In this document: piece by piece, positions 1 through 64,000 of the stretch
Layout: each line of letters starts with the position of its first letter
How positions within the stretch are numbered: position 1 is the first letter of the stretch
Source of the DNA: an uncultured Alphaproteobacteria bacterium
GTDB taxonomy: Bacteria; Pseudomonadota; Alphaproteobacteria; Rhizobiales; Methyloligellaceae
Assembly: GCA_963786425.1 (NCBI GenBank)
Contig: CAWAZB010000001.1
Span: 672,254 to 736,253 of the forward strand
Reading direction: 5' to 3'
Length of the DNA stretch: 64,000 nucleotides
Translations under genes and position numbers: made by a program
Notes under the pieces: model-generated
Databases searched by the model: none
What the model saw: the letters and a program-made list of their open reading frames with translations, nothing else
What the model was told of the DNA's origin: nothing

Positions 1-2
1 CC

Positions 3-251
3 CACTTCGAAATCCTCGTGCAGAAACACGACGCCTTCATAGACGCTGACCTTGCCCTTCCCGTAATGGATCGGGTCGCTCGGATTTGCGTGAATGAACT
101 CGCCCGTGGCGACGAGCCTGCCGCGTTCGCTTGCCGCAAGCTGCTCGGCGGATTCCGGCGGCGGAAAGATGAAGGGGAAGAGGAAGAAACCGACGGCCAC
201 ACCGAAAGCGGTGCCGAACACAGCGCCGAGCAGGAAGGCGAGCAGCCATAG
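3..251 (+). CDS. 3' end of a hypothetical protein entering from outside the window
   Basis: Open frame from base 3 (HFEILVQKHD...) to TAG at 249-251, acidic tail; no family recognised. Confidence 0.35.
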   Translation, partial: HFEILVQKHDAFIDADLALPVMDRVARICVNELARGDEPAAFACRKLLGGFRRRKDEGEEEETDGHTESGAEHSAEQEGEQP

Positions 252-332
252 ACGCATGCGAGACTCCGGGGATCGATCCAACCGGAGCGTGCCACAAAAC
301 CGAGCCTTGGCGAAGTCCCGGCCGGTGCTCGC

Positions 333-602
333 CTAATGCAGCTGAAGCTCACCCTCGACGAAGCAGAACTCGGCCGGCGAGATCAGCTTCCGATGCTCCA
401 CGCGAACGCGGAACAGCCTCCCGTCGAGATTTGCATGCCAAAAATCGAGAAAGTCGGTGAGCTTTGGAAAGCGGGGCGCGAGGTCGTAATCCTGCCAAAG
501 ATAGCTCTGCAGCAGTCTTGGATGGTCGGGTAGGCGGTAAAGGATCTCGGCCGTCGTCAAAGAAAACCCTTCGAGCTGGCGAAGGAAGGCATTGTCGGTC
601 AT
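333..602 (-). CDS. usg: Usg family protein
   Basis: LTTAEILYRLPDHP..LQSYLWQDYDLAPRFPKL..FLDFW motif; divergent from groES. Confidence 0.85.
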   Translation of the reverse strand: MTDNAFLRQLEGFSLTTAEILYRLPDHPRLLQSYLWQDYDLAPRFPKLTDFLDFWHANLDGRLFRVRVEHRKLISPAEFCFVEGELQLH

Positions 603-723
603 GACGTCCCCCTGCTGGCCGTTGTTCTTATGGAACAAATGCTATGCCCGGCCCGAGGTTGCGTCCAGCCAATTACCCTTTAAAATCATGTCATTAGCAG
701 CACACCGTGAACTTTGCTAATGG

Positions 724-750
724 TTGGCACTCGCCCCTTGAAAGTGCTAA
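724..750 (+). promoter_or_regulatory. CIRCE element (HrcA operator)
   Basis: TTGGCACTC-N9-AAGTGCTAA versus consensus TTAGCACTC-N9-GAGTGCTAA (2 mismatches), upstream of groES. Confidence 0.9.
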
Positions 751-828
751 TTGCCAACCGTAAATACGCGCGCGGGGAGGTGCTTTCGAGGCCTCCGCCG
801 CTCCCATAAAGCTTTGGAGGAGATCGAC

Positions 829-1143
829 ATGAAATTCCGTCCCTTGCACGACCGTGTTGTCGTGCGCCGCATCGAAGAGGACGAGAGAAGCAGAGGCGGC
901 ATCATCATTCCCGATACCGCTAAGGAAAAGCCCCAGCAGGGCGAGATTGTCGCCGTAGGTCCCGGCGCCCGGGACGAGAAGGGCGAGATTCAGCCGCTCG
1001 ACGTCAAACCCGGCGACCGCATCCTCTTCGGAAAATGGTCCGGCACCGAGGTGAAGATCGACGGCGAAGAGCTGCTCATCATGAAAGAGAGCGACATCCT
1101 TGGCGTCCTCGAAGGAGCCGCCGCGAAAAAGAAGGCCGCCTAA
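829..1143 (+). CDS. groES: Co-chaperonin GroES
   Basis: [28 protein letters not shown]; GGAGG RBS. Confidence 0.99.
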
Positions 1144-2814
<1,671 letters not shown>

Positions 2815-2842
2815 TCGAGTAGCGTTGCGTCTCGCGTAAACG

Positions 2843-2876
2843 AAGGGCCGTGCCTTAAGGGGTGCGGCCCTTTTTT
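2843..2876 (+). terminator. Rho-independent terminator of groESL
   Basis: GGGCCG...CGGCCC stem followed by TTTTTT. Confidence 0.85.
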
Positions 2877-2993
2877 CGTTTGTCTAGAGAACCACGTCAT
2901 CCGGGCTTCACCCGGCAAATCCAGGGCCGCTTACTCCGAGTCCGATGTCGCGGATGGCGCAGCCATAACGAGGAGCGATCATTGTCTGGAGGG

Positions 2994-3794
2994 ATGAACC
3001 AAGGACAGATCCGCGTCGGTGTCGGCGGCTGGCTCTATGCTCCGTGGCGCGGCGTTTTCTATCCGAAAGGCCTCAAGCAAGCCGACGAGCTCGCCTATGC
3101 GGCGAGCAAACTGACAAGCATCGAGATCAACGCCACGCATTACCGCCTGCAAAGCCCATCCTCCTTCCGCAAATGGGCGGCCGCGACCCCGGAGGGTTTT
3201 AAATTTTCGCTGAAGGGACCGCGCATCGTCACCAACAGCAAGGCGCTTGCCGAGACCGGCGGCTTCGTCGACCGTTTCGTGCGCTCCGGTCTCTTGGAGC
3301 TCGGCGATAAGCTCGGACCGATCCTCTGGCAGCTGCCGCCCTTCAAGCGTTTCGACACCGATGAGATCGGGAAATTTCTTTCAATCCTTCCGCGCGAGCT
3401 GGATGGCGTTCCTTTCCGTCACGTCCTGGAGGTGCGCCATCGCAGCTTCGCGACGCCGGACTTCGTTCGTCTGCTGCGCGATGAGGGTGTCGCGGTCGCT
3501 TATACCGATGCACGAGATTGGCCCAACATCCCCGATATCACCGGCGATGTCGTCTATGCGCGATTGCAGCAGGGCGACGACGCACTGGAGACGGCCTATC
3601 CGGGGTCCGATCTCGATGCCTGGGCCGGACGCGCTAAAATCTTTGCCGGCGGCGACATTCCGCCGGACCTGCAACCTCTCGCATCAGCCAAAGCCGATCC
3701 GCGGCCGCGCGACGTGTTCATGTATTTCATCCATGAGGGAAAGCTGCGGGCGCCCGCCGCGGCCATGGCACTAATCGATCGCGTGAAGGGCTAG
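2994..3794 (+). CDS. DUF72 family protein
   Basis: IRVGVGGWLYAPWRGVFYP, SIEINATHY, LGPILWQLPP, EVRHRSF motifs. Confidence 0.9.
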   Translation: MNQGQIRVGVGGWLYAPWRGVFYPKGLKQADELAYAASKLTSIEINATHYRLQSPSSFRKWAAATPEGFKFSLKGPRIVTNSKALAETGGFVDRFVRSGLLELGDKLGPILWQLPPFKRFDTDEIGKFLSILPRELDGVPFRHVLEVRHRSFATPDFVRLLRDEGVAVAYTDARDWPNIPDITGDVVYARLQQGDDALETAYPGSDLDAWAGRAKIFAGGDIPPDLQPLASAKADPRPRDVFMYFIHEGKLRAPAAAMALIDRVKG

Positions 3795-3810
3795 CAATCG
3801 CGGCGCAGTT

Positions 3811-5057
3811 CTAGTCCTCGGCGATGGCTTTGGCCCTTGCGAGAAGCGTCTCCCGGCTCGCGGCAAAATCCCCATCGAGCCAATGCTCCTCGAGGCGCTG
3901 CAGCGCGTGCCCTATGGCGGGGCCTTCGAAGCCCGAGCGCGGCGAGATCGCTTCCGCGCAGGGGAAATGCGGGCGGCTGCCAACGGTCGGGCAGCGCATA
4001 GGCTTCCCGCCACGCGGCATCCTCCGCCGGCGCGGATAGAGACCAGGAGAGCAGCAGCGCAGGGCGGTACTTGTCTTCAAGGCGATACAGCGCGCGCTTG
4101 CCAGCCTTTTCGGCGGGAAGGCCGGGCAGTTGGCGAGCGGCAAGGGCAAGCGTCCCGCGATCGGCGTTCGAGAGGCGAAGGCGCTGCGAGATCCGCATCG
4201 CATCCTCCTCGACGAAAACCGCAAGGGCGGCGAGGCGGAGCGCAGCGTCAGGCTCGAGCGCCAAGGACGGACTCGATCCTGGCAATGGCCTCGAAACGCG
4301 AAAGCCGCGGCACCCCACCGAGCAATTCCGTGAGGAGGCCATAATCGTAGAGGGCGCGGATAGCGGAGGCCGCGCGCGGCGCGACGAGGATGCGCTTCAG
4401 CTCGCCGGAAACCCGCTCGGCGGAGAGCTGCCGGAGGCCATCGCGCAATGTCACGGAAGCGCGGAGGCCCTCCGCATCCATCGGCCCTCTTCCGTAATAA
4501 GCGTGGAAGCGGAAGAAGCGGAGGATCCGCAAGAAGTCTTCCTCGATGCGCGCCTCGGCGCTGCCGATGAAGCGCACCCGCCCTTGCATAAGATCGTCGA
4601 GGCCACCGAGCGGGTCGAAAACTGTGCCGTGTCTGTCGGCATAGAGCGCGTTGAGGGTGAAATCGCGCCGGCTCGCGTCTTCTTCGAAAGAGCGCGTGAA
4701 GGCGACCTTGGCATGCCGCCCGAAGGTCTCGACGTCCTGCCGAAGCGTCGTCACTTGGAAAGGGACACCCTTCGCAATCAATGTGACGGTTCCGTGCTGC
4801 AACCCTGTGGGAACAGCCTTTAGCCCCGCTTCCGCCGCGAGCGAAAGCACCCGCTCCGGCAGTGCCGTCGTCGCGATGTCGATTTCTGTCACCGGACGTC
4901 CGAGCAGCGCATCCCGCACCGCCCCGCCGACGGCGCGCGTCTCGATATCGCCGCCGCTCAGCGCGTCGAAGACAGCCTTCGTCTCTTCTCGCTCGAGCCA
5001 TTCGGCATGTTCGAGCGAAACGGCTTTCGAAGGCCGGGCGGCGTCAGGCTCAGACAT
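3811..5057 (-). CDS. cca: CCA tRNA nucleotidyltransferase / poly(A) polymerase family, with two apparent frameshifts (~4260, ~3935)
   Basis: VGGAVRD, EIDIAT, DASRRDFTLNALY, EDFLRILRFFRF; product continues in two other frames (EPDAALRLAAL..., GFEGPAIGHALQRLEEHW). Confidence 0.85.
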
Positions 5058-5066
5058 CGTTGGTCG

Positions 5067-5327
5067 CTATTCGATGGTTCCGGGGCGGATCACACCATTC
5101 TCGGTGACCGGCGGCCGGTAGGTGCCTCCTGGCTTCCCTCCGGAATAGGAGATCAGCGTCGCCATCGCCACGAGAAGCAATCCCAGCCCGCCGGCAACCA
5201 GCCACACATAGGGTGCGGATTGCCACAGATCCGCAGGCGCCACCTTCCTCACCATGATCATGTAAATCGCATAGATCAGGAAGGGCAGCGCAAAGACGAT
5301 GATATCGATCAGGGCGATGCGTAGCAT
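5067..5327 (-). CDS. DUF6111-like small membrane protein
   Basis: Two hydrophobic segments and GGTYRPPVTENGVIRPG tail; usual neighbour of cca in alphaproteobacteria. Confidence 0.7.
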   Translation of the reverse strand: MLRIALIDIIVFALPFLIYAIYMIMVRKVAPADLWQSAPYVWLVAGGLGLLLVAMATLISYSGGKPGGTYRPPVTENGVIRPGTIE

Positions 5328-5411
5328 TCGCGTGGTCGGCCCTCCTTTTGGCCCGCGGGCAATAGAACGGCCGCAATCATCTTCCGCTGGAGACGCCGGC
5401 GCAACCGAAGC

Positions 5412-5990
5412 TTAGCTTTCGCGCTTGTCCTCTGGTCCGGCCGGAAACGAAAAGAACATGCCGCCGCTCCAGACGCCGGGCCGCTCTCCGGCTTCCGTCC
5501 CCTCCTCGGTCCCGGAAGCGACGAGCTCATAATAGACCGGCCGGGTGAGGCGCGCCTTCAATCCATTCTTGACGAGGATGTAGGGGGTGAGTGCGCCCTC
5601 GGCGTCCTCGCGGAACTCGATCGGGTGGTCGGGCCCCGCTTCGACGCTCTCGCCGAGATTCGTGGTGAAGGAGAGACGCTGGTCGTTGCCCTTGCCGGTA
5701 CGCTCCATGGCGACGGCAAGGAAGGGCGCGTCTTCGACCTCGATCACGACCTTTTCGACGGGCGTTACGAGATAATAGCGGCCGTCCTCCTCGAGCCTCA
5801 GCACGGAGGCGAACAGCTTGACGAGCGGCAGGCGCGAGATGGGGCTCCCCTGGTAATACCATGTGCCATCCCGGCCGATGCTGAGGCCGATATCCCCACA
5901 ATCTTGTGGTTTTGGGCGATTTTCGCGGCTAGATCTGCCTTTCAGCGAGTCCAGCGCCGCCACTACCTCCTTGTTGTTTCGGCCGGTCAT
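5412..5990 (-). CDS. DUF1285 family protein
   Basis: CGDIGLSIGRDGTWYYQGSPI, YYLVTPVEKV, VEDAPFLAV motifs. Confidence 0.9.
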   Translation of the reverse strand: MTGRNNKEVVAALDSLKGRSSRENRPKPQDCGDIGLSIGRDGTWYYQGSPISRLPLVKLFASVLRLEEDGRYYLVTPVEKVVIEVEDAPFLAVAMERTGKGNDQRLSFTTNLGESVEAGPDHPIEFREDAEGALTPYILVKNGLKARLTRPVYYELVASGTEEGTEAGERPGVWSGGMFFSFPAGPEDKRES

Positions 5991-6168
5991 CTTGAGCCCT
6001 TTGCGGCTTCCTCCTACGTAATGCGCCGGTGCACGTCGAATGGCGAAAGTGCCCGTGGAACCAACACTATTGTGACTGCCTTGGCATGCGAAGTGCTCTT
6101 CCCTGCCAATCCTCAGGGCCTATAGTTCCCCTCTCTTCAGCCGCGAGCAAACGAGCAAAAAGGCGATC

Positions 6169-7167
6169 ATGACCACCCTTGCCAGTTCGGATAACCAGCT
6201 CATCGACCGTATCGACGAGATCGGCGCGAAAATCGAAAGCGTGCATCAGGCCACGGCTTCGAGCATTTTCGGCCAGGACAAGGTCATTGAGCTTGCCCTG
6301 ATCACGCTTTTGTCGGGCGGCCATGCGCTTTTGATCGGCGTGCCGGGGCTCGCCAAGACGAGCCTCGTCGAAGCACTCGGTTCCGTGCTTGGCCTGCAAA
6401 ATAAGCGCATCCAATTCACGCCCGACCTGATGCCCTCCGACATCGTCGGTTCAGAAGTGCTGGAAGAGGGAACCGGCGGCAAGCGGAGCTTCCGTTTCGT
6501 CGAGGGGCCGGTCTTCACCCAGCTCTTGATGGCGGACGAGATCAACCGCGCCAGTCCGAAGACCCAATCGGCGCTGCTGCAGGCGATGCAGGAGCATCAC
6601 GTGACTGTCGCCGGCGTACGGCACGAGGTGCCGCGGCCATTTCACGTGCTGGCGACGCAGAATCCGCTCGAGCAGGAAGGCACCTATCCCCTCCCCGAGG
6701 CGCAGCTCGACCGTTTCCTCTTGCAGATCGATGTCAGCTATCCGGACGAGGCGGCTGAGCGGCGTATGCTATTCGCCACAACCGGCGTCGAGGACCGATC
6801 GTTGAAGACCATCCTCTCCGCCGAAGAACTCATGCTTGCGCAGCGCCTCGTGCGTCAGCTGCCGGTCGGCGACCAGGTCGTCGATGCCATCCTGAAGCTC
6901 GTGCGCTCGGCGCGGCCCGGCACGGGCATCAATCAGGAGCTTGAAGACCTCATCGCTTGGGGTCCCGGTCCGCGGGCGAGCCAAGCATTGATGCTGGCGG
7001 TACGCGCCAAGGCCCTTATCGACGGACGCTTGGCGCCTTCGGTCGATGACGTTGTCGAACTCGCCGAGCCGGTGCTGAAGCACCGCATGGCCTTGACCTT
7101 TGCCGCTCGCGCCGAGGGCTTGCAGATCAGCGACCTCGTGGCGAAGCTGGTGCAGCCGCTGGGGTAA
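6169..7167 (+). CDS. MoxR-family AAA+ ATPase
   Basis: GVPGLAKT (Walker A), RIQFTPDLMPSD, LMADEINRASPKTQSALL, ATQNPLEQEGTYPLPEAQLDRF. Confidence 0.95.
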   Translation: MTTLASSDNQLIDRIDEIGAKIESVHQATASSIFGQDKVIELALITLLSGGHALLIGVPGLAKTSLVEALGSVLGLQNKRIQFTPDLMPSDIVGSEVLEEGTGGKRSFRFVEGPVFTQLLMADEINRASPKTQSALLQAMQEHHVTVAGVRHEVPRPFHVLATQNPLEQEGTYPLPEAQLDRFLLQIDVSYPDEAAERRMLFATTGVEDRSLKTILSAEELMLAQRLVRQLPVGDQVVDAILKLVRSARPGTGINQELEDLIAWGPGPRASQALMLAVRAKALIDGRLAPSVDDVVELAEPVLKHRMALTFAARAEGLQISDLVAKLVQPLG

Positions 7168-7175
7168 TTCGCGAC

Positions 7176-8120
7176 TTGGCAAAAATCGACGAGAGACGGC
7201 GCCATCCCTTTCCGGACGAGGAGCCAGAAGCGCATGCGCTCGCCGCGCGCATGCCGGCTCTCCTCGTGCAGGCGCAGCGTGTCGCTCACACCGTCGAGCA
7301 CGGCACGCATGGGCGGCGCCGAGGCGGCCCTGGCGAGACCTTCTGGCAATTCCGGCATTTCGATTACAACGACGCCCGTTCGGGAATCGATTGGCGGCGC
7401 TCGGCGAGCTCGGATCAATTGTTCATCCGCGAGCGGGAATGGGAGGCGGCGCACACTTTTTGGCTTTGGGTGGACCTGTCTCCCTCGATGAAATTCCGGT
7501 CTTTTCTGTCGAAGACGACGAAGGAAAGCCGCGCCATCCTTCTGTCGCTTGCGCTCGCCGAGCTTCTCTCCAATGGCGGCGAACGCGTCGGCGTGCTCGG
7601 CAGCCGTCCCTATACGGGCCGCAGTGCCAGCCGCCGCATTGCCGAGTTCATGCTCGGGGAGTCTGAGCGAGCGACGAGCCTGCCTCCCGCTGCGAGGTTG
7701 AGCCGTTTCAGCGAATGCCTCTTCTTCAGCGATTTTCTCGAGCCCGTGGACGAGACCTTGGCCCGGCTGGAATCGATCGCGGCGCAGGGCGTGAAGGGCC
7801 ATCTTGTGCAGATCCTGGATCCGGCGGAGGAGACCCTTCCCTATTCCGGGCGGACGGAGTTTGCCGCGAGCGAAGGCCGCGACCGCGTCATCGCCGGCCG
7901 CGCCGAGACCTTACGCGAGCGCTATCAGGAACGCATGCAGGCGCATCGGCGCGATCTTGCCGCGGGCCTCCGCCGTCTTGGCTGGACCTTCCTGACGCAT
8001 CACACCGACCGTCCGGCGGAGGAGATCCTTCTTTCGCTCTATAGCCGGCTCGCTGGACTCGGACGCGACTATCGCTACCGCGCCCCTGCGGCGATTTCCG
8101 CTACGAGCGGGGCCCGCTGA
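7176..8120 (+). CDS. DUF58 (vWA-associated) protein
   Basis: GPGETFWQFRHF..D..IDWRRSA, LWVDLSPSM; follows MoxR; TTG start. Confidence 0.9.
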   Translation: MAKIDERRRHPFPDEEPEAHALAARMPALLVQAQRVAHTVEHGTHGRRRGGPGETFWQFRHFDYNDARSGIDWRRSASSDQLFIREREWEAAHTFWLWVDLSPSMKFRSFLSKTTKESRAILLSLALAELLSNGGERVGVLGSRPYTGRSASRRIAEFMLGESERATSLPPAARLSRFSECLFFSDFLEPVDETLARLESIAAQGVKGHLVQILDPAEETLPYSGRTEFAASEGRDRVIAGRAETLRERYQERMQAHRRDLAAGLRRLGWTFLTHHTDRPAEEILLSLYSRLAGLGRDYRYRAPAAISATSGAR

Positions 8121-10981
8121 TGCTCAGCCTCGGAGCGGTCGGCTTCCTGCAGCCATGGCTTCTGCTCGGTCTTGCCGCGCTGCCGGCGATCTGGTGGCTG
8201 TTACGTTTTACGCCGCCGCGGCCACAACATGTCGTTTTTCCGCCAACACGGCTGCTCAAGGATCTGAAAACGACTGAAGAGACGCCGGCGCACAGCCCTT
8301 GGTGGCTGACGGTGCTCCGGATGCTTCTCGCCGCGCTCATAATTTTCGCGCTGGCCCGGCCGGTGTTGAACCCGGACGCGCAGGCGCTGCCCGGCACGGG
8401 CACTTTGCTGCTCGTCATCGACAATGGCTGGGCCTCGGCCTCGCATTGGGCGGAGCGGCGCGAGGCCATCGAGGCCGCAATCGACAAGGCCGGACAAGAT
8501 GGCAGGCCCGTCATCCTTGCGCCGACGGCCCCCGGCGAGCCGCTGATCGGCCCGCATGGCGCGGATCAAGCAAGAGAGCGAGCGGCCGGCATCGCCCCGC
8601 AGCCCTACGCACCGGACCGGCAGGCGCTGGCCGAAACATTGGAACGCGAGCTCAAGGATCCGGCCGGCTACAGCATCGTCTGGCTTTCGGACGGCCTCGA
8701 CCACGGCAAGTCCGCCGAGTTCGCCGAGCGGCTTTCGAAATTGGCCGGCACCGCCGCCAATCTGTCGGTGCTGCGGCCGGAAGGCGAGACGGCGCCGCTT
8801 GCCCTTGGTCCGGGGACCGGCGAGCGCAGCACGCTTGCCGCCCGCATCCTCAGCGGGACCGAGGGACCGCGCGCCGGAACGGTGCGGGCGCTCAGCAGCC
8901 GCGGCGAACCGCTCGGAGAATCGCCTTTCACAATCACGAGCGGCGCGCGCGAGGCGAAGGCGCAATTCGAGCTTCCCCTCGAAATCCGCAATCAAGTGTC
9001 GCGCATGGAAATCGCCGCCGAGCGCTCCGCCGGCGCCGTGCATCTTCTCGATGCGAGATCGGAATGGCGGCGTGTCGGCATCGTTTCAGGCGCCTCGCGG
9101 GAAGCCGCGCAGCCGCTGCTCTCTCCGCTCTATTACGTGCAGCGCGCGCTCGCGCCCTATGCCGACATCGTCACCTCTCCGGATGTGAATGTCGCGCGCG
9201 CCACGCATCAGCTGATCGAGGACAAAGTCTCGACCTTGGTGCTGGCCGATATCGGCAAGCTCGTGCCGGCAACGGTCGAGGAGCTCGAAGCCTGGCTGAA
9301 GGCCGGCGGTGTCTTGATCCGTTTCGCCGGCCCGCGCTTGGAGCAAGGCGGAGACGAACTGCTGCCTGTCGCTCTCCGGCGTGGTGGACGCTCGCTCGGC
9401 GGCTCGCTGTCCTGGAGCACGCCGCAAACTCTCGCGCCATTCGAGGAGTCGAGCCCCTATACCGGGCTCAAAATTCCCGAGGATGTCCGCGTGAGCCGGC
9501 AGGTGCTTGCAGATCCCAGCGTCTCCACCGAATCCGAGATATGGGCGACGCTTGCCGACGGCACCCCGCTCGTCACCGCCTCGCGTCAGGGGGAGGGCTG
9601 GATCGTCCTCTTCCACGTCACGGCGAATTCGGACTGGTCGAACCTCCCGCTCTCCGGTCTCTTCGTCGAGATGCTGCGGCGGACCGTAACAATGGGACCG
9701 AGCCGGGTTTCCCCCGAGCTTGCGGGACCGGCAGGCACGACTGCGGCGAAGGATAATGCGAGCCGTCCGAAGATCGAAGCTGCCGGCACCCTTCCGCCGG
9801 TTCAGACCTTGGACGGGTTCGGCCAGCTCGTACCGCCGCCGCCGGGCGCAGCGCCGCTCTCCTCCGAAACCATCGATGCCACCGTGCCGGGGCCCGATCA
9901 CCCTCCCGGCTATTACGGTCCGGCGAGTGCTCCGCGGGCGCTCAATCTCGTCAACGCCAAGACGGTGCTGAAGCCTCTCGGTTCGATCGCGGGGGCCGGA
10001 GCGACGAGCGGCTATGTCCTGCAAAAGCCGACGGCGCTTGAGCCATGGCTCTATCTCGCCGTGCTTGGGCTTTTTGCCATCGACGTCCTCGCCGTCATCC
10101 TACTCAGCTCTGGCTTCGGCATTTGGCGCCGGCGCGGCGCCATGGCGGCGGTCCTTCTGGCATTTGCCCTCATTCCGGCGCTGCACAATCCTGCGCAGGC
10201 GCAAAGCCCGGAGCCAGAAGCCAAGAAGGAAGCGCCGACGGGCGAAGATTTCGCGCTTGAGGCCTCACTCAAAACGCATCTTGCCTATGTAAAGACCGGC
10301 AACCCCGAGCTCGATGAGATCAGTCATCAAGGCCTCGTCGGACTAAGCAAGGTGCTGCAGGCGCGGACGGCGCTCGAACCCGCCGAACCCATGGGCGTCG
10401 ACATCGACAAGGACGAGCTGTCCTTCTTCCCGATTCTCTATTGGCCCGTGCGCCAAGATGCACAGCCTCTCTCCGACGCGACGCTCGCCAAGGTCGACGC
10501 CTTCATGAAGCAAGGCGGCATGATCATATTCGATACGCAGGACCATGACCGCTCATTCTCAGGCGGCCAGCAGAATCAATCACTGGTGAGATTGATCGGC
10601 CAGCTCGACATTCCCCCGCTGCAGCCGGTGTCGGAAGATCACGTTCTGACCAAATCCTTTTATCTGATGCGCACCTTCCCCGGACGCTGGGACGGCGGCA
10701 CCACCTGGGTCGAGGCCGAGCCAGCGGACGAGGCGGATCGCGCCGAGCGCGCGCGGCGCACCGATGGCGTCAGCTCCATCGTCATCACCTCGAACGACCT
10801 TGCCAGCGCCTGGGCGCTCAATTCAGGCAATCGCCCGCTTTATCCGGCTGTGCCGGGCGGCGAGGTGCAAAGGGAGATGGCATTCCGGGCAGGCGTCAAC
10901 CTCGTGATGTATGCGCTCACCGGAAACTACAAGGCCGACCAGGTGCATGTGCCGGCGCTTCTCGAGCGGTTGGGACAATAG
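8120..10981 (+). CDS. BatA N-terminal / DUF4159 membrane protein
   Basis: PWLLLGLAALPAIWWLLRFTPP N-terminus; RTALEPAEPMG...FRAGVNLVMYALTGNYKADQVH C-terminus. Confidence 0.9.
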   Translation: MLSLGAVGFLQPWLLLGLAALPAIWWLLRFTPPRPQHVVFPPTRLLKDLKTTEETPAHSPWWLTVLRMLLAALIIFALARPVLNPDAQALPGTGTLLLVIDNGWASASHWAERREAIEAAIDKAGQDGRPVILAPTAPGEPLIGPHGADQARERAAGIAPQPYAPDRQALAETLERELKDPAGYSIVWLSDGLDHGKSAEFAERLSKLAGTAANLSVLRPEGETAPLALGPGTGERSTLAARILSGTEGPRAGTVRALSSRGEPLGESPFTITSGAREAKAQFELPLEIRNQVSRMEIAAERSAGAVHLLDARSEWRRVGIVSGASREAAQPLLSPLYYVQRALAPYADIVTSPDVNVARATHQLIEDKVSTLVLADIGKLVPATVEELEAWLKAGGVLIRFAGPRLEQGGDELLPVALRRGGRSLGGSLSWSTPQTLAPFEESSPYTGLKIPEDVRVSRQVLADPSVSTESEIWATLADGTPLVTASRQGEGWIVLFHVTANSDWSNLPLSGLFVEMLRRTVTMGPSRVSPELAGPAGTTAAKDNASRPKIEAAGTLPPVQTLDGFGQLVPPPPGAAPLSSETIDATVPGPDHPPGYYGPASAPRALNLVNAKTVLKPLGSIAGAGATSGYVLQKPTALEPWLYLAVLGLFAIDVLAVILLSSGFGIWRRRGAMAAVLLAFALIPALHNPAQAQSPEPEAKKEAPTGEDFALEASLKTHLAYVKTGNPELDEISHQGLVGLSKVLQARTALEPAEPMGVDIDKDELSFFPILYWPVRQDAQPLSDATLAKVDAFMKQGGMIIFDTQDHDRSFSGGQQNQSLVRLIGQLDIPPLQPVSEDHVLTKSFYLMRTFPGRWDGGTTWVEAEPADEADRAERARRTDGVSSIVITSNDLASAWALNSGNRPLYPAVPGGEVQREMAFRAGVNLVMYALTGNYKADQVHVPALLERLGQ

Positions 10982-10984
10982 GCG

Positions 10985-13063
10985 ATGAGCTGGTCGATCG
11001 AATTCATTCCCTTCGTCCCCTGGCCGATTTTTTGGGGCCTCGCCGCCTTCGGCGTCCTGCTCTTTGCGCTGCTGTTGTGGCGGGCGCGGCGCGGCGCCGT
11101 GCTGCGCGCGCTGGCCTATGCCGCGCTCCTGCTCGCCATCGCCAACCCGCATTTGAAACAGGAGGACCGAGAGCCACTCAACGACGTGGTTGCCGTCGTC
11201 ATCGACGAAAGCCAAAGCCAGGCGGTTGCGGGACGCGAAGAACGGACCGAGGCCATCCGCAAGGATTTGGAGGAGAAGTTCAAGGCCTTACCCAATGTCG
11301 ATGTGCGTTGGGTGCGCTCCGAAACGGATGCGAGCAGTGAGGACCGTGACGGCACCATGCTGTTCTCGGACCTTAACCGGGCGCTCGCCGACGTTCCGCC
11401 GGACCGCCTCGCCGGCGCCATCCTCGTCACCGACGGCGAAGTCCACGACGTTCCGGCAAACGCCGCGGCGCTCGGATTTGCGGCGCCGGTGCATGCGCTG
11501 ATCCCGGGCAAACAAGGCGAATTCGACCGGCAACTCGACATTTTGCGGGCGCCGAGATTCGGCCTCGTCGATGGCGAGCAGATGGTCGAGGTCAAAGTGA
11601 CCGACACCGCTCCTTCGCAAAACGACGCCGTCGGGCTGACGGTCACGCGGCAGGGCGAGTCCCCCACGACGCGCATTGTGAAGCCGGGGGAGAAGGTCGA
11701 GATTCCGATCAAGGTGACGCGCGCCGGCCCGAACATCGTCGAGATCGAGGCGGAGGCCGCTCCTGGCGAGCTCACCACCGTCAACAATCGCGCGGTGCTG
11801 ACGATCGAGGGCGTGCGCGAGAATTTGCGCGTGCTCCTCGTCTCAGGCGAACCGCATTCAGGCGAGCGGACTTGGCGCAACATGCTGAAATCCGATGCCG
11901 CCGTCGATCTCGTGCACTTCACCATCCTACGCCCGCCGGAAAAGCAGGACGGAACGCCGATCAATCAGCTGTCCCTGATCGCCTTCCCGACGCGGGAATT
12001 GTTTCAGGAGAAGCTCGATCAATTCGACCTGATCATCTTCGACCGGTATCAGCGGCGCGGCGTGCTTCCGCTGATGTATCTGGAGAATGTCTCCCGCTAC
12101 GTTAATGAAGGCGGCGCTGTGCTCGTGTCGGCCGGGGACGATTATGCATCTCCCTTAAGCCTCTATCGCACGCCGCTCGGACAGATCCTTCCCGCCGTTC
12201 CAAGCGGCCGCGTGATCGAGCAACCGTTCAAGCCGAAGCTGACCGAATTGGGGGAGAAGCATCCGGTCACCCGGGACTTGCCCGGAGCCGGCGAGGACCC
12301 CTCTTGGGGCCGCTGGTTTCGCGTTGCCGAAGTCAGCGGACGCGACGCCGCGGCCGTGATGAAAGGCCCGAACGACGCGCCGCTGCTCATTCTCGGCGAA
12401 CGGGGCCAGGGCCGCGTGGCGATCCTGCTCTCCGATCACATCTGGCTTTGGGCGCGCGGCTATGAAGGCGGCGGCCCCTACACGGATTTGCTGCGGCGGC
12501 TCGCCCATTGGCTGATGAAGGAGCCGGATCTCGAAGAGGAGACGCTGAAGGCGACGAGCCGCGACGAGACCCTCACCATCGAGCGCCGCTCGGTCAAGGA
12601 CGCGGTCGAGCCCGTCACCGTGACCGGCCCGTCAGGGAAAGAGGAGACGGTCACGCTCGACCAGGTCGAGCCGGGGCTCTGGCGGAAATCGATCAAAGCC
12701 CCCGAGCAAGGCGTCTACCGGGTGGCGAGCGGCGAACTTGCCAATGTGGTGACGGTTGGGAAGGCGAACACCAAAGAGCTCGCCCGCGTGACCGCCACCG
12801 ACAAAGTGCTCGAGCCGATCCTCACCGAGACCGGAGGCGGCAGCTTCTGGCTTGGCCGGAAGGCAGACGAGGCCGAGGCCCTGCCGCGCCTCGTCATGAT
12901 GCGAGGCGGACAGGTGATGCATGGCGGCGATTGGCTCGGCCTGCACAAGCGTCAAGCCTATCACGTGAAAGGCGTGCGCCTCTTCCCGCTCTTCACCGGG
13001 TTCCTCGCGCTTGCCTTCCTCTTGTCGCTGATGGCAATGACCTGGTTCCGCGAAGGCCACTAG
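10985..13063 (+). CDS. Conserved membrane protein with glutamine-amidotransferase-like domain (MoxR operon)
   Basis: VLLVSGEPHSGERTWRNMLKSDAAVDLVHFTILRPPEKQD motif; N- and C-terminal TM segments. Confidence 0.85.
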   Translation: MSWSIEFIPFVPWPIFWGLAAFGVLLFALLLWRARRGAVLRALAYAALLLAIANPHLKQEDREPLNDVVAVVIDESQSQAVAGREERTEAIRKDLEEKFKALPNVDVRWVRSETDASSEDRDGTMLFSDLNRALADVPPDRLAGAILVTDGEVHDVPANAAALGFAAPVHALIPGKQGEFDRQLDILRAPRFGLVDGEQMVEVKVTDTAPSQNDAVGLTVTRQGESPTTRIVKPGEKVEIPIKVTRAGPNIVEIEAEAAPGELTTVNNRAVLTIEGVRENLRVLLVSGEPHSGERTWRNMLKSDAAVDLVHFTILRPPEKQDGTPINQLSLIAFPTRELFQEKLDQFDLIIFDRYQRRGVLPLMYLENVSRYVNEGGAVLVSAGDDYASPLSLYRTPLGQILPAVPSGRVIEQPFKPKLTELGEKHPVTRDLPGAGEDPSWGRWFRVAEVSGRDAAAVMKGPNDAPLLILGERGQGRVAILLSDHIWLWARGYEGGGPYTDLLRRLAHWLMKEPDLEEETLKATSRDETLTIERRSVKDAVEPVTVTGPSGKEETVTLDQVEPGLWRKSIKAPEQGVYRVASGELANVVTVGKANTKELARVTATDKVLEPILTETGGGSFWLGRKADEAEALPRLVMMRGGQVMHGGDWLGLHKRQAYHVKGVRLFPLFTGFLALAFLLSLMAMTWFREGH

Positions 13064-13563
13064 CCGTTCAGCGCCTGCATCAAGCCTGCGGCCCCTTCCA
13101 GCGCCCCGGGCACGAGCTCGATCGCGAGCAGCCTTTCAGGGTCGACGGGTCCAGGCATCGTGATGCGCCCGGGCGAAACGGGACGAAATCCGAACCTGCC
13201 ATAATAAGGCATGTCGCCGACCAGCACGACGAGGCGGAAACCTTCCGCTATTGCCCGCTCCAATCCTTGCGTCACCAGCGTCCGTCCATAGCCCTTACCG
13301 GCATGAGCGGGATCGACGACGAGCGGACCGAGGAGAAGCGCGCGCTTCTCCTCACCGATGGCGACGGGCGTCAAACGCACGCCGCCCCGGAGCCGGTCAT
13401 CGCTCCAAACGGTCAAACAAAGTTTGGGTGTCGGTGAAACGCCCTCGCGCACCTTATAGGCGGCGCGGGTGAAGCGACCGGGACCGAAGGCGGCGGCGGA
13501 TAGGTCGGAAAGGATCGCGGCATCGTCAGCCGATTCTTCCCTGATCTTGAATTGGGGTTGCAT
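13060..13563 (-). CDS. GNAT N-acetyltransferase
   Basis: LLLGPLVVDP..AGKGYG, VLVGDMPYYGRFGF. Confidence 0.9.
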   Translation of the reverse strand: MQPQFKIREESADDAAILSDLSAAAFGPGRFTRAAYKVREGVSPTPKLCLTVWSDDRLRGGVRLTPVAIGEEKRALLLGPLVVDPAHAGKGYGRTLVTQGLERAIAEGFRLVVLVGDMPYYGRFGFRPVSPGRITMPGPVDPERLLAIELVPGALEGAAGLMQALNG

Positions 13564-13898
13564 AGCGGATCTCCTAAAATACCCGGGGCAGACCACCCCC
13601 GGCTGGAGCACCGTCGAAATTCGAAGAGGAGTGCGGATGCGTCAGCGCTGAGGGCGAAATGAGCGTGTCCGAGACACGCGCCCTCGTCGTCGGGTGTAGG
13701 AAATGGAATATTCAAACCGCATGGCGGCGCTGCCATATCACGCAGCCGAGAAGCGGTCCAGCAGCTTCTGGTTCTGCCGCTCCGCGCGATGCTTCCAGGC
13801 TCCGATCTTTCTCTTTCGGAACCCGATTTCAACTAGACTGCCCTTGACGGGAACGCGTCCCGCCCGGATACCCCCCTTGCAACGGGGAGCAGAAAACG

Positions 13899-14516
13899 AT
13901 GGCTGACACCGCAAAATTGCTCATTCTTTACCACAGCTCTTACGGCCATGTGGAAACCCTGGCCTATGCCGTTGCTCATGGTGCCCGCGCCGTCGAGGGC
14001 GTTCAGGTTTCGGTGAAGCGCGTGCCGGAGCTCATGCCGGAGGATGTCATGAAGGATGCCGGGATGAAGGTCGATCAGCCGGCGTCGATCGCCACGCCTC
14101 AGGATCTCGTCAATTACGACGCGATCATTTTCGGCACGCCGACGAGGTTTGGGAATATGAGTTCGCAGATGCGCAATTTTCTCGACCAGACAGGTCCGCT
14201 CTGGGCAGAAGGCGCCCTCATCAACAAGATCGGCAGCGTGTTCACCTCCACCAGCACGGGCGGCGGCAATGAGACGACCATCGCCTCCTTCCATTGGACG
14301 CTGCTGCATCACGGCATGATCATCGTCGGCCTCCCCTATTCGGCGCCGGACCTCGTCGATGTCAGCGAATTGAAAGGCGGCTCGCCCTATGGCGCCGGCA
14401 CCATTTCCGCCCCTGATGGGTCCCGCTTGCCTTCCCAGAAGGAGCTCAATCTCGCCAGCTTCCAGGGGCACCACGTCGCCAAAATCGCGAAGCGCTTCGC
14501 CTCCGCGCCCGAATAG
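13899..14516 (+). CDS. wrbA: NAD(P)H:quinone oxidoreductase WrbA
   Basis: [30 protein letters not shown]. Confidence 0.95.
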
Positions 14517-14517
14517 A

Positions 14518-14970
14518 TCACCAGCTCTCCGACTTTGCGGCGCCGCCGAAAATCTCGGCAAGGCGCGCTCGCGTGCCGGGATCGGTGCCTTCGTGAAGAG
14601 CGTTGCGGTCGAACAGTTCCGCCTCGGCAATCTCTCTCGGCCGGCAGTAATTGCCATTTCGCTCCCAGCGCGGGACATGAAACAGGGCGATGTGATCCCC
14701 CGGAAAGCTGGCGAAATTGGCGTAGACGCCGTGCAGCCGCGGCGCTTCGAGGATTCGCACACCGACCTCTTCCTCGAGCTCGCGAGCAAGCGCGACGGCA
14801 AGGGTCTCGCCCCATTCGACGCCGCCGCCGGGAAAATACCAGCCGCGCCGGTAGCTGTGCCTGACGAGAAGGACCCGCCCGGAGGCATCGGTAAGAACGC
14901 CTTGCACGCCGAGCGTCAGGCCCCGGCGCATGCGCCAGATCGGCCGGAGAATTTTAGTGATGACGCTCAA
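14518..14970 (-). CDS. NUDIX hydrolase
   Basis: [24 protein letters not shown] Nudix box. Confidence 0.92.
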
Positions 14971-15147
14971 TTCGGATGCTCGGTTTCGTCGGTAGGTAAG
15001 ATCGAAACGACTATGCCAGCCGATCTTGGTCGGCGATAGGGACCTTAACCCCTGTCACTCGCGCGCCGCGGAATGGCTTGCGGAGATGACGGAACCGTCC
15101 GCACTGCTCTATCGTCATAGGAAGCGGAGGTCTTTCAAATCGGGACT

Positions 15148-16068
15148 ATGAGCGTCTTCACCCTCGCCCATCTTTCGGACATTCATCTCGGCCCGATGCC
15201 CCGGGCGCGGCGCCGCGACCTTATGAGCAAGCGCATGCTCGGTTACGTGAACTGGCACCAGGGCCGGAAGCTGGTGCATCAGCGCGACGTTCTAGAGGTG
15301 CTGACACGCGACATCATCGAGCGGAACCCGGACCACATCGCCGTCACGGGCGACCTCGTCAATATCGGGCTTCCCGGCGAGTTCGAGATGGCCGCGGAGT
15401 GGCTGCGCGAGCTCGGGCCCCCCGACCGCGTGACCGCTATTCCCGGCAACCACGACGCCTATGTGCGGCTGCATCCCGAACAGGGCACGGTGCGGTGGCT
15501 GCCTTATATGCAGTCGAACGAAGCGGGCGAAAAGCTGTCGCCGACGCCGGCTTCTGGTTTTCCGTTTCTGCGCCGCTTCGGCGACATCGTGCTTGTGGCG
15601 CTCTCCTCCGCCATTCCCACTTTGCCCTTCATCGCCGCCGGCCGCGTCGGCTCGGCGCAACGCGCGCTGCTTCCCCCCTTGCTTGAAGAGCTCGGCCGGC
15701 AGGGCCTCTTTCGGGTGGTTCTCATCCATCATCCACCCCTCCCCGGCCAAGTCGGCTGGCGGCGAGGCCTCCGCGATGCGGCAGCGCTGACCCGCATATT
15801 GAAGGAGTCAGGCACCGAGCTCGTGCTGCATGGGCACAATCACGAGCAGACCGAATATGAGCTTGAGACGATTTCCGGGACGGCCGTCGTCGTTGGCGTG
15901 CCCTCCGCCTCGGAGGCGGTGTCGGGTAAAATCCCGGCCGCTCGCTACAACGAATACCGCATCAAGAAGCTGAAAAACGGCTGGGAGTGCGAGATGGTCG
16001 GACGCATCGTGGGGGAAGATGCGCTGACGGTGCGCGAATGCGAGCGGAAATTGCTTCGCGCGCCATGA
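15148..16068 (+). CDS. Metallophosphoesterase (calcineurin-like)
   Basis: HLSDIH, TGDLVN, PGNHD, LHGHNH motifs. Confidence 0.92.
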   Translation: MSVFTLAHLSDIHLGPMPRARRRDLMSKRMLGYVNWHQGRKLVHQRDVLEVLTRDIIERNPDHIAVTGDLVNIGLPGEFEMAAEWLRELGPPDRVTAIPGNHDAYVRLHPEQGTVRWLPYMQSNEAGEKLSPTPASGFPFLRRFGDIVLVALSSAIPTLPFIAAGRVGSAQRALLPPLLEELGRQGLFRVVLIHHPPLPGQVGWRRGLRDAAALTRILKESGTELVLHGHNHEQTEYELETISGTAVVVGVPSASEAVSGKIPAARYNEYRIKKLKNGWECEMVGRIVGEDALTVRECERKLLRAP

Positions 16069-16086
16069 TCGGCGGAAGCGCGGAAT

Positions 16087-17451
16087 TTAACGCGAGGTCA
16101 GAACCACGCTCGAGCGGGCATCGTCGAACCATTTGTCGACGGCCGCATCGAGGTTGCCGGCAAGACTGGCCTTCCAAGTCTCGATCGTCGCATCGAGCGC
16201 TCGGTTGTTGGCCGCAACGAACTCATCGCGATTGATAGCCTCATTGGCGGCGCTGCCGAGATAGTCGACGGCAATACCCGCCATCACGCCAAGCGCGGCA
16301 CCGATCACCTGGCCGCCCACCGGCTGCACCACGGTGCCGGCGACGGCGCCCTGCTGCGCGAAGGCAAGCCTCGTTCCAAGCGAGCCGACAAGGCGGCGCG
16401 AGATCTGGCCGAAGCTTTGGGCGAGCACGCGGTTGAACACCGGCCCAAGGGCGAGCGCTCCGACCGTGCCGCCGGCCGCCGCAGTGCCGACGCCGACCAC
16501 GCCATCGAAGGCCCGGTCCTGCATCAGATAGATAGGCGCCTTCCATTTCTGGGCGTCCCAATCGAGCTTCAGATTGGTCACCGGCGTCGACGAAGGCACC
16601 TCTTCGAGATGCTGCGTATGTTGCGCCAGGAAGAGCTGCAGCCGCATGTCGCCATTGGCGATGACCCGACGGTAGCTGTCATGCGCATGCCGCGCCGCCT
16701 GCTCGACGCCCTGGCCAATGCCGCCATCGCGCAATTCCGGCCGCAGCACATGTTCCTTGTAGTGCTTCAGGAAGTAATCCTTGAGGTCGGCCTCGACCGC
16801 CTCGGAGAGCGACTGGTACCGCCCCGCTTCGAAAAAGCGGGTGACGGCAGAACCGAGGGATTCTTTCAGCACGACGTAAGAGCGCTTCCAGGCGAAGAAC
16901 CAATCCGCATAGGCGGAGATCGCCTGCTCGCGGTCCTGAAAGGCCGCGGCGAAGCTGCGATCAAGGTCCTCTCGCGCCGCCTTCTTGATGCGCGCGCGCT
17001 CGGCATCGAGCATGAGGATCGTGTCGTTGACGAATTTATCGGCCTCGGACTTGCTGGCCACCATTTTATGGATCTGGCCGTCCACGTCTTTGACGACGAG
17101 GTTCACCGGGTCGGCCGGCAGGCTCGCATCCGGAAACAGGACGTCGAGCACGCTCCGGTCGGGATGCACCGCGGCGGTATGGTCGATATGGCGGTGATAG
17201 CTGCGGTAGAAGGTGGTGCCGAGCGACAGCAGCGCATAGGTCGAGAGCAGCAGCGCGAGCGACACGCCGATCGGCTTCAGAAGCGCCCCAAGCGCACTCT
17301 CCTTGACCACCTTCTCGCGCGGCCAAAGCCGAAATCCGCGGCGCGGGGCGAGCGCAGCCATCCCACTCCGGGCTGGCGGGCCGCCGCCCTCGATGGATTT
17401 CACGAGGCTGGTGCTGCTGATCTCCGACATCGCTTTAGATAATCCAGACAC
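16087..17451 (-). CDS. Hypothetical membrane protein with coiled coil and glycine-zipper-like C-terminal region
   Basis: 454-aa ORF with one N-terminal TM, helical body and GxxxG-rich hydrophobic stretch; start uncertain. Confidence 0.7.
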   Translation of the reverse strand: MSGLSKAMSEISSTSLVKSIEGGGPPARSGMAALAPRRGFRLWPREKVVKESALGALLKPIGVSLALLLSTYALLSLGTTFYRSYHRHIDHTAAVHPDRSVLDVLFPDASLPADPVNLVVKDVDGQIHKMVASKSEADKFVNDTILMLDAERARIKKAAREDLDRSFAAAFQDREQAISAYADWFFAWKRSYVVLKESLGSAVTRFFEAGRYQSLSEAVEADLKDYFLKHYKEHVLRPELRDGGIGQGVEQAARHAHDSYRRVIANGDMRLQLFLAQHTQHLEEVPSSTPVTNLKLDWDAQKWKAPIYLMQDRAFDGVVGVGTAAAGGTVGALALGPVFNRVLAQSFGQISRRLVGSLGTRLAFAQQGAVAGTVVQPVGGQVIGAALGVMAGIAVDYLGSAANEAINRDEFVAANNRALDATIETWKASLAGNLDAAVDKWFDDARSSVVLTSR

Positions 17452-17602
17452 TGTTCACGCGACATATGGTGCCGAGAATTGCGCCTTGAAAGCGGCAATA
17501 GCCGATTTTCGGGAAAAAAGCTTGGAGGAGGGCCCCGGAACTCTCTCCACTCAGGGCCGTTCTGGCTGAAAGCGCCGAACGTCATCTCAAGGAGAGACAA
17601 AC

Positions 17603-18466
17603 ATGCAGGAACGCCGCTCCAAAGCGCCGCTGCCACCCCAGGAGCAGTCTCATCAGCCCGGCGTCGAGAGCAAGATGCGGCCGAAGCCCGATTACGAGCC
17701 TCGCTATCCGGGCTCCGATCGCCTCAAGGGTAAGGTCGCGCTGATCAGCGGCGGCGATAGCGGCATCGGCCGGGCGGCGAGCGTCCTCTTCGCGCGCGAG
17801 GGCGCGAAAATCGCCATCGTCTATCTCGAGGAGGACAAGGACGCCAAGGAGACGGAAGAGCTCGTCAAGCAGGAAGGAAGCGACTGCCTCCTGTTGAGGG
17901 GCGATATCGGCTCGGCGAAGTTCTGCGACGAAGCCGTCAAGCGGACCGTCGATCGCTTCGGGCGCCTCGACATCCTCGTCAACAATGCGGCCGAACAGCA
18001 CGAGCAGAAAGAGGTCGAGGACATCGGCGAGGAGCAGCTCGTCAAAACCTTCCGCACCAATCTCTTCGGCTACATGTTCATGACCCAGGCCGCCCTCCCG
18101 CATCTCGGCAAAGGCGCCGCCATCATCAACACCACCTCGGTGACAGCCTATCGCGGCCACGACACCCTCGTCGATTATTCGGCCACGAAGGGGGCCATCG
18201 TGTCGCTGACGCGCTCCCTCTCGAAGCAGCTGGCGGAGCGCGAGATCAGGGTGAATGGGGTCGCGCCCGGGCCTATATGGACGCCGCTCATTCCGGCGAG
18301 CTTCGATGCCGATAAGGTGGCGAAGTTCGGGCAGCATGTGCCGCTCGGACGGCCAGGGCAGCCGAATGAAGTCGCGCCTTCTCTCCTCTTCCTCGCTTGC
18401 GAGGATGCCTCCTACATGACCGGACAGGTGCTGCATCCCAATGGCGGCGAGATGGTCGGAGGCTGA
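17603..18466 (+). CDS. SDR oxidoreductase (general-stress type)
   Basis: ISGGDSGIG, NNAAEQH, YSATKGAI motifs. Confidence 0.93.
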   Translation: MQERRSKAPLPPQEQSHQPGVESKMRPKPDYEPRYPGSDRLKGKVALISGGDSGIGRAASVLFAREGAKIAIVYLEEDKDAKETEELVKQEGSDCLLLRGDIGSAKFCDEAVKRTVDRFGRLDILVNNAAEQHEQKEVEDIGEEQLVKTFRTNLFGYMFMTQAALPHLGKGAAIINTTSVTAYRGHDTLVDYSATKGAIVSLTRSLSKQLAEREIRVNGVAPGPIWTPLIPASFDADKVAKFGQHVPLGRPGQPNEVAPSLLFLACEDASYMTGQVLHPNGGEMVGG

Positions 18467-18479
18467 GCTTCCGCTTTTC

Positions 18480-19118
18480 TTGGAAGCGCGACGCCTCAAC
18501 GATCCCGACCGGGCATTGCGAGCGCTCGGCAAAGAAGCGCGCGACTGCACACGTTGCCCGCTCTACCGGAACGCGACGCAGACGGTCTTCGGCGAGGGGC
18601 CGGTCGATGCGGCGCTGATGCTGGTCGGCGAGCAGCCGGGAGATCAGGAGGACCTTGGCGGCCGGCCCTTCGTCGGGCCGGCAGGCAAGGTTCTCGACCG
18701 TGCGCTAGCGAGCGCCGAGATCGAGCGGGAGGACATCTACGTCACCAACGCCGTGAAGCATTTCAAGAACGAGCCGCGGGGCAAGCGCCGCCTTCACAAG
18801 AAGCCCGACATCGGCGAGATCGAGGCTTGCCGCTGGTGGCTGGACAATGAGATCGACATCGTCGACCCCCGCATCATCGTGGCGATGGGCGCGACGGCTG
18901 TGCGCGGCGTGATGCGGAAGGCGCTCCCCATCAATGCCAATCGCGGGCGGCTGATCGAGATCGCCGACCGGCGGGTGATCATCACCGTCCATCCCTCTTA
19001 TCTTCTGCGCCTCAGGGAACAGCGCGACAAGACGAGGGAATTCGACAATCTGGTCGAGGATCTGCGGCACGCCGCCGAAGCGGCAAAAGCTGCGCGGCGC
19101 AAAAGCGCCGGGCGCTAG
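18480..19118 (+). CDS. Family-4 uracil-DNA glycosylase, UdgX-like
   Basis: CTRC Fe-S ligands, GEQPG, TNAVKHFK and KRRLHKKP loop, HPSYLLR; start uncertain (TTG 18480 or ATG 18441). Confidence 0.85.
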   Translation: MEARRLNDPDRALRALGKEARDCTRCPLYRNATQTVFGEGPVDAALMLVGEQPGDQEDLGGRPFVGPAGKVLDRALASAEIEREDIYVTNAVKHFKNEPRGKRRLHKKPDIGEIEACRWWLDNEIDIVDPRIIVAMGATAVRGVMRKALPINANRGRLIEIADRRVIITVHPSYLLRLREQRDKTREFDNLVEDLRHAAEAAKAARRKSAGR

Positions 19119-19453
19119 AGCGCGTCGGTGCCGATCTCCCTTGTCCGCACCCGCATCACGCCTTCGAGGTCGAGCACGAACACTTTGCCGTCGCCGATCC
19201 GGCCGGTCCGCGCCGCATCGCCGATCGTCTCCACCACCCGGTCGGCAAGGGCGTCGTCGACGGCGATTTCGAGCTTCACTTTCGGGACATATTGCATGGT
19301 GTATTCGGCGCCGCGGTAGATCTCGGTCTGTCCCTTTTGGCGCCCAAAGCCGCGCACCTCGCTGACGGTGAGGCCCTGCACCCCAAGCGCTCCGAGGGCC
19401 TCTCTGACGGCGTCGAGACGGTGCGGCTGAATGACGGCAATGACGTATTTCAT
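19115..19453 (-). CDS. glnK: P-II nitrogen regulatory protein
   Basis: GFGRQKG.TEIYRGAEY, GRIGDGKVFV; adjacent to amt. Confidence 0.93.
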   Translation of the reverse strand: MKYVIAVIQPHRLDAVREALGALGVQGLTVSEVRGFGRQKGQTEIYRGAEYTMQYVPKVKLEIAVDDALADRVVETIGDAARTGRIGDGKVFVLDLEGVMRVRTREIGTDAL

Positions 19454-19601
19454 GAGGCTCGCTCTCCGCTCCTTGGATGATGGTCTCTCATCGCGTCGCT
19501 GCTCACTCTTTCCGCGGGATTGGCACGGTCTGCCCGATATGTTTGATCGTCAAGTCTTTTGCCGTAAAGCCCCGCGCGCTTGGCCGATCTTTCCTCAGAC
19601 G

Positions 19602-20843
19602 TCACATATTGTAGGCGCGCTCGCCATGCTGCCGGAGATCAAGGCCCTGTTCCTCGATGTCGACGCTGACCCGCAAGCCGACGAAGATTTGCACCGCCTT
19701 GGCGATGGCGACGCTGACAATCAGCGACCAGACGAGGACTGCCACGAGGCCCGTCGCTTGCGCCACGAGTTGCCCGCCCATGGTCTGGCCTTCGGCGTAT
19801 CCGGCGCCGCCAAGCGCCGCGTCCATGAAGATGGCCATGAGAATGGTGCCGAGGGCACCGCCGACGCCGTGCACGGCAAAAACGTCGAGGCTATCGTCGA
19901 TGCGCCAGCGCTGCTTCACCAGGATGACGGCGACGTAGCAAACCGTGCCGCCGATCAGCCCGAGGACGACGGCGCCAACGGGTCCCACGAAGCCCGACGC
20001 CGGCGTGATGGTGGCAAGCCCTGCAATGGCGCCGGTGGCGATGCCGATCATGCTCGGCTTGCCGAATTTGACGCTCTCGATCACCAGCCAGACAAGCGCC
20101 GCGGTCGCGGCCGAAATATGCGTCACGGTGATCGCCATGCCGGCTTGAGCGTTCGCTTGCAGCGCGCTGCCGCCATTGAAGCCGAACCAGCCGACCCAGA
20201 GCATGCAGGCGCCGGCCATGGTCATCCAAGGCGCGTGCGGCGGCTTAACGTCGTGGGGAAATCCGGTTCTCGGCCCAATCATGACGGCGAGCACGAGCGC
20301 CGTGATTCCGGCGGTGAGATGCACGACAAGGCCGCCGGCAAAATCGAGCACGCCGCGCGCAAACAGCCAGCCGCCGCCCCACACCCAATGCGCCACCGGC
20401 ACATAGACGAAGAGCAGCCAGAGCGCCGTGAAGAGAAGCACGGCCGAGAAGCGCATGCGCTCGACAAAAGCGCCGACGATCAGCGCCGGGGTGATGATGG
20501 CGAAGGTCATCTGAAACATGAAGAACACCAATTCCGGGATCTTGGTGTTCGGATCCGCCGCGTCGCGCGCTACGCTAAGCAGCATCGCTTTATCGAGATT
20601 GCCGAGCCAGGGGCCGGTGCCGCTGAAGGTGAGGCTGTAGGCGAGGATCAGCCACAACAGACTGACGAGGCAGGTAATGGAGAAGCATTGCATCAGCACC
20701 GAGAGCAGATTCTCGGCGCGCACCAGGCCGCCATAGAAAAGCGCCAGGCCCGGCAATGTCATGAATAGAACGAGCGCCGTGGCCGTTATCAGCCACGCGG
20801 CATTCCCCGTGTCGATCATTATCCCCTCCCCCATCGCCTTCAA
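19602..20843 (-). CDS. amtB: Ammonium transporter
   Basis: MTLPGLALFYGG, FQMTFAIITPAL, DFAGGLVVH, WFGFNGGS, DDSLDVFAVHG; start may be ATG 20819. Confidence 0.95.
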   Translation of the reverse strand: MKAMGEGIMIDTGNAAWLITATALVLFMTLPGLALFYGGLVRAENLLSVLMQCFSITCLVSLLWLILAYSLTFSGTGPWLGNLDKAMLLSVARDAADPNTKIPELVFFMFQMTFAIITPALIVGAFVERMRFSAVLLFTALWLLFVYVPVAHWVWGGGWLFARGVLDFAGGLVVHLTAGITALVLAVMIGPRTGFPHDVKPPHAPWMTMAGACMLWVGWFGFNGGSALQANAQAGMAITVTHISAATAALVWLVIESVKFGKPSMIGIATGAIAGLATITPASGFVGPVGAVVLGLIGGTVCYVAVILVKQRWRIDDSLDVFAVHGVGGALGTILMAIFMDAALGGAGYAEGQTMGGQLVAQATGLVAVLVWSLIVSVAIAKAVQIFVGLRVSVDIEEQGLDLRQHGERAYNM

Positions 20844-20990
20844 GCGAGCCGATGCCCATTAACGCGTTTTTGCCTAAGAGACTAGCACCGAAGGGACACT
20901 GCCGAGAAAATTTGCATTCGCGTTTGGCCGACCTCGGCGCGCGGCCCGATTAGGGCACTATCCCCTGCCCGTCATGATATAGTCGGGGGG

Positions 20991-21455
20991 ATGAGCAAGG
21001 CCTTCGTCAAAGAGCCGGAGGCGGGCGACGTTTATGACGACCTGCCCGACCGGCCGGTATCGCCCCACAACCTCGTGACCGAGCACGGTCTCGAGCTGAT
21101 AGAGGCCGAGCTCGCGCGCCTGCATGTCGACCACGCGGCTGCCCAGGACGCCAACGACCGGGCGAAGCTCGCCAAGATCAACCGGGATTTGCGCTATTGG
21201 ACCTCGCGGCGGGCGACGGCCCAGGTTGTGGATCCCCCGAAGGACAATAGCGAGGTGCGGTTCGGCGCGACGGTCACCATCGAGCGGGAAGACGGACGCA
21301 AGAAGACCTACCGCATCGTCGGCGAGGACGAAGCCGATCCCTCGCTCGGGACGATTTCCTACGCCTCCCCGGTCGCGCAGGCCCTGATGGGCAAAGGCAG
21401 AGGCGACGTGGTTTTGGCGGGGACCTCCGAGGCGGAGATCCTGGAGATTCGTTAG
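20991..21455 (+). CDS. GreA/GreB-family elongation-factor-like protein
   Basis: MSKAFVKE, VRFGATVTI, YRIVGEDEADP..GTISYASPVAQALMGK. Confidence 0.85.
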   Translation: MSKAFVKEPEAGDVYDDLPDRPVSPHNLVTEHGLELIEAELARLHVDHAAAQDANDRAKLAKINRDLRYWTSRRATAQVVDPPKDNSEVRFGATVTIEREDGRKKTYRIVGEDEADPSLGTISYASPVAQALMGKGRGDVVLAGTSEAEILEIR

Positions 21456-21462
21456 AAAGGTT

Positions 21463-21605
21463 CCCTCTCCCCTCGTGGAGAGGGTAGCCGGACGCATTTC
21501 GCGACCGAGCCGGGTGAGGGGCTTCCCTGCATACGCGACGCTGCGCGTCGCTAACCCCTCACCGCTCGGGCATGCGCCCTCGCGTGCTCTCCCACAAGGG
21601 GAGAG
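21463..21605. repeat. Rhizobiales-type intergenic palindromic repeat (CCCTCTCCC...GGGTGAGGGG / CCCCTCACC...GGGGAGAG)
   Basis: Nested inverted repeats between convergent genes. Confidence 0.7.
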
Positions 21606-21628
21606 CGGACATTCGTGCATATCCGCAT

Positions 21629-21691
21629 CCGTCATGGTGAGGTGCCCGGCCGTCCTTCGAGGCTCGCTTCGCTCGCACCTCAGGATGACGG
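21629..21691. repeat. REP-like palindrome (GTCAT..TGAGG...CCTCAGGATGAC type)
   Basis: CCGTCATGGTGAGGTGC versus GCACCTCAGGATGACGG, 15/17 complementary. Confidence 0.7.
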
Positions 21692-21751
21692 CCGGGCCTC
21701 GAACCATCGGATGCGCGGTGCATGCGACCCACGGCCGCCATGCGAGAGGGA

Positions 21752-22084
21752 TCAGCCTCCGGCCTTTGGGCCCTTGCTCGGACCTTCGAGCATGATCTGG
21801 CCCTGACGGGTGACGATCGCTTTGGCCTTTTCGGCCAGCATCGCCAGCATCCAGGGGAGCTGCATTTCGAGGCGCACGCTTGTCTCCCCGACATCGACAA
21901 TGCCCGAGGCGGTCTGGCCGAGAATTTGGGCACGAAAATCGAGACGGTCTCCCGTCCAATTATCCTCGACGACCGCAAGCTGAGCGATGCCGGAATGCAG
22001 CTTCTCGAAGCCTGTCTTCAGACGGCGCACGGCCTCTTCCTTGCCGAGCTTGTGCGGGATGGTGACGATGACGGGTTGTGTCAC
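21752..22084 (-). CDS. Polyhydroxyalkanoic-acid-system family protein
   Basis: VTIPHKLGKEEAVRRLKTG, NWTGDRLDF, VRLEMQLPWML; GTG start with AGGAG RBS. Confidence 0.8.
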   Translation of the reverse strand: MTQPVIVTIPHKLGKEEAVRRLKTGFEKLHSGIAQLAVVEDNWTGDRLDFRAQILGQTASGIVDVGETSVRLEMQLPWMLAMLAEKAKAIVTRQGQIMLEGPSKGPKAGG

Positions 22085-22190
22085 GCTCTTTCTCCTGTCT
22101 TTAAGCGCCGAAGCCTGAAAGGCGCGTCCTTGCCCCGTCATATCGGCAGGGCCGGCCGCCCCGGCAAGGGCGCGCCGACCTGGCGAGAGG

Positions 22191-22499
22191 TCAGGCGTCG
22201 GCAGGCTTTGCGTCGCTATGGCCGAGAGTGCGGTCCGGTGCGATCTCGTCACGGACGAGCTGCTTCAGCTCCTTGATGTCGGGGAAGCGGCCCTTCTCCC
22301 GGCGCGACCATAGCAGCTTGCCATCGAGCCGCACCTCGAAGACGCCGCCGGTTGCATCCGGGACGAGCGTCATCGAGCCGAGCTCGTCGGCGAAGGTTGT
22401 CAGGAGCTCCTGCGCCATCCAAGAGGCGCGCAAGAGCCAGCCGCAGAGCCGGCAATAGACGATGCTGATATTGGGCGAGGCTGTGCCGCTCTGTTCCAT
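22191..22499 (-). CDS. SelT/SelW/SelH (Rdx) family protein
   Basis: IVYCRLCGWLLRASWMAQELL..GGVFEV..GRFPDIKELKQLVRD; both Cys are TGC codons. Confidence 0.88.
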   Translation of the reverse strand: MEQSGTASPNISIVYCRLCGWLLRASWMAQELLTTFADELGSMTLVPDATGGVFEVRLDGKLLWSRREKGRFPDIKELKQLVRDEIAPDRTLGHSDAKPADA

Positions 22500-22534
22500 C
22501 GTCACCCTGATCCCGGCCAATGTAGGGAGCGGCG

Positions 22535-24024
22535 CTACTCTTCCGAAGTCTCGGCGGCGGAAGGGCCAGAAGCGCTTCTTCTTCTCGGCCGGCTGCGCAT
22601 CGGCTTCATCCACCCGGTCGTGAACGTCCTCGATCGTCGTACCGGCGGTCGCCTCCTCACCCCCAACGCCGCCCTCTCCTTCAGGAACGAGCGCGGGCGT
22701 CGCGGCGGAGATGGTGGGCTTCCTGGAAGGCAGCGGCGGCAGCGCTTCCGAGACCGGCGCCGGGGCCGGAGCGGCGGGCGCGGTGTTCGCCTCCGCATCT
22801 GTGGGCGCAAGCTGCGAAGGCGCTTGCTGCGCGGCGGCGGGTGCGGCTGGCTGCTGCGCCTTCGGCTTCGGCGCCAATTTCTCGGCGGTGATGCCGAACA
22901 AGCGCCAACGCCCCTGCTGGCCGCGCAAGAATTTGAGATCGAAATAGATGCGCTCGGGCTCGGTCGGGAAAAAGCCGCTGATGCGCAGCACCCCACGCTG
23001 ATTGATCTCGGGCTTGGCGATCAATTTCGGCTGCACTGTCATCGCCGGCGAAAGATCGACGCCGCGGTTGCGCAAATTGGCAAAGACCTGGAAGAGCTTT
23101 CCGGGCGGGTTGGCGTTCTGGAACGGGACCGACGAGACCCCCCGCAGGAACTGGTAATTGCCGGTCATATTGGAGCGGTGCAGCGCGAAGAGGCTTGACC
23201 GGATGAGGAGCAGGAGCACCTGATCCGGCGGCACCGCCGGCGCGCCGGTTTGAGCGGGCTGCAGTCCCGGATCCCCCCATTGCGCGATCAGCTGCGGCAG
23301 CACCGGCTGGATCTGCGGCGCCATTGGTTGCGCCTGGGGCGGCGGCGCAGGAGCCTCAGCCATTTGCTCCGGCGGTGGCGGAGCGGGGGCCGCCGGCCCG
23401 GTTGCTTGCGGCGGTGGAGGGCTCGATTCTAGCGCGGGAGCCGGCTCGACAGCAGGCGCCTCCTGCTCCGGGGGCTGCATGCCAATGCCGATCGTCGCCG
23501 TCTCGGGCACCATCATGGGCTCCGGCTGCTGTGCCGGCTGCGGCTGGGGCTCGGGCTGAGCGGCCACGGCCTGATCTGCATGACCGGACGGCGCGAAGCC
23601 ATAGCGCGGCGTGACCCGTGGCCCGGTGTGCCGCTCTTCGGGCTCTTCGGCGGCTTGCACCGGCTCGCTCGCATCATCCGCAGCGAAGAGGTCCGGGTGC
23701 TTTTCGAGGAGAAGCACGTAAAGGAGCAGCGAGGTCGAAACGAGCGCCACCACCGCCGGGACCAGCATGAGGCCGATGATCCAGCGGTTCGGTCCCCGCT
23801 TGCGGGGCGGCGCCCCTCGCGAAAGGGAGGGCGGCATGGCAGCTAGGGGGCAGCTCCAAGGTGATCGCCGGAGGCTCGGGCTGAGCCTCGGCGGCGGCCA
23901 CGGCGACAGGCGTAGGATAGCGCCCAACCAGCCGCACCGGCGCTGCCTCTTGCATCTGCGCGGCACGCTGCTCGCGGCGGCGTTTCAGCTCGTCGCGAAA
24001 ATTCGCTGGATTTTCATCGCTCAC
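22535..24024 (-). CDS. Membrane-anchored Pro/Ala/Gln-rich protein with a central globular domain (two apparent frameshifts, ~23845 and ~22550)
   Basis: N-terminus in ORF 23674-24039, TM segment WIIGLMLVPAVVALVSTSLLLYVLL, domain LIRSSLFALHRSNMTGNY...GRWRLFGI; likely stop TAG at 22535 in the adjacent frame. Confidence 0.6.
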
Positions 24025-24040
24025 AGGCGTGTTTAACACA

Positions 24041-24073
24041 AAAGCCGACCCGGGGCGACCCCGGGCCGGCTTT
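24041..24073 (-). terminator. Hairpin/terminator after adhesin 1
   Basis: AAAGCCG.CCCGGGG-CGA-CCCCGGG.CGGCTTT inverted repeat just after the stop codon. Confidence 0.7.
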
Positions 24074-24094
24074 GTGGTTTAAGCGTTTAGGCGT

Positions 24095-27000
24095 CTAGCG
24101 ATACGCTGCGGGCGCGTTGCCCCAAGTCCATTGCGCGCCGACCCGGCCGCCCCAGACATCGTCACCCTGGCCTTCCTCGAAGCCGACGCCGAAGCCGCCG
24201 CCGAGAGAGATGCGGTCGCCTGGCTTCAGGACATCGCGGCCGAGTACGCCGGCGAAGGTCCAGCTCAGCGCGCTTGCACCTTCGAAGTTGCCGTAGTTCG
24301 CCCGCATACCGAACCGCTCATTGCCGATCAGGTCCGGATCCTCCATCGACATTGCGAGGGCGATGCCGGATTCGGCTTCGTCGAGGCGCTTGAAGATCTC
24401 GCCGCCATCCGTGGCGAGGTGTCCTCCGGCGTCGGAGGTCACGACCTCCAATGGGCCGGTCTGCCGCGAGCGGCTGAGGCCGGAAGTAATGCCCCGCGCC
24501 GTGTAGGTATGGTCGCCGGTGCCGAGCACGAACTCATTCTCGCGGTCGGAGAAGGCGCCCTCGCCATCGGCATTCGTACCGATCGCCACCGAGCCTGAAG
24601 CCGTGGCTGAGGTGTTGGCACCGACTGCCAAGGCGTTCGGGCTTGTTGCGTAAGAGGAGTAGCCAACGGCCGTATTGTTGGTGCCGATGGCTTGGGCGTA
24701 ACCGCCGACCGCCGTATTGCCGTTGCCGCCGAACGCATCGGAACCATTGCCGAGAGCGTTATTGTTGTATCCCGGTCCGGCGTAGGAATGGGCACCGAAG
24801 GCCGAGGCATGTCTGCCGGAGGCGTAGGACAAATAGCCGTTCGCCGTCGCATGGTATCCGCTCGCCTTGGAGAAGGTGCCGGTCGCGCTGGATCCAGCTC
24901 CGGTCGCCGCTGCATAGGCACCGGAAGCAGTGCCCCGGTACCCAGAAGCCAGCGAATTGTAGCCGCTCGCGGAGGACTGGTAGCCGCTGGCAAGGGCATA
25001 GACGCCGCTTGCCGTGGAACCTTGGCCGCTCGCGACCGCACCGGCAGCAAAGGCCGCCGAATTGGTGCCGGTTGCCTTGGCCTCGTCGCCGATGGCCGTG
25101 CTCTGGGTTCCGCTGGCCGTGGCTTCTTCACCGATGGCGACCGCGCTTTCGCCGCTGGCGAGAGCCTCGTCGCCGATGGCGACGCTGTCCTCACCGGAGG
25201 CCGTGCTGCCGCTGCCGGCCGCGAAGGAACTCATCGCCCGTCGCGAGGTTGCCGGTACCGACTGCGGTAGCGCCGGCGCCCGTGGCTGCGTTGAGATTGC
25301 CAAGCGCCGTTGCACCGATTCCGGTGGCGGCGTTGAGCGTGCCCAACGTGGTTGAGCCGACGCCTGAGGCCAGGGACACGCTACCGACGGAGGTTGCGCC
25401 TGCCGCGGTGGCGAAGGTCAGCGTGCCAAGCGCCGTGCTGCCGAGCCCGGTCGATTGCGCACCAAGACCAAAGGCTGAGCTGCCGAGCCCGGTGGCATCG
25501 GAGGCGGAGCCGACTGCCGTCGAGCCGAGGCCCGAGGCGGTGGTGGTATCACCGATGGCGACGCTGCTCGTGCCGGAGGCGGTGCTGCCTTGACCAATAG
25601 CAGTGGCATCTTCCGCCGAGGCAGTGTTGTTGTTGCCGACGGTGATTCCGTTTTCGTCGGACACGGTATTGCCGTTGCCGAGAACCGCCGCGTTTTCGCC
25701 CTCGACGGAGTTGTCGTTACCGACGACGTTCGAGTTCGCTGCGCTGACCGCCGTGGCCACCGTGTTGCCGCTACCGAGGATGTTGACGTTGTCGCCATCC
25801 CCAATGCCGACGGGCGAGTTCACGATGTTGTTGTTACCGTGGATGGAGGCATTGCCGGCATTCACGACGTTGGCAATGCCGGTGACGGTGGTGCTGCCCG
25901 GATTTGCCGAAACAGCAGCGCTTGAGTCGACGACGTTGTCATTGCCGACGACGAAGGTGTCGTCGCCGACGATCACATTTGGATCGCCGAAGGCGAAGCT
26001 GCCGTCGCCTGTCACAGTATTGTCCGTGCCGAACGCGCCGCTGTTGTTTCCGGTCACGCTATTGTTGGAACCGACAACTGTGGTATCGGCGCCGTCTGCG
26101 GTGTTACCGGCGCCGACTGCAGTCGAGTTGTCACCCTTAGCGGCGTTTTTGGAACCGAAGGCGCTCGAATTGTTGCCCGAAGCAGTATTTTGGGTGCCGA
26201 CCGCCGTCGAATAGTCGCCATAGGCCTTGTTGAAGGATCCGAGCGCCGTCGATTGCTTGCCGTCGGCGATATTGCCGGAGCCGACCGCCGAGGCATTGAT
26301 GTCGGAGGCCTTATTGAAAGCGCCGAGAGCCGTGGCGCCATCCGCAGTCGCCTGCGACGAAAAGCCAAAGGCGGAGCTAAACAGGCTGTTGGCCTTCGAG
26401 AGGGCGCCCACCGCCGTCGATCCGGCTCCCGACGCGCTGCTCTTATAGCCGCCGGCAAAGCTGATCCCGCCGGTTGCCGCCGAGTAAGCGCCGACCGCGG
26501 CATCGCCCTTATTTGTCGCGGAACTCTTATAACCGCCGGCGAAGCTCTGGGCCCCGCTGGCCGAAGAAAGTGCCCCAACCGCAGTCGCGACCTTGTCCGT
26601 CGCACTGCTTCCCGCGCCGAGCGCGGTCGCCCCGCCCTTCGTGGCGTTTGCTCCATAGCCGCCGGCGAAGCTGAAGGCGCCGTCAGCATTGGAGGTGCCG
26701 CCGATCGCGGTGGAGCCCTTGCCGTCAGAGGAAGATGCGATACCGACTGCGGTGCTGTTCACGCCAGCGGTGGCCGTATTGGCCAAGTAGCCGATACTAG
26801 TCGCTCCAGCGACAGCCGCAATCGGACCAGAAAAGGCGCCAACCGACGTCGACTGGGCACCGAGCGAATAAGATGCGGTGCCGATCGCAGTGCTGCCTGC
26901 GCCCTTAGCTTGAGAGTTGTTGCCGAACGCAGACGCATTGATCGCAGTGTTCGCAATCGCCTTGTCACCGACGGCGGTGTTGCCGTATTTGGCCTTGGCG

Positions 27001-28016
27001 CCGGCGCCGATGGCGACCGAGTCATAGGCGACCGCGCCTGTGCCGATGGCGGTGCCGTTCACTCCCTTGGACGCTGCGCCAGTACCGATGGCGATGCCGT
27101 TCGTTGCATCCTTCTGAGTAAAGGCCCCGTCCCCGATGGCAATGCTGCTCGCGCCCTTTGCGCTCGCCCCATACCCGTTGGCGATGCTATTCGCTCCCTT
27201 GGCATATGCGCCGGTCCCGAATGCTTGCGCGTTCTTACCAGTCGCCTTCGAATTGACCCCCTGCGCGATGGCAGAGTAGCCGGACGAGTAAGCGTTGTTG
27301 CCGACGGCGATGCTCCCAGTGTTGGTCGCCTGGGCAGGCGACGCCACACCACCCCCGATGGCGACAGAGAAGTCACCGCTCGCTTTGGTGTTGGCGCCAA
27401 CAGCGGTGGCCGCCGTGCCGCTGGCTGTCGAGAAGCCGCCGAGTGCCGTTGCCCAATCTTCCGACGCCGTAGAGCTGGCGCCACCTGCGAAGGATTTGTT
27501 GCCGGAGGCGTAGGCCTTGGTGCCGACAGCGGTGGCGTTCTTGTCTGTCGCTTTGGCGTAATTGCCGATCGCCGTTGCATCTTTGGCGGTAGCGTAAGTA
27601 TTGCTGCCGAGTGCCGAAGCGCCCGCGCCGGTGGCTGTCGCCTGGTCACCGAAGGCGGAAGCAGCGGTAGCAGCCGTGCCGCCGCCGACGGCTTTGGCGC
27701 CGAAGCCCACAGCACTCGCGTAATCTTTTGCATAGGCGTACGGGCCGCAGGCGAAAGAGTTCCCACTCGCATATTGCGTTAAAGTCGCGCCGACTGGCTG
27801 GAGCAGCCCGCAGATCTCTGCATTTGCCGGTTGCGGGGCGGCGGTCATGCCAACAGTTAAGGCGACCGCGCCAGCGCCGATGGCGGTCGCTGCCGCCCCG
27901 AGCGCCCTCTTTTTCTGCTTCGGAGGTCGCGCCGCGAAGGCGCTCCCAAGCCCGGCCGCGATGGCAACCGTGCTATAGCTCGTCGAATTGAGCAGTCCCT
28001 GACGCGTCTTCCGCAT
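24095..28016 (-). CDS. Trimeric autotransporter adhesin 1 (YadA-like head repeats plus anchor), one apparent frameshift at ~25230
   Basis: Many 14-residue xAIG/AVG head repeats, GxxN repeats, neck EFVLGT..YT, anchor GIALAMSM...GGRVGAQWTW; frames 25191-28016 and 24095-25315 join at ...ATGD/SSFAAG. Confidence 0.9.
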
Positions 28017-28393
28017 GGCAATCCCCCTAACGCCCCCAATGGCATTATCCTGAACATGGATTACGCCTCGGCCAAAGTGGACGCAAGGCGAGAATATGGC
28101 CCGTTAGGCGATTGTTCATCACTGTTGCGCGGGGGACACGCAAGGCTTGCATCAGAGGCACCGGGATACCGGCCGGAAGCCTTGATTTTGCTGGAGTTCG
28201 CTTCCTCCGTGCACGGCCTTGCGATGCCTCGGCAACGGGTTCCGAAGGCCTCATTGAGGTGACAAAAATGTGTCTCGAATTGGGACGTGAGGGCCTGGGG
28301 AGCAAGACTGCCTAACCCTATCTCGAGGGGCTTTTGAGGATCGCGCGACTCGGTTTGGACCGGTCAAGCCGGGCAATGCCGACGAGGGGCCGC

Positions 28394-29917
28394 CTAAAGC
28401 ATGCCGAGGCGGCGCCAGATGGGAACATGCTTCTCCAGAATTGGGCGCATGCGCTCGGTCAGCGTCGCGAGCGCCGCGTCATCGTCGTGCACCGCCTCCC
28501 CGTCCTTCACCACCACGCGGCCGAGTGCCTTGACCCTCGACAGGGCGTCGGCGGAGATCTTCTCGAGCTCCGTCGTGCCCTCCATCACGCAGGCGACGGC
28601 AAGCAAGCCGAGCTCGCCGACGCCGAGGCCTGTTCGCGCCAAGGGCGAGGCAAGCGTGTTGTACATGCGGCCGGCGCGCGCCTGCTCCACGACCATGCGG
28701 TTGAAGCGCTTGGCCGGCTCGGTGTCCGGCTCCGGCGGCAACAGCGCCACCGCCTGGCCGGAGTGGACGAGAAGACCAAGACATTCGAGCAAAATGCTGA
28801 GCTTTCCGTCAAAGGCATCGAGCACCGCCAGTTCGTCGAAGGGGACGATGCGGTCCGCCAGCGCGTCGGCGATGGGGGCATAGAGGTCTTCCCGGCCTTG
28901 CAGCTGCTGTAAGGGGCCGGCAAAGGTGAAAACGACGTTTTCGCGCGGCACGGCGAGCGTAAATTTCAATTGCGAAAGCAGACGCCGATGCTCGGCGCTG
29001 GTGAGCGCCGGCGTTCCGCGCGCGAAATAATCGCGCCGGAAGCGACGATTGCCGCACATGTCGCGAACGGCTTCGCGCAGGCGGAAATTCTGCATCTCGG
29101 CAATAAGCGGACGAAGATCGGCCGGGATCGTATAGACGTCGAGATTCTCGGGAAGCGCCGCGGAGGCAACGAAGGAGAGTTTCGCCGCGCCGAGCCGGTC
29201 GACCATCTCGGAGAATTGGAACAGCTGCCAATGCTCGTCGAGATATTCATGGGCCATGTAGACCCGGTCCATCTTCGCCATCGCCTCGACATGCTGTGCC
29301 GCGGCGGGATTGCCGAGGAAGAAGGCCGCCTTCCCCTCCTTCAGCTTGGTGACGAGGTTGAGGGCGAGGTCGATCTGGCGCGAGGAGTGGCCGGGATTTT
29401 GGCGCTTTACCTCCACCATGAACTGGCGGATCGGCGCGAGCGGGGCCCAGCCCGGCATGCAATTATAGGAGATATAGACGAAGCCGTTCGGCTTCAGCCG
29501 CTGGCGGAGGATTTGCACGATCGCATCCTGCGATTCCGGAGAGATCCAGGCGAAGATGCCGTGCAGCGCGATGACGTCGAAATCGTTGTCGCCGCCTTTC
29601 GCCGCGAGCTCCTCGAAGCTCATCTCCGCCACCTTGATGTTCTCAAGGCCGGCATCGGCAATCAGACGCCGCGCATTGGCGACATGCTCGGGGTTGAAAT
29701 CGATGCCTTCGAATTGAGTGTCGCGATTTGCGGCGGCGAGCAGAGCGAGACCGAAGCCCTGGCCGAAGCCAAGCTCAAGATAGCGGGCGGGCTTGAAGGC
29801 TTCACCCGGGGAGCGGCCGAGCATCAGGGCGATAAAGGCCATGTGGCTCGCCGCCGTCTCCCGGTAAAAGCCGGCGGTATAGGCAATGTCGGCGACGTAG
29901 CCGCCCGTCCAGTTCAT
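28394..29917 (-). CDS. SAM-dependent methyltransferase with methyltransferase-regulatory domain (rickettsial PKMT-like)
   Basis: YLELGFGQG, FDVIALHGIFAW, NGFVYISYNCMPGW, YMAHEYL, NRRFRRD motifs. Confidence 0.85.
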   Translation of the reverse strand: MNWTGGYVADIAYTAGFYRETAASHMAFIALMLGRSPGEAFKPARYLELGFGQGFGLALLAAANRDTQFEGIDFNPEHVANARRLIADAGLENIKVAEMSFEELAAKGGDNDFDVIALHGIFAWISPESQDAIVQILRQRLKPNGFVYISYNCMPGWAPLAPIRQFMVEVKRQNPGHSSRQIDLALNLVTKLKEGKAAFFLGNPAAAQHVEAMAKMDRVYMAHEYLDEHWQLFQFSEMVDRLGAAKLSFVASAALPENLDVYTIPADLRPLIAEMQNFRLREAVRDMCGNRRFRRDYFARGTPALTSAEHRRLLSQLKFTLAVPRENVVFTFAGPLQQLQGREDLYAPIADALADRIVPFDELAVLDAFDGKLSILLECLGLLVHSGQAVALLPPEPDTEPAKRFNRMVVEQARAGRMYNTLASPLARTGLGVGELGLLAVACVMEGTTELEKISADALSRVKALGRVVVKDGEAVHDDDAALATLTERMRPILEKHVPIWRRLGML

Positions 29918-29940
29918 TCCCCCCTCCCCTGAAACGCTCT

Positions 29941-30041
29941 GTCATTCCGGCGAATCCCGGAATCCAGTCATCGCAACCAATTCGACCCGGCCGTAACCGC
30001 GCCGCTTCGTATTACTGGACCCCGGCTTTCGCCGGGGTGAC
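29941..30041. repeat. Alphaproteobacterial REP-like palindrome (GTCATTCCGGCGAA...TTCGCCGGGGTGAC)
   Basis: Terminal inverted repeat with internal ATCCAGT/ACTGGAC pairing, between ialB and the methyltransferase. Confidence 0.75.
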
Positions 30042-30047
30042 TACTGA

Positions 30048-30851
30048 CTATTGCGCCGGAGCGGCCGGCGGCGCGGCTTGCGGAGCCGGCTGCTGCGCCC
30101 GGCGCTGGTCGGCTTCCTGCACGGCCTGGTTGATCTGCTGCTGGCGGCGCCGCTGAATGGCGGCGATGACCTGCTGACGCGACGCCTGATATTGCTGAAT
30201 ATTGGTCGATGCGCCGGCGAGCGTCGTCGCAAAACCGCCAAGCGGGAGCGAGAACTTGACCGGCCGCTTATTGGCGCCGACCGCCTCGATGGCGATTTCC
30301 TTGCCCGACTTCATCTGGTCGAGCGTGCCGGCGGGCAGTTTCACTTCCGCCGTGCAGCCGATCTGCAGGCAACTCATGTAGTCGAGCTTAATCGGCTTGC
30401 CGTTGTCGATCTTGGCGACCACCCCGCCCCGCAAATCGAGGCCGAGGGGAACGATCACGGTGAGAAAGTCTCCATCCGTGCCCTCCTGCTGACGCACCGA
30501 TCCGGAGAAGACGAGGCCGCCATCGGTGTTATTCACGCGCTCCTGCAAGGTCACGCAGAGATTGACCTCCTTGGTGGCGGCCTGGTCGGGCGGCGTACCC
30601 GCCGCGGGTGGATTAGCCGCGACGGTGATCTTGTCGCATAATTTCGTCCAGGGCGATTTCGGCTGCTGCGCTTGTTGGGCTTGTTGCGCAGGCTGAGCCG
30701 CTGCGGGTGGCTGCTGTGCCTGCTGCTGCTGGCGGCCGCGCACCTGCTGGGCCTCGGCTATGGCTGACACGGCCAAAAAGCCGGCGGCAAAAATGCCAAG
30801 GAAACGGACTGAATGAAGGACGGAACCAGACTTTATCTGCATGTTGCTCAT
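30048..30851 (-). CDS. Invasion-associated locus B (IalB) family protein
   Basis: Signal peptide, Gln-rich linker, SPWTKLC, VPLGLDLRGG, YMSCLQIGCTAEV, FSLPLGGF. Confidence 0.85.
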   Translation of the reverse strand: MSNMQIKSGSVLHSVRFLGIFAAGFLAVSAIAEAQQVRGRQQQQAQQPPAAAQPAQQAQQAQQPKSPWTKLCDKITVAANPPAAGTPPDQAATKEVNLCVTLQERVNNTDGGLVFSGSVRQQEGTDGDFLTVIVPLGLDLRGGVVAKIDNGKPIKLDYMSCLQIGCTAEVKLPAGTLDQMKSGKEIAIEAVGANKRPVKFSLPLGGFATTLAGASTNIQQYQASRQQVIAAIQRRRQQQINQAVQEADQRRAQQPAPQAAPPAAPAQ

Positions 30852-31041
30852 GACCCGTGAAACGCTAGCGGCAAGAACGCCGACTGAATAACGACCCCGA
30901 TGTTTGGCGAAGCAACACCGAAATGCGCCGAATTCGTGGTGGATTGCAAGCCTCAAATTCGGCCCCGCATGGCGCAGTTGACAAGCTCAATAGGGCACAA
31001 CTAATTGCCCTCCTGGACTAGGGGGAGCGGGGTCGCCGCAA

Positions 31042-31875
31042 ATGCAAAACGGCATTCACTTTATATCCGGGTTGCCGCGATCCGGTTCGACGCTGCTTGC
31101 CGGCATCCTCCGCCAGAACCCGAAATTTCACGCCGGCATGTCCTCGCCGGTCGGTTCGCTCGTCAATCAATTGCTCGCCGGCATGGGCGCCAACGCCGAA
31201 TTTTCCGTCTTCATCGACGAGGAGCAACGCCGCGACGTGCTGCGCGGCCTCTTCGACGGCTATTACCGCAAGATCCACACCGAGCAGTTGGTCTTCGACA
31301 CCAATCGCGCTTGGTGCAGCCGCATGTCGGCGCTGAGCACGCTGTTTCCCGAAGCGCGAGTAATTGCCTGCGTGCGCGACCCGATCCGCATCGTCGATTC
31401 CTTCGAGCGCTTGGTCCGCAAGAACTCGCTGCTCATCTCGCGCATGTTTCCCGGCGACGCCAACGCCACGGTTTTTACGCGCGTCGACCACCTCACCTCG
31501 AAACTCGGCACCGTCGGCTTTGCCTGGAACGCGCTGCAAGAGGCCTTCTACGGCGACCAGGCCGATCGCCTCATCGTTGTCGACTATGAGGCCCTGGCGC
31601 GGGAGCCGGAAGAAACGATGCGGAAAATCTACGAGTTTCTCAGCCTCCCCTACTTCAAGCACGATTTCGACAATGTGAGCTATGAGGGCGGCGGCGAGTT
31701 CGATCACTGGCTCGGGGTGCCGGGCCTGCATGCGATCGGGCAGAAGGTGCGTTTTCAGGAGCGGAAGCCGGTCCTTCCGCCGGAGATCGTGCGCCGTTTC
31801 GCCAATCAGCGCTTCTGGCGCGAAAAGGGCGTCTCCAAGGCGAAGGTTCTGCTCCCGGAAGCGGAATTCGTCTAG
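31042..31875 (+). CDS. Sulfotransferase, RaxST-like (putative protein tyrosine sulfotransferase)
   Basis: HFISGLPRSGSTLLA (5'-PSB loop), VFDTNRAWCSR, CVRD..IVDSFERL, AFYGD.ADRL, PGLH, VLPP. Confidence 0.88.
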   Translation: MQNGIHFISGLPRSGSTLLAGILRQNPKFHAGMSSPVGSLVNQLLAGMGANAEFSVFIDEEQRRDVLRGLFDGYYRKIHTEQLVFDTNRAWCSRMSALSTLFPEARVIACVRDPIRIVDSFERLVRKNSLLISRMFPGDANATVFTRVDHLTSKLGTVGFAWNALQEAFYGDQADRLIVVDYEALAREPEETMRKIYEFLSLPYFKHDFDNVSYEGGGEFDHWLGVPGLHAIGQKVRFQERKPVLPPEIVRRFANQRFWREKGVSKAKVLLPEAEFV

Positions 31876-31879
31876 ACGA

Positions 31880-31968
31880 TGGTGCGGACGGAGGGAGTCG
31901 AACCCTCACGACCCTCTCGGGTCTCAGGATTTTAAGTCCTGTGTGTCTACCAGTTCCACCACGTCCGC
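31880..31968 (-). tRNA. tRNA-Leu(TAA)
   Basis: GCGGACG acceptor stem, CAGGA-CTTAAAA-TCCTG anticodon arm, long variable arm, GGTTCGACTCC, encoded CCA. Confidence 0.97.
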
Positions 31969-32124
31969 GAATGGCCACAGCCGCCCGGCCGACAAGTCCG
32001 GACCCCTGCGGCGACGTCTAGCAGAAACCGCTTTTCCTTGCGGCGCCCGCCGTCTTTGCCAGGCCGGAGATGGAACGCGAGGCAGTTCTGGCGGTTAAGG
32101 TGCCAGCAGATATGGGAGAATAGC

Positions 32125-32370
32125 GTGCCGAAACAACAGCAAAAACCCGCCGATACCGAAAAGGCCAATCGTAAAATCAGCCGTCCTGATGCCGGCGAAC
32201 CCAAGCGACGCTTCCTGACCACGAATGTTCCCGAAGGTATGGCGCTTGCCGTCGAGGGCGAAGGCGGCGTTGAAAGCGAGACGGAACAAGCGCTCCGCCG
32301 AGCCACGAACGCCGACGGGTCGAAGCCGCGGCGCGATGCGGCGCAAGGACCGGAAACGGAACGTTCGTAG
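32125..32370 (+). CDS. Small hypothetical hydrophilic protein
   Basis: GGGAG RBS plus GTG, 81 aa; no family recognised. Confidence 0.4.
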   Translation: MPKQQQKPADTEKANRKISRPDAGEPKRRFLTTNVPEGMALAVEGEGGVESETEQALRRATNADGSKPRRDAAQGPETERS

Positions 32371-32499
32371 TTTTCCCCGAATATCGGAGCGGGGGGTGAA
32401 AACTGGCTCGCCGCGGCTTGACAGGAACATCGCCTACTGGCTTGGGGTATGGAACGCAATTAGCCCTCTTTCGCCGTGAATTGGCTTGCGGGAGGTTCT

Positions 32500-32901
32500 G
32501 TGAACGCTGCCGAGGCAGAGTCGCTGCTGGAAGAAAACGGCAGGCCCACTGTGCTCGTCGTCGAGGATGAAGTTCTTGTTCGGTTGTTGATTGCCGACGA
32601 ACTTCGCTTCGCGAATTTTGTGGTGGTGGAAGCCATCAGTGCCGACGAAGCTTTGAGCGTACTGCGCTCTTCCCCGCATATCGACGTTCTCCTCACCGAT
32701 GTGCGCATGCCCGGATCAATGGACGGCATCGAACTCGCGAAAATGGTCGCGGAGACCTGGCCGGAGATCAAGATCGTCCTCACCTCGGGCCATTACACGC
32801 CATCGTCGGGCCTTTCGCTCGGCTATGAGTTCATCGCCAAGCCCTATGATCCCATCAAGTTGGTCGAGAGGATCGAGCAGCTCTTGGCGGAAGACAAATG
32901 A
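32500..32901 (+). CDS. Single-domain response regulator
   Basis: VLVVEDE, VLLTDVRMPG, IVLTSG, FIAKPY; GGAGG RBS before GTG 32500. Confidence 0.92.
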   Translation: MNAAEAESLLEENGRPTVLVVEDEVLVRLLIADELRFANFVVVEAISADEALSVLRSSPHIDVLLTDVRMPGSMDGIELAKMVAETWPEIKIVLTSGHYTPSSGLSLGYEFIAKPYDPIKLVERIEQLLAEDK

Positions 32902-33308
32902 GCAGCGTTCCTGCCTCGCAGGTGGACACGATTCTCGTTGTCGATGGAGACGTCCTCATCCGCATGTTCATCGCAGGATTCTTGCGCGATTGCGGCTTCA
33001 AGGTCATCGAAGCTGCGAATGCGGATGAAGCGCTGAAGATTCTGCAACAGGCCGAGGCACAAATCGACCTCGTCTTTACCGATGTCGACATACCGGGCGA
33101 GATGGACGGGTTCGGATTGTCGCGATGGATCCGGCAGACCCTGCCTGGCGTGGAGGTCATGCTTTCAGGCAGCCCCGCACGGGCGGCGCACGCGGTTGCC
33201 GGCCTTTGCAATTCCGCCTCGGTGGTCAGCAAGCCCTACGATCCGAACGCGGTGCTCGATGAGATCAGGCGCCTGCTCGCAACGCGTGGTCCCCGTCCGA
33301 GCCTTTAG
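32898..33308 (+). CDS. Single-domain response regulator
   Basis: ILVVDGD, LVFTDVDIPG, VMLSG, VSKPY; ATGA overlap with the previous gene. Confidence 0.9.
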   Translation: MSSVPASQVDTILVVDGDVLIRMFIAGFLRDCGFKVIEAANADEALKILQQAEAQIDLVFTDVDIPGEMDGFGLSRWIRQTLPGVEVMLSGSPARAAHAVAGLCNSASVVSKPYDPNAVLDEIRRLLATRGPRPSL

Positions 33309-34564
33309 GAAAGCTCCATCGACCATAGCCGGCGCTCAGCCGGGATGCCGCGCAGCCGGTAAAAGCCGAGATCGGAGAGCCTCGGCGAGGCGAGCGCGGC
33401 GCGGGCGCGCTTCGCCGCCTCATCCGAAACGACCACCGGGCGCCTGAGCGACTTTGCCATATCGGCAGTGCGCGCGACTTCATTTACGGCCCGCCCGAGC
33501 ACGCCGAATTTCAGCCGCTCCGCCGTACCGGCATTGCCGAACACCACATCGCCGAAATGGACGCCGATGCCGAACTCGATCCTCTCGGCACCATTTCCCG
33601 GCCGCTCCGAGCGAAGCGCTTCGAGACGCGACCGAGCGCTGGCCGCGGCTTGCAGCGCCGCGACGCAAGCCGCTGTCTCGCTTCGCTCCACTGGGAAGAA
33701 GGCGAGAATCGCATCGCCGATGATGTCGAGCACCTGACCGCCCCGCTTCATCACGGCGCCGGCGGCGCAGTCGAAATAGGTGTTGAGGAGCTCGAGGAAC
33801 TCGTCGACGGGAAGCGCATCGGCAAGGCCGGTCGAGTTCCTGAGATCGCTATACCAGAGCGCCGCCGAAAGCCGCTCCCCTTCCCCGCGCTTGATGGTGC
33901 CGGCGAGGATGCGGCCGCCGACCAAGGGGCCATGGAAGGTGTTAAGGGCATTCCGAGTGATCTGATCCTTGATGGACAGGCGGAACACGAGCGCGAGCGG
34001 AGCAAGGATATTGCGCATCGCCGCGACGTCGGATTCGGAGAAACCATCCGGCGAGCGCGTCGCCCAGGAGGTGGCCACTCGATCATAGGATTTTCGCTGC
34101 TGCGTCGCCCCGCCAAAGGCGACGATCAAAGCGAGATACTCGCAAAAGCCCCGCTTTTTTAGATGCGAGAGCAGAGGGAAGCGCGTCGCTTCCGCGTCTT
34201 GGTCGAGCCGCAGACGCCATGTAGGGAGGTTGTCCTTCAGCATGACATTCATCGGTGCCCAGTCGCCGACCGAGGCGAGCGAGAAGGGGCTCAAGCGATG
34301 ATCCGAACTCTCGACCAGGGTGGCGTAGCTCATCTCGGCGCCGGTCTCGCGCGTCCAGGTGATGCTCATGCCGTCGAAGAGCGGATGCAGAATGCGGAAG
34401 CCGACATTCATGCGGTCGATGGGAACGCCTGATTCCGTGAGCTGGCGCATGGCGTTTTCGATCAGCTCCGTGAGGGGAGCGTCCTGAATAGCCGCTTCTA
34501 TAATGGCGGCGGGGATGTCGAGAGTTTCGGGACGAGCCCGGGCGGAACGCGTCCGCGGGATCAA
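33305..34564 (-). CDS. Class III adenylate/guanylate cyclase
   Basis: LWYSDLRNST, IIGDAILAFF, FGIGVHFG, FGVLGRAVNEVAR. Confidence 0.9.
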   Translation of the reverse strand: MIPRTRSARARPETLDIPAAIIEAAIQDAPLTELIENAMRQLTESGVPIDRMNVGFRILHPLFDGMSITWTRETGAEMSYATLVESSDHRLSPFSLASVGDWAPMNVMLKDNLPTWRLRLDQDAEATRFPLLSHLKKRGFCEYLALIVAFGGATQQRKSYDRVATSWATRSPDGFSESDVAAMRNILAPLALVFRLSIKDQITRNALNTFHGPLVGGRILAGTIKRGEGERLSAALWYSDLRNSTGLADALPVDEFLELLNTYFDCAAGAVMKRGGQVLDIIGDAILAFFPVERSETAACVAALQAAASARSRLEALRSERPGNGAERIEFGIGVHFGDVVFGNAGTAERLKFGVLGRAVNEVARTADMAKSLRRPVVVSDEAAKRARAALASPRLSDLGFYRLRGIPAERRLWSMELS

Positions 34565-34702
34565 TGTCGCCAGTACTTAACTCAACGAGACTGACATCAG
34601 GCCTGCATACTAAGCAGGCTCTGCGCTAAGCCCAAGGGGCTTTACGCAATTGTCGTAAAGTTCCGCCGGGATCTGCCCATAGCGAGATCGACGGCAAATC
34701 GA

Positions 34703-35588
34703 TCAGAGCCCTGCCGATCGAAGGAACTCGAGCACCCGCTTCTCATATTGAGCCGGGTCTTTGCGGTAGAAATCCTGATGAGCCGCATCTTCGACGATCC
34801 AGAGGGATTTCGGGTCATTCGCCCGCGCAAAGAGCGCGCGACTGTTTTCTACGGAGGTTCGCTGGTCCTTCGCACCCGCAATAAAAAAGATCGGCACGCG
34901 AATGGTGCCGAGGTGCTCGATCGGCGACAGCTTGGAAGCGGGAATGCCGAGCCGCAGGTACAATTGATAGGAAAAGAGCGGGGTCAGGTATTTTCCGAGC
35001 GGGCCAAAGCGCAATCTGCAGGCGATTGGCGATCGCCGCTTCGATGCTGGAATAGACCGCTTCTACGACGATGGCATCGGCACCCGCGCCATCGGCAAGG
35101 AGGGCGGCCGCCCCTCCGAGCGAGAGCCCGATGATGCCGACGCGGGCAACCTTCTTCGTCTCGCGCAAAAACGTGACCGCCGCCTCGACGTCGCGCGCTT
35201 CGAGAAAGCCGAAGCTGATGTAATCGCCTTCGCTCTCGCCATGCGCCTGCATGTCGAACAGCAGAACGCTGTAACCTTCCTTGCGCAGGAATTTCGCGCG
35301 CTCGATGAGGCTTGTTCTGTTGCTGCGGATGCCGTGCAGGAGAACGATGCCGGCGTCGCGCGTGCCCCGCATAAACCAGCCTTTCAGCGTGGCGCCCGAC
35401 TTCGACGGAAAGGAAACGGTCTCATAGCCCGCATCGAAGTCAGGCTGTGGGATCGCTTGCCGTGCCGGCTTTATCAGCTCGCTGCCGACGAAATAGAGCA
35501 CCCAGGCAACTGCCCCGGCGAGAACGGCGCAAAGCACGACTGCGAAGGCGAGACGTCGTTTCACTTCGGGGATGAGGCGGCTTTTCAC
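34703..35588 (-). CDS. Alpha/beta hydrolase with N-terminal TM, one apparent frameshift at ~35010
   Basis: LLHGIRSNR, FDMQAHGES, GLSLGG nucleophile elbow; continues as RFGPLGKY...AGAKDQRT...DAAHQDF in the other frame. Confidence 0.85.
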
Positions 35589-35642
35589 CTGATCAGCGGA
35601 ACAGACCCGCGGATCCTGAGATTTGACAGCCGACGTTGGCCG

Positions 35643-38333
35643 CTACCAGCCGAAGGTCATGCCAGCGCGGCCAGCCACCTCGCCCTCTTCGGTGCCGGCG
35701 CCGAAGCCGCCATCGACCACGAGCGAGCCGAAGCCCGGCCGCAGCAGATTGGTGGCGAGCACGCCTGCCAGCGTGACGCTGACGGCATTCGCGTCGTCAT
35801 AGGTGCCCCAGCCGGCGCGCAGGGCGACGGTTTGGCCGGGAAGCAGAACCGGCTGCGCCATCGACGAGACGGCTGCGATGCCTTCCGTGAGCTGCCGATC
35901 CCGATTCTGCAAATTGCTGAGTTGGGATTGTATGCCGGCGATTTCTCCCGTGGTGGCAATTCCGAGTTCCGTCGGCGTATAGGCGGCGAGATCGCCATTC
36001 GCGTTCGATGTCACGAGAAAGTCTGGAGAGCCTTGCGCATTTCTGCTTGCGGCCGAGGTGACGCCCGACAGGGTGTAAGTGGAGGATTTGGTGCCGACCA
36101 TCACTTGATCGGCGCGCGTCGTCGCGGCGCCTGCTCCGATCGCCGTCGAATTGGTGTGACCTGCCGCTACCACCGCTCCGGCGCCGAAGGCGCTGCCATT
36201 GTCCGCCGCGACAGTGGCGCCTTGCCCGACGGCGGTGTCGCCGGGGCCGCCGGCATAGGAACCGGCACCGACAGCGACCGAGCCGTTCCGCGCCTCCGCA
36301 AAGGTGCCGAGCGCGGTGCTGTAACCGCCAAAGGCATAGGCACGGCTGCCGACAGCCGCGTTGCCTTTTCCGCCATACGCCTTTGATTTACTGCCGAGAG
36401 CGGCGTTGTAATAACCGGCGCCGGCATAGGCATAGGCGCCAAAGGCAGACCCACGCTCTCCTCCGGCGCTGGAATTATAGCCGCTGGCAGTTGATTGATA
36501 CCCGCTCGCCAACGAATTGGCGCCTATCGCCGACGCACCGGTGGCTGAAGCTTTCGAAGCCCGGCCGAGTGCCGTTGCATCGGCACCACTCGCTGCAGAA
36601 TTTTCGCCGAAGGCCGACGACCCAACGCCGCTTGCATAGGCGTAATAACCGGTCGACGTGGCGGCGAGAGCGGTCGCCTTGGAACTCGCGCCGACGGACG
36701 TGGAATAGGCGCCGGTCGCCTCCGAGCCCGTGCCGAAGGCAGACGAATGCTTGCCGAGCGCCGAGGCGTGGTCGCCGACCACTGTCGCGTATTCCGCGAC
36801 ATTCGCGAGAGCATCGGCCCCAATGGCCGTGTTGAGGAATTTGGAATTGGAGCCTGCGCCGATCGCAATGGCACTATCGGCAATGGCTCCATCGCCGATG
36901 GCAATGGCATCCAGGCTCAGCGCCTTCGCTTCTTTGCCGATAGCGACTGAATTATGCGACCCCGTATAGGCCCCGTCACCGATCGCGACGCTGCTCGTGC
37001 CGAGCGCCTTGCTCTTATAGCCGCCCGCAAAGCTCTTTTCGCCGGACGCTGCGCTCTCGAAGCCGAAGGCGCTTGAATTCACCCCCGCGGCATCGCTTCC
37101 AGCGCCGACCGCGGTTGCTCCGTCCCCTCCTGCGGTGCTCACATAGCCTGCAGCGAAGCTGAAGACACCTTTCGCCGAGGTATAGGCGCCGATCGCCGCA
37201 GAGCCTTTGCCGACAGAATTAGCGTCGAAGCCGATCGCCGTGCTGTTGACGCCAGCCGAGTTTGAATTTGCGAAAGTGCCGATGCTCGTTACGCCGGCGG
37301 TTGCGGCGATGGGCCCCGACTGGAAGCCGACTGACGTTGAGTTCTTGCCGAGTGCGAAGGCCTCATCGCCGATTGCCGTGCTGTTATCGCCGGTGGCTTT
37401 GGATCCGTTGCCAAAGGCCGACGAATCTTCGGCGACATTCGCCAGCGCGCCGTCGCCGACGGCGGTATTGCCGTATTTGGCCTTGGCGCCGGCACCGATG
37501 GCGACCGAGTCGTAGGCGATCGCGCCCGTGCCGATGGCCGTGCCGTTAATGCCCAATGATTTGGCGCCGGTGCCGACCGCGATGCCATTCGTCGCGGCCG
37601 TAGCGGTGTAGGCGCCGTCGCCGATGGCCACGCTGCTCATGCCAAGAGCGTTGCCCTTATATCCGCCCGCGAAGCTCTTAGCGCCGGACGCCGTCGTGCT
37701 GAAGCCGAAGGCACTCGAACCTGCGCCCGAAGCGGTGTTACTACTGCCGACCGCCGACGAATAATCGCCATTGGCTTGGTTAAAGAAACCGATCGCCGTG
37801 GATTGCTTGCCGTCGGCCACGTTGCTGGAACCGACCGCCGTGGCGTTCGTATCGGAGGCCTGGTTGAAGGTACCGAGCGCGGTCGCGCCATCGGCGCTAG
37901 CCGCGGATAAGAAGCCCAAAGCCGACGTGAACAGTGCGGTGGCTTTGGAATTAGCGCCGACTGCCGTCGACCCGGCGCCTGAGGCGAGGCTCTTGTAGCC
38001 ACCAGCGACGCTGACGCCGCCGCTCGCGACGGCACCCGCTCCGCAGGCAGTCGACGTGGCGAGCGGCGCGTTGCCCTGCGCCGGCTGCGCGATAACGTTG
38101 GGCGCGACGAAGGTGCCGCAGACGGCGCCCTGCGCATAGGCGGATGTGCCTGGCACGGCGACAACCGTCAGGGCGGTAGCCGCAATTCCGAGTGTCACAC
38201 CAATGGCTGCTTGCGCGGCTCGCCTCGATGATCTCATCGGCGGACGCGACTTAAACGCGGTTCCGAGGTCAGCCGCGACCGCGACGGTGCTGTAGCTCGC
38301 AGAGTTGAGCAGTCCCTGACGCGTTTTGCGCAT
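35643..38333 (-). CDS. Trimeric autotransporter adhesin 2 (YadA-like), intact
   Basis: Head repeats, neck QVMVGT..YT, coiled coil, anchor ending GRAGMTFGW; leader nearly identical to adhesin 1. Confidence 0.92.
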   Translation of the reverse strand: MRKTRQGLLNSASYSTVAVAADLGTAFKSRPPMRSSRRAAQAAIGVTLGIAATALTVVAVPGTSAYAQGAVCGTFVAPNVIAQPAQGNAPLATSTACGAGAVASGGVSVAGGYKSLASGAGSTAVGANSKATALFTSALGFLSAASADGATALGTFNQASDTNATAVGSSNVADGKQSTAIGFFNQANGDYSSAVGSSNTASGAGSSAFGFSTTASGAKSFAGGYKGNALGMSSVAIGDGAYTATAATNGIAVGTGAKSLGINGTAIGTGAIAYDSVAIGAGAKAKYGNTAVGDGALANVAEDSSAFGNGSKATGDNSTAIGDEAFALGKNSTSVGFQSGPIAATAGVTSIGTFANSNSAGVNSTAIGFDANSVGKGSAAIGAYTSAKGVFSFAAGYVSTAGGDGATAVGAGSDAAGVNSSAFGFESAASGEKSFAGGYKSKALGTSSVAIGDGAYTGSHNSVAIGKEAKALSLDAIAIGDGAIADSAIAIGAGSNSKFLNTAIGADALANVAEYATVVGDHASALGKHSSAFGTGSEATGAYSTSVGASSKATALAATSTGYYAYASGVGSSAFGENSAASGADATALGRASKASATGASAIGANSLASGYQSTASGYNSSAGGERGSAFGAYAYAGAGYYNAALGSKSKAYGGKGNAAVGSRAYAFGGYSTALGTFAEARNGSVAVGAGSYAGGPGDTAVGQGATVAADNGSAFGAGAVVAAGHTNSTAIGAGAATTRADQVMVGTKSSTYTLSGVTSAASRNAQGSPDFLVTSNANGDLAAYTPTELGIATTGEIAGIQSQLSNLQNRDRQLTEGIAAVSSMAQPVLLPGQTVALRAGWGTYDDANAVSVTLAGVLATNLLRPGFGSLVVDGGFGAGTEEGEVAGRAGMTFGW

Positions 38334-38555
38334 GGCTATCCCCCCAGGCATTTTGCGGGGATAGTGCGGGCAAGCAGGATACACCCACAATCGAAGAAAC
38401 CGTTGGTTTCTATGATTATTCTTTACTGTTGCAGGGGAGACACGGCTTATTGCCGCCCGTGGTACCTGGCTGGCGGGGCTTCTCCCTTGAGAAAGCAGAT
38501 CGTGCCCTGCTCCGGTTCGTGCAGTAGTGTCAATTGTCTTCGATCAGAAGGAGCG

Positions 38556-38783
38556 ATGCCTATGCTACTGCGTTTCGCGCTGACACTGCTGATTGCCGTC
38601 TCCGCGGCGAGCTTTCAGGCTCAGGCCAAGAAGATGACTTCCGGAGAAAAGCAGGGCTGCACGGAGAGTCTGCGTTCGTGCCAGGCGGGCTGCCGGGGCG
38701 CCGGCGAATGCATGAATGGCTGCCAGGTCCTCTACAACAGATGCTTGGGCCGGCACATCGACACGCCCGGGAAAGCGCAATGA
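38556..38783 (+). CDS. Small secreted six-cysteine protein
   Basis: AAGGAG RBS, signal peptide ending AQA, mature C-x6-C-x3-C-x5-C-x3-C-x6-C. Confidence 0.7.
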   Translation: MPMLLRFALTLLIAVSAASFQAQAKKMTSGEKQGCTESLRSCQAGCRGAGECMNGCQVLYNRCLGRHIDTPGKAQ

Positions 38784-38846
38784 CGACGCGGGGTTGAGCT
38801 TTTGTCGGAGGGTAAATCGGGCTGCCGTCCCAGCCCGCCTCAGCCA

Positions 38847-38898
38847 GTTGGTAGCGGAGGAGGACTTCGAACCCCCGACACGCGGATTATGATTCCGC
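38847..38898 (-). repeat. att site: copy of the 3' part of tRNA-Met
   Basis: 52-bp direct repeat of 49656-49707, differing only in the T-arm (ACTT vs GACT on the + strand). Confidence 0.95.
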
Positions 38899-39045
38899 CT
38901 GCCTCTGCTGATTTAATTCATTTTTTAGACAACATGTCACGTTTATGTCGCGTCCATTATAAGTAGCGTGCAGCCAAGACAGCTAAGGGATATATTGAAC
39001 GGAGTTCTCTGCAGGCGTCCCTCTTCTGGCATTGGGAGATCCATC

Positions 39046-39411
39046 ATGAAAAAACCGGCTTCGCTAGGACTAAGTTGTATCACTGCGTGCGCTCTGGTGT
39101 TTTTCGCGACGGCGCTGACCTTCCAAGATGCCGACGCCGCCACCAGCAGCATCAAGTGCTCCAATGGCACCGTGACGGTCTCAACCGGCAACGCGGGCGG
39201 ATCCTGTGTGAAGGAGGGATCCATAATTACCTGCGGTGGTGTAGGGGGCGGGGGCTCGGTCGGCGGAGGATGTGACGCAGGTGGCAAGGTATCGTGTGGT
39301 AATGCAACTGGAAGTGCCACTTGCACCATAGCAAAGACAGCGATAGGCGGCGCTCCCAGGCCTAAGGTCAATGTGGCACCAGCGCAACGCCGCGGGGTTG
39401 AACCACAATAA
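39046..39411 (+). CDS. Secreted Gly/Cys-rich small protein (element cargo)
   Basis: GGAG RBS, signal peptide ending ADA, six mature Cys. Confidence 0.65.
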   Translation: MKKPASLGLSCITACALVFFATALTFQDADAATSSIKCSNGTVTVSTGNAGGSCVKEGSIITCGGVGGGGSVGGGCDAGGKVSCGNATGSATCTIAKTAIGGAPRPKVNVAPAQRRGVEPQ

Positions 39412-39419
39412 TTATATCT

Positions 39420-40620
39420 CTACGCGAGCAACGCGCTCTCGGCAGCATCCAGCTCTTTCGTATCATCGCCGCGCGGGAACAAGTGCCCGTAGCGATCATA
39501 GGTCATTGTGATTGATGAGTGGCCTAAGCGCTCCTGCACCACCTTCGGCGGCAACCCTAGTCCGCCGTCTGCGGGCCGGTTTATGCACCACGAGGCGTAG
39601 AAGTGCCGCAACCCATGCATGCCAGTGTATTTTGCCTTCAGGATACGCTCGCCCTTCTTGTCCTTTTTGCCCGTGTCTATCGCGAGGCCGGCTGCGAGCT
39701 GAGCGGGGATCAGCCCACGGTTGATGATATTCGCTAACGACTCGACATTGCCATGGCCGTTGGGAAAGACAAGATCGAGGTCACCCTTGGGGCATGCGAG
39801 CTTCCATTCCTTAAGCGTGTTAGCCACGAATTTTCCGAATGGGATCGTTCGCTCTCCAGCTGCAGATTTCGGCTTGCCAATTTCGTTGTATCTGTCGGCC
39901 CGCTGACGAACATGCAGCTCGCTCTTTCTGAGGTCGACGTCTTTCCAAACAAAGACCGCGCAATTCGGATGCACGTAGGCCGGTGAAGGTCGCTAGGACT
40001 AAGAGCGGGCGCCACCGACCCTTTGAACCCCCGATGATGCTCTTGATCTCGCCAGGCGTCGGAATGTCGACCCCGACCTTCAGCTTACCTTTCTGCCGCT
40101 TTTCGGCATTGTGTTCCTTACCGCGGCGCCGGTTGCGACGAAGATCGCGTACCACATTCCGCGCAGAGAGACCTTGCTCTTGGGCATCTGCTAACAGTGA
40201 TCCAAAACTTCCCACGACTTTGCGGATCATTGCGGCCGAACGCTTCTCCTCCCGCAAACGGTCCTCCAGCTTGCGAACAGTCTGGGCGCTGAGTTCCGAA
40301 AGCTTCATGCGTCCGATGAATGGTACGATGTGCTGATCCACGTGTTGACGATACTGATCAGTCGTTGAACGCTCGAGGCCTGCCGCCTCGGCGGCGTTGA
40401 TCCAACTTACCGCCGCCTCTTTCACAGTAACGCTCTTACTCGGCGCTATATGCGCGCCCGCCCTAACGTCGACCCGCACCTCCGAGTGACGGGCATCGGC
40501 ATCCTTCTTTTTTGAAAAGGTTTCGATGTGTCTTTCACCTTGCTGGTCGACATAGTCGACGACCCACGCCTCACGCTCTTGGCCTGATCGTGTGACCCAT
40601 TGTCTCTTACGAACCGACAT
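39420..40620 (-). CDS. Tyrosine integrase, one apparent frameshift at ~39950
   Basis: Catalytic R (TGLRASELR), K (PKSAAG), HGLRH, LGHSS, TYDRYGH. Confidence 0.93.
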
Positions 40621-40879
40621 GCCTCCCTCCCCGGAGTGAATGGGAACGTGTTGCATCATGTTGCAATGGTATCCGCTTGTCAACGCCGGAAACCAATTGA
40701 CGCGAGTCGTAAGTAGTTGCAGGATCTTCGAATCACCGCGGGCGAGGCTGACCGCAACAGCCGTTATCAACCCGCAGTGAGTTTCCATTCCAAGAGAGAA
40801 ACCGCGCCGCGACGGAGTGGCGCTACCGCAAATTTTTCACTGCCGAGACCGCATCTCGGCAAACGCGGAGTTTCTCTTT

Positions 40880-41140
40880 ATGAAAAACAAACACTCGAAA
40901 ATTGACAATCGGTGCGATCTCGACCGCCCGATCTGGGGTGCACGCAACATTGGTATTGAAGCTGGCCTAGGTGACGATAAGAAAGCCTGGCGTCGCGCTT
41001 TTTACTTGCTCGAAAATGGTTTGCTCCCCGCGAAGAAGGTCGGGGGCTGTGTTGACGATGAGGGAAGACACAAAGGCGGACGCTGGGTAAGCACGCCGCG
41101 CCTCATTCGCCAAGCGCTGAATCCGGTGGTGGAGGCATGA
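40880..41140 (+). CDS. Excisionase/AlpA-like small DNA-binding protein
   Basis: IWGARNIG...AFYLLENGLLPAKKVG..RW motif of winged-helix Xis-like proteins; divergent from the integrase. Confidence 0.7.
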   Translation: MKNKHSKIDNRCDLDRPIWGARNIGIEAGLGDDKKAWRRAFYLLENGLLPAKKVGGCVDDEGRHKGGRWVSTPRLIRQALNPVVEA

Positions 41141-41141
41141 G

Positions 41142-41501
41142 ATGGCACTCCACCATAAAAAACGAAACCCGACGCGGGCGGCGTCGGGCTCGTTGCCTGT
41201 AGATCGAGAACGGCATCAACGATCTGTCGGCGAAGGTAATCGCGTTCGCTCTGCCGATCAAGTCATCGGAATAATCGACAAGGGCGCCGCCACTCGGCTG
41301 CGCGTCACGATCACGCTTTGGCGCGGGTTCGACCGGCTAGAGATCCGAGATCTCGCGGTCCTCGGCGCTGGCATTATTACGCCGATCGGCACGCCGATCT
41401 GGGTGCCCTTTCACAAGATCCGCGAGCTCATCGACGTGCTGGAAGCCGCGGAGGCGGAGGTCAGGGCGCGCGGGTTAATCGGGGGCGCGCCATGCCGATG
41501 A
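41142..41501 (+). CDS. PC4-like ssDNA-binding protein (putative)
   Basis: IIDKG..TRLRVTITLWRG.DRLEIR...P...GI-like pattern. Confidence 0.5.
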   Translation: MALHHKKRNPTRAASGSLPVDRERHQRSVGEGNRVRSADQVIGIIDKGAATRLRVTITLWRGFDRLEIRDLAVLGAGIITPIGTPIWVPFHKIRELIDVLEAAEAEVRARGLIGGAPCR

Positions 41502-42385
41502 CGACCCTTCCAGCCGTAATGCAGCGCGCCCGCGAAGTCAGGGCTCGGACCGATCTGCCGCCGCAGTCAAAGGTCATCCACGATGCACTGATAGACTGTC
41601 TCAACCTCCATAGTGGCGGCTGCTTCCCCTACGACGAGACGCTCGCCGAACGATGCGGGATGAGCGTCCCCTCGCTCCGGCGCTACCAGAAGCCGCTGAA
41701 GGAAGCGGGGCTGATCGCCAAGGCAAAGACCGGGCGCGCTCCGGTCTACACGTTCCCAGGACTGACCGACGACCAATCAGCATGTGATAGGTCAGACCAA
41801 TCAGCACCTGATAGGTCGGGCTTGAAGGCTGATCGGTCTGATCGGTCAGCACCTGAGAGGTCTGAGCGATCAAATACTGAGCGCGCATATAAGGAAGAAC
41901 AGAACAGAGAACAGAACAGAGAACAGAACATTCTCGCGTTTGAAATGTTTTGGGGTGCCTATCCTCGGCAAATAGCGAAGAAGACAGCCCACAAGAAGTT
42001 CGACTCCATCATCAAGGCCGGAGAGGCAACGTCAGACGAGCTAATCCATGGAGCCGTCCGCTATCAGCTGGAGTGCAAAGATCGAGAGCCTCGCTACATC
42101 AAACATCCGACAACGTGGTTGAACGGCGGCTGTTGGGCCGACGAGCAAGCTAAAAACGTCGCGGCTCCTACCGCAGCTGACAACGCACAGCGCGCGGAGA
42201 ACATCAGGAAATACAGAGAGAAGCAGTTGGCGGAGCGAGACGCGGAGGAAGCCGCGCGCAAGAGCAGGATCCCATCACCCGAGCAAAAAGCCCGTGCTGT
42301 TGAAATGCTGAAACAAGCGAAGATGCGCTTGTTGCAAGTAGCAGACCCGCGCCTGAAGCCGCGCAAAACACCTGGAGGCCCCTGA
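41498..42385 (+). CDS. Phage-type replication initiator (HTH plus conserved C-terminal domain)
   Basis: N-terminal HTH (FP..ETLAERCGMS..SLRRY..L..AGLI), repeat linker, FEMFWGAYP..K..A..F and YIKHPTTWLN motifs; ATGA coupling. Confidence 0.85.
   Translation: MTTLPAVMQRAREVRARTDLPPQSKVIHDALIDCLNLHSGGCFPYDETLAERCGMSVPSLRRYQKPLKEAGLIAKAKTGRAPVYTFPGLTDDQSACDRSDQSAPDRSGLKADRSDRSAPERSERSNTERAYKEEQNREQNREQNILAFEMFWGAYPRQIAKKTAHKKFDSIIKAGEATSDELIHGAVRYQLECKDREPRYIKHPTTWLNGGCWADEQAKNVAAPTAADNAQRAENIRKYREKQLAERDAEEAARKSRIPSPEQKARAVEMLKQAKMRLLQVADPRLKPRKTPGGP
41771..41930 (+). repeat. Iterons and A-rich repeats inside rep (putative origin)
   Basis: 24-bp units at 41771, 41795 and 41840; GAACAGAACAGA repeated ~2.8 times at 41897-41930. 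Confidence 0.75.
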
Positions 42386-42551
42386 ATTTAGCTCGCCCGA
42401 CCCTTTGTCGACGCAACACGCGCGCGACACGAGCCGTGAAAGCCTTGCTTCATAAGGATGAATCATGCGACAAGCGGACTTGTTATCCGCTCACAGGGCC
42501 GAGGACTATCGGGGCGGCAGGGCAGGAAAAGGCCGCAGATACGGGTGAGGC

Positions 42552-42875
42552 ATGACGCAAAAGCTACCGGGATTGGACGGCAGAACGCGAGGCGCGAAGC
42601 GGCACGCTGCGCTCTGTCGATCCTTCGAGCATGATCTCGGGCACGCTGCATCCGAGGCTGAGCTTGCGCTGATCCGACAGGCGGCCTCTTGCGTGCTGGC
42701 ATCGGAGGCGCTGCAAGCGCGTGCAGTCTCCGGCGCGGCGTCGGCGGTGGAGCTCGGCGAGCTCGCGCGGTGCGGCAACCTCGCAACGAGGCTTCTACTC
42801 GCTCTCGGTCTCAAGAGCGGCAAGCGAGCGGCCGGCCCCTCACTCCGCGAATACCTTGAGAATCGCGCAGCATGA
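42552..42875 (+). CDS. Putative terminase small subunit
   Basis: DGRTRGAKR..L...DLG..SEA..LIRQAA..LGLK..PSLREYL; translationally coupled (ATGA) to the terL-like gene. Confidence 0.55.
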   Translation: MTQKLPGLDGRTRGAKRHAALCRSFEHDLGHAASEAELALIRQAASCVLASEALQARAVSGAASAVELGELARCGNLATRLLLALGLKSGKRAAGPSLREYLENRAA

Positions 42876-44412
42876 AAGCCCACGTCACCATCACGGAAGC
42901 TCTCAGCGATCCGCAATTGCTCGGCGCTGCCCTCGGCGATCTCCGATCATGGCGTCAATGGGTCACGACCCTTAAGGCCGCGTTCGGAGAGAAGCTCAAT
43001 CGAGCGGAGCGTCGGGCCTTCGATGCCGTAGCAGGGTCACGCAAGCCGCCTCGGGAGCGCGTGAGAGAACTTTGGCTGATCCTCGGGCGCCGATCGGGAA
43101 AGTCACGCATGGCGGCCGCCCTGGCGGTCTACGTCGCCCTGTTGACCGACGCGGCGTCACGCCTGGCGCCCGGCGAGCGTGGCGTGGTGCTCGTGCTTGC
43201 GGCCTCGAAGAAGCAGGCGGCGACGATCCGCAATTATTCCCTCGCTTTCATCGAGGCGAGCCCAATGCTGCGCGAGGCGCTCGACGGGGAGCCGCTTGCG
43301 GAGGAGATCCGCCTTAAAGGTGACGTCTCGATTGAGATCCGACCGAACAGCTTTCGGACGGTGCGCGGCCCGACATTGTTGGCTTGTATCTTCGACGAGG
43401 TAGCGTTCTGGCGCGACGAGACGAGCGCAACGCCGGACCTCGAGACCTACCGGGCCGTTCTGCCGGCACTGAGCACGACCGGCGGCATGTCGATCGGAGT
43501 TTCGAGCCCCTACCGCCGCACCGGCCTTTTGCACAGCAAGTTTAAGAACGCCTTCGGGAAGGATGATCCGCGCGTGCTCGTTGTGAACGCACCGACAACT
43601 GCTTTCAATCCAATGATCGACCAGGGGGTCATTGCAGATGCCGAGCGCGACGACAGGGAGGCCGCGCAGTCGGAGTGGTTCGGCGAGTTCCGCAGCGACC
43701 TTAATGCGCTTCTCGACGACGACGTGATTGACGGCGCCGTCGATCATGGGAGGCCATTGGAGCTGCCGCCGCGGCGGGGCATCACCTACCACTGTTTCGT
43801 CGACGCGAGCGCGGGCCGCCACGACAGCTTCACTTGCGCCGTAGGGCACGCCGAGGACGGCGTGTTTATCGTCGACGCGCTGAGAGGCTTCGCCGCGCCT
43901 TTCGACCCTGGCACGGCCGCTGCCGAACACGCAGCGCTCGCCAAAAGCTACGGCATCACGCGAGTAACCGGCGACGCCTTCGCCGGCGAATGGGTCGCTC
44001 AAGCCTTTCGCGATGGTGGTGTGAGCTACGAGACGAGCACCCTGAACAAATCGGCCCTCTACCTCGAAAGCCTGGTGTGGTGGGAACAGAAACGCGGTCC
44101 GCGTTCCCGATCATCCTGCTGTTGCTCCGCGAGCTCCGTCTCCTCGAAAGGCGCGTGCATCGGTCCGGAAAGGATAGCGTCGACCATCCGCGCGGCGGCT
44201 CTGACGATTTCGCAAAGCTGTCGTCGGTGCTTTCACTTGGCCGTGCGGCACGGAACCGCGGCGTGGTCCGCGTTGGCTTCGGCGCCGGCAGCGGGGGCAC
44301 GATCCAGTTGGCAGCACAAGGAAGCGCCGCCGTGAGCTTCGGATCGTGCAACGTCGATCAGAACGGCCGCGAGCTGACCATCGAGGAGGTCCGCGCGCGC
44401 CGCCGTAGCTGA
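42872..44412 (+). CDS. Terminase large subunit-like protein, apparent frameshift at ~44080
   Basis: Walker A GRRSGKS, Walker B CIFDEVAFW, RNase H-like FVDASAGRHDSF; C-terminus LRELRLLERR..SGKDSVDHPRGGSDD in the other frame. Confidence 0.8.
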
Positions 44413-44465
44413 TCTCTCCTCCACAGTCATGGGGCTGCACTGAATGACGCAAGTTGGTTCTGGTC

Positions 44466-44549
44466 GGGTCGGATGGTGATGCGGGTCGGATGGTGATGCG
44501 GGTCGGATGGTGATGCGGGTCGGATGGTGATGCGGGTCGGATGGTGATG
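44466..44549 (+). repeat. Perfect 17-bp tandem repeat, ~4.9 copies
   Basis: GGGTCGGATGGTGATGC at 44466, 44483, 44500, 44517 and partial at 44534. Confidence 0.97.
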
Positions 44550-44918
44550 GTCGGAGACATCGTGCTTGTTGGCACCAAGGGCGACGAGCCTTGGACCGTC
44601 ACCCAGTTTGCTGGCGGCAATTCATGGTGGGTTCGTAGAGACGAGAGCCACCGCTCCGTGAGTTTCGTGACTGCCGATCTCTCGCTTCTTTTGCGGCCCG
44701 CGATCAACATCGGCGACGAGATGCGATTGAACGGAAGCACCGTCCGCGTGACCGGCTTTCTTGGGAACGCGGTCAAAGTGGAAATCGCGGCGAAAGATCG
44801 GCGGGTGCCGTTGCGGCATGGCGGCACTGCCGCCTTCGGCGTCGGCTCGGCCGTTATCGGCAGGGGCGAGCTCGTCGCAGAGAACGCCAACGAATTACTT
44901 CGCGCACATGGAGGGTGA
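44541..44918 (+). CDS. Hypothetical protein (beta-rich, SH3/KOW-like appearance)
   Basis: VGDIVLV..WTVTQF and INIGDEMRL..VRVTG duplicated pattern; start lies in the last repeat copy. Confidence 0.55.
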   Translation: MVMVGDIVLVGTKGDEPWTVTQFAGGNSWWVRRDESHRSVSFVTADLSLLLRPAINIGDEMRLNGSTVRVTGFLGNAVKVEIAAKDRRVPLRHGGTAAFGVGSAVIGRGELVAENANELLRAHGG

Positions 44919-44921
44919 AAA

Positions 44922-45746
44922 ATGGGAATCAGACAAATTCCGCTCGACATCAATGAGGGCATGGTCGGCCGCTTCCGCGAGCGCGACCCGCTCACGAAAG
45001 AGATCATCGCCGACAGGCCGCTCGATCAACTGACTGAGGCGGCGTCCCACATGCAGGGCGCAGCGACACGCTTGCACGACCTGGCGGCCGCAATCGTCGG
45101 CGACCACAGCTTTGCGGGCCATGCCGGCCGAGTGAAATTCCCCGAGACGGCTACAAAGGTCTTCGCCGAAGCAGACAAGCGGATGACTGAAGCTATGAAA
45201 GCCGCCTTCGCCGAAATCGGTCGCGTGCAAAATTCAATCCGACCGGCTGCGCCTGTCAACCACTTGGCAAGTGAGGTCCGCGCGCGCCTTTCACAGATGA
45301 AGCCAGACCATCGGCGCCAAGTGCTCGCCGATGCCGACGACATGACGATCGGCGCGCTCGCGCACGGGCCGCATTGGCTGAGCGGTGTGACCAAAGAGGA
45401 AGCCGAACTACACGTTCGGGGATGGACCGAAAGAAAATATCCCGACGAGAGCGCGCGGCTGCGCCGGATTGGACAAGCGCTTTCAGCCGCGCAGCGGATC
45501 AACGTCTCTTTCAAGGGTTACGTCGAATTGGTCGCAAAGGATCTGGCGACGCCGCAAGTCGCCTCGGCTAAGCGCGTGCACGCCGCCCACGTGGCTCAAC
45601 GGGCGGCGCATCCCAGTATAGACGTCGTCCGTGGGTACCCTCAGTCCTCCGCCCTGCGCCACCGGGCGGGAGCGCCGGTTAAGTGGTTTGCCGGCGCTCC
45701 CGCTCATGGTTCAAAGCCGCCGCGGGGTCCCTGTTCTTCCCCTTAG
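44922..45746 (+). CDS. Hypothetical alpha-helical protein (3' end uncertain)
   Basis: GGAGG RBS; 274-aa ORF whose last ~40 codons run through a strong hairpin. Confidence 0.6.
   Translation: MGIRQIPLDINEGMVGRFRERDPLTKEIIADRPLDQLTEAASHMQGAATRLHDLAAAIVGDHSFAGHAGRVKFPETATKVFAEADKRMTEAMKAAFAEIGRVQNSIRPAAPVNHLASEVRARLSQMKPDHRRQVLADADDMTIGALAHGPHWLSGVTKEEAELHVRGWTERKYPDESARLRRIGQALSAAQRINVSFKGYVELVAKDLATPQVASAKRVHAAHVAQRAAHPSIDVVRGYPQSSALRHRAGAPVKWFAGAPAHGSKPPRGPCSSP
45664..45705. other. Strong hairpin at the core/cargo boundary
   Basis: GCGGGAGCGCCGG-N12-CCGGCGCTCCCGC perfect 13-bp stem, no U-tract. Confidence 0.6.
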
Positions 45747-45830
45747 GCTCGACGGCCAGCTGCTTGCGAACCGCGCCCTCGCCAACTCGATTTGCAGGCC
45801 AACTAGCCCGCTGGGACGCGGGGACGCTCG

Positions 45831-46493
45831 ATGTTTGGGATGCTCGATTACCGAGCACAAAAACTATTCTGGCTACTCAGCCTGCCAATCCGCTTACTCA
45901 ACAGGCTTGCGTATTTCGCGACATCTTCGCCGCCATTTGGATCGCGCAGTCTACGCAATTTCCTTTGCTAGCGCAGATCGTCATTGGCTATCTCACCTTC
46001 GAAATTGTTGGCCTACTCTGCGAATATTGCCTTCGTCTGGCTTATATTTTGGTCGTTCAACAAAGTTCTTTCTCCTTCGTCATAGACGTGGTCCCTGCGC
46101 GGGAGAAAACGCCGTTGAAGCTCAGGCCGGTGTGACCAATGGCAAAGCGATATGGCTAAATCTCAAATGCGATCGAGATATCGGCGGTTTGGCCAAATCC
46201 CAACTTCATACCGCCGGAATTGCATCATCGCTCAATTGGCGTGCCCGTGCCTTTTTTAACGGTCGCGAACGGATTGAGGTGAGGAGTTCGATTGATTGAA
46301 AGAAAATTACGAATTAACTGGGAAAGCAACCGGGTCAACTGACTCCAGAGGAGATAAAGGGGCTTGTTAGCGATTTGGATTTCAATTGGGCGGAACAAGC
46401 AATCGCCAACCCACAGTTCTTTCGGCACTCGCTTTGGGCCTCGGACTTATCACGGGCGGGCTGATTTACATGTGGCTGGATAAAGCTGGGTGA
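45831..46493 (+). pseudogene. Multiply frameshifted membrane-protein gene
   Basis: MFGMLDYRAQKLFWLL start; hydrophobic segments continue across several frames to ...[11 protein letters not shown]. Confidence 0.5.
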
Positions 46494-46560
46494 GCAAATG
46501 CATCTTCCTACGCGGTTCAGCCTTGAGAGGATGGCCCTGCACGGTTGGGAGCGACATTTT

Positions 46561-47602
46561 ATGGAGAAGCGATATCAAGTTTGTAAGTTCGACTTTCGTC
46601 GATCTCCGAGAGGAGCGCCAAGCCGTCACGCAGGCGCTACTTAGCCTGGATCATTTCCCGGCTGGCATGGAACTATGGCCGGCTAGTGATGACGAACTCA
46701 TGGATGTTGATACAGTCGGTGATAGACGACAGCGATTACTACCTACTTGTTGTCGGCGGGAGATACGGCACCACTGATCCTGATGGAGTGAGCTATACCG
46801 AACGTGAATATGATTATGCGGTCGTAAAGGGCCTCCCGGTGCTCGCCTTTATTCATGAGAATCCGGCCGACATTGCTTCAGGAAAGACGGATCAAAGCGA
46901 CGCGCTTGCGGGGAAGCTCGAACACTTTGTTGCTAAAATAAAAGGATCGAAGCACGTCAAGTTTTGGAAGAATGCTGACGATCTGAAGGCGAAAGTGATT
47001 TAAGCGATATCGGTAGAGACAAAGCGTAATCCGAGAGAAGGATGGATCCGCGCAGGTCAAGCCTCGGATCCGCGCCGCCTCAATGAGCTTCTTCAAGAAG
47101 TAGATCGTTTGAAAAAGGAACTTGCAGAAACAAGCGCCGCCCCACCCGCGGGGACTGATCAATACGCCCAGGGCGATGACAGTCGCGTTTTTACGGTTGT
47201 TTATCGAGATGAAATCCTAAAACGATATGAGGAGGACATTCGGGTTTCTTGGAATGAGGTTTTTTATATAGCCGGTCCCGTTATGATCGAGGAGGCTTCT
47301 GAGCGGCATATGAGAGTTAGGCTATCGGAGGGACTTATCGCCTACGCCCCAAACGCACCAGACCTTAGCCAACTACCCGGTGCTACAGACGACAGCTTTG
47401 AAACCATCAAAATTCAACTTATTGCGCTAGGTTTGATCCAGAAGAGCCGGCGAAACACGCGGTAACAGACAACACGATATATTGGTCGCTTACCGCCTTT
47501 GGCGAAGCTCAGTTCATGAAACTGCGGGCTCGGAGAAAAGGCCCGGTGCCGAGCGTGCTCGACCAGTCGACGTGTCTGCAAGCCCGCGACGAAAAGACAT
47601 GA
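46561..47602 (+). pseudogene. DUF4062-domain protein with several frameshifts and an in-frame TAA
   Basis: MEKRYQV(F)[42 protein letters not shown]; C-terminal IQLIALGLI...YWSLT. Confidence 0.75.
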
Positions 47603-47834
47603 ATTGGGCACACGCAAAGATCTCGCCTGAGAAACTAAGTTTGCGGGGACGCGGCAAACTTTGCCGTGACGGCGCCAGCCTTCCGCTATAAGTGCGAGCG
47701 ATGAAGGCTCTACTGCTAATCATCGCCCGCATGCGGTGGCTGCGCTTCCGGATCGCGCTAGCGAACCTTGCGCTTGATCTTCGGCTTCCCCGCCTGACCC
47801 TGTGGATCGTGCCGGAGCTCCTCCCAAGAAATCA

Positions 47835-47864
47835 TTGACAGCGAATTGCTCACGCGCTTATCGT
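47835..47864 (+). promoter_or_regulatory. sigma70-type promoter
   Basis: TTGACA-N18-TATCGT upstream of ATG 47900. Confidence 0.55.
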
Positions 47865-47899
47865 CTCATGTGCTCACTCACTCACGAAAGGGCCAGAAC

Positions 47900-48143
47900 A
47901 TGAAGGCGGCAACAAAGCAGAAGGCTCCAGTGACGGCGCGGGCCGTCATGAGCGCACATCAACAGGAAGCTCTCGGCGCAAAACGTTAAGCTCATGAAAG
48001 CGCGCGGGCAGATGTTCCTGGACGTGGGCGATTACTACTTAGTCAACGAGCGCTTGAATGTGGTGTGGCAAAAGGATGTTGATCTAGAGGACTACGCCCG
48101 CGAGATCGGATGCCTACAGCCTTGGGAGGCGGTGCAGTCATGA
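47900..48143 (+). CDS. Small hypothetical protein (one apparent frameshift)
   Basis: MKAATKQKAPVTARAVMS then INRKL..LMKARG..DVGDYYLV..KDVDLEDYAREIG in the other frame. Confidence 0.45.
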
Positions 48144-48346
48144 CTAATAAGACCAGATCGCTAGTTCTCGCCGAGGAAATTAAGGAAATGATCGAAGGCC
48201 ATAACATGGTCGACGTTCTTACGGCGCTGACTACCTGCATTGCGGAGGTCGTTGTCGTGAACCGGGCCGTGCTCGACATTGGAACGGTCGTTGATGCTTT
48301 GAAGACGACGACGGCTGCGCTTCTTGACGCTCCGAGGAGGCACTAG
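48140..48346 (+). CDS. Small hypothetical protein
   Basis: GGAGG RBS and ATGA overlap with the preceding ORF. Confidence 0.45.
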   Translation: MTNKTRSLVLAEEIKEMIEGHNMVDVLTALTTCIAEVVVVNRAVLDIGTVVDALKTTTAALLDAPRRH

Positions 48347-48636
48347 CCCTCGCCCCGCCTCGCCGGCCCCGGCCTTGCGCGGGACCCTAATCCGCTTTGG
48401 ATTGGTCTCTCGCCTTGGCCTCCGCCAATAGCCTCGACCTCGGCGAGACTGGCCTTCGCCTGCGCTAGCGACTGCGGGGTCGTGTCTTCCAACTTGCCGC
48501 CAGAATGCCGCTCTCCGGTGTGTATGAGTCCGGATTCCAATTGCTCGATCTGTCGCTTGAGCGATTTACGCGGACGCTCACAATGTTCGACGATCAGATC
48601 TTGAAGAAGGACACGGCGCGCGCTCCGTCTAAACGC

Positions 48637-49500
48637 TCATGACGCGGAGCTTATATTCGAATTTGCATCGAGTGCCGCAAGCCACCGCACATGAGCTGCG
48701 CCGAGGCTTACCAGATCGACTGCAAGCTCGAACGGAGGCTCCGACACCTTATCGGCACCGGGTTCATGTCGGTAATAGGCGCCAACATTATCTTAGCCGC
48801 CCAAACTTAAAATCAGCTTCTCACTGGAAACGAGCGAAGTTGGGTCGTCACCATAGAGTTGCTGAACCAAAGGAGACAATCGGCTCTTTACTACGGAGTT
48901 CGTCAAACGAGGCTCCTTAGGATACATGAGCCGAAAGAGCCCCTCAGCCGCGGAGAAGATCGCTCGCAAAGAATACTTTCCTTGCGGCGGGATAGCGGTG
49001 AGGAAGGCGTGAGACTGTTGCACGTTTTCGAGCACGCTCTTGTAACGCGATGGCCAGAGTTGAGATGGTTACTTGCCGATTGGCCTCATATTTGGCATCG
49101 ACTTAGTAGTGAACTCCCCCGCCGTCATCGACCGGGACGCGACGTTCTCCTCAGCAAAAATTCGTCGGACTTCGTCACGATACCTTCCTGGGGCGCGGGG
49201 CTCCTGAATTCCGGTTAGCAATTTCTTGACCAGAAACTTGTGTGCAACCGTCACGCTGTCCAACATAAATTTCAGCTCACAACGCTTGTAAAACTCGGCG
49301 TAATCACTGAAGCCATGCTGATAAGGCACGTCGACGCCCATCTCCCGAATCCATTCCGACGCGACATCAGAGAGATCTTTGAAGGTGTAGACCAGCGTGG
49401 CGAGTCGCCTTTCTCCATTATAGGGCTGTCGTCGCATGGTGCCCCGCGTTCCACATAAACATGGGGGAAATCGCTTCCCCACAGGCCGCCCGTTAGCCAT
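48637..49500 (-). pseudogene. AbiJ-like / HEPN-type putative abortive-infection gene, disrupted
   Basis: Reassembled MANGRPVG..ERG..RRIFAEEN..RAIFSAAEGLFRLM..YYRHEPG..LAVDLVSLGAAHVRWL; frameshifts plus TAA at 48793. Confidence 0.5.
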
Positions 49501-49657
49501 GCCTTCGGCCCTTCTCGTTGTCCTCTCCGTGTCGCAAGCATGTTGCACGGGGTCGCTGCAACTGAATACCAACCGTCTGAAAATCAACGGTATTATGTTG
49601 CAGTGTCGCTTCGAAGACGCGCAGACATACAAAAACCAGCTAAATCATTGAAAATGT

Positions 49658-49734
49658 TGGTAGCGGAGGAGGGACTCGAACCCCCGACACGCGGATTATG
49701 ATTCCGCTGCTCTAACCAGCTGAGCTACTCCGCC
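49658..49734 (-). tRNA. tRNA-Met(CAT), elongator type
   Basis: GGCGGAG acceptor stem, GCGGA-ATCATAA-TCCGC anticodon arm, GGTTCGAGTCC, encoded CCA. Confidence 0.97.
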
Positions 49735-49753
49735 AATTGGCTGGAAAGACGGC

Positions 49754-49783
49754 GATATAAGGAGCGCCAATAACGGGTGTCAA
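49754..49783 (-). promoter_or_regulatory. sigma70 promoter of tRNA-Met
   Basis: TTGACA followed 17-18 bp later by TTATATC on the minus strand. Confidence 0.6.
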
Positions 49784-49851
49784 GCAAACGCCTGGCGAGC
49801 ACGAGGCCGCGGGCGATCTGGCGCCGTCCCGATGCCCGCCCCGGCCTTCTC

Positions 49852-50571
49852 TCACGGGCAATGTCGAACAGCGGCCGCTTGCTCAGACAGGCGCGAGGCC
49901 GCGTAGCGGGCGCGCGCTTCGCCATAGCCGGGATCTTTCACGAAGCGGAGCATGGTGAAGAGGCCGAAGGGCCAGACCGTCTTCTGTTCGGCGAGCCGCA
50001 GATCGTCGCAGACGAGCACGCGTTCGAACGAGAACACTGAATGCCAGCCGATGGCGGCGGCGACCGGCGCGAGCCGCCGCTCAACGAGGCCACGGACCCC
50101 CGCCTCCTGGCTGAAATGATTGACGAGGATCACCTCGCCGCCAGGCGCGCAGACGCGCTCAAGCTCGCGCATCACCTTTTCCGGATCCGGCACCACGGTC
50201 AGCACATACATGGCAACCACGGTGTCGAAGCTCTCATCCGGAAAAGACAGCGCACTCGCATCCATCTCATGCAGTCCGGAAATATTGCGAAGCCTTGCGC
50301 GCGATGCCCTTGCCCGCGCTTTGCCGAGCATGTCGGGGGAAAGATCGATGCCGGTGACGCTGAGATGCGCGCCATAGGATGGCAGCGACAATCCGGTGCC
50401 GACGCCGACTTCGAGCACGGACCCCTTCCGCCGATTGATGACGCGCGCAACTTGCTTCCGCCCGTTATCGGCGATCATGCCGAAGGTGAGGTCGTAGATC
50501 GGCGCCCAGCGGCGATAGGCCTCGCGAACCGAGGCGGCATCTGCAAGACCGGTTTTAGCAGCCACCCGCAT
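49852..50571 (-). CDS. pmtA: Phosphatidylethanolamine N-methyltransferase (Rhodobacter type)
   Basis: AYRRWAPIYDLTFG, VLEVGVGTGLSL, VVAMYVLTVVPDP, ILVNHF. Confidence 0.8.
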   Translation of the reverse strand: MRVAAKTGLADAASVREAYRRWAPIYDLTFGMIADNGRKQVARVINRRKGSVLEVGVGTGLSLPSYGAHLSVTGIDLSPDMLGKARARASRARLRNISGLHEMDASALSFPDESFDTVVAMYVLTVVPDPEKVMRELERVCAPGGEVILVNHFSQEAGVRGLVERRLAPVAAAIGWHSVFSFERVLVCDDLRLAEQKTVWPFGLFTMLRFVKDPGYGEARARYAASRLSEQAAAVRHCP

Positions 50572-50607
50572 GATCTCTTCCCGATATGGTGTCAGGCTTC
50601 GCGACGC

Positions 50608-51834
50608 TCAACGCGACCCGAGTGCCAACGCCTCACGATTATCGCGTCCACGCTGACGTGACACATTCTCTTTGTCGATATGAGCCGCTCGCGTCGAGGC
50701 GATCCAGCCTCCGCCGAGCAGACGCTCTCCATCATCGGCGTAGAGCACACAAGCCTGGCCCGGCGATACGCCGTCCTCTCCATGCGCGAGCTCGACCTCG
50801 ATGCCGCTTTGCGTCACCTGCACTCTTGCCGGCTGCAGCGGGCCGCTCGAGCGGATGCGGGCAAGAACCTCCCTGCCCTCAGCCGCCAGATCCTCCAACG
50901 TATCCTCGCCGAGCCAGTTGACGTCGCGCAGCGCGATGTGGCGCTCGCGCAAATGATCGCGCGGGCCGACGATGACATGGCGCCGTTCCGCATCGAGCTT
51001 CACGACGTAAAGCGGCTCGGCGGCGGCGATGCCGATGCCGCGCCGCTGCCCGATCGTGTAATTGATGATGCCGTTATGCCGGCCGAGCACGCGCCCGTCG
51101 ACATGCACGATTTCGCCCGCCTCCGCCGCTCCAGGACGCAAGCGCTCGATCACTTGCGTATAGCGGCCGCTCGGCACGAAGCAGATATCCTGACTGTCGG
51201 ATTTCTCGGCGGTGAGCAGGCCGAAATCTCGGGCGAGCTTCCGCGTCGCCTCTTTGTCGAGATCGCCGAGCGGGAAGCGAAGGAAGGAAAGCTGCTCCCG
51301 TGTCGTCGCGAACAGGAAATAGCTCTGATCGCGCTCGCGGTCCTTGGCGCGGTAGAGACGAAAGCCGTCCGGCCCCGGCATGCTCCGCACATAATGCCCG
51401 GTGGCGAGCGCGGCGGCGCCGAGATCCTTCGCGGTCTTGAGTAAATCGCGAAACTTGATCTTCTGATTGCAGGCGACGCAGGGCACCGGCGTCTCGCCTG
51501 CGAGATAGCCGTCGGCGAAGGCGTCCATCACCTCTGCGGCGAAGCGCGTCTCGTAGTCGAGCACGTAATGCGGGATGTCGAGCGCCTCCGCCACGCGCCT
51601 TGCGTCGTGGATGTCCTGGCCGGCGCAACAAGAGCCGTTCCGGCGGGTCGCAACCCCATGATCGTAGAGTTGCAGCGTGATGCCGATGACGTCGTAGCCC
51701 TGCGAGTGGAGAAGCGCCGCTACCACCGAGGAATCGACGCCTCCGGACATGGCAACGACCACGCGCGTCTCAGCCGGCGAGCCGGGCAAGTAAAGGCTGT
51801 TGAGCCTGGTCGGCTTTGCTGAGGCCACTGGCAT
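50608..51834 (-). CDS. mnmA: tRNA 2-thiouridylase MnmA
   Basis: [43 protein letters not shown]. Confidence 0.97.
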
Positions 51835-52062
51835 TGCTCAAAAAATCGATCGGTTGGGCCGGTTCGGCGAAGCGGCTCGCGCGAAGTCCCTGCCGCGCAC
51901 TGGCTCATGCCGAATTGAGGAGAAGATAGGCATGGGGCCGGAGCTGTGCAAGCCAAAGCGCGTCGCCGGCAAGGTCCGTAGCCTGCCCGGGCCGCCGGGT
52001 GTTCGGGGGTGAAAAGGTGAAAGTTTTCAGTAGTTCAGTGCGGATTCTTTTTACCGTTCAGC

Positions 52063-52077
52063 TTAGGTAAATCTTAA
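52063..52077 (+). promoter_or_regulatory. CtrA box upstream of sciP
   Basis: TTAG-N7-TTAA. Confidence 0.65.
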
Positions 52078-52157
52078 AGGCGGCGGCTGTAGGCTCTGCC
52101 CACGTTGTTTGGACCGAAGTTTGTCTTGGCATTTCAGACAGAGTCATTGTGCGTACC

Positions 52158-52436
52158 ATGACAGAACATTTCAGGCCCCGAGTAAGGTATGTGATCGGCC
52201 CGGACGGAAGTCCTCTCACCATCGCCGATCTCCCCCCGCGCGAGACCAAGAGGTGGGTCATCCGCCGCAAAGCCGAGGTGGTCGCCGCGGTGCGGGGCGG
52301 CCTCCTCAGTCTCGAAGAGGCATGCGACCGCTACACGCTCACCATGGACGAGTTCCTGAGCTGGCAGCGCTCCATCGACCGGCACGGCCTCGCCGGCCTT
52401 CGCGCGACCCGTATCCAGGATTATCGCAGCTTCTGA
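52158..52436 (+). CDS. sciP: CtrA inhibitor SciP (DUF1153)
   Basis: VIGPDGSPLTIADLPP..RWVIRRKAEVVAAVRGGLLS. Confidence 0.95.
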   Translation: MTEHFRPRVRYVIGPDGSPLTIADLPPRETKRWVIRRKAEVVAAVRGGLLSLEEACDRYTLTMDEFLSWQRSIDRHGLAGLRATRIQDYRSF

Positions 52437-52451
52437 TCGTCAGCCTTTCGA

Positions 52452-52823
52452 TCAGGCTTGGGACGACTGGCGCACATGCCAGCAGACCCCTGCCGGATCG
52501 ACGATATGGACCTCGCGGCCCCATGGATAATCGGTCGGGGGTCTCAATCTGACGCCGGCGTAGCGATCGCGCAGCCCGAGGGACTCGATCTCCGACCAGT
52601 AAAGGTCGAGATCGTCGACTTCGACGACGAGCATCTGATTTTCCTGCCAGACCGGCACGTTGATGTCCTGCAGCAGGAAATAGGCAGCTCCGAAGCGAAG
52701 ACCGGCGATGCCGCTTTGCTGCCAAACCGGCTCGAAGCCCAACTCCTTGAAGAATTCGATCGCTGACGCGAAATCAGGTCCCGACGGCACAAAGGGAAAG
52801 AGATTTGTCGCCCGCGCTTTCAT
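52452..52823 (-). CDS. VOC/glyoxalase family protein
   Basis: FVPSGPDF..AIEFFKELGF, PTDYPWGREVHIVDPAGVCW. Confidence 0.85.
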   Translation of the reverse strand: MKARATNLFPFVPSGPDFASAIEFFKELGFEPVWQQSGIAGLRFGAAYFLLQDINVPVWQENQMLVVEVDDLDLYWSEIESLGLRDRYAGVRLRPPTDYPWGREVHIVDPAGVCWHVRQSSQA

Positions 52824-52875
52824 ATCTCAGCCTCCATGCAACGCGATCCCAGGCCGCGGTGTTGTTCTGACCGGG

Positions 52876-53334
52876 ATGTCACACCCGCTCTACACCATAG
52901 GTTACGCCGGCGCCGAGCCGCGATCCTTCTTGCGGGCGCTGCATGACGCGGGCGTGAAACTCGTCATCGATGTCAGGGCACAGCCGGTATCGCGCAAGAA
53001 GGGCTTTTCCAAGAACCAACTCGCCGCGCTTCTCGCCGAAGCGGGAATTGCCTATCGCCATCTGCGCGGCCTCGGCACACCGAAGGCCGGGCGCGAAGCG
53101 GCAAGGGGCGGCGATGTCGAAACCTTCAGCGAGATCTTCCACGCGCATCTCGAGGAGCCGGAGGCGCTCGCCGATCTCAGCGAAGCCGTGCGCCTGGCGG
53201 GCGAGACGCCCGCCGTTCTGCTTTGCCTCGAATATGAGCCGGAGCATTGTCACCGGTCGATCGTTGCCGGGCGCATGGCTGAGTTGTCGGGTCAGGAGAT
53301 CGAGCATCTCTTCGCGGCCCCAAGCGACCATTGA
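52876..53334 (+). CDS. DUF488 family protein
   Basis: LYTIGY, VIDVRAQP.SRKKGFSK, LGTP, LLCLE..P..CHRSIVA. Confidence 0.88.
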   Translation: MSHPLYTIGYAGAEPRSFLRALHDAGVKLVIDVRAQPVSRKKGFSKNQLAALLAEAGIAYRHLRGLGTPKAGREAARGGDVETFSEIFHAHLEEPEALADLSEAVRLAGETPAVLLCLEYEPEHCHRSIVAGRMAELSGQEIEHLFAAPSDH

Positions 53335-53358
53335 ATCGTTTCGAAGGAAAGGCGCGAG

Positions 53359-54147
53359 ATGGATCTCGATCTCACCGGAAAGCTTGCCCTCGTCACCGCC
53401 TCCTCGGGAGGCATCGGGCTGGCGATCGCCCGCGCTCTTGCCCGCGAGGGAGCGCGCGTCACCATCAACGGCCGTTCCGAGGCGACCGTCGCCAACGCCA
53501 TCGGCACGCTGAAGAAAGAGCTGCCGCAAGCCGACCTCATCCCACTTGTCACCGACAACGGCACCCCCAAGGGGTGCGACAAGACCATCGCCGCGCTGCC
53601 CTCGGTCGATATCCTCGTCAACAATCTCGGCATCTATGAAGCCGTCGGCTTCTTCGACGAAAGCGATGCCGACTGGCAGAGATTGTTCGAGACCAACATC
53701 ATGAGCGGGGTCAGGCTTTCGCGGCATTACCTCAAGAGAATGCTCGAGCGCGGAGAGGGTCGCGTCATCTTCATCGCCAGCGAGTCCGCCGTCAGCCCCG
53801 CGCCGGAGATGGCGCATTACAGCGCGACGAAAACCATGCAGCTCGGCATTTCCCGTTCGCTCGCCGAGTTGACAAAAAACAGCCGCGTCACTGTGAACTC
53901 GGTGCTGGCGGGCTCGACGCGCACGGAAGGCGTGGAGAAATTTGTCAGCGACCTCTTTCCGGGCGTCGCCTTCAATGAGGCGGAGCGGCGCTTCATCGAA
54001 GAGAACCGTCCGACATCGCTGCTCGGCCGGCTAATCGATCCGAACGAGATCGGCAACGTCGTGGCGTTTCTGTGCAGCCCCCGCGCTTCCGCGATCAACG
54101 GAGCGCCAATTCGCGTCGACGGCGGGCTTGTTCGGAGCGCGTTCTAA
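53359..54147 (+). CDS. SDR oxidoreductase
   Basis: [22 protein letters not shown]. Confidence 0.92.
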
Positions 54148-54165
54148 TCTGCGGCGTTGCCGGCG

Positions 54166-54687
54166 CTAGCGCGTCGGGCTCGTCGCCGCGTCGGCGGTCG
54201 CGGGCATCTCTTTGCTGCAGTTCGTTTCGCCGCGCTTCCAGCGTTCGAGGTCGAATTCCATCTTGGCGACCTGCTCCGGCTCCATCTTGATGTTTTCCGT
54301 CGTGATGGTGGTGGCGGAGCCGGCCGGCTTGAAGTCGATCACATAAGTTTTGCGTCCGGGCCTGCCGAGATCGGCTCTCGTATGCACGAAAACCGTCGCC
54401 TTGTTGCCGGCAGGACTGACATCGGCGCGATAGACGTGATCCGGGAGAAGCGGATCGACGGGATTGAACCAGCAGCGCTTGATGTTGCCGCCCATCACCA
54501 CATAGACGTCGAGGGGCTTAGAGCGCGCGAGCGAGATCTGCATCGGCGGCGGACGCGAGGCCTCGGCGCTGGCAAGCGCCGCGCTGTCGTCGCTGCCCTT
54601 GAGGGCGCTGCAGCCTCCAACGAGGCCTGCCGCCAAGAGCCCTAGAATTGCGAACATTACGCCCGGCAAAGACATTCCCCACATCAC
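54166..54687 (-). CDS. Putative lipoprotein
   Basis: Hydrophobic leader with LVGGC lipobox-like motif; NIKRCWF. Confidence 0.7.
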   Translation of the reverse strand: MMWGMSLPGVMFAILGLLAAGLVGGCSALKGSDDSAALASAEASRPPPMQISLARSKPLDVYVVMGGNIKRCWFNPVDPLLPDHVYRADVSPAGNKATVFVHTRADLGRPGRKTYVIDFKPAGSATTITTENIKMEPEQVAKMEFDLERWKRGETNCSKEMPATADAATSPTR

Positions 54688-55174
54688 TCAGTCGCGAAAG
54701 TTCACATATTGCAGCGGCTGCTCCAGGGAAAGCCCCTTCACATGCTGGATCACAGTCTGAAGGTCGTCGCGCTTCTTACCCGTGACCCTCAACTCGTCTC
54801 CCTGGACGCTCACTTGCACTTTGAGCTTCGCATCCTTGATTTCTTTGACCAACCGCTTCGCGAGTATCACGATCGATGCCCTGGCGGATCGCAACTTTCT
54901 GCCGAACGCTTTGGCCGGCTGCCTTTTCCACCGTCTTATAGTCGAGCACGCCGGGCTCGATCTTGCGTTTGGCAAGATGTCCTTGCAGCAGCTCGTGCAT
55001 CTGCTTGAGCTTCAGATCGTCGTCGGCATGTAACGTGATCTCGGCCTCTTTCCGCTCGACCTTCGATTCGGACCCCTTGAAGTCATAACGCTGGCTCATC
55101 TCGCGGCTCATATTGGAGATCGCGTTGTCGATCTCTTCGAGCTCGACGGTCGAGACGATATCGAAGCTTGGCAT
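54688..55174 (-). CDS. yajQ: YajQ family c-di-GMP-binding protein, one apparent frameshift at ~54865
   Basis: [14 protein letters not shown]..; C-terminal [29 protein letters not shown] in the other frame. Confidence 0.92.
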
Positions 55175-55266
55175 TTATGGGCTCTCCTAGCGGTCGAGCA
55201 TCACCCCTTTTGTGGCAGAAGCGGGGTTGGTGGCCGATTCGGGGTCCGATCCCCGCGAAAGTCGCC

Positions 55267-55665
55267 TTAACCGGCAGCGCGCTGGAGGGCGCCGCTTGCA
55301 AGCTCGGCCTGCCGCGGGTCGTGCTTGATCCGGTCGGCCTCCCTGCCGTCGAGAAGCTCGAACCGCTTCAATTCCGCGTCGGCCTCGGTCAAAGCATCAC
55401 GAGCGCTCGCGAGCTTCGCCTCAAGATCGGCGGCGGAGGCGCGGAGATTGTCCCGCCGCTGAATGGCCGCCTTGGCAAAGGTCGGATAGGCGAAATGATT
55501 GACGTCGGCGACGCCGGCGCGCTCTTGCTCGATGTCGATCTGACGGTCGAGATCGAGCGCCATCTGGTTGAAATCGTTGATCATTGCCTCGATGTCGGCG
55601 ACCTTCCGGCGCTTTTCCTCGACCTCGAAGCGTTTCAGGCGGCAAATCCCGTCGCTTGACTTCAT
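55267..55665 (-). CDS. fliJ: FliJ-like protein (alphaproteobacterial type)
   Basis: MKS..RLKRFEVEEKRRKVA.IE.MI, EQERAG..HFAYPTFAKAA.QRRDNL. Confidence 0.8.
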   Translation of the reverse strand: MKSSDGICRLKRFEVEEKRRKVADIEAMINDFNQMALDLDRQIDIEQERAGVADVNHFAYPTFAKAAIQRRDNLRASAADLEAKLASARDALTEADAELKRFELLDGREADRIKHDPRQAELASGALQRAAG

Positions 55666-55782
55666 AGCGTTTACCCTCAACCCCCAAACTTCGATGGAGC
55701 GAGCGCCGGCTGCCTTCACGCGAAGTGCGAAGTTCCGGCGCACGGGTTCCCTACCCCTTCACTGCATCTTCACCGACAGCCC

Positions 55783-55798
55783 TTAAACGCCGGTAAAC
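55783..55798. promoter_or_regulatory. CtrA box upstream of fliJ
   Basis: TTAA-N7-TAAAC. Confidence 0.6.
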
Positions 55799-55891
55799 CA
55801 TGTGCCACGCATTTGATCGATCGGCTGGACGGGTTCGCGCGGGGGCTACCGCAAGCGGCTCAGCTTTTGTTAACTATTGGCCCCTAGGTTG

Positions 55892-55910
55892 TTGATTCGA
55901 AATTAACCAT
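55892..55910 (+). promoter_or_regulatory. CtrA box upstream of ctrA
   Basis: TTGA-N7-TTAACCAT. Confidence 0.7.
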
Positions 55911-55983
55911 CCGCTTTTGCGCCGCGTGATGTGCCGTTGGGCGGCGAGTCACGATCTGCCGGGGACGACGGGGGAATAGAGGG

Positions 55984-56682
55984 ATGCGAGTTCTTCTCAT
56001 CGAAGACGACAGCGCTACGGCACAGAGCATCGAGCTCATGCTGCAATCGGAGGGCTTCAACGCCTACACCACCGACCTCGGCGAAGAGGGCGTGGATCTC
56101 GGCAAGCTCTACGATTACGACATTATCCTGCTCGATCTCAATCTGCCGGATATGAGTGGCTATGAGGTGCTGAAGACCTTGCGGGTCAGCAAGGTGCAGA
56201 CGCCGATCCTCATCCTCTCGGGTCTTGCCGGGATCGAGGACAAGGTTCGCGGCCTCGGCTTCGGCGCCGACGATTACATGACGAAGCCGTTCCACAAGGA
56301 CGAGCTCGTCGCCCGCATTCATGCCATCGTCCGCCGCTCAAAGGGACATGCTCAGTCGGTCATCCAGACCGGCGGGCTGAAGGTCAATCTCGACACCAAG
56401 ACCGTGGATGTGAACGGCCAACGCGTGCATCTGACCGGCAAGGAATATCAGATGCTCGAGCTTCTCTCTCTGCGGAAGGGCACGACGCTCACCAAGGAGA
56501 TGTTCCTCAACCATCTCTATGGCGGCATGGACGAGCCGGAGCTGAAGATCATCGACGTCTTCATCTGCAAGCTCCGGAAGAAGCTCGCGGCGGCAACCGG
56601 CGGCAAGCATTATATCGAGACCGTCTGGGGCCGCGGCTACGTCCTCAGGAACCCGGAAGACGAGTCCGAAGTCGCCGCTTAA
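55984..56682 (+). CDS. ctrA: Cell-cycle response regulator CtrA
   Basis: [46 protein letters not shown]. Confidence 0.98.
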
Positions 56683-56691
56683 AGCCCGGCG

Positions 56692-57324
56692 CTAAACCGA
56701 AGCCGCTCTCAGCACGACTTCCTGCGCCGTCGCCTGTGTGCCGATCTGCATGCCGGCGGCGATGGCGACGCGCGTCGCGTAATAAGCCTGGATGGAATGG
56801 CTATCGAGCAGCGAGGCGCCGGCGCCTGACAGAACCTTCGCGGTCTGCTCCGGCAGCCTCGCGGAGTCGCCCCGCGCCACGATCTGAAAGCCGGGGCTCG
56901 CGACCGCGACCTCAATCGTCCCTCCCCTCGGCAGCGCCGTCACCGCAAGCGCGATAAGGTTGAGCAGCAGCTTCGCTTTGTCCTTGGGAAGCGTCGCCGG
57001 TCCTCCGGACCAGGAGAGCGTGTGTTTGCCCCCTCCTTGCACGAAGTCGCGTGCGACCCTTTCGGCGTCGCGGAGATCGATCTCGGCGCCCGCCGAGCCC
57101 GCAGCACCATAGGCAAGACGCGCAAATTGAAGCTTGGCGGACGCCTGATGCGTGCTCTTGCGGATCAGCGCCATCGCCTGCTCGCGCATCGCCTGGTCGT
57201 GCTCTTCGTCGAGAATTTCGAGCCCGTTGGCGATGGCGCCGACCGGGCTGATGACGTCGTGACAGATGCGGCTCGAAATGAGCGCTGCAAGCTCAAGATC
57301 GCCGACGCCGGCAGCTTCGCTCAT
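56692..57324 (-). CDS. chpT: Histidine phosphotransferase ChpT
   Basis: LAALISSRICHDVISPVGAI.NGLEIL, LQFARLAYGAAGSAG. Confidence 0.95.
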   Translation of the reverse strand: MSEAAGVGDLELAALISSRICHDVISPVGAIANGLEILDEEHDQAMREQAMALIRKSTHQASAKLQFARLAYGAAGSAGAEIDLRDAERVARDFVQGGGKHTLSWSGGPATLPKDKAKLLLNLIALAVTALPRGGTIEVAVASPGFQIVARGDSARLPEQTAKVLSGAGASLLDSHSIQAYYATRVAIAAGMQIGTQATAQEVVLRAASV

Positions 57325-57503
57325 GGCTTTCCCCTCGAATTCGTTCCCCGGCGAAAAACCGCTAGGAGAGGCACGGGACGGTTGCTAATCGGTGGCGTCC
57401 GCGCAGTCTCGCGCGACGCTTCAATCGCGAATCAATCGATCAAGAGCATCTTGCCCTGCCGGGCCCGAGACAGACAACCTAAACTCCGAGGAACTGCAGG
57501 GGC

Positions 57504-58334
<831 letters not shown>

Positions 58335-58341
58335 GCACGGT

Positions 58342-58356
58342 TTAGTAACGGTTTAA
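58342..58356 (+). promoter_or_regulatory. CtrA box upstream of eipA
   Basis: TTAG-N7-TTAA. Confidence 0.65.
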
Positions 58357-58423
58357 GCAAATCATGACGGGCGAGGCTTGCAGCGCTCGCGCTGCGGCAC
58401 GGCTACTGCCTCGGGGATGGTCC

Positions 58424-59254
58424 ATGTTCACGAAATTCCGTTCGGCGGCACTTCTTGCCATTGCCGCCATATCCTTCGCCTCTGCGGCTGCAATCGCGGA
58501 AGAGCGTCAATCGCCGGTCCGGCTCGCCCAAGCGGATGAAGGCCCGATGGTGATCACGCCGCGGCCCTATGACGGTGGGTCCTATGGCAACCGTCCCTAT
58601 AGCCGCGGGTCCTATGACGGGCCGCAGCAGCCCTATCCCGGCAGGCCCATGCCCCCGCCCTCCAGTTATGAGGGTGGTGATGGGATCGGACGTCCCTACG
58701 AGCCGGTTCCGGAGGCAGGGCTCCCAGCCGACAACGAACCCTACATTCCGCCTGAGACCCAGAGCAGCGGCAGCACCTTCTCGATGGAAGAGATCAAGGG
58801 TGCCGGGCATCGCTTCTTCGGCAATGTCTCGATGGGGCTCGCCCAGGCGATCGAATATACCTTTCATCGCGCCGGCCGGCCGAATGGCTACATCCTCGGC
58901 GAGGAAGCCGGTGGCGCGGTCATCGCCGGCGTCCGATATGGCGACGGCATGCTCTACACCAAGGATGCCGGCCAGCATCGCATCTATTGGCAGGGCCCTT
59001 CCGTCGGTTACGATTTCGGTGCCGAGGGCTCCAAAACCATGGTGCTCGTCTATGCGCTGCGCAGCCCGCAGCAGATCTACAGCACGTTTCTCGGAGTGGA
59101 CGGCTCGGCCTATCTGGTGGGGGGCGTCGGCGTCACATTTCTGGCCAGGAATGACGTCATTCTTGCGCCGATCCGCTCCGGTCTCGGCCTCCGTCTCGGC
59201 GCCAATGTCGGGTATTTAAAATATACCCGCGAGCCGACCTGGAATCCGTTCTAG
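58424..59254 (+). CDS. eipA: EipA / DUF1134 periplasmic protein
   Basis: Signal peptide; GHRFFG, PNGYILGEEAGGA..G.RYG.G, YWQGPS.G.D.G, YLKYT..PTWNPF. Confidence 0.88.
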   Translation: MFTKFRSAALLAIAAISFASAAAIAEERQSPVRLAQADEGPMVITPRPYDGGSYGNRPYSRGSYDGPQQPYPGRPMPPPSSYEGGDGIGRPYEPVPEAGLPADNEPYIPPETQSSGSTFSMEEIKGAGHRFFGNVSMGLAQAIEYTFHRAGRPNGYILGEEAGGAVIAGVRYGDGMLYTKDAGQHRIYWQGPSVGYDFGAEGSKTMVLVYALRSPQQIYSTFLGVDGSAYLVGGVGVTFLARNDVILAPIRSGLGLRLGANVGYLKYTREPTWNPF

Positions 59255-59362
59255 ATTGGCGCTAAGGAAAGCGGTGGAGCCGAACGCGCTTTGCCTTGCA
59301 GCAGGTTAAATGGCCGCTGCCTTTGAGTCCGGCTAACGGGCTGAAATGGAGCGCTGAATCGA

Positions 59363-60625
59363 ATGGTCGATATCGGCCTTTATGTAGTCCTCGGTTTCCT
59401 GGCCGCGAGCCTTTTTGCCTTGATGCTCGTGCCGTCCTTCTGGAACCGCGCCGTGCGCCTGACCAGGCGCCGGATCGAGGCGACGATGCCGATGTCGGTC
59501 GCCGATATTCAGGCCGACAAGGATCAGCTCCGCGCCCAATTTGCCATCGAGCTCCGCCGCCTCGAAGTGCGCCTCGACCGGGCGCGCGACAAGGCCGCCC
59601 GTGAGCTCGTCGAAACGAATAAGCGGCGCGTCGAGATTGCGAGGCTTCGATCCGATGCCGACGGCTTGAAGGGGCGCCTGCAGGAGCGAGACAACGCCAA
59701 CCGCGTGCTCGAGCAGACGATCCGCCGGCGGCTGCCGGAGCTCGAGAGCCGGGTGAAATCGGCGAAGGAGGCGATCACGGCGCTTGAAGGCTCCAATCAC
59801 GACCTCCGCAACGCCAATCTTTCGCAGGCCGAGGCTCTGAAGCTCGCCCGCGCGACGATCAATGTGCAGCGGAGCGACATCGACCAATTGCGTGCGACGC
59901 TCGAAGTGGTGTCCTCGCCGCCGCGGCGCTCCCGTTCAGTGGCGGCGCTCGCCGAAGAGAATAAGCGGCTCGGCACCGAGCTTTCCAAGCTGAAAGAGGA
60001 ATTCGTGCAAGGCACGATCGGCGGGCGCGAGAACGAGTTGTTGCGCGGTGAGATCGGCAAGCTCGCCCGGCAGATCCTCACCGTCGCCAAGGCGCAAGGC
60101 ATGCCGCTTCCGACCTATCAGGAGAGGCCGGCAGCCCCGCTCGAAAGCGCGGATGAGATCGAAGCCGAGCCCCAAGCGGCTGCCCTCGGCGCGCTTGGAA
60201 GCTTCCTCGAAGAAGCACAAGATACGCGGGCTACGGAGGCAGAGCCGGAACTAGAGGCTGCCTCCGAGGAGACTGAAGCGGAGCTTGAGGCAGTTTCGGA
60301 AGACATCGAAGAGAGCATCGAGACTATTTCCGACGATTTCGAAGAGGACGTCGAACCCGCCACGGACGATCTCGAAGAGGGGATCGAGCCCATTGCGGAG
60401 GTCGAAGAGGAGGTTGCTCCACCGCTTGCGGCGAAGCCATCGGAGAAGCTTCTCTTCTCAGCGACGTCTGACGATTTCTCCCCGCCGCAGCCGGAACCGG
60501 AGAAGCGCGGTTCGCTCGCGCAGATCCTGGCCGCACGCAAAGAGAAGCGGCGCAGCGCCCCGCCGCAGCGAACGAGCCTCGCCGACCGGCTGAAAGGCGT
60601 TCGCGCCGAAGCGTCGGACGGCTAG
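59363..60625 (+). CDS. Membrane-anchored coiled-coil protein with acidic low-complexity tail
   Basis: TM then RAVRLTRRRIEATMP.S..DIQADKDQLRAQFA; Glu/Asp-rich C-terminal third. Confidence 0.8.
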   Translation: MVDIGLYVVLGFLAASLFALMLVPSFWNRAVRLTRRRIEATMPMSVADIQADKDQLRAQFAIELRRLEVRLDRARDKAARELVETNKRRVEIARLRSDADGLKGRLQERDNANRVLEQTIRRRLPELESRVKSAKEAITALEGSNHDLRNANLSQAEALKLARATINVQRSDIDQLRATLEVVSSPPRRSRSVAALAEENKRLGTELSKLKEEFVQGTIGGRENELLRGEIGKLARQILTVAKAQGMPLPTYQERPAAPLESADEIEAEPQAAALGALGSFLEEAQDTRATEAEPELEAASEETEAELEAVSEDIEESIETISDDFEEDVEPATDDLEEGIEPIAEVEEEVAPPLAAKPSEKLLFSATSDDFSPPQPEPEKRGSLAQILAARKEKRRSAPPQRTSLADRLKGVRAEASDG

Positions 60626-60630
60626 ATCCA

Positions 60631-61359
60631 CTAATCCTCGTTATGCAGAAACGACCGGCTCTCATTCTCGAGCCGCAACGCCGTTAGCCGGTTGCTGAAG
60701 ACGGCAGCGGTGTCGATCCCGATTCTGTTCTTGCGGATCACGGGAATCGCCCCTGGCGTATGTCCATGCACCACCATTTTGCCGAATGCCGATTCAGAGC
60801 TGAGGAAAGGCTCGCGTATCCAAACGAGATCCTGCTCGTCTTGCGCCTCGAGCGGCACTCCTGGTCTCACGCCCGCATGCACGAAAAAATAGTCGCCGAC
60901 GGTCATTGAAGGCCGCAGCGACTCGAAAAAGGCGCGGTGCGTCTCGGGAAGCGCGTCGCGCAACGCCTCTTGCCATTCCTCGGGCGAGGCGCGCCGCCCG
61001 TCGAGATCGGCAACGTCGACGCCGTAGGAGCGGAAGGTCGCCGCCGCGCCATTGGCAAGCCAGATCGGCAGTTCCCCAATATCGTCGAGAAATCGAAGCA
61101 GCAGGTCTTCGTGATTGCCTTTGAGGAAGTGCGTCTCGAAACCGGCGGGCAGGCCCGACGCCAGAATGTCGATCACGCCGCGGCTGTCGGGCCCCCGGTC
61201 GATATAGTCCCCGAGGAAGATGAGCGATCTCCGCTCGGAGCGCGCAAGTCCCGCATCCGCCGCGATGGACGAAAGAAGATCGGCGAGTAGGTCCGTCCGG
61301 CCATGAATATCGCCGATGGCATAGACGAGCAGGCCGGGTGGCAGCGAAGCGCGGTCCAA
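60631..61359 (-). CDS. Ser/Thr protein phosphatase-like metallophosphoesterase
   Basis: GDIHG, GDYIDRG, GNHE, VHAG, HGHT, IGIDT. Confidence 0.92.
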   Translation of the reverse strand: MDRASLPPGLLVYAIGDIHGRTDLLADLLSSIAADAGLARSERRSLIFLGDYIDRGPDSRGVIDILASGLPAGFETHFLKGNHEDLLLRFLDDIGELPIWLANGAAATFRSYGVDVADLDGRRASPEEWQEALRDALPETHRAFFESLRPSMTVGDYFFVHAGVRPGVPLEAQDEQDLVWIREPFLSSESAFGKMVVHGHTPGAIPVIRKNRIGIDTAAVFSNRLTALRLENESRSFLHNED

Positions 61360-61368
61360 AGGACGGTC

Positions 61369-61809
61369 TTACGCTTTTTTATCTCCGCGCAGCAGCTCTT
61401 GGTAAAGCTTGGCGGAGAAGCCGAACACGGTGGAGACGCAATCGCCCTTCAGGCCGATGAAGAGAACCATCTCGCCTTGCCGAAGCTGATCATCCTCGGT
61501 GATGACGTAGAGCTCGTCGGCCTTTAGCGGCGGCAGCCCCTTTTGGTCGCGCGCGCGGGCGAGAAAATCCTGCAGCCGCTCGCCTTCGAGATGGTCGTAT
61601 TTGGCGTGCACCTGGCCGATGGCAGCAAGGATGGTGCTTTTCGGCTTGCAGATGACGGGCTGCGGCGCCGCGCCCTCGCCTTGGTAATAAGTGATGCCGT
61701 GCTCCTGCACGAGAGGTCCGAGGCGCTTCGAGGCTCCCTGCAGGCCGGCCAAGCCAATCAGCGAGCCGCCAAGAACGACACCAGCCGCGATTTTGAGCCA
61801 GATGGGCAT
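61369..61809 (-). CDS. Hypothetical exported protein
   Basis: N-terminal hydrophobic anchor; no family recognised. Confidence 0.6.
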   Translation of the reverse strand: MPIWLKIAAGVVLGGSLIGLAGLQGASKRLGPLVQEHGITYYQGEGAAPQPVICKPKSTILAAIGQVHAKYDHLEGERLQDFLARARDQKGLPPLKADELYVITEDDQLRQGEMVLFIGLKGDCVSTVFGFSAKLYQELLRGDKKA

Positions 61810-61960
61810 GACGACCGCCCTTTACCTTCGCAAAAGCGAGGCTCAGGCGCGAAAGCGCGTTTCGGAAGACTCGCGCCGCCTCGGCGCAATTATTGCGCTT
61901 GGCCGGAGGAGTCGGCAATAGGCCGCGACAACAAGGCAATCAGGAATGGCCGGCCTTCTT

Positions 61961-62335
61961 CTAAGCACCGCGCTCGAGCTTCGCGCCTGAGAAGGGCGAG
62001 ACCCAGCTCGCCGTCCAGCCGAGCCGGCCATCCTCCGCAAAGCGGAGTCCCGCGAGCATGAACAGCGTTCCGCGGTCGTTGGCGGTCTTCTCCACCTCGA
62101 GGAGCGCATAGCCGATGTAGCGGCCGCAGACTTCGCTGCCCGCGGCCCGATTGACGCGGTCGATCGCCATCGGCTCGGTCTGTCCCGCGGCCATGCCGGA
62201 GGCAAAGGCGATCGCTTGATCCTCGGTGATGCAGAGAATGGAGTTGATCTTCCGCGGTACTGCCGAGGTCTGAGCCACGGCGTATGAGCCAAGGAGCAAA
62301 AACGCCAAACCGGCGACGGTGAGCTTGGTCAGCAT
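61961..62335 (-). CDS. Hypothetical secreted protein
   Basis: Signal peptide ending AVA; two Cys; GGAG RBS. Confidence 0.6.
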   Translation of the reverse strand: MLTKLTVAGLAFLLLGSYAVAQTSAVPRKINSILCITEDQAIAFASGMAAGQTEPMAIDRVNRAAGSEVCGRYIGYALLEVEKTANDRGTLFMLAGLRFAEDGRLGWTASWVSPFSGAKLERGA

Positions 62336-62481
62336 GGGATGATCTCCCTATACGGGATTTTTGCCACGCTCCTCGGATGCGCGCCGGCATGGCGCGGTTG
62401 AACGATGGGCAGGCCCAGACGTTCGGTACTCGCCCAATTGAAATCGCAGCGAGTTCCCCGCGGCCCCGGAGGAGACAAAAA

Positions 62482-62949
62482 ATGTTCCTCGATACGATCG
62501 ACATTCTTTTGCGCATGGGAGCCGCGGTAGTCGCCGGCATCGTCATCGGCTCGAACCGCGATCTCGCGGGAAAGCCGATGGGCATGCGCACGCTCGCCCT
62601 CGTCTCGCTCGGCGCCGCGGTGGTCTCGCTCGCAACCATCCGCCTCGAAGTGTTCAGTGATCATCCCGATGCCTTGAGCCGGGTGGTGCAGGGGATCATC
62701 CAAGGCGTGATGGGAGGCATCGGCTTTATCGGCGCCGGTGTGATTATGCGCGACGCCCAATCGGAGACGATCAAGGGTCTCACCACGGCGGCGACGGTAT
62801 GGGTCACGGCGGCTCTCGGAATTGCGTGTGCGCTGGCGGCCTGGTCGATTGTCGCCGTTGCTTTGGGGCTTGCGATCATCACGCTGGTGGCGGTCGGCTG
62901 GGCGGAGCGGCTGCACCTCACGGGGAATGGAGAGGGGGGAAAGGGCTGA
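62482..62949 (+). CDS. MgtC/SapB family membrane protein
   Basis: GMRTLALVSLGA, GIGFIGAGVI, GLTTAATVW. Confidence 0.92.
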   Translation: MFLDTIDILLRMGAAVVAGIVIGSNRDLAGKPMGMRTLALVSLGAAVVSLATIRLEVFSDHPDALSRVVQGIIQGVMGGIGFIGAGVIMRDAQSETIKGLTTAATVWVTAALGIACALAAWSIVAVALGLAIITLVAVGWAERLHLTGNGEGGKG

Positions 62950-62975
62950 CGCGAATCAGCCCCTTCCCTGCTCGT

Positions 62976-63374
62976 TCAGATGGCGGTGTCAATCTCGCAG
63001 CGGACCGTGTCGCGATGCCCGCAATCCGGCATCACCCAGGAAATGACCTCCCGAGTGATCGTATTGATGACGGGCACCGGGCACGCGGCACGCCAGAAGC
63101 GATAGGAGGACCGCTTATTCGCCTGGTCCCATTGCACGCCGAGCATCAGAGCGGACCGCCGGCATTGCTGGGGTGTGAAGGGTTGCGGGTCCGCGCCTTG
63201 ATCGACCGCGGCGTCATAGACCTGCACCTCCTGACGCCGGCAGACCATCATGGAGTGCTCGGTGGCCCACTCCCGGTTTTCGTGACCGGTGTAGCCGGCA
63301 TTGACGTCGGGGGGACCTGCAAGGATGGTCTTGCAGACGATGAGGACGACGGCCGCTGGCATTGAGACGGTCAT
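62976..63374 (-). CDS. Hypothetical protein (Cys-containing)
   Basis: GGAGG RBS before ATG 63374; several spaced Cys. Confidence 0.6.
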   Translation of the reverse strand: MTVSMPAAVVLIVCKTILAGPPDVNAGYTGHENREWATEHSMMVCRRQEVQVYDAAVDQGADPQPFTPQQCRRSALMLGVQWDQANKRSSYRFWRAACPVPVINTITREVISWVMPDCGHRDTVRCEIDTAI

Positions 63375-63769
63375 AGCGCGATCCTCCCTTTGATGGCCGT
63401 CGGGACTCGGACGGCGCAGCATTCCTTGAGAATGCGAGGGAGGAACTCCTCCTTCATCGCCGCGGAGGATCCGAGAACGGTCAAGGCAAAGACGGTCAAC
63501 ATCGGCCGGTCCTTTCTAAATCGTCGTAAGCACCTCCTCCGACCGGCGTTTCTTCCCTGTTTCAGCTCTCAAAGGCTGAAATCGACCTGCACTGTGATAG
63601 GAAATGTTGCACCGCAACAATGATGCTGCAATGACCATTTTGTCACACCGTGGCGGAAAGGCCCACGGCGCGCTTTAGTCCCCGATGGTGCGATTGGAAA
63701 GTGGCGGCGGTTGGCACGCCGGGCCCCGGCTCGATCGCCGACTGTTCCGCGACGGCCGCGCTCAAGACA

Positions 63770-63988
63770 TCAAATAAATTGCGCTGCCTCCCAGCGCAAA
63801 AATTCCGCGGCCTTTTGATGGGCTTCGCTCTCTCCCTGGTCGCGCAGGAGATCGACGGCGGCCACTTCGAACATATCCCGCACATTTTCTCGGGTTGTCG
63901 CCCCAACCTTGATCATGATGCGCAACATGCACAGCGTCAGTGCTGTATTCGCGAGGGTCAGCTGTTTCTCATCCAGTCCATGCAGCAT
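63770..63988 (-). CDS. Small hypothetical protein
   Basis: 72-aa helical ORF; no family recognised. Confidence 0.4.
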   Translation of the reverse strand: MLHGLDEKQLTLANTALTLCMLRIMIKVGATTRENVRDMFEVAAVDLLRDQGESEAHQKAAEFLRWEAAQFI

Positions 63989-64000
63989 TATTGGGCTCCG

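Follow-up and report, generated by a model that had tools for sequence, protein, structure and literature searches.

Can an adhesin locus carry its own enzymes for methylating and sulfating the adhesin that it encodes? This question is raised by a group of genes in a stretch of 64,000 nucleotides from an uncultured Alphaproteobacteria bacterium (GCA_963786425.1 CAWAZB010000001.1:672254-736253), the whole of which is referred to as the window. An earlier note on this DNA had described a methyltransferase (MT) and a sulfotransferase (ST) beside a trimeric autotransporter adhesin (TAA), an IalB-family protein and a Pro-rich protein, and had proposed that both enzymes act on the adhesin. The host appears to be free-living, and the contigs come from ENA/JGI metagenome assemblies.

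Gene content of the locus

The features, with positions counted from the first nucleotide of the window, are the following.

22191-22499: Rdx/SelW-like gene, next after the Pro-rich gene
22535-23837, minus strand: Pro-rich TAA partner protein with TM anchor and Pro/Gln-rich linkers; no Pfam family
24095-28016, minus strand: TAA1, trimeric autotransporter adhesin (YadA_head, E = 2.8e-58)
28394-29917, minus strand: MT, PKMT-like methyltransferase, 507 aa (Methyltransf_25/31 and PF10119)
30048-30842, minus strand: IalB-family exported protein (PF06776, E = 4.9e-22)
30843-31041, no strand: divergent ialB/ST intergenic spacer of ~200 bp between the two opposed genes
31042-31875, plus strand: ST, Sulfotransfer_3 enzyme, 277 aa (Pfam Sulfotransfer_3, E = 2.8e-22)
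35643-38333, minus strand: TAA2, second trimeric autotransporter, intact, 896 aa from MRKTRQ (YadA_head, E = 8e-54)

All five genes of the earlier description were recovered at their reported positions by ORF translation and Pfam search. The co-oriented run from ialB through MT and the TAA to the Pro-rich gene, with ST divergent, has the order that had been described; the TAA1 and Pro-rich reading frames, however, are broken in the window. TAA1 is present as two ORFs of 941 and 406 aa because of one extra T near 25229, and the Pro-rich gene reads in frame into the Rdx/SelW-like gene because a 1-nt indel near 22547 removes its stop. A sister contig, L149, is 97-98% identical to the window; there TAA1 is unbroken (1325 aa) and the Pro-rich gene has a stop codon after '...RRRDSEE', ahead of Rdx. 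The split of TAA1 and the lost stop are each due to a single-base indel, and neither gene is damaged at the corresponding point in L149. L149 in its turn is frameshifted within ST and partway through the Pro-rich gene, and 49 indel events distinguish it from the window across 14.6 kb. A TAA1 pseudogene was therefore rejected as the default, as the L149 copy is intact and L149 is frameshifted in other genes, and a Pro-rich/Rdx fusion protein was rejected because the two are separated by a stop codon in L149. TAA2 lies outside the region covered by the earlier note. A promoter and terminator consensus scan of 22-32 kb gave nothing exceeding shuffled expectation, and consensus scanning found no sigma-70-like promoter in the ialB/ST spacer.

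The methyltransferase

MT has a class I SAM-dependent methyltransferase domain (Pfam matches to Methyltransf_25/31/12), and its Rossmann fold is followed at residues 217-300 by a PF10119 dimerisation ('regulatory') domain (E = 6.6e-22). The best solved relatives in the PDB are Rickettsia PKMT2 (5doo, E = 3e-25) and PKMT1 (5dnk, E = 5e-21). When MT is aligned with PKMT2, the GvD and cHG segments of the latter correspond to GID and LHG of MT and the AdoMet-contacting Asp and His (D102 and H146 in RpPKMT1) are kept. With both residues conserved in the alignment, the family call of the earlier note, a PKMT homologue, holds. MT is not of the Rickettsia subtype, since PF21782, the Rickettsia-type middle/C-terminal winged helix, has no match in it at E <= 0.01 and the PDB match ends at residue ~297. 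At the same locus in two other contigs, L155 and L238, the MTs are Rickettsia-type PKMTs with PF21782 (5dnk, E = 9e-81). MT is predicted to be cytoplasmic and to act as a PKMT-like protein lysine methyltransferase.

The sulfotransferase

The best PDB sequence match of ST is the tyrosylprotein sulfotransferase TPST1 (E = 2e-6). The AF2 model has a pLDDT of 92, and the protein is a cytoplasmic, PAPS-type enzyme in which a signal peptide is absent. The first 13 Foldseek hits are TPST1, TPST2 or tick TPST without exception (E = 6e-10 to 6e-8, with a TM of only ~0.55); CurM/OLS, Stf9 and 3-OSTs are found at lower ranks. The nearest solved sequences and folds are thus tyrosylprotein sulfotransferases, in agreement with the family call made earlier. 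The PAPS motifs (5'-PSB GxPRSGS/TT and 3'-PB R...S) align to those of TPST1, and the 5'-PSB GLPRSGST at residues 10-17 (R13) and the 3'-PB residues R112 and S120 are invariant among 35 homologues. The segment that carries the catalytic Glu in TPST (CGEETR) corresponds to AGMSSP in ST, where the Glu is replaced by Ser and no acidic residue is present. Other residues invariant in the 35 homologues (E122, H207/D208, H230 and D86) are candidates. The family is large, with >7000 homologues at E <= 1e-10, and its mean column identity in the 35 homologues is 57%, from Proteobacteria to Mycobacterium. ST is predicted from sequence and model to be a RaxST/TPST-like sulfotransferase, and transfer to Tyr is putative. 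Neither a RaxX/PSY-like precursor peptide nor a RaxA/RaxB peptidase-ABC exporter is among the annotated window ORFs, and no cysQ or PAPS-synthesis gene is among the ten ORFs in the first 17 kb of the window. In L151 and L239, C39-ABC/HlyD genes are located 3-6 kb from ST. A GG-leader peptide near these type I secretion genes was considered as the ST substrate and rejected because its core has no Tyr.

Conservation of the gene neighbourhood

The earlier note had pointed to gene-neighbourhood co-occurrence as a check on its proposal, and such co-occurrence is seen. In a close set of 12 contigs with ST relatives 70-100% identical, which form one clade of largely shared ancestry, IalB is adjacent to ST in 12/12 and a TAA is present in 11/12, so that ST, IalB and TAA occur together in 11; L151 has IalB and ST and the TAA is missing. 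Three gene orders are found (partner<-TAA<-IalB<->ST, partner<-TAA<->MT->ST<-IalB and partner<-TAA<-MT<-IalB<->ST) in at least four flanking contexts. IalB and ST are likewise divergent, with ~200-350 bp between them, in L151, L152, L153, L237 and L239. PKMT genes of two subfamilies, the window type and the Rickettsia type, adjoin orthologous TAAs.

More distant homologues were surveyed for adhesin-like genes, defined as encoding at least 700 aa with Gly+Ala+Thr+Ser+Asn+Asp making up at least 53% of residues; near genes are those within two positions. For MT homologues, 20 of 228 near genes are adhesin-like versus 1 of 597 farther away (57-fold, Fisher p = 6e-11), and 19 of these 20 neighbours are co-oriented. 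A co-oriented adhesin-like giant stands within two genes at 19/65 MT homologue loci, and 46/65 have no adhesin-like neighbour. For ST homologues the values are 20/266 versus 7/511 (5.9-fold, Fisher p = 3e-5), the comparison group being genes of the same loci that lie at least three positions off. Among the neighbours are classical autotransporters, ESPR/PATR autotransporters, RTX proteins, DUF4347/cadherin-like giants and DUF4214 proteins. In seven loci (L083, L098, L120, L124, L126, L128 and L145) a co-oriented giant gene comes after ST with a gap of ~35-350 bp, L124 having two such pairs in succession; in L089 the giant gene lies upstream and ends 44 bp before ST. Two other, unrelated loci, L004 (ST->MT->RTX) and L091, also have MT and ST no more than ~5 kb apart. 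Distant loci with a Rickettsia-type PKMT have adhesin-like neighbours in 1-2 of 15 cases, and these 15 loci give no independent replication outside Hyphomicrobiales. Taken as a whole, comparative genomics favours a functional cluster.

The adhesins, IalB and the partner protein

The two pieces of TAA1 in the window match YadA_head with E = 2.8e-58 and 3.7e-24, and the intact TAA1 of L149 does so with E = 1.7e-72 over 30 stretches. TAA2 has a weak sub-threshold match to YadA_anchor (PF03895; E = 0.053, 14 bits, model positions 5-60) and TAA1 has none. The C-terminus of TAA1 aligns with those of TAA2 and of orthologue TAAs (L152, L153 and L155) through a neck and alternating strands to '...GRVGAQWTW', and a pre-signal leader of ~30 residues is common to TAA1 and TAA2. 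TAA2 is a possible second substrate.

Does the composition of the adhesins reflect the adjacent enzymes? TAA1 contains 36 Lys and 37 Tyr. The Lys count is 36 and 13 in TAAs that have an MT next to them versus 6 and 5 in orthologues without one, and Lys richness is marginally higher in MT-adjacent than in ST-adjacent adhesins (p = 0.057). Tyr is not enriched in ST-adjacent adhesins (p = 0.44). The Tyr residues of the TAAs are mostly in a G-Y-x-S/A context, which is not acidic, and an acidic-Tyr motif typical of TPST/RaxST sites is not evident in the TAAs or in IalB.

The IalB protein scores 78.9 bits against PF06776 (cutoff 22.1). It consists of a signal peptide, a Gln-rich region, the IalB domain and a C-terminal helical/Gln-Pro tail, and its translation begins with a hydrophobic leader ending in AEAQQ. 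The ST-linked IalB proteins align as one orthologous subfamily with a conserved C-terminal helix that contains a Tyr, and no acidic residue flanks this Tyr. Of all its partners, ST is linked most tightly to IalB, not to the TAA. Among more distant relatives, none of 148 loci with MT or ST homologues has an IalB gene, and IalB was for this reason rejected as a general partner of the two families.

The Pro-rich protein has an N-terminal TM anchor, a Pro/Gln-rich linker, a domain of ~125 aa with a predicted NTF2-like fold (AF2 pLDDT ~90) and a Pro-rich tail ending in W-x-P-F. It has ~1973 homologues, every one named hypothetical. The partner gene is directly downstream of the TAA in 66/80 species loci, and PKMT genes flank TAA-partner pairs in L199, L213, L223 and L235. 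None of the 80 TAA-partner loci in other species has ST, which is therefore not a general component of the module.

Proposed explanation and its alternatives

How might these proteins work together? We give an even chance to the explanation that the locus, in a Hyphomicrobiales-type soil bacterium, is a TAA module with a dedicated partner and usually IalB, to which this lineage has added an MT that methylates and an ST that sulfates a protein of the module. The core would be the TAA and a periplasmic partner of NTF2-like fold anchored in the inner membrane, usually joined by an exported protein of the IalB family, and MT and ST would be two cytoplasmic tailoring enzymes added in this lineage. 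MT would use SAM to methylate the side chains of lysines in the passenger of the TAA (TAA1 and perhaps TAA2 too) before Sec export. ST would use PAPS to sulfate an exported protein of the module, for which the TAA is the likeliest acceptor and IalB the alternative. The analysis establishes gene content, homology, predicted fold and conserved, recurrent linkage; action of either enzyme on the TAA, the residues modified and effects on adhesion or surface display are predictions from sequence. A broader reading, which is tentative and rather doubtful, is that the RaxST/TPST-like family is a dedicated adhesin sulfotransferase that modifies giant secreted proteins before export (type Va/Vc autotransporters and the RTX, cadherin-like and DUF4347 proteins of type I secretion), and that it here works jointly with a PKMT to place a methyl and sulfate coat on one TAA.

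The bond between ST and IalB suggests another division of labour, in which MT alone tailors the adhesin and ST and IalB form a two-gene unit, with IalB sulfated or co-regulated. The adjacency in all 12 contigs, including the TAA-less L151, the single orthologous subfamily with its conserved C-terminal Tyr helix and a preprint reporting that IalB and TAA are linked in Hyphomicrobiales independently of ST are all consistent with this. However, IalB is near none of 76 more distant ST loci, 19 of which have adhesin-like giants, so IalB cannot be the general acceptor of the ST family; as the conserved Tyr also has no acidic neighbours, we consider such a unit unlikely. Does ST act on a protein at all? 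A surface glycan, lipid or small metabolite could be the acceptor, and proximity to adhesins would then reflect shared, variable, horizontally transferred surface islands. The very strong conservation of the ST family across phyla, including Mycobacterium, is easier to reconcile with a shared small acceptor than with a variety of protein substrates. The catalytic Glu of TPST is missing, polyketide, glycolipid and heparan sulfotransferases are among the other structural neighbours, a preprint from the Ronald laboratory describes raxST homologues in varied contexts with signs of lateral transfer, and genes for integrase, Rad52 and resolvase are found close to several ST loci. Yet the conserved neighbours of ST include neither a glycosyltransferase nor a lipid-synthesis gene, the 5.9-fold enrichment of adhesin-like genes is at the positions nearest to it, and many ST-giant pairs are co-oriented with short gaps, one locus having the pair in duplicate. 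The top structural matches, moreover, are all protein-tyrosine sulfotransferases, and a non-protein acceptor is in our judgement improbable.

It is also conceivable that the adjacency has no meaning, MT being a broad OM-protein methylase or an enzyme with another substrate (e.g. a ribosomal protein) and the cluster being chance, inherited within a clade. No operon of pkmt with ompB is described for Rickettsia, few of the distant Rickettsia-type PKMT loci have adhesin-like neighbours, and the majority of MT loci (46/65) have none. The 57-fold enrichment with nearly all neighbours co-oriented, the independent recruitment of two PKMT subfamilies to orthologous TAAs and the direct experimental precedent of KmtA and AtaA make this reading very unlikely.

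Relation to known systems

In Acinetobacter sp. Tol 5, KmtA methylates >130 Lys residues of the TAA AtaA and tunes surface display and adhesion, according to Inoue, Yoshimoto and Hori 2024 (PMC11784438); the same report describes OM PKMT genes as widespread, with TAAs in 19% of carrier genomes. Both organisms thus have a PKMT-like methyltransferase and a TAA, KmtA being compared by description. MT is operon-like with the TAA, whereas the available part of that report mentions neither kmtA-ataA adjacency nor a sulfotransferase. The earlier note knew of no description of the combination of methylation and sulfation. TAA Lys methylation by a PKMT-like enzyme has in fact been published (PMC11784438), so the methylation half is a further case of a known kind; the ST part and the combination are undescribed in the literature searched, in which multi-site Lys methylation of surface proteins comprises OmpB, flagellin and, since 2024, one TAA. 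Rickettsial PKMT1/2 methylate many lysines in the autotransporter passenger of OmpB (PMC8232902). MT has N-terminal AdoMet and dimerisation domains homologous to theirs but matches over the first ~300 residues only, PF21782 not being detected. Since the host is apparently free-living, shielding from host ubiquitin is an unlikely role for MT.

RaxST of Xanthomonas oryzae sulfates the secreted peptide RaxX, and bacterial protein Tyr sulfation is essentially confined to RaxST of Xanthomonas in the literature searched. Homologues of raxST with ~40% identity and unknown substrates are reported from many phyla (10.1101/149930). Compared by motif, RaxST and ST are cytoplasmic, PAPS-dependent and of similar size, Arg-11 (5'-PSB) and Ser-118 (3'-PB) of RaxST correspond in their spacing to R13 and S120, and the protein acted on is, or for ST would be, exported afterwards. 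A RaxX-like peptide and RaxA/B genes are not among the annotated window ORFs, however, and the neighbouring candidates for sulfation are very large adhesins or the IalB protein. TPST1/2 share the PAPS-binding motifs with ST and supply its best sequence match and top 13 folds, but they are Golgi-lumenal and ST is cytoplasmic, the catalytic Glu is Ser in ST, and the candidate Tyr sites are not acidic. No paper linking a sulfotransferase to an adhesin and no description of an IalB-sulfotransferase pairing were found in the literature searched. As with Bartonella IalB, PF06776 and a signal peptide are present and there is a genomic link to adhesion/invasion loci in Hyphomicrobiales; the window protein is the longer of the two and has Gln-rich and helical C-terminal extensions.

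TpgA of Acinetobacter and SadB of Salmonella are small envelope proteins encoded directly downstream of their own TAA and co-oriented with it, as is the partner in 66/80 loci. The partner differs in having no BamE-like, OmpA-like or lipoprotein features; it is NTF2-like, with a TM anchor/signal peptide and Pro-rich linkers. It is a candidate Hyphomicrobiales counterpart of these helpers, and a recent global TAA survey did not single it out as such.

If adhesins are truly the substrates of the ST family, a role would be found for a large set of enzymes with a broad phylogenetic spread, and adhesion, biofilm behaviour and surface charge would have a new layer of control. Should the broader reading of a dedicated adhesin sulfotransferase be true, the TAA would be the first sulfated bacterial adhesin, and the locus the first case in which a substrate is encoded together with two modifications that alter its charge. 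In the loci described here the genes for candidate enzyme and substrate are neighbours, and some of these pairs are from the cultured genera Dyella, Massilia, Methylobacterium, Bradyrhizobium and Methylocystis.

Gene content of the locus

The gene set named in the earlier note is present, and ORFs and Pfam support a sulfotransferase (ST), an IalB exported protein, a PKMT-like lysine methyltransferase (MT), a trimeric autotransporter adhesin (TAA) and a Pro-rich protein. The table covers the coding-like ORFs of window positions 22-32 kb, together with the second TAA.

Table. Genes of the locus (window coordinates, strand, product, Pfam match)
31042-31875, +, ST; Sulfotransfer_3, E = 2.8e-22
30048-30842, -, IalB; IalB (PF06776), E = 4.9e-22
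28394-29917, -, MT; Methyltransf_25/31 plus PF10119, E = 6.6e-22 (PF10119)
25191-28016 and 24095-25315, -, TAA1, two overlapping ORFs; YadA_head, E = 2.8e-58 and 3.7e-24
22191-23966, -, long ORF, membrane-anchored Pro-rich protein and then an in-frame Rdx/SelW-like domain
22535-23837, -, Pro-rich partner; no Pfam family
22191-22499, -, Rdx/SelW-like CxxC protein of 102 aa, C-terminal part of the long ORF; Rdx, E = 5.4e-29
35643-38333, -, TAA2, a second TAA, 3.7 kb beyond ST

The sister contig L149, from a public metagenome assembly, carries an MT identical to that of the window. Over 14.6 kb the two contigs share 97-98% identity and differ by 49 indel events, therefore gene calls in the window are best regarded as error-prone. 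In L149 one gene of 1325 aa encodes TAA1; an extra T lies near 25229 in the window (GAGTTCC vs GAGTCC). The Pro-rich gene of L149 stops (...RRRDSEE*) ahead of Rdx, which is a separate gene there; a 1-nt indel near 22547 removes this stop in the window and is the only cause of the read-through from the Pro-rich protein into Rdx. Frameshifts peculiar to L149 affect ST and the middle of the Pro-rich gene. Because at least one of the two contigs carries each gene intact, every gene of the locus is read as intact, with the indels taken for consensus errors or small differences between strains.

Linkage and rearrangement in the clade

Twelve contigs carry ST or its close relatives (70-93% identity): the window, L149-L156 and L237-L239. 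ST and IalB are adjacent in all 12. An orthologous TAA (42-53% identity over the C-terminal 400 aa) lies within two genes in 11 of them, L151 being the sole contig that lacks one. The Pro-rich partner comes after the TAA in every contig that extends far enough, L152 excepted. The gene order differs among the contigs.

Table. Gene orders in the clade
partner<-TAA<-MT<-IalB<->ST: window, L149
partner<-TAA<-IalB<->ST: L153, L154, L237, L239; L152 has the same order without the partner
partner<-TAA<->MT->ST<-IalB: L155, L156, L238
TAA, IalB fragment, ST, then full IalB: L150

The window, L150, L152 and the L153 group differ in their flanking genes. In L155 and L238 the MT shares 25% identity with that of the window, carries PF21782 and matches Rickettsia PKMT1 with E = 9e-81 over residues 10-486. 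Since it belongs to another subfamily than the window MT, PKMT genes were recruited to the same TAA at least twice.

The methyltransferase

The closest solved relatives of MT are Rickettsia PKMT2 (5doo, E = 3e-25) and PKMT1 (5dnk, E = 5e-21), matched over residues 11-297, with the AdoMet-contacting Asp and His in register. Pfam detected no PF21782, the Rickettsia-type winged-helix domain, in the window MT. Methylation by PKMT1/2 protects rickettsial OmpB from ubiquitin (PMC8232902). In the work of Inoue, Yoshimoto and Hori (J Bacteriol 2024, PMC11784438), the PKMT-like KmtA of Acinetobacter methylates more than 130 lysines of the TAA AtaA, loss of KmtA leads to higher AtaA display and adhesion, and outer membrane PKMT genes are described as widespread and falling into two clusters. 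The idea of a methyltransferase acting on a TAA is therefore already established experimentally.

The neighbourhoods of MT homologues were surveyed at 65 loci. The exact window arrangement (MT->TAA->partner) recurs in L058 only, and ST adjoins an MT homologue in L004 only. The family repeatedly adjoins co-oriented genes for very large proteins of secreted type, among others those listed here.

Table. Co-oriented neighbours of MT homologues
L006, Bradyrhizobium diazoefficiens: classical autotransporter
L007-L009 and L045, Xanthobacteraceae MAGs: DUF4347/cadherin-like giants
L010: Kelch/cadherin protein
L004: RTX and FG-GAP proteins
Six Methylobacterium loci: RTX/DUF4214 proteins with SapC

A gene was called adhesin-like by composition, when its product had 700 aa or more and Gly, Ala, Thr, Ser, Asn and Asp together accounted for 53% or more of the residues. 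Such genes number 20 among the 228 within two positions of MT vs 1 among the 597 beyond (Fisher p = 6e-11), a value to be read with the non-independence of related loci and the possible cutting of far genes by locus ends in mind. The 20 genes span 19 of the 65 loci, and 19 of them are co-oriented with MT. TAAs with an adjacent MT have 36 (TAA1) and 13 (L155) lysines, vs 6 (L152) and 5 (L153) in those without, a small sample with a difference in the expected direction.

Upstream of the MT->DUF4347 giant-adhesin pair (L007-L010, L045; Xanthobacteraceae MAGs) there is a conserved set of three tandem phage-tail-collar-domain genes (PF07484, about 185 aa each) and a DUF6916 gene. In Methylobacterium, SapC follows MT instead.

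The sulfotransferase

ST is predicted to be cytoplasmic, as strand 1 and the PAPS loop (HFISGLPRSGST) stand at the very start of the protein. Its closest solved sequence relatives are the tyrosylprotein sulfotransferases TPST1 (E = 2e-6) and TPST2. When an AF2 model built on 35 homologues (pLDDT 92) was searched with Foldseek, the top 13 matches were all tyrosylprotein sulfotransferases (E = 6e-10 to 6e-8, TM about 0.55); CurM/OLS, Stf9 and heparan 3-O-sulfotransferases ranked below them. In the alignment, the position of the TPST catalytic Glu is a Ser in ST. The family has 7254 matches at E <= 1e-10, with "sulfotransferase" as the sole label, and is strikingly conserved (57% mean column identity) across Alpha-, Beta- and Gammaproteobacteria and Mycobacterium. 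Homologues of raxST at about 40% identity have been reported from many phyla, in varied genetic contexts and with unknown substrates (Ronald-lab preprint, 10.1101/149930).

At 76 loci of ST homologues (47-59% identity), the composition rule of the MT survey finds 20 of 266 near genes to be adhesin-like vs 7 of 511 far ones (p = 3e-5), over 19 loci.

Table. Examples of neighbours of ST homologues
L120, L126, L128 and L145, Dyella: ESPR/PATR autotransporters
L083 and L124: DUF4347 giants
L091, L099 and L100, Acetobacteraceae: cadherin/RTX giants
L137, Mycolicibacterium: 3300-aa Gly-rich protein

Often, 35-350 bp separate ST from the giant gene. Two ST-giant pairs follow one another in L124 (Massilia), L004, L091 and the window each have MT and ST no more than about 5 kb apart, and four loci in which C39-ABC/HlyD type I secretion genes adjoin ST resemble raxSTAB.

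Some of these loci have further features. In L124:10001-20800 (Massilia sp. Bi118) the sulfotransferase->DUF4347/Big_13 giant pair stands twice in tandem, as might result from duplication of a whole enzyme-substrate pair. The ST homologue of L137:10001-20771 (Mycolicibacterium sp., 52% identity) adjoins an ORF of 3300 aa that has many GGxGxD-like motifs and draws 79% of its residues from Gly, Ala, Thr, Ser, Asn and Asp; this may be a PE_PGRS-like protein. To our knowledge, actinobacteria such as Mycolicibacterium do not have autotransporters. The median Asp+Glu content of adhesin-like proteins is 5.7% beside ST (L081-L145) vs 10.1% beside MT (L004-L045), where RTX repeats may be a confounder. 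Within the clade, L239:13304-17166 and L151:13455-17326 hold a C39-peptidase ABC exporter, an HlyD-like gene and a double-glycine-leader peptide (MRELTDRELDAVCGG...), 3-6 kb from ST and adjoining a classical autotransporter, and this set looks like a separate bacteriocin-type system.

The Pro-rich partner

The partner has about 1973 homologues, all named hypothetical. They share one architecture, in which a transmembrane segment or signal peptide is followed by a Pro/Gln-rich linker, a domain of about 125 aa and a Pro-rich tail ending in W-N-P-F. AF2 predicts the periplasmic domain to be an NTF2-like alpha+beta cone (pLDDT about 90), for which only generic NTF2-fold matches were found. Species genomes searched with the family alignment gave 80 loci (L157-L236) in Hyphomicrobiales and Sphingomonadales, and in 66 of these a co-oriented TAA ends immediately upstream of the partner, in genera including Bradyrhizobium, Methylobacterium, Ancylobacter, Hyphomicrobium, Mesorhizobium, Methylocystis, Devosia and Novosphingobium. 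PKMT genes occur in 4 of the 80 loci, IalB in 4 (by a narrow HMM) and ST in none. On these counts the TAA-partner pair is the ancient core and MT, IalB and ST are accessories; relative to the TAA-partner loci surveyed, ST is confined to the clade of the window. The partner is a candidate TAA helper protein, and its position relative to the TAA is that of TpgA and SadB in other bacteria.

Proposed roles of the two enzymes

The best-supported reading is an adhesin module that would be served by two cytoplasmic tailoring enzymes, and both modifications are predictions from the genes. MT probably acts on the TAA lysines, given its homology, the direct precedent of KmtA, the strong co-oriented linkage and the double recruitment. 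For ST, the chances that it acts on an exported protein of the module are about even. The TPST-like fold, the RaxST precedent, the clustering kept through rearrangements and the family-wide adhesin enrichment argue for such a role. Its closest-linked neighbour is IalB, however, and the TPST Glu is missing, no ST is seen at TAA-partner loci of other species and no recognisable sulfation motif was seen in the TAAs, all of which count against it. The extreme conservation of the family also fits a common small acceptor. That the TAA specifically is the substrate of ST is a tentative proposal, somewhat on the improbable side.

The earlier note had proposed that the locus methylates and sulfates its own TAA. 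Homology and linkage favour part of this, and methylation has the KmtA precedent; the five points against ST weigh on the other part. It had suggested a survey of co-occurrence with YadA anchors; co-occurrence with adhesin-like genes was found for both MT (p = 6e-11) and ST (p = 3e-5). It also knew of no earlier description of the combination. TAA methylation is published (PMC11784438). The literature searched has no description of the association of a sulfotransferase with adhesins, of the two enzymes together with a putative substrate, or of the NTF2-like TAA partner, and nothing relevant was found there on sulfotransferases or tyrosine sulfation with adhesins or autotransporters. A preprint that reports IalB-TAA linkage in Hyphomicrobiales judged the link possibly incidental and mentions neither methyltransferases nor sulfotransferases. 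All three undescribed items are experimentally tractable.

Other features of the adhesin genes

The stretch between ST and TAA2 (window 32476-35588) codes for two single-domain response regulators, a cyclase-like protein and an alpha/beta hydrolase. Since the regulator and the hydrolase are also found near ST in L150 (62% and 70% identity), they may play a role in regulating the adhesin genes. TAA1, TAA2 and the L153 TAA have in common an N-terminal extension of about 30 residues (MRKTRQGLLNS.SYSTVA...) before a normal signal peptide, which differs from the MNKIY-type ESPR. Past the final "...QWTW" barrel strand, the TAAs of the window, L153 and L155 have 8-20 further residues, reading TWGNAPAAYR in the window and TWGH..VAYA.PPE.GPLK in L153 and L155; periplasmic C-terminal extensions of TAAs were reported to be rare in Proteobacteria in a TAA survey. 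The window positions of these segments are as follows.
37950-38333, -, N-terminal extension site of TAA2
27820-28016, -, N-terminal extension site of TAA1
24095-24130, -, post-barrel tail of TAA1

Follow-up and report, generated by a model that had tools for sequence, protein, structure and literature searches.

The stretch of DNA analyzed here, referred to as the window, spans 64,000 nucleotides (C1:672254-736253) of the genome of an uncultured alphaproteobacterium of the family Methyloligellaceae, which comprises 2.56 Mb in five contigs and is 92.8% complete. At 31042..31875 on the + strand, the window harbors an intact open reading frame (ORF) for a protein of 277 amino acids, which lacks a signal peptide and is predicted to be cytoplasmic. 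This protein, here called ST, is annotated as a TPST-like, PAPS-dependent sulfotransferase of the RaxST family on the basis of the ORF, a match to PF13469, an alignment to RaxST, an AlphaFold2 model searched with Foldseek, and dN/dS ratios. The gene encodes a 5'-phosphosulfate-binding (5'-PSB) motif, SGLPRSGSTLL, at 31066..31098 (+; alignments to RaxST and TPST1) and a 3'-phosphate-binding (3'-PB) motif, RDPIRIVDS, at 31375..31401 (+; RaxST alignment). A tRNA-Leu(UAA) gene, identified with ARAGORN, is found at 31880..31968 on the - strand, i.e., 5 bp past the ST stop codon.

The genes around ST are those of an adhesin locus. Divergent from ST is the gene of an exported protein of the IalB family (30048..30842, -, where the ORF may reach 30956; PF06776), and at 28394..29917 (-) is found a methyltransferase in which a PKMT-type regulatory domain (PF10119, MethyTransf_Reg) is combined with class I methyltransferase domains; the PF10119 domain is typical of the rickettsial OmpB lysine methyltransferases. 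A YadA-type trimeric autotransporter adhesin (PF05658, YadA_head) occupies 24095..28016 (-) and is read as two overlapping ORFs (25191-28016 and 24095-25315). Its counterpart on contig L032, which belongs to the same species (97-98% DNA identity to the window genome), is a single gene of 1325 amino acids, while the ST gene of L032 (8001-8891) carries a 2-bp deletion after codon 17. Both the split adhesin in the window and the deletion in L032 are probably indel errors of long-read sequencing rather than true pseudogenes. A second YadA-type adhesin, recognized from its ORF and the same MRKTRQGLLNS leader, is found on the other side of ST at 35643..38333 (-). The genome holds three YadA-type loci altogether, of which two flank ST within 7 kb. 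The leader of the two flanking adhesins, MRKTRQGLLNS(T/A)SYSTVA (38333-38253 and 27936-28016, both -), is found nowhere else in the genome. This leader (MRKTRQGLLNS..SYS) was considered as a sulfation site and rejected, because a similar leader in a related locus, L133, is devoid of the tyrosine.

The assignment of ST to its family rests on several comparisons. The protein matches Pfam Sulfotransfer_3 (PF13469) with 80.5 bits, to be compared with a gathering threshold of 27 (E = 2.8e-22), and it also matches Sulfotransfer_1. The sole NCBIfam match, to NoeE (NF052394), scores 31.7 bits and is far below the cut-off of 500. In a BLASTP alignment to Xanthomonas oryzae RaxST, for which the reference was the Xoo PXO99A sequence of Fig. 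S6 in Liu et al. 2019 (PMC6637879), taken as machine-read text in which row 1 is short by about one residue and row 2 has one too many, 122 of 268 positions are identical (46%, with 62% positives; E = 7e-77; residues 6-271). ST and RaxST are thus of equal length and more similar than the approximately 40% identity that delimits the family. An earlier note on this DNA had pointed out four RaxST motifs in the translated ORF and had named a low full-length identity as an outcome that would speak against the assignment; all four motifs are indeed present in both proteins, i.e., HFISGLPR(S/A)GS(T/S)LLA..LRQNP, VFDTNRAWCSR, IVDSFERL and AFYGD(Q/H)ADRL, and the identity of 46% extends from end to end. 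The catalytic Arg-11 of the RaxST 5'-PSB motif corresponds to Arg-13 of ST, and Ser-118 of the 3'-PB motif to Ser-120. Across 44 homologues, residues G10, L11, P12, R13, G15, S16 and T17 of the former motif and R112, D119 and S120 of the latter are invariant. The dN/dS ratio of ST is 0.07 against the orthologue in L033 and 0.13 against that in L034, which indicates purifying selection, and the G+C content of the gene (0.617) does not deviate from that of the genome (0.63). A tblastn search of the genome with RaxST returned the ST ORF as the sole match. It is highly probable that ST is functional as a RaxST-family sulfotransferase.

The solved structures closest to ST in sequence are human TPST1 (E = 2e-6) and TPST2, followed by the sulfotransferase domains of OLS and CurM. 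An AlphaFold2 model, generated from 44 homologues (mean pLDDT 88.5, pTM 0.88), was used in a Foldseek search of the PDB, where the top 12 hits to the model are all TPST1/2 chains (E = 3e-9 to 7e-8, TM 0.56-0.60); next in order are the OLS and CurM domains, the tick TPST and heparan-sulfate 3-O-sulfotransferases. The human and tick TPST1/TPST2 enzymes are thus the closest solved structures, with PAPS motifs that align to those of ST, but the sequence identity is only ~20% and the TPSTs are membrane proteins of the Golgi lumen. In a phmmer alignment the segment CGEE, which holds the catalytic Glu of the TPSTs, is aligned to AGMS in ST, i.e., the Glu is not conserved; RaxST has ADVT at this position. 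Two residues upstream, His-30 of ST (FHAGMS; LHADVT in RaxST) is nearly invariant and is a possible candidate for the catalytic base. NoeE and NodH, which sulfate Nod factors in rhizobia, share a broad PAPS-dependent superfamily with ST and are also alphaproteobacterial, but the score against the NoeE model is far below its cut-off and there are no nod genes near ST.

In Xanthomonas, RaxST modifies the peptide RaxX, and its gene is accompanied by those of the peptide and its exporter. ST shares with RaxST the family, the cytoplasmic location and presumably PAPS as the sulfate donor; it differs in that adhesin, IalB and methyltransferase genes are found beside it, and in that RaxST, at the end of a long branch, falls elsewhere in the family tree. 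His-50 and Arg-129 of RaxST are essential for the RaxX-dependent activity (Liu et al. 2019, PMC6637879). In the BLASTP alignment these residues correspond to Ala-52 and Leu-131 of ST; the inactive AXO1947 variant of RaxST also carries a Leu at the Arg-129 position (PMC6637879). With both residues replaced, an acceptor other than RaxX is to be expected. The earlier note had reached the same view from the window, where it had seen neither a RaxX/PSY-like peptide nor type I secretion genes. The present data support its reading. A regular-expression search over the six frames of the 92.8%-complete genome returned neither the motif DY..P.AN..HDP nor any of three looser forms of it, so that the raxX gene elsewhere, raised in that note as a possible true substrate, is not found. 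Within C1:672254-736253 there is no match to a type I secretion ABC transporter or HlyD gene, and the ST locus holds neither a raxX precursor nor an adjacent raxA (HlyD-type) or raxB (C39-peptidase ABC) gene. The only C39-peptidase ABC transporter of the genome (catalytic motif ECGLAC) is found together with an HlyD gene on another contig, C4, and both are read as frameshifted; such frameshifts, which affect several genes here and in the long-read assemblies of relatives, are probably assembly errors. Ahead of the transporter and HlyD genes at this C4 site (65,000-69,000; L046:9067-12852) is an ORF for a Cys-rich protein of 113 amino acids that carries a signal peptide. From these observations, it becomes apparent that ST does not belong to a raxX-raxSTAB peptide system.

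The genome encodes an APS kinase, and the cysQ gene (3'(2'),5'-bisphosphate nucleotidase; 57504..58334, +; PF00459) that had been pointed out in the window is borne out by TIGR01331 (243.6 bits, cut-off 228.8); it is found 26 kb from ST, unlinked to it, and adjoins an EipA gene. Elsewhere in the same genome, at C5:1,090,300-1,103,600 (L047), six genes with sulfotransferase domains form a cluster that also encodes an ABC exporter and an asparagine synthase. This cluster probably makes a sulfated polysaccharide or glycolipid, and its six sulfotransferases are unrelated in sequence to ST.

In a maximum-likelihood tree of 86 family members, ST groups with its counterparts in L032, L033 and L034 (support 100/99). 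The ST proteins of the clade members L033, L034, L131, L132 and L133 are 71-81% identical to that of the window (76% for L033). Gene calls and tblastn revealed a conserved block composed of a Pro-rich membrane protein, a YadA-type adhesin, in some cases a PKMT-like methyltransferase, IalB and ST. A homologous YadA-type adhesin is found 1-4 kb from ST in L034, L131, L132 and L133, and IalB is adjacent to ST in all five of these relatives. L033 has kept IalB and ST, with no adhesin within 8 kb. In L132 the block is rearranged such that the methyltransferase, which here also carries a PF21782 (WHD_PKMT) domain, is located directly upstream of ST on the same strand and IalB downstream, while the linkage is kept. 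The outer flanks vary between the loci of the clade while the genes of the block stay together. IalB was also considered as a partner of ST throughout the family and rejected, since the IalB model matched beside the closest relatives only and not in the loci of 45-61% identity. L033 additionally harbors, at 15066-15326 (-), an ORF of 86 amino acids with a classical double-glycine leader (MRELTDRELDAVCGG), which adjoins HlyD and C39 transporter genes and is located 6 kb from ST.

Also in the wider family, sulfotransferase genes are found beside genes of large exported proteins. In 44 of 85 loci an ORF of at least 900 amino acids is found within 700 bp of ST (giant secreted adhesin genes), to be compared with about 12% of random positions in the window's genome; because the loci are phylogenetically related, these counts overstate their independence. 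In 29 of these 44 loci, which represent more than 15 families in three phyla, the large ORF encodes a giant protein that combines a DUF4347 domain at the N-terminus with Ig-like repeats; it starts 0-1 kb downstream of ST on the same strand. These giants often exceed 2,000 amino acids (e.g., L104:8830-16821, L095:8838-16802 and L113:8845-16179), and they occur in Bacteroidota and cyanobacteria as well as in Pseudomonas, Cellvibrio and Photobacterium; cysC is often found immediately upstream. Autotransporters of the ESPR type are found beside ST in five loci, and in L108 and L122, which belong to a separate ST clade, a YadA adhesin is divergently adjacent to ST; L108 shows no DNA similarity to the genome of the window. 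Fourteen loci have an APS kinase gene immediately upstream.

The sister clade (support 100/100) consists of eight rows, seven of which are linked to type I secretion genes. In L050, L052, L054, L055 and L130 the genes run from an ABC transporter through HlyD, a Gly/Tyr-rich ORF, ST and a secreted HExxH protein to DUF4440 proteins, where the transporter has a C39-like domain that is devoid of the catalytic Cys. The Gly/Tyr-rich ORFs, located between HlyD and ST (L050:7132-7902, L052:7143-7871, L054:5297-5587, L055:7299-7739 and L130:6465-6785), encode low-complexity proteins with up to about 50% tyrosine, for which no Pfam or NCBIfam match was found. The frame appears to be real, because its third-position G+C exceeds that of the other two frames, a GGAGG ribosome-binding site precedes it and, in L130, a separate pipeline also called it as a gene. 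Its carriers are Lichenihabitans, a Bradyrhizobium metagenome-assembled genome (MAG) and other alphaproteobacteria. If secreted proteins are sulfated at multiple sites, the Gly/Tyr-rich proteins are obvious candidates. In the genome of the window, neither orthologues of the transporter, HlyD, 323-aa protein and DUF4440 genes of the sister clade nor any Gly/Tyr-repeat ORF were found. From the neighborhoods across the family, it becomes apparent that each ST clade is accompanied by one class of large exported protein, in the way that RaxX accompanies RaxST.

The family is large, while the gene is rare among the relatives of its host. At least 7,260 related protein clusters are found in the protein database, and at least 404 reference genomes are carriers, of which the best 80 belong to alpha-, beta- and gammaproteobacteria, cyanobacteria, Bacteroidota, Mycobacterium and one planctomycete. 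Among the matches listed, the nearest named protein relatives are from Stellaceae, Lichenihabitans, Lichenibacterium and Bradyrhizobium genomes, mostly MAGs. An ST orthologue is found in none of 24 other sampled species of the genus, which implies that ST is dispensable for the lineage, in one of 16 other sampled families of the order and in seven of 400 sampled genomes of the class. When five complete genomes from the genus were compared with the DNA of the locus, the matches were limited to the tRNA and to an adenylate cyclase located elsewhere, and none of the window's genes was found in the 20-kb regions around tRNA-Leu in these five genomes.

Considered together, the data leave the acceptor to be deduced from gene context. 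The chances are about even that ST sulfates an exported protein in the cytoplasm, for which the neighboring adhesin is the most likely choice. That the acceptor is a tyrosine of a protein or peptide is somewhat more probable, and that it is specifically the adhesin is a more tentative proposal. Because ST has no signal peptide and PAPS is cytoplasmic, the modification must precede export, and RaxST also sulfates RaxX prior to removal of the leader. In the proposed scheme, the APS kinase would supply PAPS, ST would O-sulfate tyrosines of an exported protein encoded nearby before its export, and CysQ would remove PAP. The YadA-type adhesins would be the prime candidate acceptors and IalB the second. 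The head repeats of the adhesins carry G-D-Y-S/A-x-A sites, in which an Asp precedes the Tyr (position -1) as in RaxX and in TPST sites, and IalB carries a K-L-D-Y site. Several observations weigh against this assignment. Tyrosines are few in the adhesins (1.5-4% in most) and mostly in non-acidic contexts, and the tightest partner of ST is IalB rather than the adhesin, as seen in L033. The non-conserved TPST Glu, the absence of the gene from the 24 other sampled species of the genus and the presence of glycan and lipid sulfotransferases in Sulfotransfer_3 also count against it.

An alternative view is that the acceptor is a glycan, a lipopolysaccharide, a lipid or a small molecule, possibly a glycan borne by the adhesin. 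Many enzymes that act on carbohydrates or lipids belong to Sulfotransfer_3 and Sulfotransfer_1, NoeE is matched, if weakly (31.7 bits), the heparan-sulfate 3-OSTs and the CurM/OLS sulfotransferases are neighbors in fold, and the genome invests heavily in sulfation with its separate six-sulfotransferase cluster. However, the sole characterized close homologue (46%) is a tyrosine sulfotransferase, the TPSTs outrank every glycan enzyme by both sequence and fold, the NoeE score is far under 500, no glycosyltransferase or polysaccharide genes are found beside ST and the partner protein in the sister clade has a tyrosine content that reaches about 50%, so that a non-protein acceptor appears unlikely. 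Less likely still is a dispersed rax-like system, in which ST would sulfate a small ribosomal peptide other than RaxX, encoded elsewhere and exported by the only peptidase-containing ABC transporter of the genome. A true C39 transporter (ECGLAC) with HlyD does exist on C4, and in L033 an orthologous transporter (44-53% identity), HlyD and a peptide with a double-glycine leader are found 3-7 kb from ST. A regular-expression search of the 85 loci and of the transporter locus of the genome itself returned only this L033 peptide, i.e., no ORF with such a leader beside the genome's own transporter, which is read as frameshifted, as is HlyD, and located on another contig; moreover, there is no RaxX motif and the linkage of ST and transporter is seen in one relative only.

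A very improbable view is that ST is a horizontally acquired remnant without a present role, derived from a raxSTAB-like or type I secretion-linked cluster that lost its partners. Its patchy distribution (0/24 species in the genus, 1/16 families in the order, 7/400 genomes in the class), the tRNA gene immediately downstream, the transporter and Gly/Tyr-rich partners that the sister clade has and this genome lacks, and the 2-bp deletion in the ST of the same species in L032 would fit such an origin. On the other hand, the reading frame is intact with all family-invariant residues kept, purifying selection is strong, the G+C content is not deviant, the linkage to IalB and adhesin is conserved in relatives and the L032 indel may be an error of long-read assembly.

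Autotransporter adhesins are known to be tailored in the cytoplasm before export, as exemplified by methylation of rickettsial OmpB by PKMT and by the glycosylation performed by TibC, Aah and HMW1C. The ST locus is similar to these systems (PKMT1/2-OmpB, TibC, Aah and HMW1C) in that a soluble enzyme encoded beside an adhesin would modify this adhesin before its export, and in that a PKMT-like methyltransferase is present at the ST locus; it differs in the chemistry, where sulfation, for which no such case is documented, is proposed here from the gene context.

Sulfation of RaxX by RaxST is described as the only documented case of bacterial protein tyrosine sulfation (Liu et al. 2019, PMC6637879). 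The same study described raxST homologues, ~40% identical to RaxST and as long as it, from various Proteobacteria and Cyanobacteria (section 8, Fig. S4). A minority of strains carry them; raxX is absent and so, in most cases, is raxAB, and their surroundings are given as "diverse genetic contexts", with no substrate named. A genome-mining paper from 2024 obtained no novel RiPP clusters with RaxST as a query (PMC11143521). Because such orphan homologues were already described, the bare finding of ST is not new, and its novelty is less than the earlier note had assumed. ST represents the same phenomenon, including the patchy distribution; what is added here is that such genes repeatedly occur together with those of giant secreted adhesins or of Gly/Tyr-rich proteins of type I secretion. 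Literature searches returned no report in which sulfotransferases are tied to trimeric autotransporters or to DUF4347 proteins. It is plausible that ST, as a new member of the described orphan class, constitutes a new variant with testable substrates, given its conserved placement in an adhesin locus and the pairing with giant proteins throughout the family.

A broader, tentative proposal is that the RaxST family may serve in general to tailor large adhesins and matrix proteins in the cytoplasm before their export, such that tyrosine sulfation of bacterial proteins would be widespread and not a peculiarity of Xanthomonas. Each ST clade would then be paired with its own substrate class, i.e., DUF4347 type I secretion giants, ESPR autotransporters, YadA-type adhesins or Gly/Tyr-rich proteins, and in the window ST and the PKMT-like lysine methyltransferase may form a two-enzyme module that decorates the flanking adhesins. 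Because the neighborhoods of ST name candidate acceptors, the question of what raxST homologues do is turned into concrete experiments with the YadA-type adhesins and IalB of the window, the Gly/Tyr-rich proteins of the sister clade and the DUF4347 giants of cultured Pseudomonas, Cellvibrio, Photobacterium and cyanobacteria. If the adhesins are sulfated, a charged, heparan-sulfate-like modification would be added to the known means by which bacteria tune surface attachment.

What the first reader, a model, noticed from the sequence alone, without database searches (positions are those of the whole stretch)
38847..49707. Satellite-like element with small and large terminase but no portal or capsid
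Seen: att repeats in tRNA-Met, an integrase divergent from xis-like, PC4-like, rep, terS-like, terL-like and two unknown genes, then cargo. Established: classical PICIs carry at most TerS, capsid-forming PICIs carry terminase plus portal and capsid, and P4-like satellites carry Sid/Psu. A compact element with a whole packaging motor but no recognisable head genes fits none of these. It may package into helper proheads with its own motor, or the terminase may be repurposed (inference).
Basis: partly seen in the sequence, partly recalled or inferred. Interest (0 to 1): 0.8.

Follow-up and report, generated by a model that had tools for sequence, protein, structure and literature searches.

The report
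Decayed terminase-carrying, capsid-less integrative element
This 10.9-kb island in a tRNA-Met gene is a broken copy of a widespread, apparently undescribed family of small mobile elements in Alphaproteobacteria that carry their own DNA-packaging enzyme but usually no capsid or portal genes. They are therefore probably parasites of helper phages.

Summary
The island is real: 52-nt att repeats (38847-38898 and 49656-49707), the right one being the 3' part of tRNA-Met. It holds an integrase, a phage-type replication initiator with internal iterons, a small helical gene (S) overlapping the start of a large terminase (TerL), then two further genes and cargo.

This copy is decayed. The integrase has one frameshift and TerL has two, which put its last nuclease motif out of frame. 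A DUF4062 cargo gene has a frameshift and a TAA stop. Long-ORF cover is 0.45 in the element and 0.72-0.83 in the flanks.

The architecture is not a one-off deletion. TerL relatives in about 90 species genomes lie in integrase-bearing loci; the 23 with clear att repeats measure 7.9-19 kb and run integrase, replication genes, S, TerL, variable genes. 89 of 94 loci keep a TerL ORF of 440 aa or more.

The gene after TerL here (X, 274 aa) has a confident all-alpha model, so it has neither an HK97 nor a portal fold. The portal of related phages has a homologue in only one of these genome loci. A few relatives carry tape-measure genes, and one carries protease plus capsid.

The best reading is a dead member of a new family of terminase-carrying satellites. 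"TerS" rests on position only, and no helper or packaging has been shown.

The parts
38847..38898 (.). attL: a diverged copy of the 3' part of tRNA-Met
   Evidence: 52-nt direct repeat, 94% identical to 49656-49707; sequence read.
38968..39411 (+). Small ORF between attL and the integrase. It may encode a secreted Gly/Cys-rich protein (a signal-peptide-like MKKPASLGLSCITACALVFFATALTF starts near 39046). It is cargo of unknown function.
   Evidence: Translation. No Pfam, PHROGs or PADLOC hit. No homologue in about 110 related loci. Codon-position GC is atypical, so coding status is uncertain.
39420..40620 (-). Tyrosine integrase pseudogene with one frameshift near 39945-39953
   Evidence: The N part (in ORF 39820-40788) matches phrog_1 positions 120-310 and Pfam Phage_int_SAM_3 and Phage_int_M. 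The C part (ORF 39420-39974) matches phrog_1 positions 311-441 and Phage_integrase, in another frame. Homologues 41-65% identical in L037, L090, L195 and L089. Same-frame read-through was checked by arithmetic on the L090 coordinates only; L037 and L090 each have an intact integrase ORF of 444 and 399 aa.
40817..41140 (+). The true start is probably near 40913.
   Evidence: Clusters with 76-aa ORFs at the same position in L037 and L047. No family hit, so an excisionase or regulator role is inferred from position only.
41142..41501 (+).
   Evidence: No hit in Pfam, PHROGs, PADLOC or PDB. No homologue in related loci. Codon-position GC is coding-like.
41492..42385 (+). Replication initiator (HTH plus DnaD-like/lambda O-like), with internal iteron-like repeats at 41761-41886
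   Evidence: phrog_270 at E 8e-30, other replication-initiation PHROGs, and Pfam HTH_36. Repeat family D2. Not shared with relatives, which carry other replication modules.
42552..42875 (+). S: a small helical protein whose stop overlaps the TerL start. It is a candidate small terminase by position only.
   Evidence: BLAST clustering finds homologues directly upstream of TerL in 59 of 94 loci, and tblastn with the window's S finds 36 loci. The AF2 model has pLDDT 91 and four helices. No fold match in PDB and no Pfam, PHROGs, PADLOC or PDB sequence hit.
42872..44412 (+). Large terminase (TerL) pseudogene. The ATPase and most of the nuclease domain are in frame to about 44090. Two +1 shifts lie near 44093-44097 and 44118-44122, and the C-terminal nuclease motif is in another frame.
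   Evidence: phrog_2 at E 5e-21. 56-65% identity to more than 1400 proteins of 470-530 aa. Frame analysis, against the family consensus. The family profile hits PDB terminase nuclease domains.
44465..44549 (.). Perfect 17-nt tandem array of about 5 copies, inside a roughly 510-nt insert between TerL and X
   Evidence: family D1. No equivalent array after TerL in 93 related loci. TerL and X are 19-46 nt apart in L013 and L016.
44541..44918 (+). orf125: a window-specific ORF of unknown function
   Evidence: Codon-position GC is coding-like, 0.64/0.48/0.72. No Pfam, PHROGs, PADLOC or PDB hit. No homologue in related loci. By established knowledge, too short for a portal or HK97 capsid fold.
44922..45746 (+). 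X: an all-alpha, elongated helical protein that always lies immediately downstream of TerL in its sub-clade. Function unknown.
   Evidence: Homologues adjacent to TerL in 19 loci. 2625 cluster representatives in the HMMER scan. The AF2 model has pLDDT 83 and pTM 0.71, all helices, with residues 233-264 disordered. No significant fold match: PDB best E 0.08, BFVD best E 0.095.
46490..47465 (+). DUF4062-family cargo gene, broken by one frameshift near 46694-46699 and an in-frame TAA at 47001-47003
   Evidence: Three pieces match phrog_15411 positions 8-49, 47-145 and 187-300, and Pfam DUF4062. Frames read.
49069..49632 (-). 187-aa minus-strand cargo ORF of unknown function. The same frame continues past its stop codon, so it may be truncated.
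   Evidence: No Pfam, PHROGs or PADLOC hit.
49656..49734 (-). attR (49656-49707) within tRNA-Met(CAT), 49658-49734

Best explanation
The island at 38847-49707 is a pseudogenised, probably immobile copy of a member of a large family of small integrative elements. The host is a Methyloceanibacter-like bacterium (Hyphomicrobiales).

The family occurs mainly in Alphaproteobacteria. In 23 relatives the elements are delimited by att repeats, at one end of which lies a tRNA gene, and measure 7.9-19 kb. They combine:
- a tyrosine integrase;
- an exchangeable replication module;
- a conserved packaging module, made of a small helical protein S overlapping a bona fide large terminase;
- in the window's sub-clade, an all-alpha protein X directly after TerL.

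The family has no conserved capsid, portal or tail genes.

The likeliest life cycle is inferred, not shown:
1. A helper phage infects or is induced.
2. The element excises and replicates from its own origin.
3. S recognises the element's DNA and recruits the element's TerL.
4. TerL docks on the helper's portal and fills helper-made proheads with element DNA.
5. X may act on the helper's head assembly or on the motor, or may serve as a chaperone for the tape-measure genes that some relatives carry.

In this genome the cycle is dead. The integrase, TerL and cargo genes carry frameshifts or stops.
For: The island:
- The att repeats and tRNA-Met are confirmed.
- Breaks are mapped in the integrase, TerL and DUF4062.
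- ORFs of 150 aa or more cover 0.45 of the element and 0.14 of its cargo, against 0.83 and 0.72 of the flanks. The decay is therefore local.

TerL:
- It is a real terminase.
- Walker A (GRRSGKS), Walker B (DE) and the nuclease aspartates are invariant or nearly so in 32 relatives.
- 89 of 94 related loci keep an ORF of 440 aa or more. The count includes the window's own broken copy, whose out-of-frame ORF is 487 aa. The gene is therefore maintained in most relatives.

The family:
- 23 relatives have perfect 27-58-nt att repeats, one copy of which overlaps a tRNA gene. The sizes are 7.9-19 kb.
- The order is integrase, replication module, S, TerL.
- The smallest element (L046, 7.9 kb) has room after TerL for X and one 91-aa ORF only.
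- X is all-alpha.
- No PHROG family is shared by more than 2 of 132 ORFs downstream of TerL.

Positive control:
- Phages with 42-43% identical TerL (L035, L036) show a portal and a head-morphogenesis gene right after TerL.
- That portal has no homologue in the genome loci except L064.

Known phages:
- Only 4 weak hits (at most 31% identity) turned up in 50,697 phage records.
Against: - No helper phage, pac or cos site, excised circle or particle has been seen for any member.
- S has no detectable similarity to any known small terminase.
- X has no known fold relative. It is detectable in only 19 loci, and other elements carry unrelated genes of about 200 aa at that position.
- Some relatives do carry structural genes. 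L013, L041, L195, L196 and Rctr16k have tape-measure genes. L194 has protease plus major capsid, and L064 has a portal-MuF fusion. The family is therefore not uniformly capsid-less.
The genome may be a long-read MAG.
Confidence: 0.6

Rival explanations
1. The frameshifts are assembly or consensus errors, for example from a long-read metagenome bin or strain heterogeneity over a mobile element. On this reading the element is really intact and possibly active.
For: The genome has 5 contigs and 92.8% completeness, and its nearest relatives are mostly MAGs, so a long-read MAG is plausible. The integrase shift lies in a TTT run. Reads could not be consulted.
Against: - The two TerL shifts and the DUF4062 shift are not in long homopolymers.
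- DUF4062 also has a substitution-type TAA stop.
- The flanking chromosomal genes are long and intact: cover 0.83 and 0.72 against 0.45 in the element.
- TerL relics with internal stops occur in three other genomes of the genus.
Confidence: 0.15
2. The island is what remains after deletion of the head and tail genes from an ordinary prophage or from a capsid-forming satellite. The missing portal and capsid would then be an accident of decay, not a design.
For: - This copy is visibly decaying.
- L194, nested in the same TerL clade, has protease, major capsid and tape-measure genes.
- L064 has a portal.
- L046 ends in a 91-aa fragment of a tape-measure gene.
- Phages with 42% identical TerL exist.
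Against: - The same capsid-less TerL-X arrangement is found in 18 other loci, including the nearest relatives L016 and L037. TerL and integrase ORFs are intact there, and the att repeats are perfect in those that have them.
- Element sizes of 7.9-10 kb recur independently at different tRNA genes.
- The capsid and protease of L194 have no homologue in 94 genome loci.
Confidence: 0.12
3. The S-TerL(-X) module is kept for a purpose other than packaging the element. It might interfere with a superinfecting phage's packaging as a defence, or act as a nuclease or ATPase in the element's own replication or maintenance. The elements would then spread by other means.
For: No pac site, helper or particle is known. 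S is unlike known small terminases. Cargo next to the module includes defence-like genes such as DUF4062. Satellites are known to double as anti-phage islands (PMC10085698).
Against: Both catalytic centres of a packaging terminase are conserved. The module sits where packaging genes sit in PICI-like satellites, after the replication module. No PADLOC model matches S or X; TerL itself was not scanned against PADLOC. Interference and self-packaging are not mutually exclusive.
Confidence: 0.1
4. The family consists of very small autonomous viruses whose capsid and portal genes are too diverged to recognise.
For: Many downstream ORFs have no annotation. GenBank holds a 16.7-kb record, 'Virus Rctr16k', with integrase, replication protein, terminase, protease and a tail-like gene.
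Against: The 7.9-10-kb members have only 1-3.7 kb after TerL, too little for a portal, capsid and tail. X, the only conserved gene there, is all-alpha. The downstream gene content is not conserved.
Confidence: 0.03

Closest known systems
Capsid-forming PICIs (cf-PICIs)
   Same: They are small integrative satellites with their own TerS and TerL, and they depend on a helper for the rest of the virion. TerL is listed as a feature that separates them from classical PICIs (PMC10085698).
   Different: cf-PICIs are defined by a full head module: major capsid, portal, protease, head-tail adaptor and connector. None of these is present here or in most relatives. One relative (L194) has protease and capsid but no detected portal.
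Classical PICIs / SaPIs
   Same: Shared features are the size class, a site-specific integrase, a small divergently transcribed gene next to the integrase (unidentified here), a replication module followed by a packaging module, iteron arrays after the replication gene in relatives, and variable accessory or defence cargo.
   Different: PICIs carry at most TerS and use the helper's TerL (my knowledge, and PMC10085698). Here a complete TerL is the most conserved gene of the family. No AlpA, Stl or Ppi-type proteins were identified in the window.
P4-like satellites
   Same: They integrate at tRNA genes, replicate by themselves and depend on a helper for the virion. X resembles the P4 size-determining scaffold Sid in size (230-275 aa) and in being elongated and all-alpha. 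That resemblance comes from my knowledge, not from a test.
   Different: P4 has no terminase. No Sid, Psu, Delta or P4 alpha-primase hit was found, and the fold search of X returned no P4 structure.
EPIPs of Mycolicibacterium (PMC12822802, preprint)
   Same: They are satellites of about 11 kb, reported to carry a tape-measure gene and a small terminase. Several relatives of the window's element also carry tape-measure genes.
   Different: EPIPs use a serine integrase. Their gene list includes scaffold and capsid genes, although the same preprint also states that they lack capsid proteins. They have no TerL and are actinobacterial. The window's element has no tape-measure gene.
VEIMEs and PICMIs (PMC9618062, PMC10803314)
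   Same: They are small integrase-bearing elements of environmental bacteria, including Alphaproteobacteria, that are packaged as concatemers in helper capsids without capsid remodelling. That is a plausible way for 8-19-kb elements to fill full-size heads.
   Different: The reports mention small-terminase homologues and 'motor-like ATPases' but no TerL as a family core. PICMIs are minimalist Vibrionaceae elements; I did not read that paper beyond the abstract listed.
Earlier scan finding e1-4202793 (Chitinophagaceae-like bacterium)
   Same: It is described as a 15.8-kb integrated element of a terminase-carrying, capsid-less candidate satellite family that sometimes carries tail genes.
   Different: The phylum is different, and no sequence look-alike of this TerL was found in the scan's index. 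It is a parallel case, not the same family, and it is an unchecked AI note.

Membership tests
tRNA-integrated site-specific element | Direct repeats, one of them the 3' part of a tRNA gene, bracketing a tyrosine integrase | tested here: met
   The integrase is frameshifted.
Large terminase (TerL) | N-terminal ASCE ATPase with Walker A and B motifs | tested here: met
   phrog_2 and phrog_9 hits. GRRSGKS and the DE motif are invariant or nearly invariant in the 32-sequence alignment, and are present in frame in the window.
Large terminase (TerL) | Complete C-terminal RNase H-like nuclease domain in one reading frame | tested here: not met
   The family profile hits solved terminase nuclease domains. 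In the window, the stretch carrying the conserved GGSDD motif is shifted out of frame by two indels.
Small terminase (TerS) | Sequence or fold similarity to a known TerS family (DNA-binding domain plus oligomerisation core) | tested here: not met
   No hit in Pfam, PHROGs, PADLOC or PDB sequences. A confident model (pLDDT 91) has no significant PDB fold match. BFVD was not searched for S.
Small terminase (TerS) | Small gene directly upstream of TerL, translationally coupled to it and co-conserved with it | tested here: met
   Its stop overlaps the TerL start at 42872-42875. Homologues lie at the same position in 59 of 94 loci.
cf-PICI | Own major capsid protein, portal, protease and head-tail adaptor or connector | tested here: not met
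   No such hit in any ORF of the element. X is all-alpha. Portal and capsid homologues of related phages and of L194 are absent.
Classical PICI | Integrase, regulator pair, primase-replicase, at most TerS, and no TerL | tested here: not met
   TerL is present and is the family's most conserved gene.
P4-like satellite | Sid, Psu, Delta and alpha primase-helicase | tested here: not met
   No corresponding Pfam or PHROGs hit. SatelliteFinder itself was not available.
Phage satellite (general) | Mobilisation in particles made by a helper phage | not testable with these tools
   No helper was identified. The small IMG/VR contigs with this TerL have no terminal repeats.
   The model of X has nine helices and no strands of 3 or more residues. 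No capsid or portal appears among the fold matches.

The most novel reading that the evidence does not exclude
The elements built as integrase, replication module, S, TerL and X (7.9-19 kb where att repeats delimit them) form a new, widespread class of phage satellite in Alphaproteobacteria. They bring a complete terminase of their own, and sometimes a tape measure, but take capsid, portal and tail from a helper. Recognition between satellite TerL and helper portal, not TerS piracy or capsid resizing, would be the key parasitic interface. X would be a new kind of assembly-hijacking protein.
Probability: 0.4. Interest if true: 0.75.

Novelty: new variant of a known kind. Interest (0 to 1): 0.58.

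Why it matters
Known satellites fall into two groups. Some borrow the helper's large terminase (P4, PICIs, PLEs). Others bring a whole head as well (cf-PICIs).

A family that brings only the motor would fill the gap between them. It would also raise a concrete question: how does a foreign TerL dock on the helper's portal and outcompete the helper's own enzyme?

The family is common in soil, plant-associated and aquatic Alphaproteobacteria, including Mesorhizobium, Bradyrhizobium, Phenylobacterium and Acetobacteraceae. It carries variable cargo, so it could be an overlooked route of gene transfer and phage interference in those groups.

Several members sit in cultured strains, so the idea can be tested directly. 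The window's own copy is only a relic, and its value is as the pointer to the family.

Tried and rejected
Searches that found nothing:
- Pfam, PHROGs and PADLOC on S, X, orf125, orf119 and orf147.
- PDB sequence searches with profiles of X and S, and with orf119 and orf125.
- A word-based homologue search with X alone, which found only itself. With the alignment it was swamped by short forms.
- The search for related loci with the X alignment, which failed because no stretch was conserved enough.
- Profile comparison of X with the genes after TerL in the related phage L035 and in 47 other loci: no relationship.
- A search for 'Rctr16k' and for descriptions of terminase-only satellites in the paper library. 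The haloarchaeal satellite preprint was irrelevant.

Ideas rejected:
- The 17-nt array as a conserved pac site or regulator site. It has no counterpart in 93 relatives.
- ORF 45631-46299 as a gene. Its codon-position GC is flat.

Inconclusive:
- Small IMG/VR contigs carry this TerL but have no terminal repeats, so they say nothing about encapsidation.

- The look-up of sequencing runs.
- The fetch from genomes.
- The genome search.
- As a result there was no read check, no look at the resident head gene cluster beyond L032 and L033, and no prevalence count by order.

Full report
**1. What is there**

A 52-nt direct repeat (38847-38898 and 49656-49707, 94% identical) brackets 10.86 kb. The right copy is the 3' part of tRNA-Met(CAT) at 49658-49734 on the minus strand. 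GC drops to 0.50-0.58 in parts of the element, against 0.61-0.65 outside it.

From left to right the element holds:
- a small ORF of uncertain coding status, possibly encoding a secreted Gly/Cys-rich protein;
- a tyrosine integrase on the minus strand;
- a small divergent plus-strand gene;
- a 119-aa ORF with no match;
- a replication initiator (phrog_270, E 8e-30; Pfam HTH_36) with iteron-like repeats inside the gene at 41761-41886;
- a 107-aa gene, here called S, whose stop overlaps the start of TerL;
- a large terminase (phrog_2, E 5e-21);
- a perfect 17-nt x5 tandem array;
- a 125-aa ORF;
- a 274-aa ORF, here called X;
- about 3.9 kb of cargo.

No ORF hits a portal, capsid, protease or tail family. 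The host is a Methyloceanibacter-like member of the Hyphomicrobiales, judged from a housekeeping-size protein that is 73-81% identical to those MAGs.

**2. This copy is broken**

- Integrase. The N part (phrog_1 positions 120-310) and the C part (positions 311-441) lie in different frames, joined at a TTT run near 39945-39953. Homologues 41-65% identical occur in related elements. Both parts lie in one frame in L090 (coordinate arithmetic), and L037 and L090 each have an intact integrase ORF.
- TerL. It matches relatives in frame 2 to about residue 402. The next 10 or so residues (NAVRVPDHPAV) are in frame 3, and the conserved LLRELRLLERRVHRSGKDSVDHPRGGSDD is in frame 1. Two +1 shifts lie near 44093-44097 and 44118-44122. 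The last acidic nuclease motif is therefore lost from the encoded protein.
- DUF4062 cargo gene. It is in three pieces, matching phrog_15411 positions 8-49, 47-145 and 187-300, with a frameshift near 46694-46699 and an in-frame TAA at 47001-47003.

ORFs of 150 aa or more cover 83% and 72% of the two flanks, but only 45% of the element and 14% of its cargo. The damage is therefore local and not a property of the assembly. Three of the four indels are not in long homopolymers, and one lesion is a substitution.

I keep a 15% rival that some lesions are consensus errors.

**3. The architecture is a family trait**

TerL (first 403 aa) has more than 1400 homologues of 470-530 aa at about 55-65% identity in public data. 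Contexts of three of them and of about 90 species genomes show the same plan: integrase, small genes, a replication module, a gene of about 135 aa, TerL, and then variable genes. The replication module is of differing kinds (VapE, Toprim plus AAA_25, others).

BLAST clustering of 2211 ORFs gave TerL in 94 loci, one integrase cluster in 58 and the S cluster in 59.

In 23 relatives a perfect 27-58-nt repeat, one copy of which overlaps a tRNA gene, delimits the element. Sizes are:
- 7.9 kb (L046);
- 8.4 kb (L052);
- 9.0 kb (L037);
- 9.7-10.1 kb (L080, L102, L051, L054, L042);
- 11.4 kb (L019);
- 13-19 kb for the rest.

89 of 94 loci keep a TerL ORF of 440 aa or more; the count includes the window's own broken copy, whose out-of-frame ORF is 487 aa. 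Walker A, Walker B and the nuclease aspartates are invariant or nearly so. A profile of the family hits solved terminase nuclease domains. TerL is thus a maintained and presumably working enzyme in the family. The window's copy is the exception, as are fragmentary relics in three other genomes of the same genus.

**4. Are head genes hidden in it?**

X has homologues directly after TerL in 19 loci and 2625 cluster representatives in the full HMMER scan. With a 19-sequence alignment, AlphaFold gives a confident model (pLDDT 83, pTM 0.71). It has nine helices, including long hairpins at 32-60 and 67-105 and a long helix at 174-229, followed by a disordered tail and no sheet. Foldseek finds nothing significant in PDB (best E 0.08, generic helical bundles) or in BFVD (best E 0.095).

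I did not fold it.

As a positive control, two IMG/VR phages with 42-43% identical TerL show a portal (phrog_146, E 1e-104 to 1e-127) and an SPP1 gp7-like head-morphogenesis gene right after TerL. An HMM of those portals finds only one other homologue among the genome loci, in L064.

Of 132 ORFs downstream of TerL in 23 delimited elements, no PHROG family occurs more than twice. The region after TerL and X is variable cargo, for example an IS66 transposase and a nitronate monooxygenase.

**5. Nuances that limit the claim**

The family is not uniformly free of structural genes.
- Tape-measure-like proteins occur in L013, L041, L195, L196 and the GenBank record 'Virus Rctr16k'.
- L046 ends in a 91-aa tape-measure fragment.
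- L194, a 16.2-kb IMG/VR contig, has integrase, helicase, S and TerL, then a head protease, a major capsid protein and a tape measure, but no detected portal.

In a FastTree TerL tree (no support values examined), L194 is nested among X-bearing elements. The window groups with L016 and L037, both X-bearing, and the portal-bearing phages sit in a distant clade.

The module after TerL is therefore exchangeable. The capsid-less TerL-X form is the common state around the window, so the window is not a fresh deletion product of a cf-PICI-like element. The lineage clearly trades morphogenesis genes with phages.

**6. S and X: what can be said**

S is co-conserved with TerL and translationally coupled to it. 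Its model (pLDDT 91) is a four-helix unit. It matches no TerS family or structure. 'Small terminase' is therefore a positional inference.

X's role is unknown. Three candidates, all inference:
- a scaffold-like or size-determining protein acting on helper proheads; it is similar in size and helical character to P4 Sid, from my knowledge and not from a test;
- an adaptor between the element's TerL and a foreign portal;
- a chaperone for the tape-measure genes that some relatives carry, which is weakened because most X-bearing elements have no tape measure.

**7. Mechanism proposed**

Shown:
- an integrative element at a tRNA gene;
- its own replication initiator with iterons;
- in relatives, short iteron arrays between the replication gene and S, as in PICI-type replicons;
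- a conserved terminase.

Inferred:
- helper-triggered excision and replication;
- recognition of element DNA by S and cleavage and translocation by the element's TerL into helper proheads;
- units of 8-19 kb packaged either as concatemers, as reported for VEIMEs and PICMIs (PMC9618062, PMC10803314), or into re-sized heads.

In this genome the only HK97 capsid and portal genes lie about 105 kb away, and the portal frame holds a TGA. No obvious working helper is resident.

**8. Comparison and novelty**

SatelliteFinder's four families either lack TerL (P4-like, PICI, PLE) or, in the case of cf-PICI, combine it with a full head module (PMC10085698). VEIMEs are reported with small terminases and 'motor-like ATPases'. 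EPIPs carry TerS, a tape measure and, in the preprint's gene list, capsid genes, although the same preprint also states that they lack capsid proteins.

Four full-text searches found no description of a terminase-only satellite. That is absence from the open-access library searched, not proof.

No sequence look-alike of this TerL is in the scan's index.

I rate the family as a new variant of a known kind (a phage satellite), and the window's copy as a relic of it.

**9. Verdict**

- Observation: partly confirmed. The island and its genes are real, but the integrase and TerL are broken, and three labels are unsupported.
- Interpretation: partly supported.
- Interest: 0.58. The family is worth following in cultured carriers; this locus itself is dead.

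Noticed in passing
L033:1453-2658 (own genome, C1:569146-570141, about 105 kb upstream of the window): The genome's only Pfam Phage_portal match is interrupted by an in-frame TGA and split into ORFs of 237 and 138 aa. The neighbouring HK97 capsid gene (L032, 421-aa ORF) is intact. This may be a decaying GTA or prophage head cluster.
   Followed up: partly
G025:C36, G012:C23 and G002:C122 (loci L003-L005, L008-L012): Three other genomes of the same genus hold fragmentary relatives of this TerL (36-40% identity), split into pieces in G025 and G002. Internal stop codons are listed in G025, in the weaker matches of G002, and in a secondary frame in G012 (whose best match has none). One genome (G014, L002) has an intact 515-aa copy. 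Terminase relics seem common in this genus.
   Followed up: no
L194:5047-13006 (IMG/VR UViG_3300028380_000742, 16.2 kb): This element has integrase, helicase, S and TerL (55% identical), followed by head protease, major capsid protein and a 1140-aa tape measure, with no detectable portal. It is an odd intermediate between the capsid-less elements and cf-PICI-like ones.
   Followed up: partly
Related loci, about 0.7-1.4 kb upstream of TerL (e.g. L023:9145-9292, L092:8845-8954, L084:8488-8636, L081:8937-9112): Short 9-12-nt repeats of 2-4 copies, sometimes in inverted pairs, and one 35-nt x5 array recur in the gap between the replication gene and S. They are likely replication origins, or possibly packaging sites.
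   Followed up: no
window:44465-44549: The perfect 17-nt x5 array lies in a roughly 510-nt insert between TerL and X, which relatives lack. The 125-aa ORF starts in its last copy. No comparable array follows TerL in 93 related loci.
   Followed up: partly
window:38968-39411: This ORF between attL and the integrase may encode a Gly/Cys-rich protein with a signal-peptide-like start. It has no homologue in related elements and is possibly a moron or bacteriocin-like cargo. Its coding status is uncertain.
   Followed up: no
L034 (GenBank KX853514.1, 'Virus Rctr16k', 16.7 kb): This is a deposited 'virus' from a methane-oxidising enrichment culture. It has integrase, replication protein, a distantly related terminase (30% identity), a head protease and a tape-measure-like 'tail protein', but no annotated capsid or portal. 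It may be a satellite of the same broad kind filed as a phage.
   Followed up: partly
window:47480-49070: The cargo between the DUF4062 gene and the minus-strand 187-aa ORF has only short ORFs in shifting frames. It is probably the wreck of one or more further genes.
   Followed up: no
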